Part shown: one piece after another, positions 1 to 64,000 of the stretch
Numbering within the stretch: position 1 is the first letter of the stretch
How the letters are laid out: each line of letters opens with the position of its first letter
NCBI GenBank assembly: GCA_017654855.1
Contig: CM030332.1
Span: forward strand, 6,510,001 to 6,574,000
Direction of reading: 5' to 3'
DNA length: 64,000 nt
Source: Podospora anserina
Taxonomy: Eukaryota
Notes under the pieces: generated by a model
Told to the model about the DNA's origin: nothing
The model's input: only the letters and a program-made list of their open reading frames with translations
Databases searched by the model: none
Translations under genes and position numbers: made by a program

Positions 1-59
1 CGGTACTTACTTCCTTTCAGAACGGGGTCTGAATATTTGGCTCATTCTGTGCGTCACAG

Positions 60-527
60 ATCCCCATCCGCATCGCCGGCGTCGACGCCCCCGAAGGCGG
101 TCACTTTGGCCGAACCGCTCAGCCCTTTGCTGCCGAAGCACAAAAGTTTCTGGACAGCCACATCCTCAACCGCCGAGTCCGCGCCTATGTTTGGAGACGC
201 GACCAATATGACAGAATCGTGGCCACCGTTTATGTCCGACGGCCGCCATTCTTTCAACGAAAAGACGTCTCGATGGAGCTGCTCAAGCAGGGATTCGCAA
301 CTACGTACGAGGCCAAGACGGGCGCTGAGTTTGGCGGGCCGTCCAAGGAGATCGAATACAAAGTTGCCGAGGAGGTGGCAAGACAGAAAGGGAAGGGGAT
401 GTGGTCCCTTGAGAAGGGAGGCGGGTTTTTCCATCCGAGCAAAAAAGCCCGGGCGATTGAGAGCCCGATGGCATACAAGAGGCGAGTGAAGCTAGCGGAG
501 GAGCCGCAACGCAAGTTGGATTCGTGA
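60..527 (+). CDS. LCL3: Lcl3-like staphylococcal-nuclease (SNase) family endonuclease, last exon (gene starts before the window)
   Basis: An intron-like segment at 3..59 (GTACTT...CACAG) is followed by the frame [17 protein letters not shown]...[14 protein letters not shown]...[14 protein letters not shown]...[22 protein letters not shown], DQYxR and G+W are SNase motifs. Stop TGA at 525-527. Confidence 0.85.
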
Positions 528-3291
528 ATATAGCGGAAGGCATGATGGAACGTTTTGATACCCATAACGAAGATATGTTGGTTCTGTTTCGAACAGAGCT
601 GTTCCGCACAGCGATCCCCGTGAACCTCTTGCCGTCACTCATCAGAGTGGATTGTGGTTGTTTGATTCTCGCGAAGAAACGGTTGCTACCTCGACCACAA
701 CGAAGAGCAAAGCTGGACATGTAGTCAAGAGGTTGTCTTATGCCGGGCTATACTATGCCATCCATGGTTTTATGGCCAGAATCTCATGACAACTGGTAAT
801 GTTTGTTTTAGTGCTGTTTATAGCACTGATGCTCCCCGCCCACAAATGGTAGGTTTGTGGTTGTAGTAGAAACGAATCGACAGGACCAGAGCTTGACATT
901 GTTTTGCATAAGCCTCCCAATGCGCGTCCGCATCCCGGGTATCAGATCGTGCTTGACAGGCAACGCACGTGTGATCAGCACCGGAGATCTGTCAAGGCGA
1001 TGATGAGTGGTTCCGGACGACAGAGTACAGATCTGATAGAGGGGTATAGTAATAATGGTATGCTTATATTTCTGAGGTATAGAAACACTTCCCGCTTTCG
1101 ACTACCAGGTTGACGGCAGAACCACTCCGGTGGTCTACGACAGCTGCTGGGTTGCGGCGGTTGAGCTCACCGCCGAAACAACCCAGAAGCTTTCGGAAAC
1201 ACAAGTCGCGCACTAGCTGCCGGCGTGTGCGCAAGAGTTGAGGTGAAGCTTTCCAGATGAGATGACATCGAGCTCTGCAGCACAGTGGATCTTTCAAGAT
1301 GCAAATCAATACCAACTCATGCCATTTCGAACAAAGGCCATCAAAAAAGACTCCAAAACCACATCGCGATGATGCTCAGTTGTAGCTGAGGGACAAAGAA
1401 GTGGTTGGGTCAACCAACCCCTGCCAAGCCGCATCTTGATGCATGTCGGCCAATGAGATCAACGGTGCCATGTGGGAGCATCGAACGAACCCCGGGAACC
1501 CCCTGAGTCCGGCAGCGTGGAATGGCTCCAGTCGACGGCAGAGGACAAGCAGCGGTTTCCCCTCACCCATCCCGTTGGAATGTGAAAATCTTCCTTTTGT
1601 CTCCCAGGACGTAGAGGGGTTGAACAAACAAAACAAATCGGGGGGACACCTAGTGAGGACGACAGCGACACTCTTTTTCTCTGCGGCAAACTTCCGGCTT
1701 CCATTCGTTCTTTTCTTGTTACATGCAGCCGGTCGGCACCCGAAACTTCAACTGCTCAAGCGACTCCTCACCTCACATTCTTTCGACGTGTTTTTTCTGC
1801 GCTCTGTGTTTGCGTTGCCGCTCATTCTGCCCCAATCGAAACCTCACACAGTAAGGGTGCAACCCCTGATCACCACCACAAGACACAAGTCTCTGACAAG
1901 AGCACTCGCAACCCAGGACTTTGCAACCCACGGCCCTACCGTTCGTTTATACCTGGCCAAATTGTCGTCACACTCAATCGCGATCCGCAGTTACCGATAA
2001 TCGACGACTGCTACGCTCTATTTGGAGGCGTTGAAACCACCCAACCCACGGTCCACCTCCGACAATCATCTCTGAATAGCAACACGTCCCTTCTCAAAGG
2101 CAAAAGAGTGTATGACTCGGAGGCTTCTTTTTCGCCAACGCGTACTTTTGTTGTTGGGCGGACGGACTGACATCTGACATCTGCTATCCACTGTGGCAGT
2201 CCCCCCCACCCTTTCTTTGGACGGTCCGAAATCCAAATCATCGAGTCGGAAAGCGATCAGCAAAGTCCTAGCAAAACTCTGAGTGTTGCGTTGCTAGAAA
2301 ATCCGAAGGTTCGTGCATCTGTTCAGTTTTTGCATTTCCCCGCCATCACCATCTTCAAGCACACCTCCAAGACCCTCAAAACACGGAAGGCGAGGTACCT
2401 AGCGTTTTTGCATCAGTGCAGCGTTCAGACCTCTCTCTACCCGGGACCTTCACCTTGACCCTCAGTGACCCTGCAGGAGCAATATCGAGCCGTGCGGGTC
2501 CGGTTTCTCAAGAGCGACCTCCGGATATCCACGGGGCTGGCCAGCCTGAGCTTGTTTTTCGCTGGGGAAAAGAGGCGGACAAGTCTCTGGAGACATCTCA
2601 AGCTGTGAATGTTATCTCTTGTGAGAACAAGCAGGCTGCTTGATCACTTGCGATCTCATCCACTCACAAGCTGCACTTATCTTTTCTGGAACCTCTTGGG
2701 TACCTGGACCTTGCCTGTTGGGGTCTAGCGGGATTGCGCTGGCCAGTAGTAGCGCAGCAGCTCAGGTACAGCGAAATTTGAATCCTCCACCCGAAGCAAA
2801 GCAACGCAACCTCGTTGGCAACGGTAGGCGGGGACCAAGTTTGGTTCAGAAAACAGGCTGGCGCCCCAACACCTCCCACCCCAAGCTCCCACTCACATCC
2901 TTTCGTCGCGACTTTTGACGTCGTCAATTTGGCTTACCCCGTGGTCTTTTTAATTTTCTAGTTTCCGCCCTTTGTCACGCTCATTCCCGCAAGTTACCTT
3001 TGACTTATTCTGCGACGACTCCGTTTGCCGCCAATTTCAACCTCCACAATTCCTCTCGCGCTCTCGGCCGGGCCCTCGTGCGACAACCTCATTTAATTTC
3101 GACGCGCACCCGATTTCACAACGTCACCGATCGACCCATATACCCGCAACAGCACCTTGATATGGCCCCTCATCCTTGACAGCTTGGACTGCCCACCGAT
3201 TGACCTCGAGCACATCGCCTGCTCGCCGGTCTCCAAGCACATTCTTACTTTTCTTCCTTAATTAATACTCAAATCACCAAATCGATACGAG

Positions 3292-6200
3292 ATGCGGTTA
3301 CCATCACGGCGGCACCATGCCGCGCCACGACGAATGACCACGACTTCGGCCTTTTTACTTCTCGCCTTGTCGTCATTGTCGAGCGCCATCACATTCACCC
3401 CAGCTCCTGCGGCAAACCTCGACTTCTCCAAACTCGGCCGAGTAGCTCTGGCCGGTGACTTCTCGGGGATTTCGCTCTACGAATTCGAGGGGCAGAATGA
3501 GAGGCCATACAGCACCAATGGCAGCGAACAGCTCCTCGCGAGGATGCCCAACGGCGCCTTCGCCCCAGTCGCCAACACCGACGCGACGATCCGAACAATG
3601 TGCGCCTTCGAGGTCGGCGGACGTACTGTTGTGATGGTTGGCGGGAATTTCACGAGCATTGGAGCGGTTGACTCCGAGGTTCAGCAGTCGCCTGGCATGG
3701 CACTTTTCGACCCAGCGACAGCCGAGATTACGCCCTTACCGGGGCTCTCTGGCCAGGTCAATGCAGTGCTGTGCGATCAGCAAGCAAATATTGTGTATGT
3801 CGGTGGAAGCTTTGTGGGTGCGAACTCAACCAATGCGATTGCTTGGCAAGGAGAATCACAAACATGGACGAATCTCCCATTTGCGGGGTTTAATGGACCG
3901 GTAGCGTCGATAAGCAAGGCGTCCAACGGGAACATCATCTTCGGCGGCAGTTTCACGGGTCTGGGAAATGCGAGTGCTCCAAGCACGCCAGATGGCCAAG
4001 TCATCAACCTGTCGACAGCAAGCATTAGCAGCGGTTCTTCGACTTCTACCCAGGGTTTCAGTGATCCGAGAAATATCATTTGCAAGACTGGCGGAGCTGA
4101 CGGCGCAGGAAGCACCTGGTTGCTCCAGGACGGCACCCCGGGCTTCTGGTCCGCCAAGTTCGGATTCGGATTCCAGCCCACCAAATTACGCCTTTACAAC
4201 ACTCGCCAGGATGGCAGGGGAACACAGACATGGCGGTTCACGGCTCTGCCCATCAACGGGATTATGAACTTCACCTATATCGACCCAGCCACCCAGACAA
4301 ATAAGAGCTGCACGAGCGAATGCCCACTCAGCAACCACCCGGATCTCAAATTTCAAGATTTCCACTTTGTCAACGTCATTGGCATGAACGAGTTCCGCAT
4401 CGACATTTCGAGGTTCTACGGCAGTGGTGGGGGTTTGAACGGGATTGAACTGTTCGCGGACGATATCTACTCGTATGCCATCAACGATTTCAACGAGCCA
4501 GCATGCGCAGGCGGCGAATTCCCATCGGAAGCGACTATCACTGGACCTTGGACAGCTACGCCTTCTCAACAAAGCACCTCTGAATATCTTACTGCCCGCC
4601 TTTCTGGACCTATTACTAATACTTCGGCGTCTGTGGTGTTCACTCCGGATATTCGGGAATCCGGCCACTACTCGCTCAACCTTTACACCCCTGGTTGTTT
4701 GCAGGACAACACGTGCTCTACCCGTGGCCGTGTCAAGCTTACCGGACAGATGACAGCTGATCGCACCAAGAGTGAGCCAATCGACCTGGATCTCTACCAG
4801 ACCAACAACTATGACAAGTACGACCAGATTTACTTCGGCGCCGTCGATGCTAGCTCAGGTAGCTTCCGCCCCCGTGTCACCATGACCCCTCTTGCCGGAC
4901 AGTCCTTGGACGAGATGACGTTTGTCGCACAGCGCATTAGCTTCACCTTGATTAATAGCACAGGTGGTCTGAATGGGCTGTACGAGTACACGCCTGGCAG
5001 AGCAGTCAATGCGAGCGATTTCATGAGCTCTGCTTTCAACCGCTTGGGAGCTAGTTTCAGGACCGGCTCCGTCGTTAACGCTCTTGCGACGTCAGGTGAC
5101 ACCACCTATATTGCTGGCAACTTTAGCGCCGGCAATGTTCGAAACATCGTTGCACTGCAGGGCAACGACGCCAACCCCAGACAGCTCGGTGGCACTCTGA
5201 ATGGCGAGGTCGAGTCGTTGTTTCTTAACGGGACCAACCTCTTTGTGGGTGGCGGTTTTAACGGCACTGTCAGCGGCTCCTCAGCTGGGCTAAGCAATGT
5301 TGCGGTTTACGATACCTCGAGCCGCACCTGGCGTCCCCTGGGCGCTGGCGTCAACGGAATTGTCCAGCACGTGGTTGGTATGACCATGAACATCACCAGC
5401 TCGACACCTGAACTTGTGGTTGCCGTCAATGGAGATTTCGATCAGCTGCGGGCTTTTGGCAACAGTCCGGCTGTTGAGGTGGAGGGGTTTGGCATCTGGG
5501 TTCCCTCTCAAGGGAATTGGTTGCAGAACTTGGACCTGCCGGTTGAGTTGATTGAAGGAATGTTGTCAGCCTCGATTCTCAACGTTGACAGCGAAACCTC
5601 CCTCTATGCCGGCTCGCTTGTCTCCAGGGCTCTTGGCGCCTCGGGAGCCGCGATCCTGGGCGAGGATCTCAGCCGCTTCCCTGTCAAGATCCGCCCTACT
5701 CCAACTGCCTCCAGCACCAGTGCTCTGTCGAAGCGAGATGATGCCCTGGCGGATAAGGGTCTGTCGGGCATCGTCACTGGCGTTTTCGACTCTAGCAACA
5801 GCAGAAACCTCACCATTCTGGGCGGGCACTTTACTGCTACAGATAGCGACGGTTCCGAAATCCACAATCTCGCCATTATTGATGGCGCTGATGGTGATAA
5901 GGTCTCTGGCTTCGGGCAAGAAATCGCCCAGAACTCGACATTTGTCGCCTTGGCTGTGCACGGAGATACTCTATTTGCTGGTGGCAAAGTGAGGGGCAAC
6001 GTGAACGGTGTCAATGTCAGCGGGCTTGTCACCTACAACCTCGCCAGCAAGTCCTTCAACACCCAACCCCAAGCCTTGTCTGGCGATAATGGCACAGTTT
6101 CTGCTATTGCCGTGCGTGGTACCACTGGCGATGTGTACGTCGGAGGATCCTTCAGATCGGCTGGCTCTTTGGGCTGCAACGGTGTCTGCTTCTATAGCAC

Positions 6201-7008
6201 CGCTTCGTCTCAGTGGATTCAGCCTGGACAGAACATGGCCGGTGCTGTTCACTCGCTGATGTGGATTTCCGACAACATCTTGCTTGCTGGCGGCAACCTC
6301 ACAGTCAACAACACCGTCTCGACTTTCCTTGCCACCTACAACACCGAAACCCAAACCTGGGACAACTATCCCGGCGCCAGCAACCTTCCTGGCCCAGTCT
6401 CGGCCCTCACCAAGGGCAACAATGAGGGCACTCACATCTGGGCTACTGGCATCAATACCAATGGCACAGTCTACCTGGCCAAGTCGGATGGCACCACCTG
6501 GCGCTTCGCCGACGAGTCTCTCGAGGCTGGCACAGATATCCGTGGTCTCCAAATATTTTCTCTCACCTCTTCTCACGACAACACTGACCTGATCGATTCC
6601 AGCGAGGCTCTGATGCTTACTGGTTCTATCGTCCTTCCCGGCTTCGGCACAGCATCCGCCGTCCTTTTCGACGGTCAAGATTTCCGGCCATATGCCCTCA
6701 CCAGCAACCGCGGCAACATTGCTGGTACCATTTCCCGCATCTTCACTGAGCACAGCAACTTCTTTGACAAGGGCGGTTCACCACTGCCGCTTGTCTTTGT
6801 CGTGCTCATCGGCTTGGGCATCTCCCTGGCGTTGATGCTGTTAATTGTTGTGGCTGGCTTGCTTCTTGATAGGCTACGCAAGAAGCGCGAGGGGTATGTT
6901 CCTGCTCCAACATCCATGTATGACCGTGGGAGCGGCATTCAAAGGATACCGCCTCATGAGCTGTTGGAGAACTTGAGCAAGGGCCGGTCAGGGGCTCCTC
7001 AGGTTTAG
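3292..7008 (+). CDS. RAX2: Rax2 polarity / bud-site selection membrane glycoprotein, 1238 aa, intronless
   Basis: N-terminal hydrophobic signal, repeated beta-propeller-like (V/Y)VGGxF motifs, many NxS/T sites, the YTPGCLQDNTCSTRG motif, a single C-terminal TM (LVFVVLIGLGISLALMLLIVVAGLLL) and the tail RIPPHELL. Confidence 0.9.
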   Translation: MRLPSRRHHAAPRRMTTTSAFLLLALSSLSSAITFTPAPAANLDFSKLGRVALAGDFSGISLYEFEGQNERPYSTNGSEQLLARMPNGAFAPVANTDATIRTMCAFEVGGRTVVMVGGNFTSIGAVDSEVQQSPGMALFDPATAEITPLPGLSGQVNAVLCDQQANIVYVGGSFVGANSTNAIAWQGESQTWTNLPFAGFNGPVASISKASNGNIIFGGSFTGLGNASAPSTPDGQVINLSTASISSGSSTSTQGFSDPRNIICKTGGADGAGSTWLLQDGTPGFWSAKFGFGFQPTKLRLYNTRQDGRGTQTWRFTALPINGIMNFTYIDPATQTNKSCTSECPLSNHPDLKFQDFHFVNVIGMNEFRIDISRFYGSGGGLNGIELFADDIYSYAINDFNEPACAGGEFPSEATITGPWTATPSQQSTSEYLTARLSGPITNTSASVVFTPDIRESGHYSLNLYTPGCLQDNTCSTRGRVKLTGQMTADRTKSEPIDLDLYQTNNYDKYDQIYFGAVDASSGSFRPRVTMTPLAGQSLDEMTFVAQRISFTLINSTGGLNGLYEYTPGRAVNASDFMSSAFNRLGASFRTGSVVNALATSGDTTYIAGNFSAGNVRNIVALQGNDANPRQLGGTLNGEVESLFLNGTNLFVGGGFNGTVSGSSAGLSNVAVYDTSSRTWRPLGAGVNGIVQHVVGMTMNITSSTPELVVAVNGDFDQLRAFGNSPAVEVEGFGIWVPSQGNWLQNLDLPVELIEGMLSASILNVDSETSLYAGSLVSRALGASGAAILGEDLSRFPVKIRPTPTASSTSALSKRDDALADKGLSGIVTGVFDSSNSRNLTILGGHFTATDSDGSEIHNLAIIDGADGDKVSGFGQEIAQNSTFVALAVHGDTLFAGGKVRGNVNGVNVSGLVTYNLASKSFNTQPQALSGDNGTVSAIAVRGTTGDVYVGGSFRSAGSLGCNGVCFYSTASSQWIQPGQNMAGAVHSLMWISDNILLAGGNLTVNNTVSTFLATYNTETQTWDNYPGASNLPGPVSALTKGNNEGTHIWATGINTNGTVYLAKSDGTTWRFADESLEAGTDIRGLQIFSLTSSHDNTDLIDSSEALMLTGSIVLPGFGTASAVLFDGQDFRPYALTSNRGNIAGTISRIFTEHSNFFDKGGSPLPLVFVVLIGLGISLALMLLIVVAGLLLDRLRKKREGYVPAPTSMYDRGSGIQRIPPHELLENLSKGRSGAPQV

Positions 7009-8057
7009 AGAAGGTTTAAAAAGAGAGAAGAGAGTTTCATGCCGCGCATATCTGGGTTTGGGTTTGATGGCGTTACAGCGTTTACAAAAAAGGGGGTGCA
7101 ATGCAAAGGGTCCTGATACCACTGGTTTCTTTTTTATTTTCTTTTTGTTTTAAAGACGGGGATTCAGCATTTGGCGTTTGGAATTTTCGTATTGATGAGC
7201 ATCACATCATACCAAGGCCGTCTATGAGAGGGGGTACACCATCATGGGAAGGAGGAGAAGGGGGAAGATAATGGTAGGAGGGGGGCAAAGCAAAGTGGGC
7301 TTTTATTTCGTTTCTTACCCATCATTTGGCGTTTACGTCCAGATTTCTTTTTGACTTTCGATTCTTTACATCTTACAGTACTTTACGTCCGTTCTCTTGA
7401 CGAAGCAAATGTCTTGACGATAGCTGTTTGTCGATGGGGAGGGTGGATGAAGGTTAACAACGGCTTTTTTTCTTTCGATTCTTAATGTTTAACCTTGTAA
7501 CTATACTACCCACATACCCTACCCTCTCTGTACCATTTTCCCGACGCCAGAAAAAGGAGCGAGATGAAAAGGGGAAGTGGGAGAGAGATAGGAGGGACAG
7601 GATAAATTTTGAGGGGAAAGGGGGGGGGAGAACTTATGTGTTATTATATTATTTGGGGCTTTGTAGATAGCTTTTTGGGGTGTGTGGAGGTGAAAGGGGT
7701 TAGCTCTGGGAGGAGTAGGAGAGAATAGAAGATGGTGTATCTTACCTGCTTGATGCCTTTGATCAGTGCTTGTGGTCTTGTGTGTGCATTTCAGCATTTA
7801 CTCGGGATCTCGCCGATGTCTACCATTTGGTCAAGTCTTTGTCGCGCACGTCACCACCTCAACCGACCTACACAGCATCGGTTCCATCGTTTCCACCTTG
7901 TGCCATGACTCAAGTGCTAGGCAATTCTGGACAGCTTGTTCTTTTCATTGAAATGTATCACAAAAATGTTTTTTCAGCCCTGAAAGAAGGTTGGTCACTG
8001 ACCGAGTCATGAAACACAAAATCACTCACCAAACTCCACATCAACAACACCCACAAA

Positions 8058-8159
8058 GCCCGATTAGCTCAGCTGGTTAGAGCGTCGTACTAATATTGCT
8101 CTCTCAGAGTCAATATCAAGTCAATGCGAAGGTCAACAGTTCAATCCTGTTATTGGGCA
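8058..8159 (+). tRNA. tRNA-Ile(AAT) with a 28-nt intron (8096..8123)
   Basis: Acceptor stem GCCCGAT/ATTGGGC, A-box TAGCTCAGCTGG, anticodon stem TCGTA/TGCGA with loop CT-AAT-A interrupted after position 37, T-arm AACAG-TTCAATC-CTGTT, discriminator A, and a T5 run just downstream. Confidence 0.92.
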
Positions 8160-9222
8160 ATTCCACTCTCTTTTGGTAATGAATGTGGGGTGGGGTTGGC
8201 TTTTTTGAGTGATGATGTTTAGGGGTTCCCTTGATGTGTTGGGTAAGGTAGCTGGCAGTTGTGAGAGATATATTGGGGAAGGGGTTTGATGTATGCATTG
8301 TTAGCTGCTCCAAGAGCTTTGCTCTGTTGTCTTGCTCAGTTGGTTCAGTTTCTAGTGCTGGTCTTTAATCAAGTAATTGTGATGGGGCAAACTGCAGTTC
8401 AACAAGGTGTTGAGGATGGGTGAAATATTTCAATACAGTCTTTGAAGGCAATAGCTAGGTAGGCTTTTATCGAGAGATAGCTGACTTTGTTTGCCGAGTT
8501 GTGGAGTTGCCATTGGGGGAGGTTGAACTTGGTGGAAGATGCTGGGATTCTCCCATCATGCTCACACAGAACCTGATGTCTTGATTTAAACATGGAGCGA
8601 TAATTGTATCTTGGGTAGCTCTATCCAGGATGGTGGGTTAAAGTGGTAATGTGTGAATGTGGTAATTTGTGAATGTGCTGATGGACACTTGTGTAAATCT
8701 GTTAAAGAGAAGAGGTTTACCGCCTCTCTTCCCGAGAGCAAATAGACATCATGATACGCGTGAACTCAGTTTCCATTATCCTAGAAAAGCAGATTCAAGT
8801 GGGGAGAGATTCTTCTTTGCAGCTCATATTACCTCTCGGGTACTTTTACTCTCCTCTATCGTTGACCTAACATAGCAATACCTGGTGTTGAGTATCTGGG
8901 AGGGGTGGAGTTATTTGAGTTACTCTTCACTCTGCTCTCTCTTTACATGATACATCAGAAAGATACTGTATGTGAAGAGAATCGCTGGCGGGATGCGATA
9001 CTGTGAGGTGGGCATCTGTCAGTGACCAGGCAACTGGGGCAGAAATGATTGCTCCTACCAGTTCGAAGTCTATCTGGGAACTTGGGGAAAGGACTATTGA
9101 GACAGAAGGCAAGAGCTGTCGTGACAAGAAGGCAGAAGCCACTGTAACAGGAGGCAAGAGCCATCATGGAGTGAGGAGAGGTCATTATGTCATTTTCTTT
9201 ATTAGGCGTGGATGAAAATCGC

Positions 9223-9345
9223 AAAGGGGTTCTGTTAAAGCTGGTTTCCCACAAAGAGGTCAGTCCAAAGAGGTCCCGCCAAAAGGGGTCGTGTGAAAAG
9301 GGGTCCTCCCAAAAAGAGGTCTGCTAAGAAGGGGCCCGTTCAACT
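9223..9345 (+). repeat. Degenerate ~15-nt tandem repeat (core AAAG[A/G]GGTC), about 8 units
   Basis: Visible periodic units, e.g. aaaggggttc, aaagaggtca, aaagaggtcc, aaaggggtcg, aaaggggtcc, aaagaggtct, gaaggggccc. Confidence 0.7.
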
Positions 9346-10318
9346 GAAGTAAGCTATCAATCAATAAGGATCAATCTAGACTGGTTCCAACCAGAAGAGG
9401 TCAGGCAAAAAGAGTCAGTCAAAGGGGACTCAGTATAAGCAGGTCTAGACCAACAAAAAAAGGTATTGTCGATTGGATGTTTGCCCAGTCGTTGCTACAA
9501 GAGGGTCACACCCAATAGGTCCGGTCTTTACTGGTAGATGGAAGTTTAGTGAGGTAATCTCAAATCAACACCGCCTGTTCACCTTTCATGCTCTGCTTCC
9601 AATACAGATACTGCCGACAGATACCTGCTCTATTCCCGGGTATCAAGGTGTTTGGTAGTTGCGGTCCTCTGCAAATAGAAGCTGGTATCCAAAAAGATGT
9701 TACCTAATCTTTTACTGCCCCCATAGGTAACCAACCTTCACCATCACCATTTTCCCACCTCAGACAAGACGCAGTAAGCTGTGCAGACACCATCCCACAC
9801 TAACCCACCCCATTCAAGCCCTGCGCAAGATTTTCATTCCCAAAAGATACACCCCAAATCCAGGAAAGGCAGGTAGACACACCTTCGAGCAGGCAAAGAA
9901 AACTCCGGGTTCGTCCTTGTCACACAACACACACATCATCACCGCGCAATCATCCTCTTCGCCACCACGCCAGCCCTGCCTTGTTTCCTTCTGGATGTCG
10001 TGATATGCCTCGATGTCTCAAACTAAATCCTAGAGCTAAGCCTCACATGAGGGATAGAGGCTTGGTCTTACTCATTCTTTGCTCCTGAATTTGGTGATCT
10101 TCCTCCCCACTTCAACACATTACCTACCTTTACTATCTTGGTTGCTTGAGGGTTGGGGCATAATCACTGACGATAATTATGATGACGATGGTGTGGATAC
10201 GACCCTTTTCCAAGTCCAAGTCTTTGTTCATTGGCCCCAGTTGCTGTTTCCCAGTTTTTCACCTCCCAGTTCCCAGTTCCCCTTTCCCCCCTTTCCCAGA
10301 TTCCGGCAAAACCACCTT

Positions 10319-10362
10319 AAAAAAAAAAAAAGGGGGGGGAGGGGGGGGGGGCGTGTGTGTGT
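10319..10362. repeat. Homopolymer / simple-sequence tract (poly-A, poly-G, GT)
   Basis: aaaaaaaaaaaaagggggggaggggggggggg followed by gtgtgtgt. Confidence 0.8.
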
Positions 10363-13300
10363 GCACAGCAGCAGGAAGTAATTTCTCTTACACTCCCCCC
10401 TCCCCCCTCGATCCGAGTCAGGGGATGTATGATGCTGTAGGGGTTCACATTTGGAGCTCGCTCAACTCAGAACTAATTTGTCAACCCACACCCACTCTAC
10501 ATTAGATCCAAGACAATAACCGTTATTAGGCCGTTGAGGTTATTATGGTCCTCCTTGCTGGGGTGTGTGAGATGGGGAGGGGGGGCTATGGTATGCAAGC
10601 TTGGGAGTAACTGGCATAACGGAAGGGTACCAGGCACAGCAGACACAGCCTAAAAAGGGGGGTCGGGGCTGGTGATGGTGGACTGACTCTTGCCGAGCAC
10701 GAAGGGCTGCATATTCCTGCTGCTGTGCGTGGGTAGGGTGTCTACGGAAGGGGAGTGGGGGGGGCAGGCTAAGACGAAGACGACACAACAGTCACACGGC
10801 AGTTGGTGTTATCGTTGGTTGGACGGGGAGAGTCAGTGAGAAAGGAAAGATGCTTCATGTACTGTGACCCTGGTGTGCTACTGGCTGGCTCGTTGGGGGA
10901 CGACGGGTTGGATGGGCTGGGCAAGGGAACGGTGGGATGTAAGGTCTATCTGGTGTGAAGGGCACCCCGAAAAGAGGCGGGGAAGGGTCATGCCAGCAGG
11001 CTGCTTGGTTCAGTGCCTCTGGCCATGCCAGCGAGAGTACGGCCGCTGCGAGCGGGCCATACTGCTGACGAGGGAGCAGTAAGCTTCCTCCCGACATCCT
11101 CCACCATCACCGCCCAGGTATCATCACCATCCTCACGACCGCGGAATACGAAAGAACTGACTTTGGTGTCAGCACACAGTGATAACGAAAGTATACTTGC
11201 ATGTAGGCAAGACGTGTGACCGGTCGAAAGTCTCAGAGTCGTACGTTTCTCGCCCGCTACCCGCGCCCGAGCGAGGAGAGGGAGGAATGGTGAGGAGGTC
11301 GGATGGCATCCCACCTCCATCGCGACCATTCATCACATCCCATCCCATCTCATCCCCGCCGTCGACAGTTCCACAAAGCAGCATGATCCGGTTCACCGCA
11401 AGTTGCTGCTCTGCCCACCCGTCCAGCAAGCCCAGCCATGGTGATGAAATATTAGTAGGCGATGGACCCCGAAAGGCGTGGTTGATTGGTTTCCGGAGGT
11501 GTCCCGGCGGCATCTTCCTTTAACCACCTTCCTCTCTCGTCCTGGCGAGGACGCCGACCAGCTGGAATGATGTGGTGGAGAGAGGTTGGCGGTCGATGTC
11601 GTGCACGCGAGTAGGTAGCGAGTGAGCTGACTGGCATGTAGTGTGTACATGCCATGCTGTATTCCTGCGCGGGACCCGGCGGGCAGGTTTAGCTACGCAA
11701 GACAACAACGCAACACTCCTCCACAGTCAGAGAAATGGCTGGCATGTTGAGCTATGCAAAGAGACCCTGAGTGGATAATGATGTGCAATATCATTGACGA
11801 AATCTTTTGGAGCCACTGGTCAGGTCACCCGACAGTTGGAATGTTGTCGTCGTCGGGCGGTCTACAATCACTTGGCCAAGGCGAAAAGGCGAATACAGTT
11901 ATGATTGTCGCAGTTTATTGTGCTATTGACCCACTTAGCCAGCTTTGCCTTGTCTTTTGAACTGTCGTGGATAGCAGCCTTTACCTTGCTGTCAACTCTT
12001 CATCGCCAACCAAAGAAGCTCTCGGTATCAAAACGGGAGAAGCCGCTATTCACGAACTTGCCCATGCGGCTCTCAAAAGTCTCGGTAATTTGTGGCTCTT
12101 GCCAAGCGGCCGGTGATGCTCATCATTGCTGCCATCTTCCGAGCATCTGGGGTTGGAAAGAGATGGCCGGGGCGGTCGTGCTGTGAGGCGTTGTTGATCA
12201 CTTGCCAGAAGGAGGTGTCACGGCCCCTGTCCACAGAACTTAGACGATTGCCGCCCGCGACCGCCGCCTGGCGATACGGCAGTCCGGCTGACCTCCTTCA
12301 CAACTGCCATGTCTCCCCACAGAATGCAAGCATCCCCAACGTCGTTTCGAAATGTACAATTCGCAGCTTATTTTCCGGGAATAAACGCTGAAACAAGAAA
12401 ATAAAATTGAGGTCCCATTTCATAAGGTAGGGCTCGAGATATCAAGTCTAGGGGCCTGCAGTGGTGGCGTCTGGTCGCCTGCAGGAAGCCCAAAACAGGG
12501 GCCAAAGTAAACATTGTAGACGACGCCCAGCCAAACAGATGGCTGTTCTCCTGTGTGTGGTTCTTGCCTGCCGCAAGAACGATTCGTGGAAAAGGTAAGA
12601 TACCGAGAGATGGTTGAGAGAAAAAGAAACCGTCCAAGCCTCGGACGCCCTGCCGCAGCCTTGACTTTCTTTTTCTGTTTTTCAACTCGGCCCGGTTCGT
12701 GACTTTTTCGACAGGAATGTCTCAAAGGAAGCTCTTTCTTTGGTTGAGGTTCAGAACCAAACATTAGCCCTGCATCCAGTACCGCGGAACACTCCGCGCA
12801 TCCAGCCCCATGCACAATAAAAGGGGGTGTTATTTTTTTCCCTTTTTGCTTCGCCCAAGGAAATGGGGAAAGGACACAAGTGCGAATAACGGAGATAAAA
12901 CACAGAATAAAAAGAAAGAAGAGTACGAAACGAAGTTCCATTACGGTGACGCCGGCAGCAATGTAGCGTTGATGGGAAATGAGAGTCTGTTTGGGAACTG
13001 AGATGATGTGCGCCAGATCCATCAAGAGCCATCTTGCTGCACGACAGATCTTGACAGATGCGCGGGGCGTGTCGATCACGATGCGACGGCATTTTCTGGC
13101 GTCGCACCCAGTGCCGGGTCTTGGCTGCTGGTGGTGGTGGTTGAAAAAGGAAAGGTGACTTTTCTCACCTTCAGGGGGGCCAAAGGGGCGCATCAAATCC
13201 CAAGTCCCACGATTCGTCCATTTAGGGAAACCCGAAGGTTCTTCCAAGATTCCCCAAATCGATATCTTGGATATCTTGACGTCCTCGACGCGTGCACCGA

Positions 13301-16300
13301 CGTCAAGGCTGGCTTGGCTTTGTTGAACAGATGTCTGTATTGACGTCGAAGGGCCGATTTGGGGCGGCTTGATGCAGGATGGCGTTTTGGAGGCGTTCGG
13401 CAAGAGGTTGGATGAACGGCGACCACTTCAAGATGCCAAGAAGCCCTTGCGAGATCCCGTTTGCGGAGCTAGCCGGAGGTGCCGTCCGTCCAGTTGCCAA
13501 CGACACTGTTGAACATACCCGAAGTCTCAAGCCGAGCGCGGTTCGGAGCCGCGCCTGTCCTCCGCTGTCCTTTTACCTAACCTCAACAAATGCCCTCCGC
13601 CCCGTATTACGGCCTCGATAAATATCCACCCATCAAGCGTCTAAATCATCACGGGTGAGTGCTTGTGCAACCCCGCAAGCGCAATTGATGTCCGCGGCCC
13701 GTTCCAGAGCGCCGTTATGCGGAGTACATGATGGGGGAATAATCATCAAAGCGGCACCGCCAAGGTTAACTAAAAGCCCAAAGTTGTCGAAGTGGTGTCG
13801 CCGAGGGGCAGGTCAGCAACAGCACGATAAAGATTTTGTCGATCCTGTGTGTGTGTTGCTTGACAGCATTGCCTCAAAAGATTAAAACCTTGAAGCCGTA
13901 AAGCATAAATGCCATAATCTTGTTCGTGTTGTATCGCATCTCAGCATCGATGATTTCCCCATGTCTCGCTCGGGCTTCAACGGCGGCGGATCATTGTGCG
14001 CCATCTGAAAAGCTCCGGTGTACAGACCTGGACTAGCGGGTCCAGCTCACGGTGGAGATAATGGCTTTGAATAGCGGTAGTTGTGCTGTGTGGCTTCGAG
14101 TCTCATTGGAGTGAAGGAGGATGCCAAGACTGGAACAAGCGCACCGAACCTCGTGATGCTTTGTTTGTTTGTGTGCCAGACGGCTCTTCCTCGCTGTAAT
14201 TTCACTCAGCCAGCTGCACTCTCGACGGCGAGGCTATCAGTGCCGACCACCACCCTTGGGCTGCGGTTCAGCATCCGAGTCGGGTTTATCTACGGGTGTG
14301 GTAGCTGGTGTCCGTTTTGAGGAAGCCCCTGTCAAATCTGTAACGGCCCCTTGCTTGTAGATCCTGGTCCGTGTGTCTTCCCGCCAGAAGTCACTTGCTC
14401 TCCCAAACCTCCACGCAAGCTCCTGCCAATTTTGTTTCGGCACTCATTTTTATGAGTTTCTCGTATGCGGACCTTTTCACCCTGCTTGCACCGTTGTGCG
14501 TTTCTCCCTTCTCCGCGGGGAGAATAACTAAAATCGTGGAGTCGAAGTCCCCGAATGTGACCCTCTTGTCCCCGACGGCACCCGTAGTCAGCGTCAAACA
14601 ACAAGTCAAGTCAAGTCAACCACGACTCGGGTCTCCCTCCCGTTGTCGGCTCTTGACGACAACTGCAACCTTGTCATCTCTCGTACCCAGGCATAGGTAA
14701 TCTCAGACGCCAGGGAAGCAGGGCTACAAAGAGATGCCAGCCATGCCACGTGATGGCGATGATCTTCAGCATAGGGAAACACTGTCGATGTAGAGGCTGG
14801 ATGTGCATCTTCATGTACCGTTCGACCGACGATCAAAACCGTTGCATATTGTGGCGACCTTTCGTTCCTGATCCGCATCTGGGTTCCTGACTATCATCCG
14901 CCATGTGAAGCCGAACAGACTTCGACTCTTCAGTGTAGGCTTTTGCAAAAGTCATGTGAGCGTCTTGTTCTCGTATTGTTGGGTTGAGTCGTCCTGGAAA
15001 GCTCCGAGACATCTCCGTCTGCAGCCTGCTAATTTGACGCAACTGTCAACCAGAAATTTGATGTTCTCACCACCACAACTTTCATAGTTGACATCGCCGA
15101 CCTAACCACTTATACAACAGGGGTTTCCGGGGAAGTTGTGTTTCGTGTGGCCCAGAACGGTTTAGTTTAAGCGATCGCTCACTTTACATGTACAGGGTAA
15201 GTTGAATGTTCATATGTGAGCACCTGGAAGCGAATATGATCGCCTCAACTGTACCAGAAACAGCACAAATGCTTGATGGAAACGGCAGGGCCAACTCGTG
15301 GGTAACTCAGAGCTGCATGTTTAGCCCTTAACCCTCGGTTAGCAGAACGGTATCGTGGTATCGTGGGGGAACCAACTTTCTCGAGCGATAAAGGTACAGA
15401 GGCCTGCCAATCCTTCTATGCAAGCCACTTGAGTCGATCGACGCCAAGAGACTGGTTAGGACAATGAGTTTTTCTAATCAAAATAAACCTTGCTGCTGCT
15501 GTGGTTGGGTTGATAGATCCAACAGGTGCGTGGTGTCTCTCGAGCCTGGCATAAACCATGGTTCTGTGCGGGTGGACCGACCAAAGCACTCGACAGAGGC
15601 TCCGGGCAGCCCAGAATGGCAAAGAGCAGCACACGCACAAATTTTTGAGATGCAAACCCAGCCGGTGTTGCATCGGGCCAGCTCAGCTGGTCCAGAATGT
15701 TTGCTATGTGGATATGTAGAGGTCGGCGGACAGAGGAGGCTGAAGGTCGTCTCAAGTAGGATTGTAATATATCCAGCGTCGTCCCGTCAAAACCTTCTGC
15801 AGCCTCCGGTAGAATTGTCGCGCTGTGGTGAGAGGAAAATGCCACTCCCCAAGGCTGAAACCTACAGCAGCTGACCGTCTCTCCAGACTCTCGATTTCGC
15901 CATCCCGAACCTCTCTCCCGATGCCCAACTTGCGGTGTCAGAACGGGTGTGAGGGGATTAGGGCCTGCTGACTGTTCATGGGGGAGCATGAAGGCTTCAA
16001 GCCCCATCCGATGTGCCGCCATTGGCTGCGGCTGCCGCTGACTTGCAGGGGAGAAGAGAAAGAGCAGCCTGTTGAGCTTTACCCCCCCTGCTAACCCCGC
16101 TTAGTAGGAGCAGTGATGGATGGTGGCTTCTTGCTTGGGGGGGTTTATTCCCGGTCCTCTTTGCGGTGAGTGGCCGATGTCCAGTGCTGGTGGTGGGGTT
16201 GTATCCTAAGATGGTCGCCGGGAACGCAGCCCAACTGGCGGAGAGTGGAAGCCATCATCCTCAAAGCAAGGAAAGAGAAGAGGGCAGCAACAGCTCATCT

Positions 16301-19300
16301 ACCGCTACAAGCGCGAGCCAAGCATGTCGACTGGTGCGGTGATAGTTCTAGGAAGAGTCCAGTGTACAGTTGCTGGTGACGAAGTCCTGGCTGTGTCAAA
16401 GGCGGAGTGTTGATATCTCGGAATTCGATGAGATGCTCTATGTTGCCTGGCTGTTATTGTTTACTTGTTCCGTTTTGGCAAGAACAATGGCTTTGATATC
16501 ATGGTCGGCACGTCAGTTGAGGAAAGGGTAGGAGGTTAAGGATAATGAATGGACCAGGGTAGTGGCCCAGGTATCTCGCTCGGTGTCGTGTAGAGTTTAG
16601 GGTGGTGTAGGGATACGCCATCCGTCTCTGGGACCGTTTCTCCGCGCTGTCATCAGTTAGATGAACAGCGTCATACAAAGCAGAAGCATGTAACCTCTGA
16701 CCCAGTGCGAGCCTCATCCCTTGAGCAACTGGAAAACGGCGGGGCTCAGTGATGTCACGCCCCCCCAGGATGCGATAGCGACCCCTAAAATCGCTGTGTT
16801 TAGCACTGAAACACAGGGTCTTGATATCTTCCATTACCCCATTCCGAAGAGATTGATCATAAAGACAGGCGAGGGTTGGACAAGAGACGTCACTGGGCCT
16901 AAAAATGACCCGCGATCCTTCGATGAAAGAGAAAGGCAAAGGCACAAGACGGCGGCAGTTTGGTGCCCCACTTTAACCTCCTTGCTGGCTCCGCACCTTC
17001 CGCCGCCACACCACCACACCACCACTGAAATGGCGGAATGGTTCCCCAGCGTCATCAATTCCACTTCAATGTCACCGACTTGAGGGGTACGAGGGGTAGT
17101 TTGCGGTTATACCGCTGAAGAGGTGCGCTGAAATCTTCTCGCTCGACTTCAGCTACGACCTGACCTAAACCATGATACCCTCAGTGCCTCGCTTTTTCTA
17201 CACCACATATTACTGCTACTACTACTGCAGGATCTCGATGTAGATTGAACGTTTGGTTCCTGAATCCACAGTGCGTGGGGTTGGCTAGGCAGTGCTAGGA
17301 CAGTCCTAGTCTGCCTAGTTAACTGCGAACAACTGGAATCTGCAGGTATTGCCTCTTTTGGCTAATACACAGTCTGTCCAGCGTCAGCGGTGAGTGGGTG
17401 GAGCCCCCAATTGTGCTTTGCTGGCTGGCATGCAATTCCGCAGAATTCGATCCCACCAACTCCGTGCCTGGTCAAGCAAGGTGCCACACACCTCATTCAC
17501 ACCCTGGCATACAGCCCATCCCGTCACAATACATACAACAAAAGCATGATTTGCCCCTCTCTGAGTACCTACCGTCACCTGTTTGGCCATTGTTTGTGAT
17601 GGGTGCTGATATGGGCGTCAACAGAGAGCGTATGAATTCGAATAGCGTAGCTTACAGGTGACTAGCGAGCAGAGGAAATCGATTTGACCGAGCAAATTAG
17701 CAGGTCAGAATGGAGTATACTTGGATTGGGCTTTTAACAGTCCCTGCATAACGAAGGCCCCCCATCGCAAGTCGTCCTCCACAAAAAGCACAGAAAACAT
17801 CGGTGGCGTTTGTTAGCCGGAACGCCAGGGCAGCACTACCTGTACCTGAAAGCAACTGTACTTTGCATCTTGAACAGGCCGCTCGCTGAAGGGTGAGCTT
17901 GAACCAACTGTTCACCGACCGAACCCGTCCCCGAAACCTGAACGTCATCCTTCACCTTGAAAGCCATTGATGCCATGCCGCTTCCCGCCTCATTCGCAGC
18001 TTTTCATCGTGGCCTTCCTCGCAGCGCCAAAAGTCATTCCTGGCAACAAAGCAGCCCTGCTTGACCAAGCCGGGACAGACGGACACCTTGAAAGAAGTAA
18101 TTCTGGAGTCTAATATCTTGCGTCCCCGCCAGCAGCAGGGGGAGCAAGAGAGACAACATTTCTCCAACCCCCCGTCCCCCGGCAGCCCCCGTCCCCCGTT
18201 TCACCGCAGCCCCAGTCGTGGCAGAGACGGTCCCATTCTTTTTTGCCTCTGGACCCCTGCTGCCAGGTCATCCTCGATTCCGTATTCCTTGCAACCTCCA
18301 CCGGCTCACCCTCCGCTGCACCACACACGCACAGCGAGCTGCCGTCCGGCCTGTCCATTGACTTCATTGCTTTCCCCCTGTGGATAAGTGTGGGAGGGGT
18401 TGCTTGTTTTGTGCTTGGCATACCCTTCTTTCGTCTTGACTCCTCTGTCCCATACCCTGCCCTTCTATAAGACCGGTGCCGGCACTGACAGACGGTCTGT
18501 TGGAGAGAGAGCATTAAGCATTATCGTGCAGCCATCACCGCCGCCACATCTTCACGCAATTCTACCCTTCAAAAATTTGACCGTTATTAGACCGGATCGT
18601 CACCGTCACGGCCCGCTTCTGGACTGTCTCGCAGCCCACGCTCACCTAGCCTTTCTAGCTCAGGCGTGATTTTGCCCATTATCCCACGCCCTCAGGTACC
18701 AGCTTCGAACACCACCACCGGCTGCTGATCCTGCCCGCCCAAGTGCTCGTTTTGCCCGATTCAAACCAAGCACCTGCTCCCCACGCCTAACCAGGACCAC
18801 GGCCGTTCAGAGGAGACCCTCTTGCGGCATCCATCCCACTCGTTTCATCCCAATTGAACCCGCCCTGGCAGGGCCCTTGGGGGACCATAGGGATATTTCG
18901 TGCGCAGATCCCTTCTGCCGGAAAGTCGTCACTTGTTGCTGCGTCTCCACCTGTCCCGCTGACCAGAGAGGGCAATAACGTTCAGACGACTTGTGAAGCG
19001 ATTGGCTTAGCGTGCAGTCTGGGAACTCCATCCTCGCAGGCGCAGGGCTGCTTGCTTGCGCATGCCATCTGTGCTCATCTCTTGTCACACTCAGACCCCC
19101 CCCCCCCCAACCCCATACCCACCCAGACACCTTCAAAGACACTTAAGGACGCTGATCCGTCCTTCTCGACTGCCCGTGGTCCGATCCTCTTCTCGAGTCC
19201 GACCCAGCTTAAAGGAATCACACACCTGATCAGCACCACTAGCATCTCACTTCCAACAACGCTTCGGAAAGGGGATTACTTACACCAACACGCCGTCCCA

Positions 19301-19307
19301 TCTCATC

Positions 19308-20602
19308 ATGACTATGACCATAGACACACACAACCAACACCGCTTCGGATCCTTAAACTTCGACCACATGTCTTCCTACTCGAGCCACCCGCACTTCACC
19401 AACCCTTGGGTTTCGACGTCGGCCCCTGCTGGCCCCGGACCTCAGGGTGGGAGTCAGAGCCTCTACGTGAGCAGCCAGGACGGCACCAGCCTACCTCACC
19501 TCAACCTCAACGGCCTCTCAAAACACCAACATTCCAACAGGCCCAGCGGCAGCACGTCGATGGCGCCATATGCCCCCCTTCCCGTCTCAGCGTCATCAGC
19601 CGGAGATGTCTACAGCAGACAACACGATATGATGCCCATGTCCCAAGATCTCCTCAGCATCAACCGGTTACAACACCCAACCACATCGGCTGCCCCTTAC
19701 GACACCTCGGCCTACACAACATCGGCGTCTCCTGTCACGGCATCCTACGCCACATCACCAACAGCTTATGATCAGCTTGGCTACGCGCCAGCGCCTATCA
19801 GGGGGACATATGCTGCGCTCGCGCCCGAAGACAGCTCCAGGAGGTACTCTCAGCAGTCAGTCGCTTCCAGCCTCATGAGCCTCCACTCGTCTGGCGGCCC
19901 AGAAGGCCAGTACCAGCATACTTCAGAATCTGACTATGATTTCAGGGGACTTCAACCGGACGACCGGAGAAGCTTTCAAGATGCCCTCGAGGCAAGCCAT
20001 GGCATGATGTCTCTCAGCCAGGACACACCCCGCAACATCTACGATGTTCGTGCTCGGCAACGAGGGTCGACCGAGTCTTATGGGTTTCCATCCACCCACT
20101 CAGCGACCTCGAGCGTGTCCTCGACCGGCTTCAGCCCTTACTATGGTGGTTCTGTGGACGGGTCGGTAAGCGACTACTCGACGACTGGTTCCGACATCGA
20201 GTCGCTGTCCGGGCGCACGCTCCCAAGGCCCCAGGGTCTCATGTCGAGCCAGCCACCAGCGCCACAGTCGATGATGGGATCATTCAGCTCCAAGGTCTCC
20301 TCCAGCACACAAAAGAAGCACAAGTGCAAGGTCTGTGACAAGCGATTCACGAGACCAAGTTCGTTGCAAACGCACATGTACAGCCACACAGGAGAGAAGC
20401 GTGAGTCTTGTCGTTCTTTCCACATAGTTGTCTATCCGCTCTAACAGCTTTTCCCGCAGCATTCCAATGTGAGGTTGAAGGATGCGGTCGCAACTTCTCC
20501 GTCGTCTCCAATCTTCGTCGGCATAGAAAGGTTCACAAGAACCAAGGAGAGCCCCAGACACCATCAGAAACTGGTTCCGAGGATCACCAATCAGACGAAT
20601 AA
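19308..20602 (+). CDS. flbC: FlbC/FLE1-family C2H2 zinc-finger developmental transcription factor; predicted exons 19308-19855, 19946-20400, 20460-20602 (~381 aa)
   Basis: Two C-terminal C2H2 fingers, HKCKVCDKRFTRPSSLQTHMYSHTGEK|PFQCEVEGCGRNFSVVSNLRRHRKVH, are joined by intron 20401..20459 (GTGAGT...CTAAC...GCAG). The N-terminus is Ser/Pro/Gln-rich with FTNPW. Intron 19856..19945 reads GTCAGT...CTGAC...TTCAG. Confidence 0.88.
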
Positions 20603-23600
20603 ATATGAATCACCTCACTGTCCGATCCCCTATTCTCATCATGTCCGTCATCACGACCTCGCCACAATCATTCAACAATAGAACTACAACCTTGTAATTT
20701 ATCGTCACTTACACACAACACACATACCACACCATACACATATGAGCATTCAGGGGATCACATCCACCACATCGAACGCCATACTTCTTCATCTACGGAC
20801 GAGTCAACATCTATCGCTTTTAATCCTTTTTTTCTTAATCTGTCATTGGTCGAAAGAGCGAAGAGCGGCATCTTCCAACAGGAAATGAGGCAGGAGATGT
20901 CTCCCTTGGACGATACCCTCATGGCATCGGCGTTACCGGTTGTGTTTTTTTTTGTTCAAGGCATGCAGCAAGCTGCATTTGCCCTTCTGTACTGTCGCTT
21001 GCGTGTCACACTATACGGATTTTCATTGTCACAAAACGGATTTGGAGCGGACGGCGGGGGTTTTCGGAGGTTAGGTCTCCAGAGTTTGGAACACAACATA
21101 CACGAGATGTACCCTGGCACGACATGGTAGATATTTTCTAGCGATGAGGAACGAAAGCAGAGCAGGGGCGGCATCACCATCACTCCTCCTCTCCCTGGCC
21201 TTGTTGTATTTTGGGTGGACGGTCTGTGGAAAGGCGGGGAGAGGGGAGCACATTTCACACATTACATACCTACACACCTACCTAAACATAATCATGTACT
21301 ATTAGCACACCACGTGGTCTCTCTAGACCCTGCCTCGCTCGAACCAGTTCGCTGTACGACGTGGCAACAAAAAATCGATGAACCATCAACCAACCTTGCC
21401 ATTCATCCTCCCGAAGCTTCGACCCCATATTCCATGTGTTCTTATTCCAATAGTCCCTAATCTGCCAACGTAACCCGAACACAATGGCCCTGAAAAAAAA
21501 AATAGCTTTATTCTCCGCACTCAGTTTAAATGCTTCCAATTAACCATTGACAGGATCATCATTCCCTCGGCACCATTTCGCAAGTCCCATTACCCACACT
21601 TCATCTAGACGCAGTTTCAGGACAATTGTCTCCCCAATCGACAAGCCTACCCGACAAGCACCGCAGATTCTGTCTGACCCGGAACGACTGCGACGCCCCG
21701 CACCCGATACACGCAACCATGCAAAAAGCATGTCAGCATGGTTCTCTGCGTGCACTCGCACGAACAAAGTTTCCACACCAATGACACACCAAAGAGAGAT
21801 AGATGTACGCGAGCAGGATGAGGAAGCAAGTGTCTTCCTTGGAGCCACCTTGGTTGGTTGACTTGGGGCGCGCGATCGACAAGAGACATGCTGCCTGGTC
21901 ATCACGCCTGCCGTCACGACAAACGTTCGCACTGCAGTACCGACGATCCACTCTATCTTGTACCGCTTCAGATTAGTTACTCGCCGCCTTGTCCTGCGCA
22001 CCTTCCAACAACAAGCGGTGTTTTCTTGGTACATACACCTCGTTTCTGTCCCGTCGACGACACGCACTGAACAATCAACCAGACATCAGCACATACACGT
22101 GTCATCCCAGACCGCCCGCCCCTCGGGACACCTCGAGGCGAGACGGCGGCAAGGTGGACCACGGAGGGAAGAAGGAAGCCCGGAACCGGAAGGAGATCAT
22201 CGCCCTCCCCCCGGCGTGGCGCCAACCCGGTCGGCCCTTCCACAGCCTTCGCCAACTGGGACTGATGCCCAAGAACCCCAACAAGGCCACAAGGCAAAGA
22301 CGTGGAGCCCTATATTGACGCCTTACCTTGGGACGAACACCTCAAAAGGGGGTGGGACAACAAGGAGGAGGCGAATAGGATACTTCGGCGACAAAACTTT
22401 CCTCTCTTGACCAAAGAGGAAGATAGCCAACCTTGTCGAGGAACCTTGAGGGCTACGCTATGTTTCAAATCTGCAAATCAGTCTCTTCGGCTCCAAGCCC
22501 AGGGCTGCTGAGGAGATGGCTCTGATCATTGCCCTCAATGGTAAGTTCCAATCACACGGCCATCGCCCTGTGGAAGCTTGAATTTGCTGAAGCAGTGCTG
22601 ATCCGGGGCTAGAAAGCGGGGGTATAACCACCAGAGAACCAAGAAAATCTGAACATGACACCCTCTACGCGCGCTCTCGTCTAACATATAGATGGAGACC
22701 ATCTTACTCGTCTACCACCGAGGACATGTGAACACGGCCTTCATCTAGCACACTATGTCTGGAACGGGGATGAGGGTGGGGTTGTTGATGGTGATGATAT
22801 TGCAAGTCCCTACCGTTCGCCATCGCTTTTCCCAACCGGGTCCCTTCCCTTCACAGCCACAATGGACACCTCCTGATCGCTCTTCTCATCTATGTACATA
22901 CAATTCAAACCAGGACAATGAAGGGGGACACGATGGGGCTGCAAGATGATGAAGCATAAGAAGAAAAACTGGGAACAGGATGGGTTCCTATTCGACAAAA
23001 TGACGCAGTCGGGAAGACCTGCCTGCGAATGCAGAGTTCCTCAAGCCGCCCGGCCCCCACAACCATCAACGTTGTTTCGGCAGTGGGAACACACGGAAAG
23101 AAAAACAGACGAGACCCAGACACATGGCGAGGTCGGGCAGATGGGAACCTGGAACTCGGAGGAACGCAACACAGGGTGAGACATTGGGATGTGGGCTTTT
23201 GGTGTCAGATGGCGTAGAGGGCCGAACGGTAACGGCTACTGTCAAAACTGCGCCTTCTTTCGGCATTCAGCTTTTGTAGGAGGCTGGAGACTGACATCAA
23301 TAAAGGGATTATGAGAGAGGTAGGTACAGCATGATTTCCTGCTTGGACCAAAATGTTGTGTTGGCAAAGCTGTGGTTGATATCATCGTCAAACGTCACGA
23401 CGTGGTGTCGAATGGATGCTTGTGTGTGGTCAATTTGTGGAGTGGCCCCACAAATGACGTCGGCGTGCAAGGCTTGGCCCTGGCGACCCAATTGAGGCTT
23501 GGGAAGGATTCCGCACTCACATTTTCATGAGTTGAGCCATTGGACTATTATCTCTGATTGATCTATTGCCTCCTCAGGCTGCGACCCGGTTTCCAGTAGC

Positions 23601-26600
23601 ATTATTCGCCGAAGGGCACGCAGCAAAGAGCTATGCCCGCCTTTCTACCTATGTTGATGGTGGGCTGCAAGATGGCGACAGTTTTCCCCGCGGCATTATT
23701 CCCCGCCAATCAGAACGGCCCCGCTAACAACGACGGATCTTCAGGGTCCTCCTCCATTTTGTTCACAAAAAAAAAAAAGCTGGAAAAGCTGCCGAGGCGT
23801 GTCCAATGAGTGCTTGATCTCGAGCGGCACAGGCACCAGATGCCTCCCACTGTGCCGTTAGCCTTTTTTCAGCTACCTCAACTTTTGGACAACACGAAGG
23901 AAGGCCCACTAGGCTCATTATCAGATCCGGAATCACAGAATCACATTGCATAACACCACCTACCCATGCCCACCGGGACAAGACGGTCTGTTTGAGCTGG
24001 CGAGCCAGCAACCAAGTTCAATGCAGTCTAATGCAGTTGCGTGGAGAAGAGGGTCCCCGTCACTGTGGAGAGGCAGATGTGTTCGCCGACCTCCAACATG
24101 TTCCCCCTCATCCAACCAGAGTATGTACCCTCTTCGTCATGACCTTGCAGCTGAAAAAAAAGAAAAGAAAGAAAAAACCTGGATGCAATAAGGTCCTCGG
24201 CCAACATGACATGATGGCGCCACCTTACGCCGCGAGAATACTGTAAACAGCAAAAAAACCACTCCCAAACAGCACTGGGCAAAAATCACAGGGAAGACTT
24301 GACGTTGATTCAATGCCGGTATATTATGACGTCATTAATGCTTACTTTTGGTCCACTAATGGGGGGCGGCCCCACTTGGGCCGTCAACTAACCAACGGTG
24401 GACTGCACCGTTTTTGAGGGATGACAAAGACTCCACGAAACGCTTTCTCGAGTCATGTCGGGCAGTTCGGTTCGTCCTGTCGTTGTCAACAGTTTGACTT
24501 TAACCACTGTTACCGCTTCAGATAAGCAAATGCGCTTGGAGTTTGATGGACCCGTGGGAACAGTTCCAAATCGAAAATTCCCTCGCTAGCAGGGAGAGAC
24601 TGTCTTAGTGTGCCTGTATCCCAGTATCCCCCTCATTCCGGAGGCCATGTCCCTGCGAGTTTGGCCGGCCCCGCTATTCACATCCAGGGTCCTTGGCTCT
24701 GAGAGTTTTGAAGAATTCAGATGACACTTGGATGCTCTCCACGGGGACACCTTTCACCTCAGCAACAGCTTCTGGTAACGTTGTTCCTGAGAGATTCTGC
24801 ACGCCAAGTTGTCTGTGCATGCTTGACCACAGCAACAACATCCACGGGAGAGTTATCGAAAAGAACGCAGTCGCATCGCAGCGCCCGCTCACGGCTAAAG
24901 CACCAAAAAAGCCAGCAACACATACTTTTTTCTACATGGTCTTTTTACGTCAAAAGAGCCCAACAAACACCACGGTTCCATCACACCGTTGCTTTCTGAT
25001 CCACCGAGGCGCAGCGCCCAGAGTGACCCAGGCAGAATCTGAAACAGCTGATGATCTCACCAGAACCAAGGCCAGCATCATTGCAATTTACCGCACATGC
25101 TGTTAAACACCCGGCAAGGACAGGCCTGCGTGCCATTTTGTTGCATTTCCCGGGGTACGCTGCCACGACATGACTGTGCCTCTTATCCCTACGGCTGAGT
25201 ACTGGAAGGGGATTCGTCCAACTGAGCATATTGGGCTTTGCTAACGACACTGTCGTGATTTTTTTTTTTTCTCCCTCGTCGTCTACACAGTGTATTTTCA
25301 GCCTCTTTTCCGCCGCCACCTCGAGAACCGGTTTTTCAAATTGCCATAGCTGCTGGCTCAAAATCCCATCTTTCGTCTTGTCAATCAATGTCAGCTCAGC
25401 GGATCTGTGCATGAGAGACCCTGAATTTCATATCGTGCAGAACCGACATGACTTTATTCCTGGACTTTAGCACACCGGATATTATTTATCTCGTGTTGAC
25501 AGTTCTGAATCCCGCGTTTACATTTCATGATGCTACCACGATGGTAACTGACTACACTGCTGAGTCCGAGAGGTACCTCGGTACCTACACTCTACACAGT
25601 CCGCTTACCTCGTTTTGCCTTTTTCACCCACGACTTGTACAACCGAACAGTAGACAGGTACAAGATTCGCACTTTTCGTTGCCTGCACCTCTCATTCGAC
25701 GGGCCTCACCCACGTCAAACACACCCGGTCTCCCGTTATGCCCCATTCACACACAACATGCACACCACCGGCACCACCACACCTTACCAAACTCAGCTCC
25801 ATTCTGGGGCGGCAGATGGGCGGTGTCGAGGGTTATCTACCTAATGGAGGTCGGTGTCACGCACGTGTTCACAAAAACTGTGTAGTTCCTCATCCAGCCT
25901 CAGCGCCTCAGGGTAGGAAGTGGCGAACAAACTTGTCCCGTCCTTCCCTCCTGAGCCCAAATGGCCGAATACAACCCCCTCATCATGGTTCCCGTTCAGC
26001 AGTCTGCTGTGTCTACACCTAACGCCTAACGCCGCTGGCTGGCTGGCTGGCTGAGATGCGAGGCTACACTACACTACCTACGCATTGCACTGCTGTACAT
26101 TTACACAAATCCAGACCGCCCCTTTCCCCCCCCTTTTCTGTCGCGACTGCGTAGGCTATGGACGTGGACGGACTGGGCTTGGGATACCTTCCTGTTTGGG
26201 ATTTTTATACAGCAGTGCTGAACCAACCGGACTGGGTGGGCAGACAGGGAGCAGATCAACAGATGGATGGATGTTGAGGAAGGGAAGAAGATGGTCCCCT
26301 TGTCCGGTTGTCAGCTTCAATGCTGCCCCCTTTATGCCATTGCTCGCTGCTGCAGGCGGTAGTCTCGTCGGTAGCCTCGTCGGTAGCATGAAAGTGAGAG
26401 CCGATCATCATCGAGCGATGGTGAAGTGCAACATGGTGTCATTTACCAACAATCATCAAGAGCTTGAGAGAAGGGACTTGACATTGCAAAGGGCTTGTCT
26501 ATCCAATCTTATCTTGCATCGTGGTTAATGAAAGTTTATCTACACTAGTGTAGTAGTGCTAGTATATGAAGAGTGTGCGATTGGGGGCCAGAAAGGATGA

Positions 26601-26712
26601 GAGGGTAGGGGGAACAAAAGGAGGAAAAGATCATCGATCTTACTGCTTTCTGTTGATCAAAGCTGAAACACAGAGATGATCGATCTTTTGCCTATTTGGT
26701 CGACCGCGCGAG

Positions 26713-27348
26713 CTACCCACACCATCTTGGGGGGTTTGCTGGGTATCCGCTGTCAATGGCACGTGGGGACTCGTGACATTTTTTGTTCGGGGAGGGCGAT
26801 ATTGAGGTACGGAGTTGGGGGACGCTGAGAGAACAGGCAGAGGATTCAAGCGAGTCAGGGTAGAGAGACTGGGGACAAGGAGGCGAAGGCCGGAGTATAC
26901 TCCGGCGTTGTTCGCGGAGGCGATCTACTGCCGTTGGGGGTTTTTGGACGGGGCTATCACTTTTCGCTGACATGTACAAACCGAAGCTTGCTTTCGGGGC
27001 CTCGGGGAAGGGAAAACGGGCATAAGCATATCCTCCGAGGGTCGCAGATGATGGGTCAGAAAGGGGGGCGGGAGGCCATGCTCGGTAGAGAGAGCACCGA
27101 CTGCATTTACCAACCGACTTACCGGACCAATGTCTGGTGTGAGGGAACTGTCGAAGGGAATAATCACTGAAGGACCGAAGACCGAAGCTTTCGGTCCTTG
27201 GGTGAGGATAAGGGAGCACCTTGCCTATGTGGGGGACAGATGGAGGGGGGTACCATGGTTGTTGATGACCCCCTTTCATTTCTTTCATTGGCGGCGGCGT
27301 CAAGGGCAAGTCATGTCCTGTCGGCTGTGCCGGGTAGGGAATGTGCAA
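26713..27348 (-). CDS. Possible Pro/Ser-rich hypothetical protein or pseudogene; 5' end unresolved
   Basis: 211-codon stop-free frame (LPLTPPPMKEMKGG...GGYAYARFPFP...) with a donor-like GTATGT at 27378 upstream. No domain recognised. Confidence 0.3.
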   Translation of the reverse strand: MHIPYPAQPTGHDLPLTPPPMKEMKGGHQQPWYPPPSVPHIGKVLPYPHPRTESFGLRSFSDYSLRQFPHTRHWSGKSVGKCSRCSLYRAWPPAPLSDPSSATLGGYAYARFPFPEAPKASFGLYMSAKSDSPVQKPPTAVDRLREQRRSILRPSPPCPQSLYPDSLESSACSLSVPQLRTSISPSPNKKCHESPRAIDSGYPANPPRWCG

Positions 27349-28419
27349 TTGGCATACTTTCCCTTCGGGCCTACATACCTACAGGATCTAGCCTCGCCTG
27401 TGAGTGGTATCCCGGGCTGTGTTTGTTGAAGAATGTGGGTGAAGGTAACGGTTGTAGCGATGGCGTGCGTTGTCAACTTGAGACATGCAATGGTAGGGTC
27501 TTGGGGATGGTGGCTGTGTGGATAAAGGGGATGAATACACATCCACAGCTTCGAGAAGGGGACAAGGAGTAAAGAGGTCGAGGGCCGGGCCGTGAGGTGC
27601 ATGCTGCACTTGGATGCTATCAATGGAGGGTTTTTGAGGTGAAAACTCTGATCGATCAAGGCTGTTTTTCTGCAGGTGGAATGCAGCTACATGGTTATGG
27701 ACACTTACAGAGAGCAAGCCACCGCGCCCGAAGAGGCAGTTACAGGCTACATTTGATGGCTGCTGAGCTTCGGGAAATATACCCGTCGGCCGTTGAGGCC
27801 GTTCGTCTGTTCTTTTCTTTTTTCTTGCTTTCTTCTTTTGGGGAGGTTGTGGCGGTCTTACTTGCCTGCCTGATGTGAGCGGGAGAACAGTGGTATCATA
27901 CGCAAACAGGCCCCGGGAGACACTCGCCCGAAATTCCCGAAGTCAAGAATCCAGTGGCCAGGGACTTGGGAACGGGCCACACAAAGAGACCCAGTAGGGA
28001 GTGAGGGAGCGAGGAAGGGAGCAGATAGGGCTTGTCAGAAATAGGGGCTGGAAATCATGACGGTTGGTTTTGTGTGACTGTTTAACGGTATTGATGTTAG
28101 ATTATGGTTGAGGGATTGGGGCTCAACCCCTGAGACCGGACAGGTACAGTTCCGGATGGCAACATCACGTCGGACCGGGCGGTTGTGGGCTTGGACGGAC
28201 GGGGTGATGCATAAAAGGGGAGAGAGGTTGTGATACAGGGCCACGTGGTGGTGCTGACACCGCAAAGGTGAGGAAAACAACAAGAACATGTTGTAGAAAC
28301 AAGAAGAGCTGAAGATTGAGAGCATGACTAACAGTCTTTCCCGCCAACTCTAGCGAGAGCTGTCCTGAGCGATGAAGCTGTCTTGACCACTGTGTGTATT
28401 TGCCCCTGAATGCCAAGCC

Positions 28420-28444
28420 CACAACACAACACAACACAACACAC
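28420..28444. repeat. (CACAA)n microsatellite
   Basis: cacaacacaacacaacacaacacac. Confidence 0.75.
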
Positions 28445-29912
28445 CTCCCCATGATCTCTTCCCATCAACAAGCTGTTGACGTCGGTGACCAAAAATAACA
28501 TGAACAAATCCCCTGGGTAAATACATTCCAAAAAAAAAAAAAAAGAAAAAAAAAGACGCGTCACACCGTCCCAAAACAGCCACTTTTCTCCCTCGTCTGT
28601 TGTGTAGCCCCGAAGCCCGTTCCCGAGTTCGTAGAAGTAATCCAACAAAACAAAAACACTCCGGCCCGCCTATATCTCGTCCTACAAACAACAGCGCCCT
28701 GGAATGGGAACATTGCACAACATCCGGACTGTACCGAAGTGTACCTAGCAGTAACTATCACTTGTCCTAACACAGTATACCTGATGTCTGTAGTGGTAAA
28801 GTGCTGTATCACAGAGCCCCCGTTTTCCCCATCTCCGTCGCTCGGCCTTAGTGGGTACCTTGTTTGGAGCGAGTCCAAAGAGCCCGATCGTCGTATGTTT
28901 TATGTTTTTGATTGGTGTTCGGTCCAGTAGATAGGTGGCGTCAGCCCTACCCGTAAGCCCCTCCCGTAATGTCTGCCTATTGATCGCTGTTGCTTGTGGA
29001 TGATCGTATGCTTCTGCTGTCACACCTACAACTACCGGAGCTGCCGGCAAGCTCGGGAGTTGGAGTTGAAAGGGAGCGGGATGTGAGTGTGGTCGGCGGA
29101 AATTCACCGAGTCCGAGGTGGACGGACGGGCTGGCTGTGTATTGTCATAATACCTTACTGTTGGAAGACCGCAAAATGGGAAGTGGCGGTGTTAGAATTG
29201 GGGAGGGGACTGCTCTTGAAGAGACAGTGGGGGAAGGAGGTTAAGTGGGATAGATGATGGGAATTTTCGAAGAAGAAATGGTGGAACGTATGCTGTGTGA
29301 CTGCAAATGATATGTGCCTGGGTGCTTATGCTCCGTGGTGGACTGTTTGCTGGTCAGGCAAATGGGCTCAGGTAAAGGGTCCGGCTTGGTGGAAGTGAGC
29401 AATTCTGAGATGGTGCAGTCGGAGAAAGCCAATGAAGCCTGACTGTCGGTAGTGGTAGATGTCTAGTTTAATCAGCAAGTTGGCCTGCTGTGTTGTGCTC
29501 TATCCCGTGGCTTGTTTGTTTATTGATGACAATCGGAGAGGACTCAACCCCTGAATGGATAGCGGCCCATAGCAGCATATGGCCATTCACCTAGGACAGT
29601 TGAAGAGCAGAAGTTTGATAGTAGTCACCTTGATGGACACAACATCAGGCAGTCACGAGACTGTAAACGACCATGACTTCAATCCCAACACATGAACACA
29701 AAACTTGTATCATTACATCTGTAAATACGCCTTCAACACCCACCATAGCCAACAGAAACCCCCATCATCATAATATTTACTTCTTTCCATTTCTTCCACT
29801 CGCTTGCTTTTGTTTCCCTACTCCCATCCTCTAAATATCACATGTCAAGAAAGCAAAGCCAACCACCACCTTCAACTACCAACCCCAACACCACTACCAC
29901 CCCGTCATCCCT

Positions 29913-32900
29913 TTACAAAACAATCGCCAACTCCCCCCTATCAACCCCCTCCTCCGCCAAATTAGGATAATACGGCACCATCGCATCCGCAGCCTGCACA
30001 TACGCATCATTATACAACCTCCAATACGGCGTCCTCACCTTCCTCGCTGGATGGAAAAGCCCAGCCCAAACATAATTCAGCACCAACCCCGGCCCCACCG
30101 CCATCCTCACCGCTTCAATCGCTTCGACAATCCTGTCAATGACGTGCGGGCTCGTCTCAAACAGATTAGGATACAGCAAGTTCAGCAAGTGAACCATGGC
30201 ATCTTCACACCCCAACCCTACCACGCCCAGCGCAATATGCTTGACGACTGAAGCGGCAGTTTGCCGATGGACTTGGTCACGGTCGATGAGGGCATCCTCC
30301 AAGAGGGGTGTAACAGCGTAGACGTAGTCCTTGGCCATTTCGCCGATATACTCAAAGAGGAAAGAGAGCGACTTGAGAACACCGTTCTGGACGTTGAGTT
30401 CCGGCACCCGGTACTCGTTCATCAAGGCGGGGAGGACAGTGAAAGGAGCGCAAGTCTCGGCAACGATACCAATGGCAACGGCGGTATTGACACGTGACTG
30501 ACGCTCCTGCACTCTGAGGTTGTTAAGAAGGGTGGCCAACACATCCTGGGGGCCGATGGCTTTGGCGATGAAGCCGAACGTGTTGTTGGCCGCGCGACGG
30601 ATGCCCTTTTTGTGGGCTTTGAGCATATCCAACAGCTCAAAGCAGATTCTCATCCACTCGCGAGCGTTGACACTTTCCGGTCCGCGGTCGGCGATACGGC
30701 CGACCAGGTCAATGGTATTTTCCTGGACTTTCTCATGTCGGTTGCGCAGGATGGGTGTGAGGCGTGGCAAAAGGTCCTTGATGGGTGGCTGCATTTGGCT
30801 GATGCCCACCACAGTCACAATGGACCTCAGAGCACCAAGGATGGAGCCGAGAACTTCAGGATATTCTTCACCGAGGTATTCGTAAAGAACAACACCGAGC
30901 TTGCCCATCAAAGCGTCTTCGCCGCATTGCTTCATCACCATGGCAATTCTGGAAACAAGATCAGCAGCTTGCTGGCGAACTGTGGCAGACTTGTTGTTGA
31001 GACGCCAGAGAATTGTGCTGACGATCTGGGGGAGGTATGGCTTGCAGCGAGTGCCCAGAGCATTGACCACGGAGCCAAAACCGTTGAGCATGATAATGTC
31101 TTCAACGCTTTGCTCTTGGAAGGCGTGCAGGATACCATCGACAAGTCTCTCTTCCAACCGCTCGCCAATGTCTGCCGCACCCAGAGAGGCCACTATCTTC
31201 TCCACTGTCTCAACAGTCATTTTCCGGTAGGCTTCGCTTTCGTCCTTGAGGTTGACCACGATTCTCTCGAGAATCTCACTGACACCGACCTTTTGGCCGA
31301 TATCGACCGTGGTCTCAACCACTTGACGGTAGTTGCGCTTATCCAAAGCCATGCGCCGTACCCAGAAGCTCTTAAAGAAGTCGTCCAACACATGTTCCTT
31401 GAGATAACCAGCTGTGACACCATCCGTCGCGGCGCACTGAGAGATGACCTTGAGCACGACCTTCTTCATCTCCTCATCTGGCGAGGCAAACTCTCGCAAG
31501 AGAATCTCCATAATCTGACTTGTGTAGTAGTTTGCGTAGTCCTCGTCCATGAGGGGGATGATGTAGCCGACGGCCTTGAGGAACCCCGCCAGGCCCTTGC
31601 CTCGTTGCTTGCGAGCTCCCGTCCACAGGGGATTGAGGATATCATCGAAGCTCTCAATACCATATGGGTTGGAGGCTTCGGCAAGAGCAGCAATGGCCAA
31701 ACTGGTGACTGTCCGTACCTTGGTCTGCTCATCGTTGAGGTTGGGCCCAATGCAGTCTACGAGCTGCTTCAGGTGTGGCAACACTGCACAGCCCATCAAG
31801 ATGGGAATCTGCTGGACAATCTTCACACCGGTATGGCGCGCCTGCCACGACTTCTTGCTGCGGCACACGGCTCCCAAGAATGGCAGCAGGGCCGGAATAC
31901 CCAAGGCCGAGGCCACCACAGCAAACGCTCTGGCAGTTGTGTTTCGTACGTATTCATCTACGTGATCGATATCAGGCCGCATGACACTGATCATGGTCGC
32001 GAGACCAGCGGCTTTGCTGAGGTTAGAAATAATCTCGCGACCTTCGACTCGTGCATAATAGTCCTGGTCAATGAGCAATGGCTCAATGACGACCAAGATC
32101 TTGTGGACATAGGGCCGAACCATATCATCCAGCTTGTAAAGGATACGGTCAATAACCTTGACAAGAAGATGGCGTTCCTGATCCTCAAGGGTCTTCTCCA
32201 TGAGTAGCGGGAGAATCTGGTTGAAGAGGGGTCCGGCACCGAAGTTTCGAGCATTATCTGTAAGCTGCCTGAGTGCAGTCTTCCTCATCGGGGGAGTACC
32301 GTTCTTGACCTTCAACAACAGGCGCATGATCTTCCTCTCCTTCAGCTCTTCGACAGTCAGATCGTCTTCATTGGACCCGTCTGTGAGCTTGCCAAAGTAC
32401 GCCATGTCCTCAGGCTTGAAAAACTGAAGATCACCAACACCGGGGATTTCCCTTGGAACTGCTTGCCCAGAGAGACGTGTGCTCTCAGGATCCTGCATCA
32501 TGAAGCCTGTCTGTGGTGTTGGTGGCACTGCCAGCTTGTGCGTGGGCGCCCGGGTAGGGGCATATCCCGGGGGAGGCTCAAGAATCTTGTATCCCTCGTC
32601 AGGACCAGGAAGCATAGCGTCGAGCTCCTCATCGCTGAGTGGCATGTACCGGCCGGCATCGGGGCCGAACGCAGTGGGGGGCAGAACAGCAGTTTGTGTA
32701 GGGTGCATCGGAGTGGCGAGACCAATGTTTCCAACGGGGGTGGCAGACGGCGCTTGATCCCATCTTGACTTCTTCTTTGCTTCTACTACAGTTCCATCAG
32801 CGCCAAGAACGGGCACAGAAGGTGCCTGATCCCAGCGCGAGCGCTTCTTGGGCTCTGCGGCTGCTGGGGCAGCCTCGGCGTCTGTAGTAGCAACATCCCA

Positions 32901-33587
32901 TCTCTTTTTGCGCTTGCGGCCAGCGGCTGCTGCCTCGGTCGAACCGGCATCACCGTTCTCCTTGTTTCCGGCCTCCTCAATCTGGAGTGTAGGCTTATGT
33001 TCTTCAGTGGGACCGTCCTTCATCTTCTGTTCAATAGCTCGGCGCACGCGCTCCTCCTCACGCTCAATCTCGCGACTCTCCATAATCTCGCGATAGCTCA
33101 TTCCATCCTCAGCAGCGGCAGCCTGGCGATTGGCGGCGAAGGGGTCGGCGCGGGTAGGGGTCAGAACGCGATCAAATCGACGCTTCTGGTAATCGGTCTC
33201 GCGATCTGTGATGCGGTTGCTCTTCTCGCCACGACCGGCGAGAATGTCGTCTTCTTCCACTCCATTTCCACGCGCAAACTCATCTATCTGGGCACGGGTA
33301 GCAGTGTACTGTCCGACGAGGCGGCGCGAGCTATCGGCGTCGGCCATGTCCTCATCGTCGTCGCCATCTTGAGCGGGGAGGGAGGTGTGATAGCCTGCAA
33401 ACTTGTCGGCGCCGTTGGCACTTCGATCGTAGAGGTCGGTATCCCAGGCCTCATTAAGGCTGGCCTTGGTTGACGAGTCAGCACGCTGATTGGCCGGGTC
33501 GAAGGTCTTTGAACCTTTTTTCGCAGCGGCAGCCGCGTTTCGCTCGGCCTGGAGCTTGCGAATCTGATCAAATTCCGCGTCCGACAT
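29913..33587 (-). CDS. SF3B1: U2 snRNP splicing factor 3B subunit 1 (SF3B1/Hsh155/Prp10), intronless
   Basis: ATG at 33587 ([11 protein letters not shown]). ULM motifs [37 protein letters not shown], and the HEAT region with [23 protein letters not shown] and C-terminal [10 protein letters not shown]. Confidence 0.97.
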
Positions 33588-34088
33588 GGTACTGCTGCCC
33601 ACACGGCACTGTGCTCATCCCATTCGGGTAGGTTGTTGTTGAAGTGAGGAAGTAAGTGACGACGCGATCGGTAGTGGATGGCTCGTTCGTTCTTGGGGCG
33701 ATGGGGAGGGAGTATCGCGATGGTGGTCGTTGTTGGATGGACGTTGAACGTGGGTCAGGACGTGGACGTGGACGTGCGGGTGAGACTGGATCGTGGATGG
33801 AGCAAGCACTTTGCCTTGTTGAAATTTTGGCGGCAACCGCAGCCGCAGGCCAAGAGCGAGCCGCGCTAAGATCTTGGCAGCAGATCGCTGTTACATAAGC
33901 TGGTCTAGGCTCACAACCTCACTTTACTTCACTGGGGCATTGGAGCTCCAATTCATCAGCCGCGACTCGATTTCTTTACAAGTGCTGGGTGCTGTGGCCC
34001 ATTGTGTTACAACTAAACCGATGGAGATTTGTTCGACTTGAATTCTTTTTCTTCTTTTCGTTTTCGTTTCGTTCTCTTCGTACCTACG

Positions 34089-35624
34089 ATGTCATCTTCC
34101 AGTCGCTGCTCGCTTTACGCAGAGCTGCTAGCCAATATCCGCCAAATTTCACTGGTCGCTTCTCTCACATCGCCCAGTGATGCCTCCACCAGAGTTGCTG
34201 TGGCTGCTGACGGAAGCACCATCGAGTTGACACATCATGGCGAGGTTCACAAAATCAGTTTGCCTGCCAAGATACCTCTTGGCAGTACACTCCTTCCCAT
34301 CGATCAGAGGCAAAATGGGACCACGGCTCTGTCATGGCGATTGCCACTTGGTGGCACGGTTCCCCAACCGCATCTCTCTTCTGATACCCCCGCCTGGTCA
34401 GCGACAGACTTCGACGTCGGCGTCCAGGTCGCTTGCAGGAATTGCAATACCGTCGTTGTGGAGGAGGGTACAGTAAAGGTCTGGAAAGACTTGCCAAGTG
34501 AGAACTGGGCCGAGATGATGGAATTCTGGCATTGTCACAAGCCGGATCACCATCCTGAGGATGGACACGAGCACGGGCATTCCCGTGATGAGCACTTTGG
34601 CAAGGCAGATGAAAAGAGCCTGGCTGCTCGAGGCTATGGGGCTTCGTCCATCATCTCAGCTCAACCAGGTGTCGGTTTTGTTGACTTGACAACGATCCTC
34701 TTTACCGAACGCGATTGCCAGAATATCACGGTAAGTTCTTGACATGACAGCATGAGTATGTGTTTGTGTGGGTATGAAGAAGGTAACCCGGCCGGCTTTG
34801 CCTCCCAATGGCGTGGTTACCGATACAAGTGCCCTAGATGAAGCAACTATCGTTCAACCTGTTCAACAGAAACCACTGGATTGTTTACGAACCTCCTTAA
34901 CAGGACGGATTGTTTCTTTCTGGTGGTGAACGAACCTCTGCATTTCACCGGGTGATTCATAAGTCGAGAATATCCCGGGATACCACGAGGGACATGCCAT
35001 TCCCATTCTCGTTTCGTTCATAGCCAGTCGGCCAGTAGCTGACACACATGTATCTAGTACTCAAACTCAGCCTTTGAGCAAGGGTCATTAAATAGACAAG
35101 ATCTGCCATTGACCAACAACCGCAGCTTGAATGTTTTTTGCTCTTCCTGCCACTCTCAACTCGGCTTCTACGTCTTTCGGACAGCAGCTGTCACCCTTCT
35201 GAAGTGGCAGATGTCTTGCAAGTCCGCATCTGGTTCAGCACCAGGCATCACTGAGTGCCTGGCCGCGACTATCATCTCCACCATCTCGCGATCTGCCTCG
35301 TCAAAGTCGCTCATCATGCCCATTAATGAGACAGAATCAGAAGTCAAACAGACGGTGATTTACGCGTGGGTGCTCAACGCTAATATTGTGTACTCATCGA
35401 GTAATGGGGCGTTGGGAAGACCAGCTATCAAGCTGTTGTATCAGAAGATACCGCGAGAGGAAGCGGACAAGATGTTGGAGGCGGTGACGTGTGAGGCGCA
35501 GGAGATCAACCTACCGGCGATCGCTATTGAGAAGGTGGTCGAGCATTTGGATGAGAGTAACTGGTTGTTACCGGAGAAGGAAAGGGTGTTTAGGGAGTGG
35601 AGGGTGGGGTTGTTGACGAGATGA
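34089..35624 (+). CDS. IPA1: HECT_2-domain E2-binding protein (Ipa1/UBE3D-like); exons 34089-34730 and 35058-35624
   Basis: CRNC motif, signature WKDLPSENWAEMMEFWHCHKP and a second CSSC motif. The phase-0 intron 34731..35057 (GTAAGT...GCTGAC...CTAG) joins the two ORF-track pieces in frame. Confidence 0.85.
34770..34905 (+). ncRNA. Intronic box H/ACA guide RNA, snR81-like, predicted to guide U2 snRNA pseudouridine 42 (yeast numbering); 3' end uncertain
   Basis: Lower stem GGGTAT(34770-75)/GTGCCC(34829-34). Pocket GAAGAA/GATACAA. Perfect upper stem GGTAACC(34782-88)/GGTTACC(34815-21). H box AGATGA at 34836-41, 14 nt from the pocket top. Pocket strands complement U2 GUAUC-[U42 G43]-UUCUU. Candidate ACA boxes at 34900 or 34992. 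Confidence 0.75.
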
Positions 35625-35867
35625 TTTGATGGATCATTAGCAAACGAAAAAGAGCGCCCCGTTATACCATTACGCCATGCCACCAGTTGAAAGCTCCTCA
35701 AAACACTCAGCAACTGTATTCCCAGGTGTGCCGCATTGTGTGTCATCCAAATATTATGTAACTACACCCGGACGCTCCTGCGTGTTCTATTCCAAGTTAA
35801 ACGAGCAGGAGAAGTTGCTGAAGATACCATCCTACATCCCGTTGTATCGTACACCACTCCCCCCTCA

Positions 35868-37201
35868 TCATTGACTTTCCCTCGCCTTTATCCTCTTACT
35901 CACCCTTCTGGTCGTCGTACTCGTCGTCGAAACCTGCGACACCTGCGAGCTAAGCGTCAATCCATCCATTACATCCTCCATTTTGACATCTTCATCCCTT
36001 TGCTGCGACTCCTCCTCCTTGACAGCCTTTCTTTTTCTCGTGCTCGAAACCGTCAACTCCTCATTTTTCACCACTCTTGCCACTTCTTGCTTTACCACCT
36101 TCTCCTTCTTCACAACCACGTCGGCATTTTCCTTGTCCTCTTCTTCTTCTTTCTTCCCCTTCTTTCCTGTCTTCGCCTGCTCAGCAAACGACTTGAGGTT
36201 AGCAGTGAAAAGAACACTCTGCGCCCAACCCGCGTACTCCCCCCAGATGTTCCTGAAATGATCCCCTACACTCTCATACATCCCCTTTGTAAAAGTTTTG
36301 CTTTTGGACTTTCCACCGAAATTGTAATCTCGCTGTGCGATCTGCCAGACGTGCGTATCGATTGGAACAGATTCCCACCACCCCAACCCCATCAAACAAA
36401 CACAATCAGACACTTTGGGTCCAACACCTGTTAGTTCAAGCAATGCCTCATGTGCCTTGCGATAAGTGGGCTTCTCCCCAGGTTGAAACTTGGGGTTATC
36501 CGCTGGTGGTACGGCCGGGTTGCGAATTTGATCCAACCACCCTTTTGGTCGTTGCTGAGAGATGATTTGCGCGGTATCGGCGATGTATTTGGCGCGGTAG
36601 CCAAATCCGAGAGAGCGGAGGTGGGATTCAACCTCTGGTCCGGAGAGGGCTTCTGGTGAGGGGAAGTCATGGAAGGGTTCCCCTGATATAGTGGTGATGT
36701 AAGGGCCGTAGTGGAGGCAGAGGTTGTTCACCATGGAGGTGATTCGGGAGATGTTGTTGTTGGAGCTGCAGATGAAGGAGATGAGGGTTTCCCAGGCGTC
36801 TTGGTTTAAAATGCGGATGCCGGTGAAGGAGGAGCAGCGCCGAGCGAAGTTGGGGTCGGTGATGGACCATTGGGTGTAGAGCTGGGTGAGTGGAACGCCG
36901 AGGGAGAGGTAGGATTGTAAGAGGGGGAGGGTGGTTTCATGTGGGGGTGGGTTGATGGCGGGGAGGGTGGATTTGTATGAGAGATGAGTTGGAGATTGGG
37001 TCAGGGTGATGAGGCGGTTGGAGAGGACGCAGTGCCATTCATTGTTTATTTTACGCCAGCGGAAGGATTCTAAAGGGGGTATGAGTATGGTGGTGATGAA
37101 GTGGATGGATGAGAGCGGTGATACATACGTCCACAGCGAAGGGTTGTGTCGATACAGAGCTCGGCTAGGCTCAGGGGTAATTTTCGCCATTCGGAGGCCA
37201 T
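35868..37201 (-). CDS. OGG1: 8-oxoguanine DNA glycosylase/AP lyase; exons 37201-37129 and 37069-35868
   Basis: MASEWRKLPLSLAELCIDTTLRCG|QSFRW across intron 37128..37070 (GTATGT...TTTAG). Also GIRILNQDAWETLISFICSSNNNISRI, LGFGYRAKYI, and the HhH-GPD motif LTGVGPKVSDCVCLM...VPIDTHV. Confidence 0.95.
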
Positions 37202-37582
37202 TGTGAGATGGTAGATTGCTCCGCTGAGCTACAGGAAGGGATGAATGAGAGTTTTGGACTGAAAAGTGAGGAATATTCAAAGAACCTCAGGAGTGAGCTT
37301 TGAATAGAGATATACCAAGCTCGCACTGCCTGCCTGGAGATGTTGCTGGCTGAGGAACCAGGGGCAACTGCAATTGGAGCTAGGCCCCACTCGGCTTAGT
37401 GTAGCTGGGGAGTGTGCCAAGCATCCGCATGGTCCAGGTTCGCCATCCCAAAAAAGTTCCAGCCTCGCGACAACCTTTGAGACTGACTTGACGACTCGCA
37501 TCACAGCTTTTTTCGGCAACCATTTTTACCGAAAGTCCTGCACCCAAACATCAATTCTGGTTTACCGGGACTGGCAGCAGAG

Positions 37583-39601
37583 ATGAACGGAGATAACTAC
37601 TCCTCCAGAGGTTTGTTTTTTTTCTGCTGTCCAATTGGGCAGCTCCGCAGCTAACCGACGCGCAATAGACAGTGGTCGTTACGGCTCATCTCGCGATCAT
37701 CAGGTGAGTTGGCTACATGCATCACAATTCTTCTCGGCGATAGTGCTTACAATTTATAGTCCTCCAGACGTGATCGCGACGATAGACGCGACCGTGGTGA
37801 CCCCCGCGACAGCAGAGGTAGCAGGAGACGGTCCAGATCCCCACCAGATTATCGTAGCGGCGGTAGATCTCGTCGCGACGAAGGTGCTGGCGGCGGAGAT
37901 GTCGACGCATATTCTTCCAGCCGAAGCCATCGTGATAGAGAGCGCGAGGACCGATACACTGGAGGACGGGATCGCCGAGGAGGGGACCGTGGCGGTGATA
38001 GGGAATGGGACCGGGACAGAGGTGGCAGAAGCAGGCGTGACGACGACGATGGGAGACGCGAGCGCCGCGGGGAGCGCCCTGATCGGGATGTTATCGACGA
38101 TCGCCGGGGTGGTGGAAGACGCGGTGGTGGCGATAGGGACGCCGACAGAGAGAAGGAAAGGGAACGCCGTCGCAGTGCATCGCCGCCCCCCAAGAAGCGC
38201 GAACCCACTCCCGACTTGACCGATATCGTGCCGATCCTCGAACGCAGACGACGTCTTACACAATGGGATATCAAACCACCCGGATACGACAATGTCACGG
38301 CCGAACAAGCCAAGCTTTCGGGCATGTTCCCGCTTCCAGGAGCCCCCAGACAGCAGGCCATGGATCCAACGAAGTTGCAGGCCTTCATGAGCCAGCCAGG
38401 TGGAGCGGTCAATAGCGCTGCTCTCAAGCCCACGAACTCCCGCCAGGCCAAGCGCTTGATTCTGTCAAATATCCCCGCCTCAGCAACCGACGACAGCATC
38501 GTCAACTTCTTTAACCTACAGCTCAACGGCTTGAACGTCATTGAGCAGACGGACCCATGCCTTCTCTGCAACATCTCCCCAGACCGGTCGTTTGCTATGC
38601 TTGAGTTCCGCAACAATACAGATGCGACGGTGGCGCTGGCTCTCGACGGCATCACGATGGATGCTGATGATCACCAGGCGAACGGAAACGGTGCTGCGGC
38701 CACAGGGTTGAAGATCCGTCGGCCGAAGGATTACATTGTCCCTGCGATCGTGGAGGACCCCAACTATGACCCCGACTCCAGTGTGCCATCAACCAATGTT
38801 GTTGATGGCCCGAACAAGATCAGTGTTACCAACATCCCTCCTTATCTCACCGAAGATCAGGTTATGGAGCTTCTCGTTAGCTTTGGCAAGCTTAAGTCGT
38901 TTGTGTTTGTGAAGGATAATGGCACACAAGAGCCAAGGGTAAGCATTCTGGACATGTCAGTTGAATGTTCTACTCTAACATAGCATAGGGCATTGCGTTC
39001 TTGGAGTACGCCGATTCCAGCGTCACGGATGTTGCAATCAGTGGTCTCAACAACATGATGCTTGGAGAGAAGGCGCTCAAGGTTCAGAAGGCCAGCATTG
39101 GCATCACCCAGGTTGCTGGTGAACTCAGTGTCAACGCCATGTCTATGCTTGCTGGTACTACTCCCTCGGACAATGACGCCGGTAGAGTCCTCCAGCTCCT
39201 AAATATGGTCACTGCGGATGAGCTCATGGATAACGATGATTACGAAGGTTTGTCGCTTCTTCTGCTTTGTATCATTACTTTGTGGGTTGCTAACGTCATG
39301 AACCAGAAATTCGTGATGATGTACAAGAGGAGTGCGAGAAGTTTGGCAAGATCCTCTCCCTCAAGATTCCTCGGCCGGTCGGTGGCAGCCGACAGTCAGC
39401 CGGCGTGGGCAAGATCTTCATCAAGTTCGAGAACCATGAAGCTGCCAACAAGGCTCTTCGGGCTTTGGCCGGGCGGAAGTTCGCTGACCGGACTGTGGTG
39501 ACGACATATTTCCCCGAGGCATGTCCTACCAACTTACTGAGCCCATCGAGTATGAATGCTAACAATGACCACAGGAGAACTTCGATGTTAATGCGTGGTA
39601 A
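37583..39601 (+). CDS. U2AF2: Splicing factor U2AF large subunit (U2AF65); exons 37583-37610, 37669-37703, 37760-38938, 38989-39247, 39307-39518, 39575-39601
   Basis: RS/RD-rich N-terminus, ULM RRLTQWDIKPPGY, two RRMs (LKIRRPKDY), and a C-terminal UHM (VLQLLNMV...VGKIFIKF...GRKFADRTVVTTYFPE|ENFDVNAW*). Five introns with branch sites keep the frame. Confidence 0.94.
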
Positions 39602-40765
39602 GAAGGCACGGAAGGGGAGGATTGGTATGGTTGTAGATTGCCAACTGGCGGGAGGGTAAAGCGGTCACTCAAAGGTTCAGCAGTTCTCTAATCACGGTAG
39701 AGATGCAATGTACAATTATCTAGCGAGGTCTGGGAAGGAGTGCAATGCATTTGAGTCGGTTAGAGTCGGTGATACAGTACGGTAATCATCTTGTTGCATT
39801 TGGACACCGATAATACGATGCTCTGTGCAGGATTTGTGATGACCGTTCCGCCTACCAAGAGCTGGATGTGTTCGATGAGATTGTGGATTGATCCTAAATA
39901 CCCCCAAGCTATGATCTGGAGGGAATATCATAAGAGAGACATCAGGCATTGATTCAGGCATCAAGAAGTAGTGGACAAATGAATTATTACATGTTATTAT
40001 GCTAAACAGCCATGAAGGCTCTAATCATCTATTTCGCAAACGCCAAGTCATAAGATCTATTGTCATGTTAGCCATGTTCAGAGACAGGTGATAAGAACAT
40101 GATATGATGAGAGCCAAAATCAGAAGTCCTGTTAAATCATCGAGCCCCGAAGGACTCTAGCATAAGAGGTACCAGAATATAATTGTAATGTGTTTGATCA
40201 TCATGTAAGGCTGGGGGGAGGTGCAGATTGCGCAGTGATAAAACGTACCATGATGAAAAGTGTGTCGAGTCGACTGCTGTTGTGAGTTCCATGCAGGACC
40301 AGTCCCTGTGTCGACCCCAAAAAATCATGCCTTATCCCCGTACATTCTGCCGCAAGTATCACGTCGCAGTTGGGAGGAACGACGCATGCTTTCTCGAGAA
40401 GACCGAGCCGCAGTGGTTGTCGTGTGGTGCAGAACAAGAGGAAGTGAAAGAGCTGCGAAAAATTTCTAGATTTAAACATCGAAGCTCCAGTCTCCACCAG
40501 CTCCGAAGCTCCGCCAAGAGTTCGGTGGGACATTCATTTCACGTGACCCAGCGTCAGCTGTCTGGCCAATCACAGTATGACCCTAAGCTTGGCGGTCCCA
40601 ATTTTTCCGCCCACAGAGTCCGGAATATCCCTTCGGCCTGGGGTAAATTTCACGAACGTCTGTTGAAACCTCTGCTTGATTTTCGAGACCGACCAGCCAG
40701 CGCCAAATCCGCCCAACGAACGATCCGTCAACAGTCGATCACCACCTCAAAAACCACCAGCCAAA

Positions 40766-41562
<797 letters not shown>

Positions 41563-42080
41563 GCGATGAGACGGTGATTACGGCCGAGCCGAGGACAGTT
41601 GAACCTCTCGGTGAGGTGGTATTGGGTGGTGATATGGATCTCTTGGCTGGGAAAATAACAAATACCCCTTGTGTATCTTTTGCAGGTTTGGTAAACCACA
41701 CGGCCATACGGAGTCGGGGAGTCACGGGGAATGGAAAGGAAACTTGCATTTCACGGCTAGATCTTTTTATACAAACTGCGAATTGCACAGGAGGGTATCC
41801 AAGTTCATATTATGTCAAGTGTGGTCTCTGAATTGCATGTGCCATGCCGAAGTCAACCTTGATGATAACACGTCGCAATGCTTTGCTTTTCATTGCTGCA
41901 GTCCAAATGCCAATTCGGTGTCTCCTATGTTCGAAATTGCAATGACCATTCGCCCGAACGCCATATTTCCCGTCCATAGCCGCCTTTTCCTCTTCATGAA
42001 GTTGAACCTTGTCCATTTCCCGCAGTCGCCTCTTATTTTCGCATTTCTTACAGCGCGGTCGGTGACATCGCGAAGAAATT

Positions 42081-42718
42081 CTACTCCCCCTTTTGCCCTC
42101 CCTGCTGCTCAATCTCGTTGCTTCTCTGGAGGAGATACTCCCCCAGGACTCTCAATGGGTCTTTTGGTCTGTCATTGTACTATCAGTCACTTCGCCCTTC
42201 TCGCCTGCCATACACTCAGTGGGACAAGAGGACTTACTGCTCCCTGGCAACGAGCTTCATACCCTCCAGCAAAACACCCGTGATCTTGGAGTTGATGTAC
42301 TGCCTAACTGGCGCGCCGTGGAGAGGGGGTTCAGAGGGCATCGGGATGGTAGTTGTTTGAGCGGTGGTGTTGGTTGGAGGGGGGACAGTAGCTTGTTGTT
42401 CTGGTGGGTGAACGGAGGTTGCGCGCGAGTTGGAGGCTGTTGCTGGCGCGGTGAAGCCTGGGATGTGGGGGAGAGGGATTGGGGTGGTTGTTCGGGGTGT
42501 TGGGGTGCTGCTGTGGGGAAGCGGAGGGGGTTGTTGTTGTTGCTGTTGCTGCTGCTGCTGATTGCGAGGGAGAGGCATTGTTAGAGATTTGTCGCTGTAA
42601 GGGGGTGGGAAGGGAGACGTACTGGGGCTGATGGCGCATCGGTCATGGGGGTGTCGATTGATGGGTTGACAAGGCTATTTGTGGCTTCTGGGAGAGGAGG
42701 TTGTTGGTGATCTGCCAT
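42081..42718 (-). CDS. SDC1: DPY-30/Sdc1 subunit of COMPASS (Set1 H3K4 methyltransferase complex); exons 42718-42623, ~42557-42238, 42168-42081
   Basis: Dpy-30 motif HGAPVRQYINSKITGVLLEGMKLVARE|QPKDPLRVLGEYLLQRS after splicing GTACGT...CTAAC...CAG and GTAAGT...CTGAT...CAG introns. Confidence 0.88.
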
Positions 42719-43117
42719 TGTTGAGATTTGTGGGGCGGGTGTATATAGGTCTTGAACAAACAGAGTGAGGGTTGGCGGTGACAAGTCTCGGCGACAAGGT
42801 AGCTTGTCATGATGCGATTGCGATTTGCGATTTTGGTGGAGGAGCTCTCAGTCTGGAAGCTCCAGCTTCGGTTCGTGCTTTGCGCAAATTGCCCCACCTT
42901 TGTTGACACGCAGTCACGGGATTTGGTGTTAGTTTGGCTTTTTGGCTCAATGATTTGGACAAGGGGGGTCGCGCTTTTCGTCCTTCTGCCTGGTTTGCAT
43001 TTTTTGGTGGAATGGCTACCGAAAAGGCACGGCTGGAGTGAGGACATGCAACCTTCTTTCTCTTTGTATCCACCATGATACCACAGAGCCTTGGTTCTGT
43101 TTCTTCTCTTATACGCA

Positions 43118-45762
43118 ATGGATCGTTTTGTGCAGCGATCCAAGTCTAACACGAGCCGGTCACCGCTTGCCACTGGATCCGGAAATTCCAACAAGAGGCC
43201 TGAGGGAGCTGCGCAACGGACTACTCCAACGAAACGGAGAAGGGTTGCCGAGCTGAAGGAGAGCGGTGATGAAGACGATGAATTTGACTTGCCAACCTTG
43301 ACCAAGAGTATCAGGGACAGCGAGGATGAAGCCCCCAAAATGCCACCACGCCAAACAGCAATTGAGAGCTCTTTGCCGGCTGTCCCGATAGATAAAGAAG
43401 CGATAGAGCAGTATGAGGCCATGCGCTCCTCTCAACCACAGATCGATGAAGACAATACCACTACCAGGTTCGAAAAGCGGCAATGGGTCCCAGGAAAGAG
43501 CTCCATCTATGTCGATGCCTTCAACCTTGCATTGGAGACCGTCTTGGAGGATGAATCGCCTTTGTTTGATATCAAAGAGAAGCATGTCTTTGAGCAATGG
43601 CGAGGCTTGAGCTATGAGACTCAGTATTTGTGCGTGCAATTTCAATCCATCATCCATACCACTTTCTGACAAGGTACAGGTATGTACGTCTCTTTCTGCG
43701 CAAGACTGCCTCTTGGCATCGCGTGGAACGACTGCAGTCTTCTTACAGCAACGATATCACCGATGTTGATCTTGCTATTGAGAACCTTTTGGAGCCCCGG
43801 GAGTTGCCAGGTGACAGCAGTAATTCTCCAGAAGAGACACGATCTGAGGGTCTCGAAGTGTGGTCATTGGGCGACACTTTTACCTTTGCGGATGACTCTC
43901 AAGAATACATCAAAACTATGGCAGACGCCACTCCTTTGTTGAGTCTTGACGAACTCAAGGCACTTGCAAAGGATGCCAAGGTTAAGGGGAAGAACAAAAC
44001 CGATCTAGTCAAGGCGCTCTGTCACACAAGTGCTCGACAGGCCGGCTTGCTGTCCTTGGGTCTAAGTCGACAAAATACTAATGAATCGATAGCCTCGAGA
44101 GACCAGGAGCCAGAAGACAGTCAAGAAAAAACGGAAGTAAACAGGGATTCTCACTTTCTCAGGAAGATACTTGCTACCACAGGGCCACTCATCAGGCTCT
44201 CCGAGTCCATCTTCAAACTCTTCGAGCGTGTTCATCTGGTCTTCTACCGGTCAACCGAATGGACCGAGAACTCACTGACGGCGATCATCCTGGCTAAGAT
44301 TGCACGAAGGAACTACCCAGACTATATCGTCTGCAGATCCTCCAACATATTCGACTCCCGCCAGAGCCTCCTGGAATTCGAGCTCTCGATGCGCAAAGAC
44401 TTCGAGGTGGACAAGGTTCTCGAGTTCAATGGCCCACCAGGTGAAGCAGGGTTCCTCAAGGTCCTCGATATCTTTGAGGGCATAGCTGAACGATGGAGAG
44501 AACTTCTCAGGCAGGAACAGCACCGCGAAAATCATGTATACGAGTTTGGCGAAGGGAGTTACCTTCGTCGATTCAACGCAGCTCACGCCTTCACTCGGGT
44601 CGCTCACAAAGCTGCCTACGTCCTTGGCCGTCTACACCGATATCGGGAAGAACACGCACTTCTCACCGAATTGCTCAGTCAGCATCTCTTCCATCCAGCC
44701 CGCCGCGGATCGTGGTATCAACGCAAGGCCTTACTGGAGGAACGGTACATGTGGGAAGTGGATCCAGACCCTGTGTCAACCAGTCCCGAAACTCAGAAGA
44801 AGCACTGGCAACAGATTGCCCTCATCACCTGCGAGACGGGACTGGAGGATAGAGACTGCCACCTGATCTATCACTACGACCTCCAAAAGCGCCTTCTCAA
44901 GCTTGAAAAGAGATTACGGGTGCCACGTCGTCTGCAGCATGACTTTGGTCATGTAAAGCTACGGGAACCGGAAGAGCATAACGTTCAGGGCATCCAGTTG
45001 GTCCGAGATGATCCGGATCCCAAAGGCAAGAACGGCCGCGGCCTGAGCACCAAGACGACGTGGCTCGACGAACTAGGCAAGCTTGACGAGGATGGAGAAC
45101 CAGCTCATGTCAGTGTTGAGGAGATGTGCCTATCATACTATCGCCACGAGGGCTGGAAAGGCTACCACAGTGAAGGTGGAATTCTCCGAACATTGTTTGC
45201 TTACTTGTTCTTCGACATCTTATTCGTCTATGTTCCCAATGTTTTCCAAACGGCTTTCCAAACATGCCCCCTCGATCTCCACACGGATGCATTCTACCCA
45301 GCCCGGGCCAGTCTGATCAACCATCGGCTTGTCGAGATTGCCAACGGTGGTGGCGAGAAGATTTTGCGGGAGGTTTACGAGCGGGAGCATGAGAGGCAAA
45401 CCTGCGTGGTAGGTTTGAACTGGGACTTTGAAATCGAGGACTTGGTAGAGTTGGTCTCCTGTTTCAACAGGGCTGCCCTTGCTGCCGTATGCAAAGTCAT
45501 GTCAGAAGACTATAGGGCACGCGGAGGCGGTGTGCCAGATCTCGTGCTGTGGAGGACAGCCGGAGACGAAGCCCAAACCAATCGAGATGGCATCATCAAC
45601 AACAACATTGACCGAAAAGGAGAGGTCATGTTTGCCGAAGTCAAGAGTGCAAACGACCGCCTCAGTGATACACAACGACTATGGATCCACGTACTCACAG
45701 GCGCAGGAGTGAGGGTTGCGCTGTGCAATGCCGTGGCACGAGAGGTGCGAACATTGCTGTGA
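43118..45762 (+). CDS. FAN1: Fanconi-associated nuclease 1 (VRR-NUC domain); exons 43118-43629 and 43680-45762
   Basis: SIYVDAFNLALETVL, QYL|YVRLFLRK across intron 43630..43679, a SAP-like region, SVEEMCL...GYHSEG, FQTCPLDL, and the PD-(D/E)xK motif GGVPDLVLW...FAEVKSANDRLSDTQRLW. Confidence 0.95.
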
Positions 45763-48467
45763 TGGAAACATCACATCACATTGTTTCTCGGCCCTACTGG
45801 AGGACATCACGCTCCTCCGTCGAAGTGTGACAAGATGGAAATAGCAACATGCGTTCCTTGGTCCTGGGTTCGTCACGGAGATACCGAGCAATATCATATG
45901 GCTACTAACCTCAAGCACTCCATGCGGCACAGCTTCAAGGGTTCTGGCGGAGAGACCATCGCCGGGTTAGAGTTGGGATGCATGGTAGCACACGTGGAGG
46001 CCTAGGAAACACAAGATCACAGAGTCCCAAATATAGGAAGTTCATCACGACGGTTCGTTTCAAAACGTTCTACCCGCCTTCGAAACATGCAGATGCAGAG
46101 ATCCCGTCGGCGTCAGGATTCAGGGGATTGATTCGACGTGAGAGACCCCCGGATTCGTTTCAGTTTCAGATTGTGGGTTCCGTTTCAGTCGAATTATCCC
46201 TCTTGCCCTTCCACTCGGCTACGGCTTCGTCACATTCTCTCGAGATTGGACTTTGTCCTTAGGTAAAATACGCAAAAAGATACAATCTAATCTCTTTCGC
46301 TTGGGTGGGCTCTCTCGAGGGCAGACTCCCCAGATCATCTTCTGCACGGTCAATTTGGGGGGAAGGGCCAATGAGATGCGGTAGCTGGGAATTTCCGGAG
46401 TGCTTTGCTGACGCGCGCTGCGCACACCGAGAGACCGCATCTGCTCACCCTGGCTTTTCTCCAAGGTGGTGTCCTTTTCAAAATCAGAGCCGTTGCGGGA
46501 GATTGTCTGTCTCTGGGCTAGCTTCCTCAGCCGAATTCCGATGCAAGAGATGCCGTCAACCGCTCTCTTGCAGGAGGAAAAAGATGCCTACCTACGGAGC
46601 AGGGCTTCGGGGAGGAGGGTGCTTGCTACGCAACAGCAAGCTCTGTGATATCTCGATATGAGCCAGATCACCGGGACAGCGAACAGGAAGCTCATAGCAG
46701 CAAACGAACACCTAGAATCTAATCATTCTTGATAACCCCCTATCCCGATGATCATCAGCGTTCCAGCCCTTTCATCCTAGCGAAAAGAAAAAAAGTCCAT
46801 CTCAAACAGCCAGCTTCAAAGATGCGGTCCGGACGCAGTCCCGCCGGGCGCTTAACTCCCCCCCAAATCCAGCCAATCACGGCGTCCGCGCCAGGGGGGA
46901 TAAGCTGCAAATGCAGTGACGACACACACGGAAAGAGGAACAAATTTTGGAGAGAGAGAGAAAGAGAGGAGGGCAAAGATGCCGCCCCACTCTGACTGTT
47001 GAGTTGAGCGCTTAGCTACCCTGGTAGTTACTGGGGAGCGGACCAGTCACGGCGGCCCGTGGGGCATGACCATGCGGGCGGATTTTTATGGGGATTTTGC
47101 GCTAGGGGGGCAAGGCTAGGCTGTTCTGGGATAGGTAGGGGTGTTGCTGCTTTAAGAATTTGGGTTGGGGGGGAGGGAGGAGGCAGCTTGGGATGCTCGC
47201 TGCCGAGCACTTGGTACCGCAGTTTTGTTCTCATCATTTTCAAGAGAAGATCATAAAAGTCCTAAGAATAGTTTTGTGTTTGACGAAGGAGAAGGACTCT
47301 TGAATGAAGATGATCAAAAGCAGAAACTACACCTTGCGTACTATAACCGCCTTGCTGCTGCTGCCCCTCATTAAACCTCAAAAAAGCTCCAAAATGACAC
47401 CAACCACTTAATAACACCATACGTAGCATCCAGCTTGTCACCTGCCTGTCACTTTTGCTTGTCTGCCTCCTCCTCAACAAGCAAGCAAACCAACATGTTG
47501 AAATCTGGGCATTGCATGTCTAAGAAAGTTCAAGATTTTCGCCTAGACATTAGTAGAGAGATTAGATCCCGCAAGTTTAAAGGTAGGTAGATGATGCACA
47601 TGTGCGCAATACACACCTGGTCGTGGGATTTGGCCGGCCTTGGAGATCATCACCACCAACACCGCCAGGGACCAGCATAAAAATCTCGAATCAGTGTAAT
47701 TTTAGGGTTTGTTTGTATCGAAGCTCCTGGGAAAAATTAATTTGTGAAAAAGGGGCGGATGGAGAAATGGACCAAACAGCTTTTGCTACAGGCAGTGCTG
47801 TCGACGCCCGCCCATGATCGATAACACACTTCTCACACGAAAGAAAGAAAAAAAGAAAATGGAAACAGCAGGTACAAAGTATTTACTAGGAATCCTAACT
47901 TCATTCCCAATTCTCTTTCTGACAAACCCGTGTGTCATACTCGAGAAAAGCTAGACCTAAAGCCTAAGCTACATCCATCCAGTCCAGTCCAAAGCACAAT
48001 CCCGGAAAATTCCTACCCCTCCCAATCCATATATCTTCCTCCATCTCCCAACAGGTATTGGTATCGATAAAAAAAATGACGCCGCCCTGCAACGCCAGAT
48101 TGTCCGCCCCCCGTCTCCCTTTCTTTGCGCCCGGTGACCCCTTTCCATCATAAAGAAGTCTTGTCCTGTCCAGTAACTCCGACTAGATAGTAGTACCAAT
48201 AGTGTGTTGTCCTCCTTGACGCCAGTAAAAGAAAAAAAAAAAAGGAAGTTTTTGTAGCTGTGTTCGTCCATTCGTGAGATGATGAAGCCTCCGCAAAGCG
48301 CTGTTATGTTGTGGTGTGCGGTAGTTGTGTAAAACAAAAGAGATGGCGGCGATGGTGCTAATGGCTGGCTTGTGCGCAGCATCCGTGGTATTATTCTAAC
48401 ATGGTCCCGGTTCCTTGTGGCGGTAACATCATGTGGTTGGTTTCCATAAAGTTTCGCTCTTGGGACT

Positions 48468-49541
48468 TCATGACTTGGCGGCGGTGATGCTGGCTTCTGG
48501 GTCGATCTTTCTCCTCTTGCCTTTTGGCGCTGGCGCCATTCTTGGTGTGTATGTCACTGTCCTTGTCACGACCTCACGAATATGTCGTACGCTCGATCTC
48601 GAATCCTTCTTTGCGTGTTTATGTGGGCTGCTCGTACTCGCGGCACCACCAGCAGGTGCGCTAGCGGCAGTGGTGGGCGTTTCTGGTTCTGCGGGGCGCT
48701 TCAAGCCAGGAGATAGCGCCAACCGTCGAGATTTGAGCGCCGCCTCCCAGTCAAACGCTGGTGACCTGACTGAGGCAGTGCTCAGTGGTGATCTTGGCGA
48801 GTAAAGGCCTGCGGTGGAAATGGCCGGAGAAGCAGGGAGCTTCATGCTTGGGAATACTGTTGCGTTCGCCCCAGCGGCGGGAGCAGAAAGCGGGCAGTTC
48901 GAAGAACCTCGTGGGGCGTTGGACAGCTTGATATCGATGGGAGCAGGTCTGGGAGTTTTTGTCTTTTCCACCTCCTCCTCTTTCACCTTGACTTTCTCGT
49001 CACACCCGCAGCTGAGATCTGAGCGTGCTGTTGATGGGCCACTGTCGATCTGTTCGCCCTTGTCCTTCTCTGAGTCATCAGAATCGGCTGTTTCGCTGCT
49101 GCTTGTGCTGCTGGTGCTGAGATTGCTGCTGGCGGTGCTGACAGTGCTGGTTCGGTTCAGAGCGGACTTTCCTGTCTGTGGTGGTGAGGCGAGAGCTGGT
49201 GAGACCATGGCCATTCCTCTGAGAAAGTCGGTATATGCTACCGGAGGTGTGATGGGCGTCTTTTGGAGGTCATGCTCAAGCTTGATGGTGGCGCTAAACG
49301 GAGCAGCGCTATACGGACCAGCAGAAAAAAGAGCGCTAAAGGGTCCGGCGGAAGGCAAACCGGCCGATGGGAGCGCAGAGGAAGGAATTGGGTCCCGGAA
49401 AGCCGATGTCCTGGAGACGGCCGACAGAGGAGTAGCTGAGGGAAGAGAGGTGGCAGACCGAAGCTCATGAGGCGGAGGCGGGATGTGTGGGAAGTTTGCC
49501 GTCTTGGGCGTCGATATCGTGAGGGTGGGTTTGGACGACAT
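48468..49541 (-). CDS. Ser/Pro/Thr-rich hypothetical protein (~357 aa), probably disordered and nuclear
   Basis: Long stop-free ORF from ATG 49541 (MSSKPTLTISTPKTANFP). Repeated PxSA motifs, TPITPPVAYTDFL, and C-terminal VRHIREVVTRTVTY...PAPKGKRRK (NLS-like). Confidence 0.8.
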   Translation of the reverse strand: MSSKPTLTISTPKTANFPHIPPPPHELRSATSLPSATPLSAVSRTSAFRDPIPSSALPSAGLPSAGPFSALFSAGPYSAAPFSATIKLEHDLQKTPITPPVAYTDFLRGMAMVSPALASPPQTGKSALNRTSTVSTASSNLSTSSTSSSETADSDDSEKDKGEQIDSGPSTARSDLSCGCDEKVKVKEEEVEKTKTPRPAPIDIKLSNAPRGSSNCPLSAPAAGANATVFPSMKLPASPAISTAGLYSPRSPLSTASVRSPAFDWEAALKSRRLALSPGLKRPAEPETPTTAASAPAGGAASTSSPHKHAKKDSRSSVRHIREVVTRTVTYTPRMAPAPKGKRRKIDPEASITAAKS

Positions 49542-49992
49542 GATGGCGATGGTAGATGATCTGGCTCCGGGTGGGATGTTGTGTGTTTGGCGACCCGTCA
49601 ACTCACCTCGAGGACCAAAGGTGAGAGAGAACTCCGGCAATGGTGAAGGGAAATCGGAGGTGCAGAAAGGGTGCAGGAGGGTGGGCAGGCAAATGCCTAA
49701 GTATATGAAGACGGTGAGGCGAGCCGGGGGAGGGTCAAACGGATGAGGGTCCGCCCTCGAAACAGCAGGCGCTAAGAGCAGCTCCCCCCGCGCAGGTGTT
49801 TAGGAGTTGTACCCCTGTATCTCTGAATCCCAGAGCAGTGGTCTGGGGACTCGGGGGGCTGTCTTTTGGGCTTCCCGGCTCACAGGTCGGCGGGAGCTAA
49901 GCAAGAGCCACTGTTATTCGTTTGTTCAGGTAGGCCGGCCCGCGATGAGGCCTGGTGGGGTGCGTGTTGAGAGTAGGGTTGATTGGATTGGT

Positions 49993-50410
49993 CTGAATAA
50001 CAAACAAGACACAACGTGTTAGCCAGTGATGATCCGGGAAGTTGTCGTCTTGTGTATCCTTCCGGCAGAATCGTGGTGTAAAGCACCAGGACAGAAGGCA
50101 AAAGCTCAGAGAATGGGAAAAAAGGTGAGGTGAGCGAACAAGCACTGCTGTTGGACCAGCCCAATGTGATAGTTGCTTAAAGCAGCGCCAAATTAGGGGC
50201 CGGTCAGAGTGGGGCTTCCCTTGACAAGCGAGAAGCGACGAGTTGGACAGGGGCCGGGGCGGCAGTGATGTGCTGAAATGTGGGATATGCTTTGGTGTGA
50301 CAGGGTTGCAGGTGAATGTCCGTGTGCCCTCTGTGTGCTGTGTTTCTCGTCCGCGCCTCGACGATGGAAAGAGAGAGAGAGAGATATCTAGGAAGGAAAA
50401 CTCTGCTTAC
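49993..50410 (-). other. Predicted 5'UTR intron (418 nt) of the 48468-49541 gene
   Basis: On the minus strand: donor AG|GTAAGC at 50410, branch GCTAAC at 50023-50018, a pyrimidine-rich tract, and acceptor TTCAG ending at 49993. Confidence 0.6.
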
Positions 50411-53400
50411 CTTCTGAGTGCGGCTGAAAGGTGCCTAGGCAGACACGAACTGAAACTGGAAAGCAGGAGAGGGCAATATGTGATGCGTCTTTGGGTCGGA
50501 AAACTATCTACTTGAAGGGGGCCAAAGGCAGTCAGCGGTTACTCCTTTTGGGGGGCTAATTTGTTGCTTTACGGGCACTGGAAGCAACAGCTGGGTAAAA
50601 CTCACAGAAACAGCTCGTCTGATCAGCCCGAGCCCCCAAAATCCACTTGGCAGGTGAGCGTCTGCGGAGGGAAAAGAAGAAGCACCAGAAGAAGATCGTG
50701 ATGGCGTCGGGACTCAACCGCCTGGAGGTTCGAAAGACCGCGTGTGATTGGTCAAAACAACTGGAACCTGCAGCAGGGATGGGCGCTAAAGTTGTATTCT
50801 TAGCCCAGACGTTTGTGATTGGTCAGAACTTGCCGCTTACCAGAACGACGTCAACCACAGCAACGGCAATGGGTATCCCGACGACAGTTATCGTGAGCCT
50901 CTTCCTCTAAGTAGTACCGGACCGATTACGACAACTATTCGATAGAGTGAAGCGCCAGATCAGCAGATCTACTGTGAGGGGTGGAATATGGTCCTGATGG
51001 CGCCGAGGTCTGATGTATCGATGCTCCAAAGGTGGTATCGTTTGTTTGTGAAGGGTACGGAGGCATATGCTAAGTATGTTGGACAGGAACACAAGGACTC
51101 ATCTTTGGATGTAGCGGGAGCCAAATCCGTATATGTATGCGCGAATCAGCCTTTGTTTTCCAATAGCCGCCTAGTAGAACTACGTCCCCCATCTGAGAAT
51201 GCTACGTCCTGTATGCTCGATGGAGCGCGCGCCACGAGGTTTCCCGTCATGATTCACCATTTCCCGATGGCCAACTGGCGGCTCTTCTGAGATTTCGATA
51301 TAGAAGCCGCGCTTAATCCTTCTCTGACCACCTTGTGGACCTGCCTTTCTCCAGGCCAACCGGCGGCGCGCGGCTGTAAACGCGCTTACAGTCGCAAAAG
51401 CTGTCTAGAATATGTCTGTTGGTTGGTGTATCAGAGACTGCGAGCTGGTACGTATCCTTCGCCCTTGACTCTAGTGAAGCTATTGGATCAGCAGTCAAAG
51501 GTCTTGGTGCTACCTTGTCCCTGCGAATATAACCTCGACAGAGCGCGCGCCTGCTCCTCCGGCAACCCTTTGGCAACTGGGCCTCATGGAGGGTCTGGAC
51601 AACCTTTGGATCCTTGAAGCGGTTTCTGGTGCCAGCGGCTCTCGTCGTCCTTCTTTTTCTTGAGGGTATGCTTCGGGCACACCATTACTCCCGCTCATGG
51701 ACTGAGAAGATGGGGGGCATGGCGAGTCCAAACACCGAACTTGAACTAGAATCGGTTGGCAGGATGTAATGGACACTGTTGGTTTCCCTGTTAGATCGAA
51801 AGCGTAGCCGCTATTGACTTTCCAACAGCTTTCCAAGTTCAAGGAGGATGCGGGTAGCCGCGTGAACCACCCTGTTCGACATCGCTGACCAGGTGGTCAC
51901 GCCATGCCAGTGATACCGATGGTGCCGGTATTTTTCTCCGAGAAGGTCTCCATTGTAGGCCTGTGTCATGACGCTCGGTGCATTTCCATCCGTCTTTGCT
52001 GATGTGACCTTCGAACATTGAGTTGAGTGTGAGCAGGAAAAAGCATGGGACTCACACCAAGTGCTTGATATACCCCGTCAAGTAGTTGACGCTCTTGAAA
52101 CAGGAGCCAGCTACGCAAGATACACCGCTCTCCTTGGACAGAAACACCTGTTATCGAGACTCGGTTACAATTTAGACTAGGGTTGCGATCCTCTTCGCTT
52201 GTGAACAACTATGGTTTCCCAACATTCATGGCTTCGGCCAACGACTATGCTCGACACACGCCACTTACGTGCGCTCGCTCCTTCTCTGTGCAAGCCTGTA
52301 TGTTGCTGGATCCTGTTGGCGTTACGAGCGCGTCCGAAGGATCTGTAACCTCACTTTCCTCTCGAAGGGGACCATCAGAATGACCAGGCCCACCTGATAC
52401 CCTTTGCTATGTAGGTGAGCGACACCGTCCGCTCATCGGCCGAGAACTCTGCGGTTTAACCTCACATTTGACCCATGGTGATGGGTGCTCATGACTGTTT
52501 TGAGCGGAGGTGAACCCAACATGATGCAGCCCAGCATCACAATGACCCTGACCGCTTGTCCTGTGCCTTTGACATATGCCTCCAGAGGCCTTGCCATAAG
52601 GTAACCTGGCAGTAGTTCATGCACAAGGCGCAGTATCACTTCAGACCCCGGTCGTCCCGGGCAGGATTGGTCCCTGCTAGTTGTGTGTATGCCTGCTTGA
52701 TTCCATTCTTGACTCAGGAGGAGCACTGCTGGTTGTACGACACCCTCGGCGAGGGTCAGACCTGTTGTCTGAAAGACAAAGGGGCGTAAGGTAGTGTCGG
52801 ACTTGGCCGGTGTTGTGACATCCAATATTATCGGCTGGGTCACCGCGAGGAACAAGGAGTTTGTAGGAACAGATCGGTTAAGTCGATGTCGTGGTACGGG
52901 CTGGCATCGAGGAGAACTTGAAGCGGCGGCTCGGTTGCTCGAGCAGTATCTCTTGAAGTTAGAAATGGCTTCCCAGGAGGCGCAATATTGTGAACTTGAG
53001 CGTACATGCCTGTTTGCAGCAGCGGCTGGTTTAACAACTCCTGGCCGAGAAGTCTCGATAACTGCCGACAAGCCGACCAAAAGACAAGTAAACAAATCGA
53101 GCGTGAATATAGTAAGCGGTTCCTGCCCTCATTGAGTTTGGGAAGAATCCAGGCAAAGAAGGTCAGGCACGAGAGAGGAGCGCGTTCCTCAGTCAAGTTT
53201 CCAAAAGGTGTTGGTAAAGCCTCGAGCTTGCACTTTGACAGGTCGCTCTTTCATCATTAACATTGGAAGGCCCTGACTCTTGCAGTGCAGGATTTTCTTT
53301 TGCTCTACCTTCCAGATCAAGCGCAGCACCGACCCGAGCCCTTTCCCTTACCAAGCAGGAGCTACGTGCCCACAGAACCGTATCTCCATGCGTAGAGACG

Positions 53401-55215
53401 GGAGCTATGGATGATTACATGATTCTGATCGAGCTTCGTGTGTCTAGCAATTCTACCTCCTCTCATTGCCCAGTATATCATAACGTGATGGCAGCTATTC
53501 GCTGACAAAGCCCACCGACCACCCCATTCCTACTCATCTTTTGAGGGACCACTCAGTCGACCTTGAAGGATGCCTGCCAGCCTTACCCTCGACAAAACCA
53601 GTTCGAAGTGGCGTTTGAACAGACCCTATCATGCCCCATCTTGTGTTCTCAATGCATTTCCGCTGTGTGAGTTGATTGGGCAGCAAGGCAATGATGCCCA
53701 ATCGTCACAGAGCTCTGATCGGCAGTCAAACCACATCAACACCAAAGCTCATAGCCTGGTAAAACTCTCCAATTCCACAACAGGGCATTGCGTGGACAGC
53801 AACTCAGGTAGTTGGCATCCATGTCATGGAGGGTGAACATCCGTTGAATGACGATTCCACAACAGGGGCTCACAATCAGGACCTATCCATTTGTGTCATT
53901 ATGGGCGCGAAGCCAGAAGCAGACTTGCCACTTGGGGCTTGCAATTCCAGCTGTTCATCTTGCTCTGCCGTCTCCGCCTCGTCATGCGGAGGAGACAGCA
54001 CGCTGCGATGTTAGACTCGGTGGCAGCTCAGCCGCCGGGCCTCGATCATCTCTCCATCCCATGACATCGGATCATCACAAGCTACGCTCAAGTCACAGTG
54101 GAGGTAGAACGAGCATATCACCCGGTGATGCCGTAGCAGTTTGGTAACTGAACTGGGCGGAAGTAGTACACCAGGTAAGAACAAGCCAAGCAGGATCATC
54201 TCATCATCAGCCCGAAATGAAGCCGACATCGTCGTTGCCACCGTCAACCTTCATTGCCCTTCACAGTTGTGAACCATGGAATGGACCGCGCAAGAATTCC
54301 CTTCAGCCTCATCTGAGCCCAAGAACGATAGTCATGTTCTGGAACAAAATGGATTTCCACAGCTCATCAATGGCTGGCCCTGCTGGACTCATCCTGTCCA
54401 ACCAATACGACAAGCCAACACCACCACAAGGCTTCCAGGTAAGCTCTATCGGGAAGATGTAAGAGGATAGATCTGGCTCTTCACAATACCTCCCATGTTT
54501 GACCCCAACCTCCCCGTTTCCTTGTCTTTTCGTCGTCAAGGACGTAAACAATCCCAAACTGTCGATATTGTCAGGAGGTGCCAGGACCAATCTGAAAACC
54601 CACTCTGACACTCCAACCAATAATCTCCCCAGTACCCCCTCTTCAAATAACAAACATCTGACATTGCCAATCCCCCGGAGTCCCTCCCCGTGTTTACGGT
54701 TACAAAAGGCACCTTAAAACGTGGAAACCAAGATATCTCCCCGCTCTCACTGTCGAATGAGAGCCCAACGATCATCCTCTACACTTCTATTCGCTACACG
54801 GAAAGCAGCAGCTTTTCAGACGCCCCCCGTTGCGGGGAACCATAATGGAGGGAGCTTATTACTGGATGTGGAAAGGCTTTCCTTTTGACGATGAGAGTGA
54901 GGCTTGACGTTGGGTTATCAACATTCGTGATGTAAGGTTCTTGTGAAGCCCAAGACCTAGAGTCACGGGTCGACTGATGGACAGGCAGAAATGGATAGAA
55001 CCGGAGCCATACCGACAAGCCGGCCAACACAAACCCATGGCAACAGCTGCACAGAAAGAGTCAAGTGATGCCATGCTATGCCAGCCTCCGAGCTCTTCGT
55101 CCTCAGCTCCGGCGTCGTACATACATTACATACAGACTCCGCCAAGCCACATTCTATATGTTGTGGTATGCCAAAAAGAGCAAGATAAGAAAAGAAGTAA
55201 TCAGATATCACGCAA

Positions 55216-55237
55216 CACACACACACACACACACACA
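55216..55237. repeat. (CA)n microsatellite
   Basis: acacacacacacacacacacaca. Confidence 0.85.
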
Positions 55238-58200
55238 AAAACCGCAGCCCTCCAAAGATGTTACCCACCCTCCATCGGCATCACCACCATCCCCATCGGG
55301 TAGAGTTCCGGTATTGTTTCAGCAGTCGAGAAGAAGCAAAGTATTAAAGCCTACGTAGCAAGCGAGACATGAAAGTAGTTCCGAGGGGTGTAAGAAATCC
55401 GGGGTAATCACCCCGTTGCCTTTGTGCAACCTGCTCCCGACCTTGAAGGTCCGTCCATCAGTCGAGTGTGTTCTCAAAGGTCCCTCATTCCGTTGCGCTC
55501 AAGGAACTTCTCCTCGCGATACGCCACGCAACCCGACCCATATCAAGACCAAGGCGCGGTATCAGATTGAAGGGGTGCAAGCAGAAAACATTATCAAGAT
55601 GTGAAAAGCGAAATTGCATTACCAGCATCACAGCGTCTGTGTGTTTCGAGTTATCGCGGCAGAGAAGAAGAAGCGATATCATCATCATGGTGGTAATTTC
55701 TACGCGCCCTGTGGGAGATGAGAAACAGGCTTGCCCACGGGGGTTGTGAATCTGGTCAAGCGCGACATTACACATTTACAAAATTTGACCGGGGGGTTGT
55801 GGCGTGGTCGTCTTCCAAGAACTCTTCTATGAACTTGAGAATGACCCGCTGGTGTGAGTGTGTGACTGGTACTGTAGGATGAAACCGATAGGGCTCGGAG
55901 AGAGAGTGAGAAAATTCACTCAACCGCCAAATGGAAAAGGAACTTTTGGGAGAATGCTGACAGACCTACAGATTGGAACTTCCATGATGCTGGTCTTTCA
56001 TCATTCCTTTTTTCTTGAAACACGGTACAGCTGGATAGAAGCGAGCGAGAGCGCCTTCCTATCCCGGAACAGTGGTAGGTGGTTGGGGGCACGGGATAGA
56101 TGGAGGGGGAGGTGGACATGACCGAAGAAGATGGAGGGGAGTGACAGCTTTCGCGTGATTTGTTGTTCATGTTCACCAAGAAGTTCCGCAATTCGTCCCT
56201 CAGAAACGAAGAAGCCCAGTGAAATTCCTGAAACACGAGGGAAAATCGCCCGTTACGGGTGATTTCTAACCAGTCAGCACACAACTTTGTGAGCCATTCT
56301 TGTCCAACCGACTCATCTACTCTCTGTTGTGAGAGGCTGTGTCTGGTCGCATGCACCGCCTCTTTTGCCCACGCCAAGCCAGCGTGTCTGCTCACTTCCG
56401 TGACGCGCAAGAGAAAGATCCGCCAGCAGCCGAGAGAGAGCTGCGAGAAAGTGGCGCAGCTGCAGGCTCTCCTCAAGTCTTCAACAAGAACAAGCAAGAG
56501 AAGGCTCCCACACCACATCCAGCCAGAAGAGACAACACATCTTGCGTTTGATGATACATTGTGTCGTCACCTGATCGGATTCGGTTTAAGGATTCATGCG
56601 GAAGATTGGGTGTGGGAGCCCTGCATCGAGTATACGATCCCTTCGTGTTTGCGATATATGGCCTCTTTTCTTATTCTGTGAGAGCAACCCTCATTGCCGA
56701 CGTTATTAATAAGACCATCGAGTAAGTGCAGAAAACCATGTTCTCTTCGTTCACGGCCCAGTGATTTGCCAGGCCTGGGGTGGGAAGGGCTCGGTCAACC
56801 TTTTCGCAGCGGAACTATACCGAACCTACGGCGCAGCGTTGCGTTCCACCCGGCACTGCGGGGGGAGGGGTAGTGTAGGAAGCCACGATGAAAACTGATG
56901 AGAGAATATCATGAGAAGCTGCAAAAACCCGCATGGGAATTCCGTGGATGTGTGATGGTGATCTGATGGAGGGGCTCGATCTTCAATGTCATGACAAACC
57001 ACTTCCCGGTTGGCTTCGGACCGCTCATTCTCGTTTCATGGAACTTTGACGTTGATGTCGGTGGGTGCCGGGCTGTTTGTTCCAGCACCGAGATGCGAAG
57101 ACGGCAGGCAAAGTGGAGCCGTGACAAAGCCATATCCATCACTGGCCCACACCGACTTTTGGGCTTGGTGGTTGGAGCGCCGAGCGTCTTGCCTTTTTCT
57201 CAACCCGCGATGCGTTGGCCGCCAGTGGCCTCGTCACGCCTCCATCTGGCGCCGCTCCCTGCATCCCCGGCTCCTTGGGCTGGCGCCTTTCGCTGCGGGC
57301 CAAGCTTTCCCATCTTGACTGCATGTTTGCCTAATCCGGTGCTGTCAGTTCCCAAGTGCGTGGGAGCGTGCCATCATGAAGTCTGGAGCCTCTGTTGTTT
57401 TCCATGAAGCCTCTCGCTTGGATCGAGATAAGACATTGGCATCTCGCGCACGGACTGACGGGTATTTATTAGTCGATGGTTGACAACAATTGACAGCCTG
57501 TCCAGCTAGGCCCCCTCCGTGCTCCCGCAAGGCCTGGAGAAAGACCGAATTTCTTATGTGACGTTGCTTGGACTAAATATAGTCTTGTCGAACAACACAG
57601 CAGTGTGTGTACAATCGAAGCTGGAAGAGTTGACTTACAGGTTCACAGCGTCTAGGTCTTACGAGTGAGTGAATCTCCGTCATGCCGATCGCTGGTCAGA
57701 GCCCAAAACACCCATCACCTGCTGGTCCCAGCCCGGTATAGCTTGGCCAGTTCCGAGCTGTCTTGAACCTCACAAGACATTTGTCGACTTTGGGTGCCGT
57801 CACCGGTCTGCCTCGCCAGCTGCCGATGACGAGGACACGCATTAAAGAAGTGCTTTTCCCTGTGATAGTCCGGCTGGCCCGTTATCCGAATATGCTGGTG
57901 TATCGTATCCGAAGCCGAGGACCCTCTCTTGAAGCTCTCAGCCTGGGGAAATAAGGTACTGCAGATTAATATTCGAAGAACAGTTCCGCGGCATCGCTCT
58001 GTGTCCACAGCTGGCCTGCTGTGGCCGACAGTGGTGTCTCGCTTGACGGGCCGCCCACCGCTTGCGTCACGTCATCCGCAGTTCAAAGAGAGCAGCAGAG
58101 CAAGAGTCGAGTGAAGTCGAAACGGACCGGATTGCTGCTTGATGTTTGGGACCTTGATACTGCGCCGTCCGTACCTCGTCGGGTTCAACCGCTGTCGTGC

Positions 58201-58584
58201 AAGGCCAGCCAGGCAAGGCTCTACACAGTACACGTCGAAGTACGGTGGTCTCATGGAATCGACGCGTCGGCGGTCGCGCCCAATCCTTCGTTGATTTTTG
58301 TTTTTTTGTACGGGACAATGGAACAATACAACAACATCCAAGCTCGCAAGGCAGCCCCGCAAAGTTACGAGGTATCTTCCTGCTTCAACACCCCTCTTCC
58401 CCGTTCGGAGCTGGACCCCTCTTTTAAGTGAGGAGCACCCCGCCAGCCACAGCAAAATGGGCTGCGGGCCGCCCCACTTTGCGAGCTGATTCATCCAACC
58501 AAATCCTGCAGTTAAAGAACTCTGACCGCGCCCTCAAATCATCTTTCGGCTCTCCCTCGTCTCTCCTTCCTTTCCCTCGCACAA

Positions 58585-58732
58585 CCAATCAACCACCCAA
58601 TCATCCTCTCCACTTGTCAAGCGTTCCAGTGAGGGTGGGAAAAGCCAATCCAAGCCAATCCGACGAACCCAAAATTTCCATCAAATCAACGGCCACCCTC
58701 GACCGCAAAAGCCAATACGGAGACAGCCCAAT
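58585..58732 (+). promoter_or_regulatory. Cluster of six co-oriented CCAAT boxes upstream of hapB
   Basis: CCAAT at 58585, 58597, 58645, 58655, 58712 and 58728, several in the context AAGCCAAT(C). Confidence 0.65.
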
Positions 58733-61332
58733 AAGCTGTCAAAGAAGAGAGAGCCGCAACCTGGCTCCCAAAGTCTAATCGCGTTCCCTTCCCGTACGGA
58801 TACCCCGCGCACCGCCCGTGGTGCAAACGCCCCCGGGGCCACCAAGCACCAACCCGCCGGTGACCGCCCGGTCGCCCGCCAGAAAGCCGGCGCTTTGCAG
58901 CCTGCCGATTCCTCCACGTCTCTACATATATCCCGTGCCCATTGCCTTGCGCGCAAAGAGTCAAGAGGCGCAGCTCAGCCCTGCAACTGACCTCCCACAG
59001 TACGTTTTGTCATTCTTTCTGAGGTTGTTTCATGGCCTTCATCGGCTCGTGTCGCTACCATGGAAAAGCAGTGTGCATTTCCACCACAATATCCCATACT
59101 CATGGCCCAATCCCATCCTTTCCCTTCCCATCCCGCATTGTAGTGCCAAGCTGGTGCACAATGGCTTCCCCTGGTCCTGGCTGTCAGAAGATCGTCCTGT
59201 TAGGTTGTGATGCAATGCGCAGCCCAGCCCCCCCGTCAAGGCAGTCAAGCGAGTCTTGCACGCATCAGACCCCCCGGGAGAACAGGATGAGGATGGCGGG
59301 TCATCGGAACCGGCCCTGTCCCCCCTGCTTAGAAGAGGCAAAAGCCCACTCGCACACTTGCCACAGGCCATCGCTCGGGATCGATTTTTTTTTTGTTTTG
59401 GGGAACGCAAGATCGTCTGGTCCCCACCCAGAGTTCCCAGCCCAGTTTCTTAGTTCTCTGTTTTGCAGCCAGTCATCGATCGAGCGCAAAAAGGCACCCA
59501 GGACCTAGCAACTAACACGAGCAAATCAGCTTGCGCCCCCGTGAGCCCAGGAACTGAAATCAACACCATCTGCCACAGGAGACCTATCACCGTCGTCGTC
59601 GTCGCGATCACGCCCACCATTGGCCGTCGCGAAGTCCCGTGATAATTCCTATCTGCGGAGCCCAATTAACCCGGATCCCCCAGGCGTTCAATCAACGACG
59701 CTCCCCTTCAGGTCCATCGCGGCTCTTACCACTAGCTGCGACAGCTGCAATCTTGGTTGCTGCCGAAGCGGAGTGCAGCCTGTGAAACTACCTATCAAGC
59801 AACTGTAAGTTCATCTTGGACCTACCACGATGCGGTTTCAGTGTGTTAGTTCGCGGGGCTTCCCTTTCTTCCCGTCGGACGGCGCTTTGGTTTCCCGCAG
59901 CTGCATACCACACCGTCGATATCTCTCCTGGCAGGGCAGCAAGGTGCTTCATTCTTTACCTTCGCGTGACCCCAGAGCTGCTCCTGTCTCTCGCACTTTT
60001 CTTTCTCTTTGCTTCAAAATGAAACTCTGAAAACTGACACATTTGCCAGTTCGGACAGCCGACACAGTAGCTTGCTCATCCGACACCCAACGAAATCGTT
60101 GGATTTGACCGGTATGTACACGCCTCTTTCTTCACTGTCTTATCCCAGTGTCACTCATGATCGATCCGGTCTGGCTGGCAACGGACGGCACGCCGGAACC
60201 CCTCAAATTCTGGCACACACACACACATACACACGTAATCACCGTAGCTCGGTAGGGTCAAAGACCTGTCTAAGTTTAGACAGCCGGTCAATATCTTCAT
60301 TGATGTTACCTGTTTGCCTTCCTTGTCAACTCTTTTGGAAACACACCACCGCCCTGGACAGAAGAGGTAGATCGAAGTTCAGGAGATGGAGGGTGTTTGG
60401 AGAGGGGTAATGACATGGGGGTTAGCCTTCCCTTTACCACCAGCCCTCTGCTTCCCAACCCAAAGGCTTGCAGCATCTATCTCTCCTGCCTGGGATTCCC
60501 CTACCGTTCCTTCACCCCTTCCTCTCTGGCGCTGATAACCCTTGCTGGGCTTTGGGAGCGCGCTGAGTTGGTTGGCAAGGTGGGCCCTTGGGTCGTGCAT
60601 ATTCCGTCATGCATGCCAGCGCATCAGACTGGCACTGGCCCAAGGCGCCAAAAAGCGAGACTTGACCACCACTCAGGCGCCCTCCTCCCGTCGAATCATC
60701 CTGGCCTCTCACTTATATGCCTTCTAGCAAAGACCCCCAGCACTAACATTTTCGATTTGGTAGACTGAGAGAGCCTGCGCCAACGCTGCGTCGTGCTCCC
60801 GTTGACAAGCTACCCGTCTCTTGTTGTTCAGACCGTTGGGCCGCGCGAGTCGGGAATTTCCCCAGGCTCGCCGTCACAGCATCGCAGAAAGCGCTCTCAC
60901 GTGGCTGCGCTCACCCACGCCATCTCCCGAGAGGCCTTGGACTGAGCCACCCAAGTTTTGCCCCGCGACTACATCAGCCTGCATATGCTGTGGTGCGACC
61001 AATTGCACGGCACCCCTACCTTTTAATCGAGTGCCAACGCATCACTCCCAATAGATTGGGTGCACATCCAGCCCAATCCACAGGTACAGAGTGACTTTGG
61101 AGCTTTAACCCACACAGTGAGCCCAAATAGATCAAGGACCTGGCTTCTCTATCACCGGCCTTGAACGACTTTTGGCATCAACCCGAGTGGTAAACCAACC
61201 TTTCACAGCGCGACCGACACCTCTACGCTCTCATACCGCCCCACTATAATCGGGTTCCTTCTGTCCCTGCGCTACTGATTATCGCGATTTGTTGCGATTC
61301 GTCTCGGCTTCTCGTCGGCACATACTCACAGG

Positions 61333-62256
61333 ATGATGGAATACGCACAATATCAACAACAACCACAAAGCGCGCATTCGCAACCACATATTCAGACAGG
61401 TTACCCGAGCTCTGCAGGCGGCAACAGCATCACCTCTCCAGCTCACGGAGTTCAAACATCCCCGATACTCCCTTCTCAGCATCAACAGCCCTCGCCCACG
61501 CAAACCCACAACATGTATCAAACTCAGTATGCCATGCCCCAGCACAACATGCAATATGCTGTGCCGGGGATCCAAGCAGCTGCCATGGCCGCCACTGCTG
61601 CTGCTTCTGGATCGTCATATCCCTACATGTCCTCGGACCCAAGTCTGCAGCAGTCGCCAAGGATGTCTGGTGTTAACCCCAAGAAGGATGGCAGGACAGG
61701 CCCTCGTTCGCCTCAGCAGATGAATAGCATGCCGCAGCAAAGACGACTCAGCCAGGTTAACAGCCCGGGTGTTCCCAATGCGCCAGCCATGCTCAACCAT
61801 GCCGGCCCACGCTCTACCATCCCGCCCCCGATGACTGCGGCGCAGCAGATGCCCCCGCCACAGTCCCCCGAAATCGCTTCCGGAGCCGTTGAGGAGTCGC
61901 CATTGTATGTCAATGCTAAGCAATTCCACCGGATCCTGAAGCGCAGAGTAGCCCGGCAAAGGTTAGAGGAAGCGCTGCGTCTTACCAGCAAGGGCCGTAG
62001 ACCTTACCTCCACGAGTCTAGGCACAATCATGCCATGCGGAGGCCCCGTGGACCCGGTGGGCGGTTCCTGACAGCCGACGAAGTGGCCCAGATGGAAAAG
62101 GACAAGGCAAATGGTGTCGAGACCAAGTTCGAGGACACGGCGACAAAGACATCCACGGGTGCCTCGAAAAGAAAATCAGACGGAGGCTCTGCGCCTGCGG
62201 CCAAAAAAGCGAAAAGAGCCAACTTGACTCCCGAAGATGAAGAAGACGAGGAGTGA
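61333..62256 (+). CDS. hapB: CCAAT-binding complex subunit HapB/Hap2/NF-YA, 307 aa
   Basis: Gln/Pro-rich N-terminus and the CBF-B/NF-YA core EESPLYVNAKQFHRILKRRVARQRLEE...RRPYLHESRHNHAMRRPRGPGGRFLT, followed by KRK...KKAKR (NLS-like). Confidence 0.96.
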   Translation: MMEYAQYQQQPQSAHSQPHIQTGYPSSAGGNSITSPAHGVQTSPILPSQHQQPSPTQTHNMYQTQYAMPQHNMQYAVPGIQAAAMAATAAASGSSYPYMSSDPSLQQSPRMSGVNPKKDGRTGPRSPQQMNSMPQQRRLSQVNSPGVPNAPAMLNHAGPRSTIPPPMTAAQQMPPPQSPEIASGAVEESPLYVNAKQFHRILKRRVARQRLEEALRLTSKGRRPYLHESRHNHAMRRPRGPGGRFLTADEVAQMEKDKANGVETKFEDTATKTSTGASKRKSDGGSAPAAKKAKRANLTPEDEEDEE

Positions 62257-62846
62257 TAGGGGAGTGGTGGCGTTTTTATTTGGCGTGGGCGAAAGAGAAA
62301 AAAAGACGGGATGCGTTTCCCACTCTATACCCAGTATTTTCTTATGTTGAAAGAAAGGTCATGATGTTATGACAGCCAACCTACTCTTGTTTACTCGAAA
62401 TATTGGGATTGCGTGAGCAAACAACCGGACTGGTTCTGTTTTTGGCGAGGAGTAGGAGTCTTGGGGGGGAAGGGGTGGTGATGTCGTGTGTTTTACACTT
62501 GATCCTTCTTCAGATTGGGCAACGATACTTCCTTTTTATTTTATTTTTCTTATTGGGGTGTTTTATAAGCGCTTTTGCATCGACACACCGATGGGGCCTT
62601 TTAGTCCTTCCTGTTTCCTCTTTTTACTCTTCGAATACACTTCGCCTCACAGCAGCAAACCAAAGCATAGCGTTCGGTCTCGGTCGGTGGGAAACTCACG
62701 GGGTGTGGGACGGGTCGGGGAGAGGCAGGACAGGAGAATGGGAATACCGGTGTTTTCACTTTTTTCCTATTCTCTGAAATCATCTGGAATGGAAAGGAAA
62801 GATTGCACAAATATTTTGTGAAATGGGTCACGACGGGATACCCCCC

Positions 62847-62871
62847 TTTTTTTTTTTTTTTTTTTTTTTTT
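62847..62871. repeat. Poly-T tract downstream of hapB
   Basis: About 25 consecutive T. Confidence 0.85.
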
Positions 62872-64000
62872 CTTCGCAACATTGCGCCCGCGCCTTTTTG
62901 TTACTTTATGTTCGCAACACATACACACACACTTATACCTTCTTTTCAGCGTACTCTATGTCTGTGATTTACTTTGTGTTGTTTTGATTTCATCATATCA
63001 CTTGAAGCGGATACCTTTTCGTTTTCTTTTGCCTCGATTAGAGGTTTGTGGGTTTGCGGGTCGGGTTACCCAGAGAAGCCTGGGGTGATCAAAAAAACTT
63101 GACGAGTACGTACACATGGAGTCTTTCGAAAGAGGAACGGAATTTAAGAGTATGGCACAGTTAGCTCAGTTTCGGGCCTGTTTTGGTTCGGAATCGCGAT
63201 GCGTTTATGCCGTCTTTACCTTTGATGCTGTAGACAATGTACCAACAGCCAATCCTCTGGCTAGGGTCGGATCTTGACTCTCGTAAAAGAAACAGTGAAC
63301 CAAGCAAATTGTGCAGAGAAGCTTATTTTTGCTAGCTCCGATCTATAAGATTTAAGAGATATATTGCATGTGCCTCCTTATTGGATCAGAGAGTGATATA
63401 TCCTCCTGCATGGCGTCGTGATTTGAAGGGGGTTTGATCGTGTTGTGGATTGGGTCCCCCGGGGTGGAGTGGGCGGTCAGCCGATTTGATGGATATGCAT
63501 TTCAAGGGGGAAGAGAGGAAGGTGAGTGGTCGGTCGGAGGTTTTTGGTCTACCCTTGTCCACATGGTAGAGGGCCACAGAAGATATGGGATTGCTTCGAG
63601 AAGATTAGATTAGATCGGTTGTCAGATGGTGGTGCTGGGTTGGCTGAGCGCTGGTGAGCAACCTACCCACTGCCTCTTGCCAATTGTGCGCCTAACCTAT
63701 CAGGCAGCAACAACACCCATCACCGGGAAAAAGAGAAATGTGGGGCAAAACTGCCAGCTTGGGAGCCACACCTCGCTGTTGCTGCTCATTCACCATCAGT
63801 CCCAACGCAAGAGAGACGACAGGAGGCACAAACCGGGAAATTAAACGACAGCTTCAACGACGAAAGACTTGCATATCGCGCGAATTATTCGACGAGACAT
63901 AACTATCAAGAAACATGCTCTTCTTCAGGTATGCATTTGCCCCTCTTGGCTTTCAGACATCGACGTTCTGGGGTGTGTTTTCATGAATTTGGGGAGGGAA

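What the first reader, a model, noticed from the sequence alone, without database searches (positions are those of the whole stretch)
34770..34905. Hidden H/ACA guide RNA in the Ipa1/UBE3D intron, predicted to target the U2 snRNA branch-point recognition region
Seen: this intron is 327 nt while most neighbouring introns are 50-70 nt. It holds a stem / internal-loop / stem hairpin (GGGTAT:GTGCCC; GGTAACC:GGTTACC) followed by an ANANNA H box (AGATGA) 14 nt from the pocket top. Established: H/ACA pockets sit ~14-15 nt from box H or ACA, conserved U2 reads GUAGUAUC-U-G-UUCUU, and yeast snR81 guides U2 Psi42 with its 5' hairpin. Here the 3' pocket strand GAUAC pairs with U2 GUAUC (37-41) and the 5' strand AAGAA pairs with UUCUU (44-48), leaving U42-G43 unpaired. 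Inference: an intron-encoded snR81 counterpart hosted by a 3'-processing-related gene and invisible to ORF annotation. I could not convincingly resolve the second hairpin or ACA box, nor see the 25S guide that snR81 carries, so the 3' half may be divergent.
Basis: partly seen in the sequence, partly recalled or inferred. Interest (0 to 1): 0.85.

Follow-up and report, generated by a model that had tools for sequence, protein, structure and literature searches.

The report
Intron-encoded H/ACA guide RNA for U2
The long intron of this fungal gene carries a conserved small guide RNA of a well-known type that most likely directs a pseudouridine into the branch-site-recognition part of the spliceosomal U2 RNA.

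Summary
The hairpin, pocket and H box are in the sequence as described (window 34770-34841). They are the 5' half of a box H/ACA RNA of about 228 nt (34770-34997). An extra hairpin (34851-34932), a 3' hairpin and the ACA box (34992-34994) follow. The window is Podospora (Sordariales) and the host is a UBE3D/Ipa1-type gene (PF09814). RNA contigs confirm the 327-nt GT..AG intron. Among 80 orthologous loci from metagenomes, 73 carry the element in the same intron; the other 7 end before its place. Pocket strands (A/U)AGAA and GAUAC (GAUAU in one clade) are kept while both stems covary. On the printed yeast U2 sequence, all 50 complete distinct 5' hairpins select U42 with 9-14 bp, and one Dothideomycete clade extends the pairing to 8+13 bp. 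The element is therefore very probably a U2-Psi42 guide, a functional counterpart of yeast snR81 and vertebrate SCARNA4. It is not shown to be an snR81 homologue: no Rfam match, and the 3' pocket does not fit 25S-U1051. The 3' pocket's target is unresolved. This is a new member of a known kind, possibly identical to an N. crassa "orphan" H/ACA RNA.

The parts
34731..35057 (+). Host-gene intron (327 nt, GT..AG, phase 0) that carries the RNA
   Evidence: Sequence. A spliced joint 34729/35057 is seen in 4 of 4 RNA-like runs.
34770..34997 (+). Predicted mature box H/ACA RNA (about 228 nt), from the base of the 5' hairpin to ACA+3. The ends are inferred, not mapped.
   Evidence: R1 hit 34768-34843 and R2 hit 34932-34997. 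Orthologues measure 172-247 nt.
34770..34775 (+). 5' hairpin, lower stem, 5' strand (GGGTAT). It pairs with 34829-34834 (GTGCCC).
   Evidence: 4 of the 6 lower-stem pairs show compensatory changes.
34777..34781 (+). 5' pocket, 5' strand AAGAA, complementary to U2 U44-U48. G34776 can wobble-pair with U49.
   Evidence: AGAAGG is invariant in 51 distinct sequences. Pairing counted.
34782..34821 (+). 5' hairpin upper stem (GGTAACC 34782-34788 with GGTTACC 34815-34821) and apical part
   Evidence: 5 of 10 upper-stem pairs show compensatory changes; 88.8% of cells are paired.
34822..34828 (+). 5' pocket, 3' strand GATACAA. GATAC is complementary to U2 G37-C41.
   Evidence: CGATA is invariant and the following C is at least 90% conserved. 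Pairing counted.
34836..34841 (+). H box AGATGA (ANANNA), with 14 nt between it and the top of the pocket
   Evidence: The three A positions are invariant in 31 of 31 aligned sequences.
34851..34932 (+). Extra hairpin between the H box and the 3' hairpin. Its length varies among orthologues, its core is conserved (ACCYUC ... GAYGGG), and no box follows it. Role unknown.
   Evidence: MFE fold; alignment.
34935..34990 (+). 3' hairpin: lower stem CCTC 34935-34938 with GAGG 34987-34990; pocket 5' strand GCATTTCAC 34940-34948; upper stem from C34949:G34977; pocket 3' strand GGATACCAC 34978-34986
   Evidence: Alignment A3. 84.7% of cells paired and 11 of 12 pairs with compensatory change. R2 hits in the window and 57 loci.
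34992..34994 (+). ACA box, followed by the 3-nt tail TGC (34995-34997)
   Evidence: A-C-A-T is conserved in alignment A3: two invariant A columns and a C column at least 90% conserved. One orthologue, L056, reads ATA.
35039..35043 (+). Likely branch site CTGAC, with the branch A at 35042, 15 nt before the 3' splice site and 45 nt after the RNA's predicted end
   Evidence: Sequence. The fungal CTRAC consensus is recalled, not tested.
34089..34730 (+). Host gene exon 1 (214 codons), UBE3D/Ipa1-type protein
   Evidence: PF09814 HECT_2, E 3.5e-55. 99% identity to a Podospora comata protein.
35058..35624 (+). Host gene exon 2 (188 codons plus stop)
   Evidence: PF09814, E 1.3e-36. ORF list.

Best explanation
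The intron of the Podospora UBE3D/Ipa1-type gene encodes a box H/ACA guide RNA of about 228 nt (34770-34997). It would be released from the spliced intron and packaged with the Cbf5 pseudouridine synthase complex; both steps are inferred. Its 5' pocket pairs with U2 snRNA: GAUAC with G37-C41 and AAGAA with U44-U48. [quoted passage not shown] The layout is 5' hairpin, H box, extra hairpin, 3' hairpin, ACA. The 3' pocket is conserved, but its target is not identified here. Shown here: the sequence anatomy, conservation, stem covariation, complementarity to U2, and the presence of the intron sequence in RNA. Inferred: stable accumulation, protein partners, the modification itself, and that U2 of this fungus has the yeast/plant sequence at nt 33-53.
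For: 1. Anatomy. The stems, pocket and H box are at the canonical distance, and an ACA box follows the 3' hairpin.
2. Conservation in place.
   - Model R1 finds one hit, on the gene's strand, in the window and in 67 of 80 orthologous loci.
   - 6 of the 13 loci without a hit carry a diverged copy with the same pocket.
   - The other 7 loci end no more than 84 nt after exon 1.
   - In 38 of 38 loci where both exons could be placed, the hit lies in the intron after residue ~213-220.
3. Covariation on MAFFT alignments that were not fitted to a structure.
   - 5' hairpin: 90.8% of cells paired, 9 of 16 pairs with compensatory change, 0 of 500 shuffles as high, slid controls 25-48% paired.
   - 3' hairpin: 84.7% paired, 11 of 12 pairs with compensatory change, 0 of 500 shuffles for covariation score and percent paired.
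4. Target.
   - On yeast U2 nt 31-78 as printed in PMC4712673, 50 of 50 complete distinct 5' hairpins have their best two-sided pairing at U42, with 9-14 bp; 38 of them are 5+5 with no G-U.
   - Where one strand loses a pair, the other gains one: UAGAA with GAUACU gives 4+6.
   - In the Dothideomycete clade of L068 the upper stem is replaced, yet the pocket strands pair 8+13 with U2; CUGAAAAGAA is the complement of U44-G53.
   - In 41,125 bases of rDNA, no site equals the U2 match.
5. Sufficiency. Yeast work finds 8 bp, with at least 3 per side, enough for guiding (PMC6049503 passages).
6. RNA. The intron contig is present in 4 of 4 RNA-like runs at k-mer depths 10.6, 33.1, 9 and 12.6. The spliced joint has depths 12.1, 74.3, 5.3 and 5.6.
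7. Breadth. Carriers include Podospora, Alternaria (L065, 99% identity) and relatives of Zasmidium/Cercospora (L068, 52%).
Against: - No U2 gene of this fungus, or of any Pezizomycotina, could be obtained. The target sequence is taken from yeast and a plant.
- The duplex is short in most species (5+5 bp), against 7+7 in yeast snR81.
- Contig depths cannot show a discrete small RNA. Intron retention or DNA carry-over would give the same picture.
- No Rfam H/ACA family matches at E up to 10.
- The extra hairpin between the H box and the 3' hairpin is not part of the textbook layout.
- The rDNA set scanned was incomplete for fungi: 18S 5' part and 25S ~2230-2955 came only from a plant and a protist.
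- One all-Watson-Crick 3+6 bp site was seen near the end of one eukaryotic LSU contig.
Confidence: 0.8

Rival explanations
1. It is a genuine box H/ACA snoRNA, but the 5' pocket acts on another RNA (an rRNA or other site that I could not scan), and the U2 complementarity is incidental.
For: Only 10 bp pair in most species. The fungal rRNA sets at hand were incomplete. One 9-bp all-Watson-Crick site (3+6) exists near the 3' end of one eukaryotic LSU contig. The N. crassa survey predicted only rRNA targets for its H/ACA RNAs (PMC2780460 passages).
Against: The U2 match is the best site found, and it is the best in 50 of 50 hairpins. In three lineages the pairing grows along the U2 sequence itself, to 6, 7, 9 and 13 bp on the 5' strand. 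The site is a known, conserved pseudouridine that is guided by H/ACA RNAs in yeast, worm, fly and vertebrates (PMC5733568 passages). The 9-bp LSU site was not seen in the plant or protist LSU.
Confidence: 0.1
2. It is a conserved intronic RNA structure that regulates splicing or expression of the host gene and does not accumulate as an H/ACA particle.
For: The intron-containing form is abundant relative to the spliced joint in 3 of 4 RNA-like runs, which would also fit regulated intron retention. No mature ends were mapped.
Against: A splicing regulator would not be expected to keep an ANANNA box 14 nt from one pocket, an ACA box 13-14 nt from a second pocket, and single-stranded pocket sequences that stay invariant while the stems covary.
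Confidence: 0.04
3. It is a chance hairpin in a long intron.
For: The whole-intron folding z-score is only -1.47. 5 of 100 shuffled windows gave one match to the bare sequence pattern.
Against: The element is present in the same intron in 73 of 73 informative loci, down to 34-38% host-protein identity. Compensatory changes occur in both hairpins.
Confidence: 0.01

Closest known systems
S. cerevisiae snR81 (box H/ACA; 5' pocket guides U2-Psi42, 3' pocket guides 25S-Psi1051)
   Same: The 5' hairpin's pocket brackets the same U42-G43 dinucleotide of U2, with the same strand orientation, and an H box follows. The RNA is of similar size (yeast about 200 nt by recall; here 172-247 nt).
   Different: Pairing is 5+5 bp in most species, against 7+7 in yeast. 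The ACA-proximal pocket does not fit the 25S-1051 site. There is an extra hairpin after the H box. The gene is intronic in a protein-coding host rather than independent (the yeast arrangement is recalled). No covariance-model similarity was found. The fungal snoRNAome survey lists the snR81 family as found in Saccharomyces only (PMC5824354 passage).
Metazoan U2 guides for the same site: SCARNA4/ACA26, non-eutherian SCARNA15, Drosophila scaRNA:PsiU2-38.40.42, C. elegans C50C3.14
   Same: All are H/ACA RNAs whose pocket targets the U2 position equivalent to yeast U42, and several rescue Psi42 in an snr81-deletion yeast strain (PMC5733568 passages). Like most vertebrate guides (recalled), this one is intron-encoded.
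   Different: No sequence relationship was tested. CAB-box and Cajal-body targeting were not examined here. The second pockets of those RNAs act on other U2 positions; here the second target is unknown.
N. crassa Nc ACA9 (201 nt, orphan, intronic) or Nc ACA8 (192 nt, 18S-Psi1509 by its ACA pocket, listed as intergenic)
   Same: Both come from the same order (Sordariales), are of similar size, and were cloned and seen on Northern blots. ACA9 is one of only two intronic H/ACA RNAs found there (PMC2780460 Table 2).
   Different: Identity could not be checked, because the sequences are in supplementary files that are closed. [quoted passage not shown] The 18S site near U1508/1509 fits the 3' pocket only with yeast-type 18S (GUGAAAC in L256 and L257). 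It does not fit the two Pezizomycotina-type fragments (GUUAAAC in L136 and L137).

Membership tests
Box H/ACA guide RNA | Hairpin-hinge-hairpin-tail layout, with an internal loop (pocket) in the hairpins | tested here: met
   Two pocket-bearing hairpins are supported by covariation. One departure: an extra hairpin (34851-34932) lies between the H box and the 3' hairpin.
Box H/ACA guide RNA | H box ANANNA directly after the 5' hairpin | tested here: met
   AGATGA at 34836-34841. The three A positions are invariant in 31 of 31 aligned sequences.
Box H/ACA guide RNA | ACA box after the 3' hairpin, 3 nt from the mature 3' end | tested here: inconclusive
   ACA at 34992-34994 is conserved (ATA in L056) in the 58 R2 hits. 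The mature 3' end was not mapped, because contigs cannot show ends.
Box H/ACA guide RNA | Target uridine 14-16 nt upstream of the H or ACA box | tested here: met
   5' pocket: 14 nt (34822-34835) lie between the upper stem and the H box, so the target U sits 15 nt upstream. 3' pocket: 13-14 nt, depending on whether C34948:G34978 pairs. The rule is quoted in PMC2780460.
Box H/ACA guide RNA | Stable RNA bound by Cbf5, Nhp2, Nop10 and Gar1 | not testable with these tools
   Only contig-level presence of the intron sequence in RNA-like runs is available.
snR81 family | 5' pocket complementary to U2 on both sides of U42-G43 | tested here: met
   50 of 50 complete distinct hairpins select U42 on the printed yeast U2 sequence.
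snR81 family | 3' pocket complementary to 25S rRNA around U1051 | tested here: not met
   I searched for the best pairing at the 1051-equivalent site of a fungal LSU fragment (L087). Only 1 of 46 distinct 3' parts had its best pairing with the 3' strand 13-17 nt from ACA, and there the 5' partner lies outside the hairpin.
snR81 family | Detectable sequence/structure homology to the family model | tested here: not met
   An Rfam 15 scan of 34600-35200 at E up to 10 gave no H/ACA family. I did not verify that Rfam holds an snR81 model.
scaRNA (Cajal-body H/ACA guides of snRNAs) | CAB box (ugAG) in apical loops; Cajal-body localisation | not tested
   The apical loop of the 3' hairpin often holds AAG/GAG (alignment), but I made no count.

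The most novel reading that the evidence does not exclude
[quoted passage not shown] The 5' strand of the 3' pocket (GCAUUUCA) is complementary to yeast U2 nt 63-69 (UGAAAUG); 36 of 2000 shuffled guides reach 7 bp, and the best duplex maps at nt 62-64 in 37 of 44 distinct orthologues. The 3' strand (GAUUA) would pair with a UAAUC in loop IIa, which yeast U2 lacks. The conserved extra hairpin could then be a localisation or assembly element. Because the guide is released by splicing of an intron, its supply would depend on U2 function, which gives a possible feedback loop. In Sordariales-like fungi the host gene also shares a 0.5-kb divergent promoter region with SF3B1, the U2 snRNP protein that clamps the branch helix.
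Probability: 0.15. Interest if true: 0.6.

Novelty: new member of a known kind. Interest (0 to 1): 0.45.

Why it matters
Pseudouridine at U2 position 42 (41 in vertebrates) lies in the stretch that pairs with the intron branch site, and H/ACA RNAs guide it in yeast, worms, flies and vertebrates (PMC5733568). For filamentous ascomycetes, the two surveys I could read report no such guide. The N. crassa study predicted no snRNA pseudouridylation (PMC2780460). The fungal snoRNAome lists snR81 as restricted to Saccharomyces (PMC5824354). Their supplementary tables, which I could not open, may say more.

This element fills that gap with a concrete, testable gene that is conserved from Sordariomycetes to Dothideomycetes. 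It also gives a probable function to what may be an 'orphan' Neurospora RNA. It explains why this intron is four times the genome's mean intron length, and it warns annotators that the intron is not junk. It is a useful but unsurprising addition to a known class.

Tried and rejected
- **Whole genome and relatives.** None is held for this window. Records behind the metagenome loci are not searchable.
- **U2 sequence of a filamentous fungus.**
  - The 15-nt U2 motif from the finding has no match in the 81 loci fetched by then.
  - The Rfam U2 model has no match in five bacterial assemblies that carry fungal rDNA contamination; the tool's own controls also stayed silent.
  - 117 viral-contig hits to the motif were all chance, with none in a U2-like context.
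- **RNA holders.** No RNA holder is on record for this stretch. I laid four runs that the tool guessed to be RNA. They show splicing, but they cannot show a small RNA's ends or level.
- **Rfam.** The gathering scan of the window found only a C/D snoRNA elsewhere. The sensitive scan of the intron gave two chance-level hits, to TtnuCD8 and mir-2996.
- **RNAalifold on the MAFFT alignment of the 3' hairpin.** It returned no structure, and my own alifold runs did the same. I therefore tested a structure that I had drawn by hand.
- **Target of the 3' pocket.**
  - Scans of about 41 kb of plant, protist and partial fungal rDNA, with G-U pairs allowed, gave many 8-9 bp sites and none that stood out.
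  - The 18S site GGUAAUC|UU|GUGAAAC fits 6+6 bp with yeast-type 18S (L256, L257). The two Pezizomycotina-type 18S fragments read GUUAAAC there (L136, L137), and the Alternaria guide (GGUUUA) does not fit. I rejected it as the conserved target.
  - The LSU sites GAAACUC|UG|GUGGAGG and GCAGAUC|UU|GGUGGUA pair on one side only or need several G-U pairs.
  - The 25S-1051 site is rejected for the ACA pocket.
- **Middle hairpin as a third guide.**
  - In the window its loop strands can pair 4+6 bp with the 25S region around U1049-1051.
  - However, the register is not conserved among orthologues.
  - By reading the alignment, I saw no ANANNA or ACA box 13-17 nt downstream.
- **Large rRNA models on contaminated assemblies.** These searches failed technically, so I used primer patterns instead.
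Full report
**What is in the sequence**

Window 34731-35057 is a 327-nt GT..AG intron of a two-exon gene on the + strand (exon 1 34089-34730, exon 2 35058-35624). Both exons match PF09814, the HECT-like E2-binding domain of the UBE3D/Ipa1 type. Exon 1 is 99% identical to a Podospora comata protein, so the window comes from a Podospora of the anserina/comata group.

- Lower stem GGGTAT (34770-34775) pairs with GTGCCC (34829-34834).
- Pocket 5' strand AAGAA lies at 34777-34781.
- Upper stem GGTAACC (34782-34788) pairs with GGTTACC (34815-34821).
- Pocket 3' strand GATAC lies at 34822-34826.
- H box AGATGA lies at 34836-34841, exactly 14 nt after the upper stem.

The minimum-free-energy fold of the intron's sense strand contains this hairpin; the antisense strand folds no better than shuffles. 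The bare pattern occurs once in the window against 0.05 expected.

**The intron is real and its sequence is present in RNA**

I laid four runs that the tool guessed to be RNA. Each holds a contig joining 34729 to 35057 (GT..AG). Each also holds a contig that runs through the intron (34701-35086, or 34733-35086 in run X19). K-mer depths of the intron contig were 10.6, 33.1, 9 and 12.6. Depths of the spliced joint were 12.1, 74.3, 5.3 and 5.6.

The joint shows that these runs hold RNA. The intron contig shows that intron-containing RNA is not rare. Contigs cannot show a discrete small RNA, and intron retention or DNA carry-over would look the same, so this is weak support only. The P. anserina genome paper gives a mean intron size of 79 nt (Table 3 passage), which makes this intron unusually long. 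I did not measure the neighbouring introns.

**Orthologous introns**

No genome is held for the window. I therefore aligned 29 orthologous proteins and scanned the metagenome contigs with that alignment. Of 355 pattern matches, 195 encode a relative, and the best 80 were kept as loci L001-L080 (34-66% identity).

- A strict text pattern already found the pocket in 34 distinct sequences, with differing stems.
- A covariance model of the 5' hairpin plus H box (R1) then found one hit in the window and in 67 of the 80 loci. Every hit is on the strand of the host gene, and they make 51 distinct sequences.
- Of the 13 loci without a hit, 7 end 1-84 nt after exon 1 and cannot be judged.
- The other 6 (L061, L063, L067, L068, L073, L080) carry a diverged copy. 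It reads GGGCAC-UGAAAAGAA-CCGG...UCGG-GAUAUUGC-UGCCC-U-AGAGCA. The upper stem is replaced, but the pocket and the 14-nt spacing are kept.

So 73 of 73 informative loci have the element. In 38 of 38 loci where tblastn placed both exons and R1 had a hit, the hit lies in the gap after residue ~213-220; gap lengths are 279-490 nt. The L068 copy also lies in its gap.

Carriers span at least two classes (class names are from my own knowledge):
- L065 is 99% identical to an Alternaria alternata protein.
- L068 is closest to Zasmidium/Cercospora proteins, at 52% or less.
- The window is Podospora.

**The full RNA**

After the H box comes a hairpin of variable length (34851-34932 in the window; short or absent in L004, L029 and L030). 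Its core is conserved (ACCYUC ... GAYGGG).

A conserved 3' hairpin follows:
- Lower stem CCUC (34935-34938) pairs with GAGG (34987-34990).
- Pocket 5' strand GCAUUUCAC lies at 34940-34948.
- The upper stem starts at C34949:G34977.
- Pocket 3' strand GGAUACCAC lies at 34978-34986 (GGAUUA in most orthologues).
- One G follows, then ACA (34992-34994) and three more bases.

A model of this hairpin (R2) hits the window and 57 loci. All hits are on the same strand and downstream of the R1 hit. The distance from the base of the 5' stem to ACA+3 is 172-247 nt, and 228 nt in the window.

**Structure tests**

These counts were made on MAFFT alignments that were not fitted to any structure.

| Measure | 5' hairpin (31 sequences) | 3' hairpin (30 sequences) |
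|---|---|---|
| Cells forming a standard pair | 90.8% | 84.7% |
| Pairs with changes on both sides | 9 of 16 | 11 of 12 |
| Cells with changes on both sides | 41 | 65 |
| Shuffles reaching observed score or percent paired | 0 of 500 | 0 of 500 |
| Paired when the partner is slid by 1-3 columns | 25-48% | 38-56% |

The single-stranded pocket letters behave the opposite way. AGAAGG and CGAUA are invariant in 51 distinct sequences. The three A's of the H box are invariant in 31 of 31. The ACA box is conserved too: its two A's are invariant in the 30 sequences of alignment A3 and its C is at least 90% conserved (L056 reads ATA). RNAalifold alone returned no structure for the 3' hairpin, so that structure is hand-drawn and then tested.

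**Target of the 5' pocket**

A paper's Methods section prints yeast U2 nt 31-126 (PMC4712673). This fixes the numbering as G37-U38-A39-U40-C41, U42-G43, U44-U45-C46-U47-U48. A plant U2 sense oligo printed in another paper has the same letters at 28-48 (PMC4324999).

- On yeast nt 31-78, all 50 complete distinct 5' hairpins have their best two-sided pairing at U42. One more, L054, is cut by the contig end.
- 38 of them pair 5+5 with no G-U, and the range is 9-14 bp.
- Changes in the guide follow U2. Four sequences with UAGAA lose one pair on the 5' strand, and two of them gain one on the other strand (GAUACU, 6+4).
- Alternaria-type guides (AAAGAA), L056 (AAAAGAA) and L076 extend along U49-U50 and beyond.
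- In the L068 clade, the strands pair 8+13 bp; CUGAAAAGAA is the exact complement of U44-G53.

Yeast experiments put the minimum at 8 bp with at least 3 per side. Yeast snR81 itself makes 7+7 bp around U42-G43 (PMC6049503 passages).

In 41,125 bases of rDNA, no site matched as well: the best were 9 bp, mostly G-U-rich or in spacers, with one 3+6 all-Watson-Crick site near an LSU 3' end. That set was plant and protist complete units plus partial fungal pieces obtained as contaminants of prokaryote assemblies.

The weak point is that I could not obtain U2 from any filamentous fungus. Identity of its nt 33-53 with yeast rests on the general conservation of this region, not on a call.

**Target of the 3' pocket: not resolved**

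By the covarying closing pair (C:G 16, U:G 10, U:A 3), the pocket strands are ...GCAUUUCAC and GGAUUA..., 13-14 nt from ACA. UUC and GAU are nearly invariant.

- The yeast snR81 3' target can be located in a fungal LSU fragment from the description in PMC6049503 (U1050-U1051, A1047). It is not complementary to this pocket.
- An 18S site (GGUAAUC|UU|GUGAAAC) fits 6+6 bp with yeast-type 18S fragments. The two Pezizomycotina-type fragments read GUUAAAC there, and the Alternaria guide does not fit. I therefore do not accept it.
- By my count from the recalled position of the NS7 primer, this site lies at about 18S 1508/1509, the number given for Nc ACA8 (PMC2780460 Table 2). The coincidence is noted but unproven.
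- One lead remains. The 5' strand GCAUUUCA is complementary to yeast U2 nt 63-69 (UGAAAUG). 36 of 2000 shuffled guides do as well, and the best duplex maps at nt 62-64 in 37 of 44 distinct orthologues. The other strand has no partner in yeast U2, whose loop IIa differs between species. The idea that both pockets act on U2 needs a Pezizomycotina U2 sequence.

**Comparison with what is known**

The element works like the 5' half of yeast snR81. It also works like the metazoan guides for the same U2 position (SCARNA4, non-eutherian SCARNA15, Drosophila scaRNA:PsiU2-38.40.42, C. elegans C50C3.14), which can replace snR81 in yeast (PMC5733568 passages).

Membership of the snR81 family is not shown:
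- There is no Rfam match at E up to 10.
- The second pocket is different.
- The layout has an extra hairpin.
- The gene is intronic.

Two surveys bear on novelty. The fungal snoRNAome paper calls snR81 [HACA_26] genus-specific to Saccharomyces (passage). [quoted passage not shown] One of its RNAs, the intronic orphan ACA9 or ACA8, may be this RNA.

Literature searches for a U2 pseudouridylation guide in filamentous fungi, or for Podospora snoRNAs, turned up nothing further. I saw listings and abstracts only, apart from the passages cited.

**Verdict**

The element is a conserved, intron-encoded box H/ACA RNA whose 5' pocket very probably guides pseudouridylation of U2 at the U42-equivalent position (confidence 0.8). 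It is a new member of a known kind, of moderate interest.

Noticed in passing
window 29916-33587 (-): The gene directly upstream of the host gene, on the opposite strand, encodes SF3B1/Hsh155 (PF08920, 82 bits), the U2 snRNP protein at the branch site. Its ATG (33587) lies 501 bp from the host ATG (34089), so the two genes may share a bidirectional promoter. The divergent arrangement recurs in 15 loci (L001-L021 group, Sordariomycete-like). It is absent from the other loci, including L022-L024 and the more distant loci that have about 3 kb of upstream flank.
   Followed up: partly
window 40118-40208 (-): There is a box C/D snoRNA matching Rfam Afu_264 (62.4 bits, gathering score 40, full model length). 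Its host and target were not examined.
   Followed up: no
window 34851-34932 (+): The extra hairpin holds an internal duplication in the window: GGATTGTTT and ACGAACCTC each occur twice (34877-34895 and 34907-34939). Its loop strands can pair 4+6 bp with the 25S region around U1049-1051. By reading the alignment, I saw no box 13-17 nt downstream and the register is not conserved.
   Followed up: partly
L061, L063, L067, L068, L073, L080 (e.g. L068 3614-3842): A Dothideomycete clade keeps the U2 pocket but has replaced the 5' upper stem. It also has quite different 3' pocket strands (AACUCAUU / UAUAUCAG). The 5' strand of that pocket is complementary to yeast U2 nt 75-80 (AAUGAG), a weak match that 118 of 2000 shuffles also reach.
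   Followed up: partly
L082-L135 and G001-G010 (prokaryote assemblies): Dozens of public bacterial and archaeal assemblies contain short contigs of eukaryotic (plant, fungal, protist) rDNA, evidently contamination. They were used here only as a source of rRNA sequence.
   Followed up: no
L081 (viral contigs) 2700-2960: A contig filed as viral carries a divergent LSU-rRNA-like stretch around the LR5 primer site but matches no Rfam family at gathering score.
   Followed up: no
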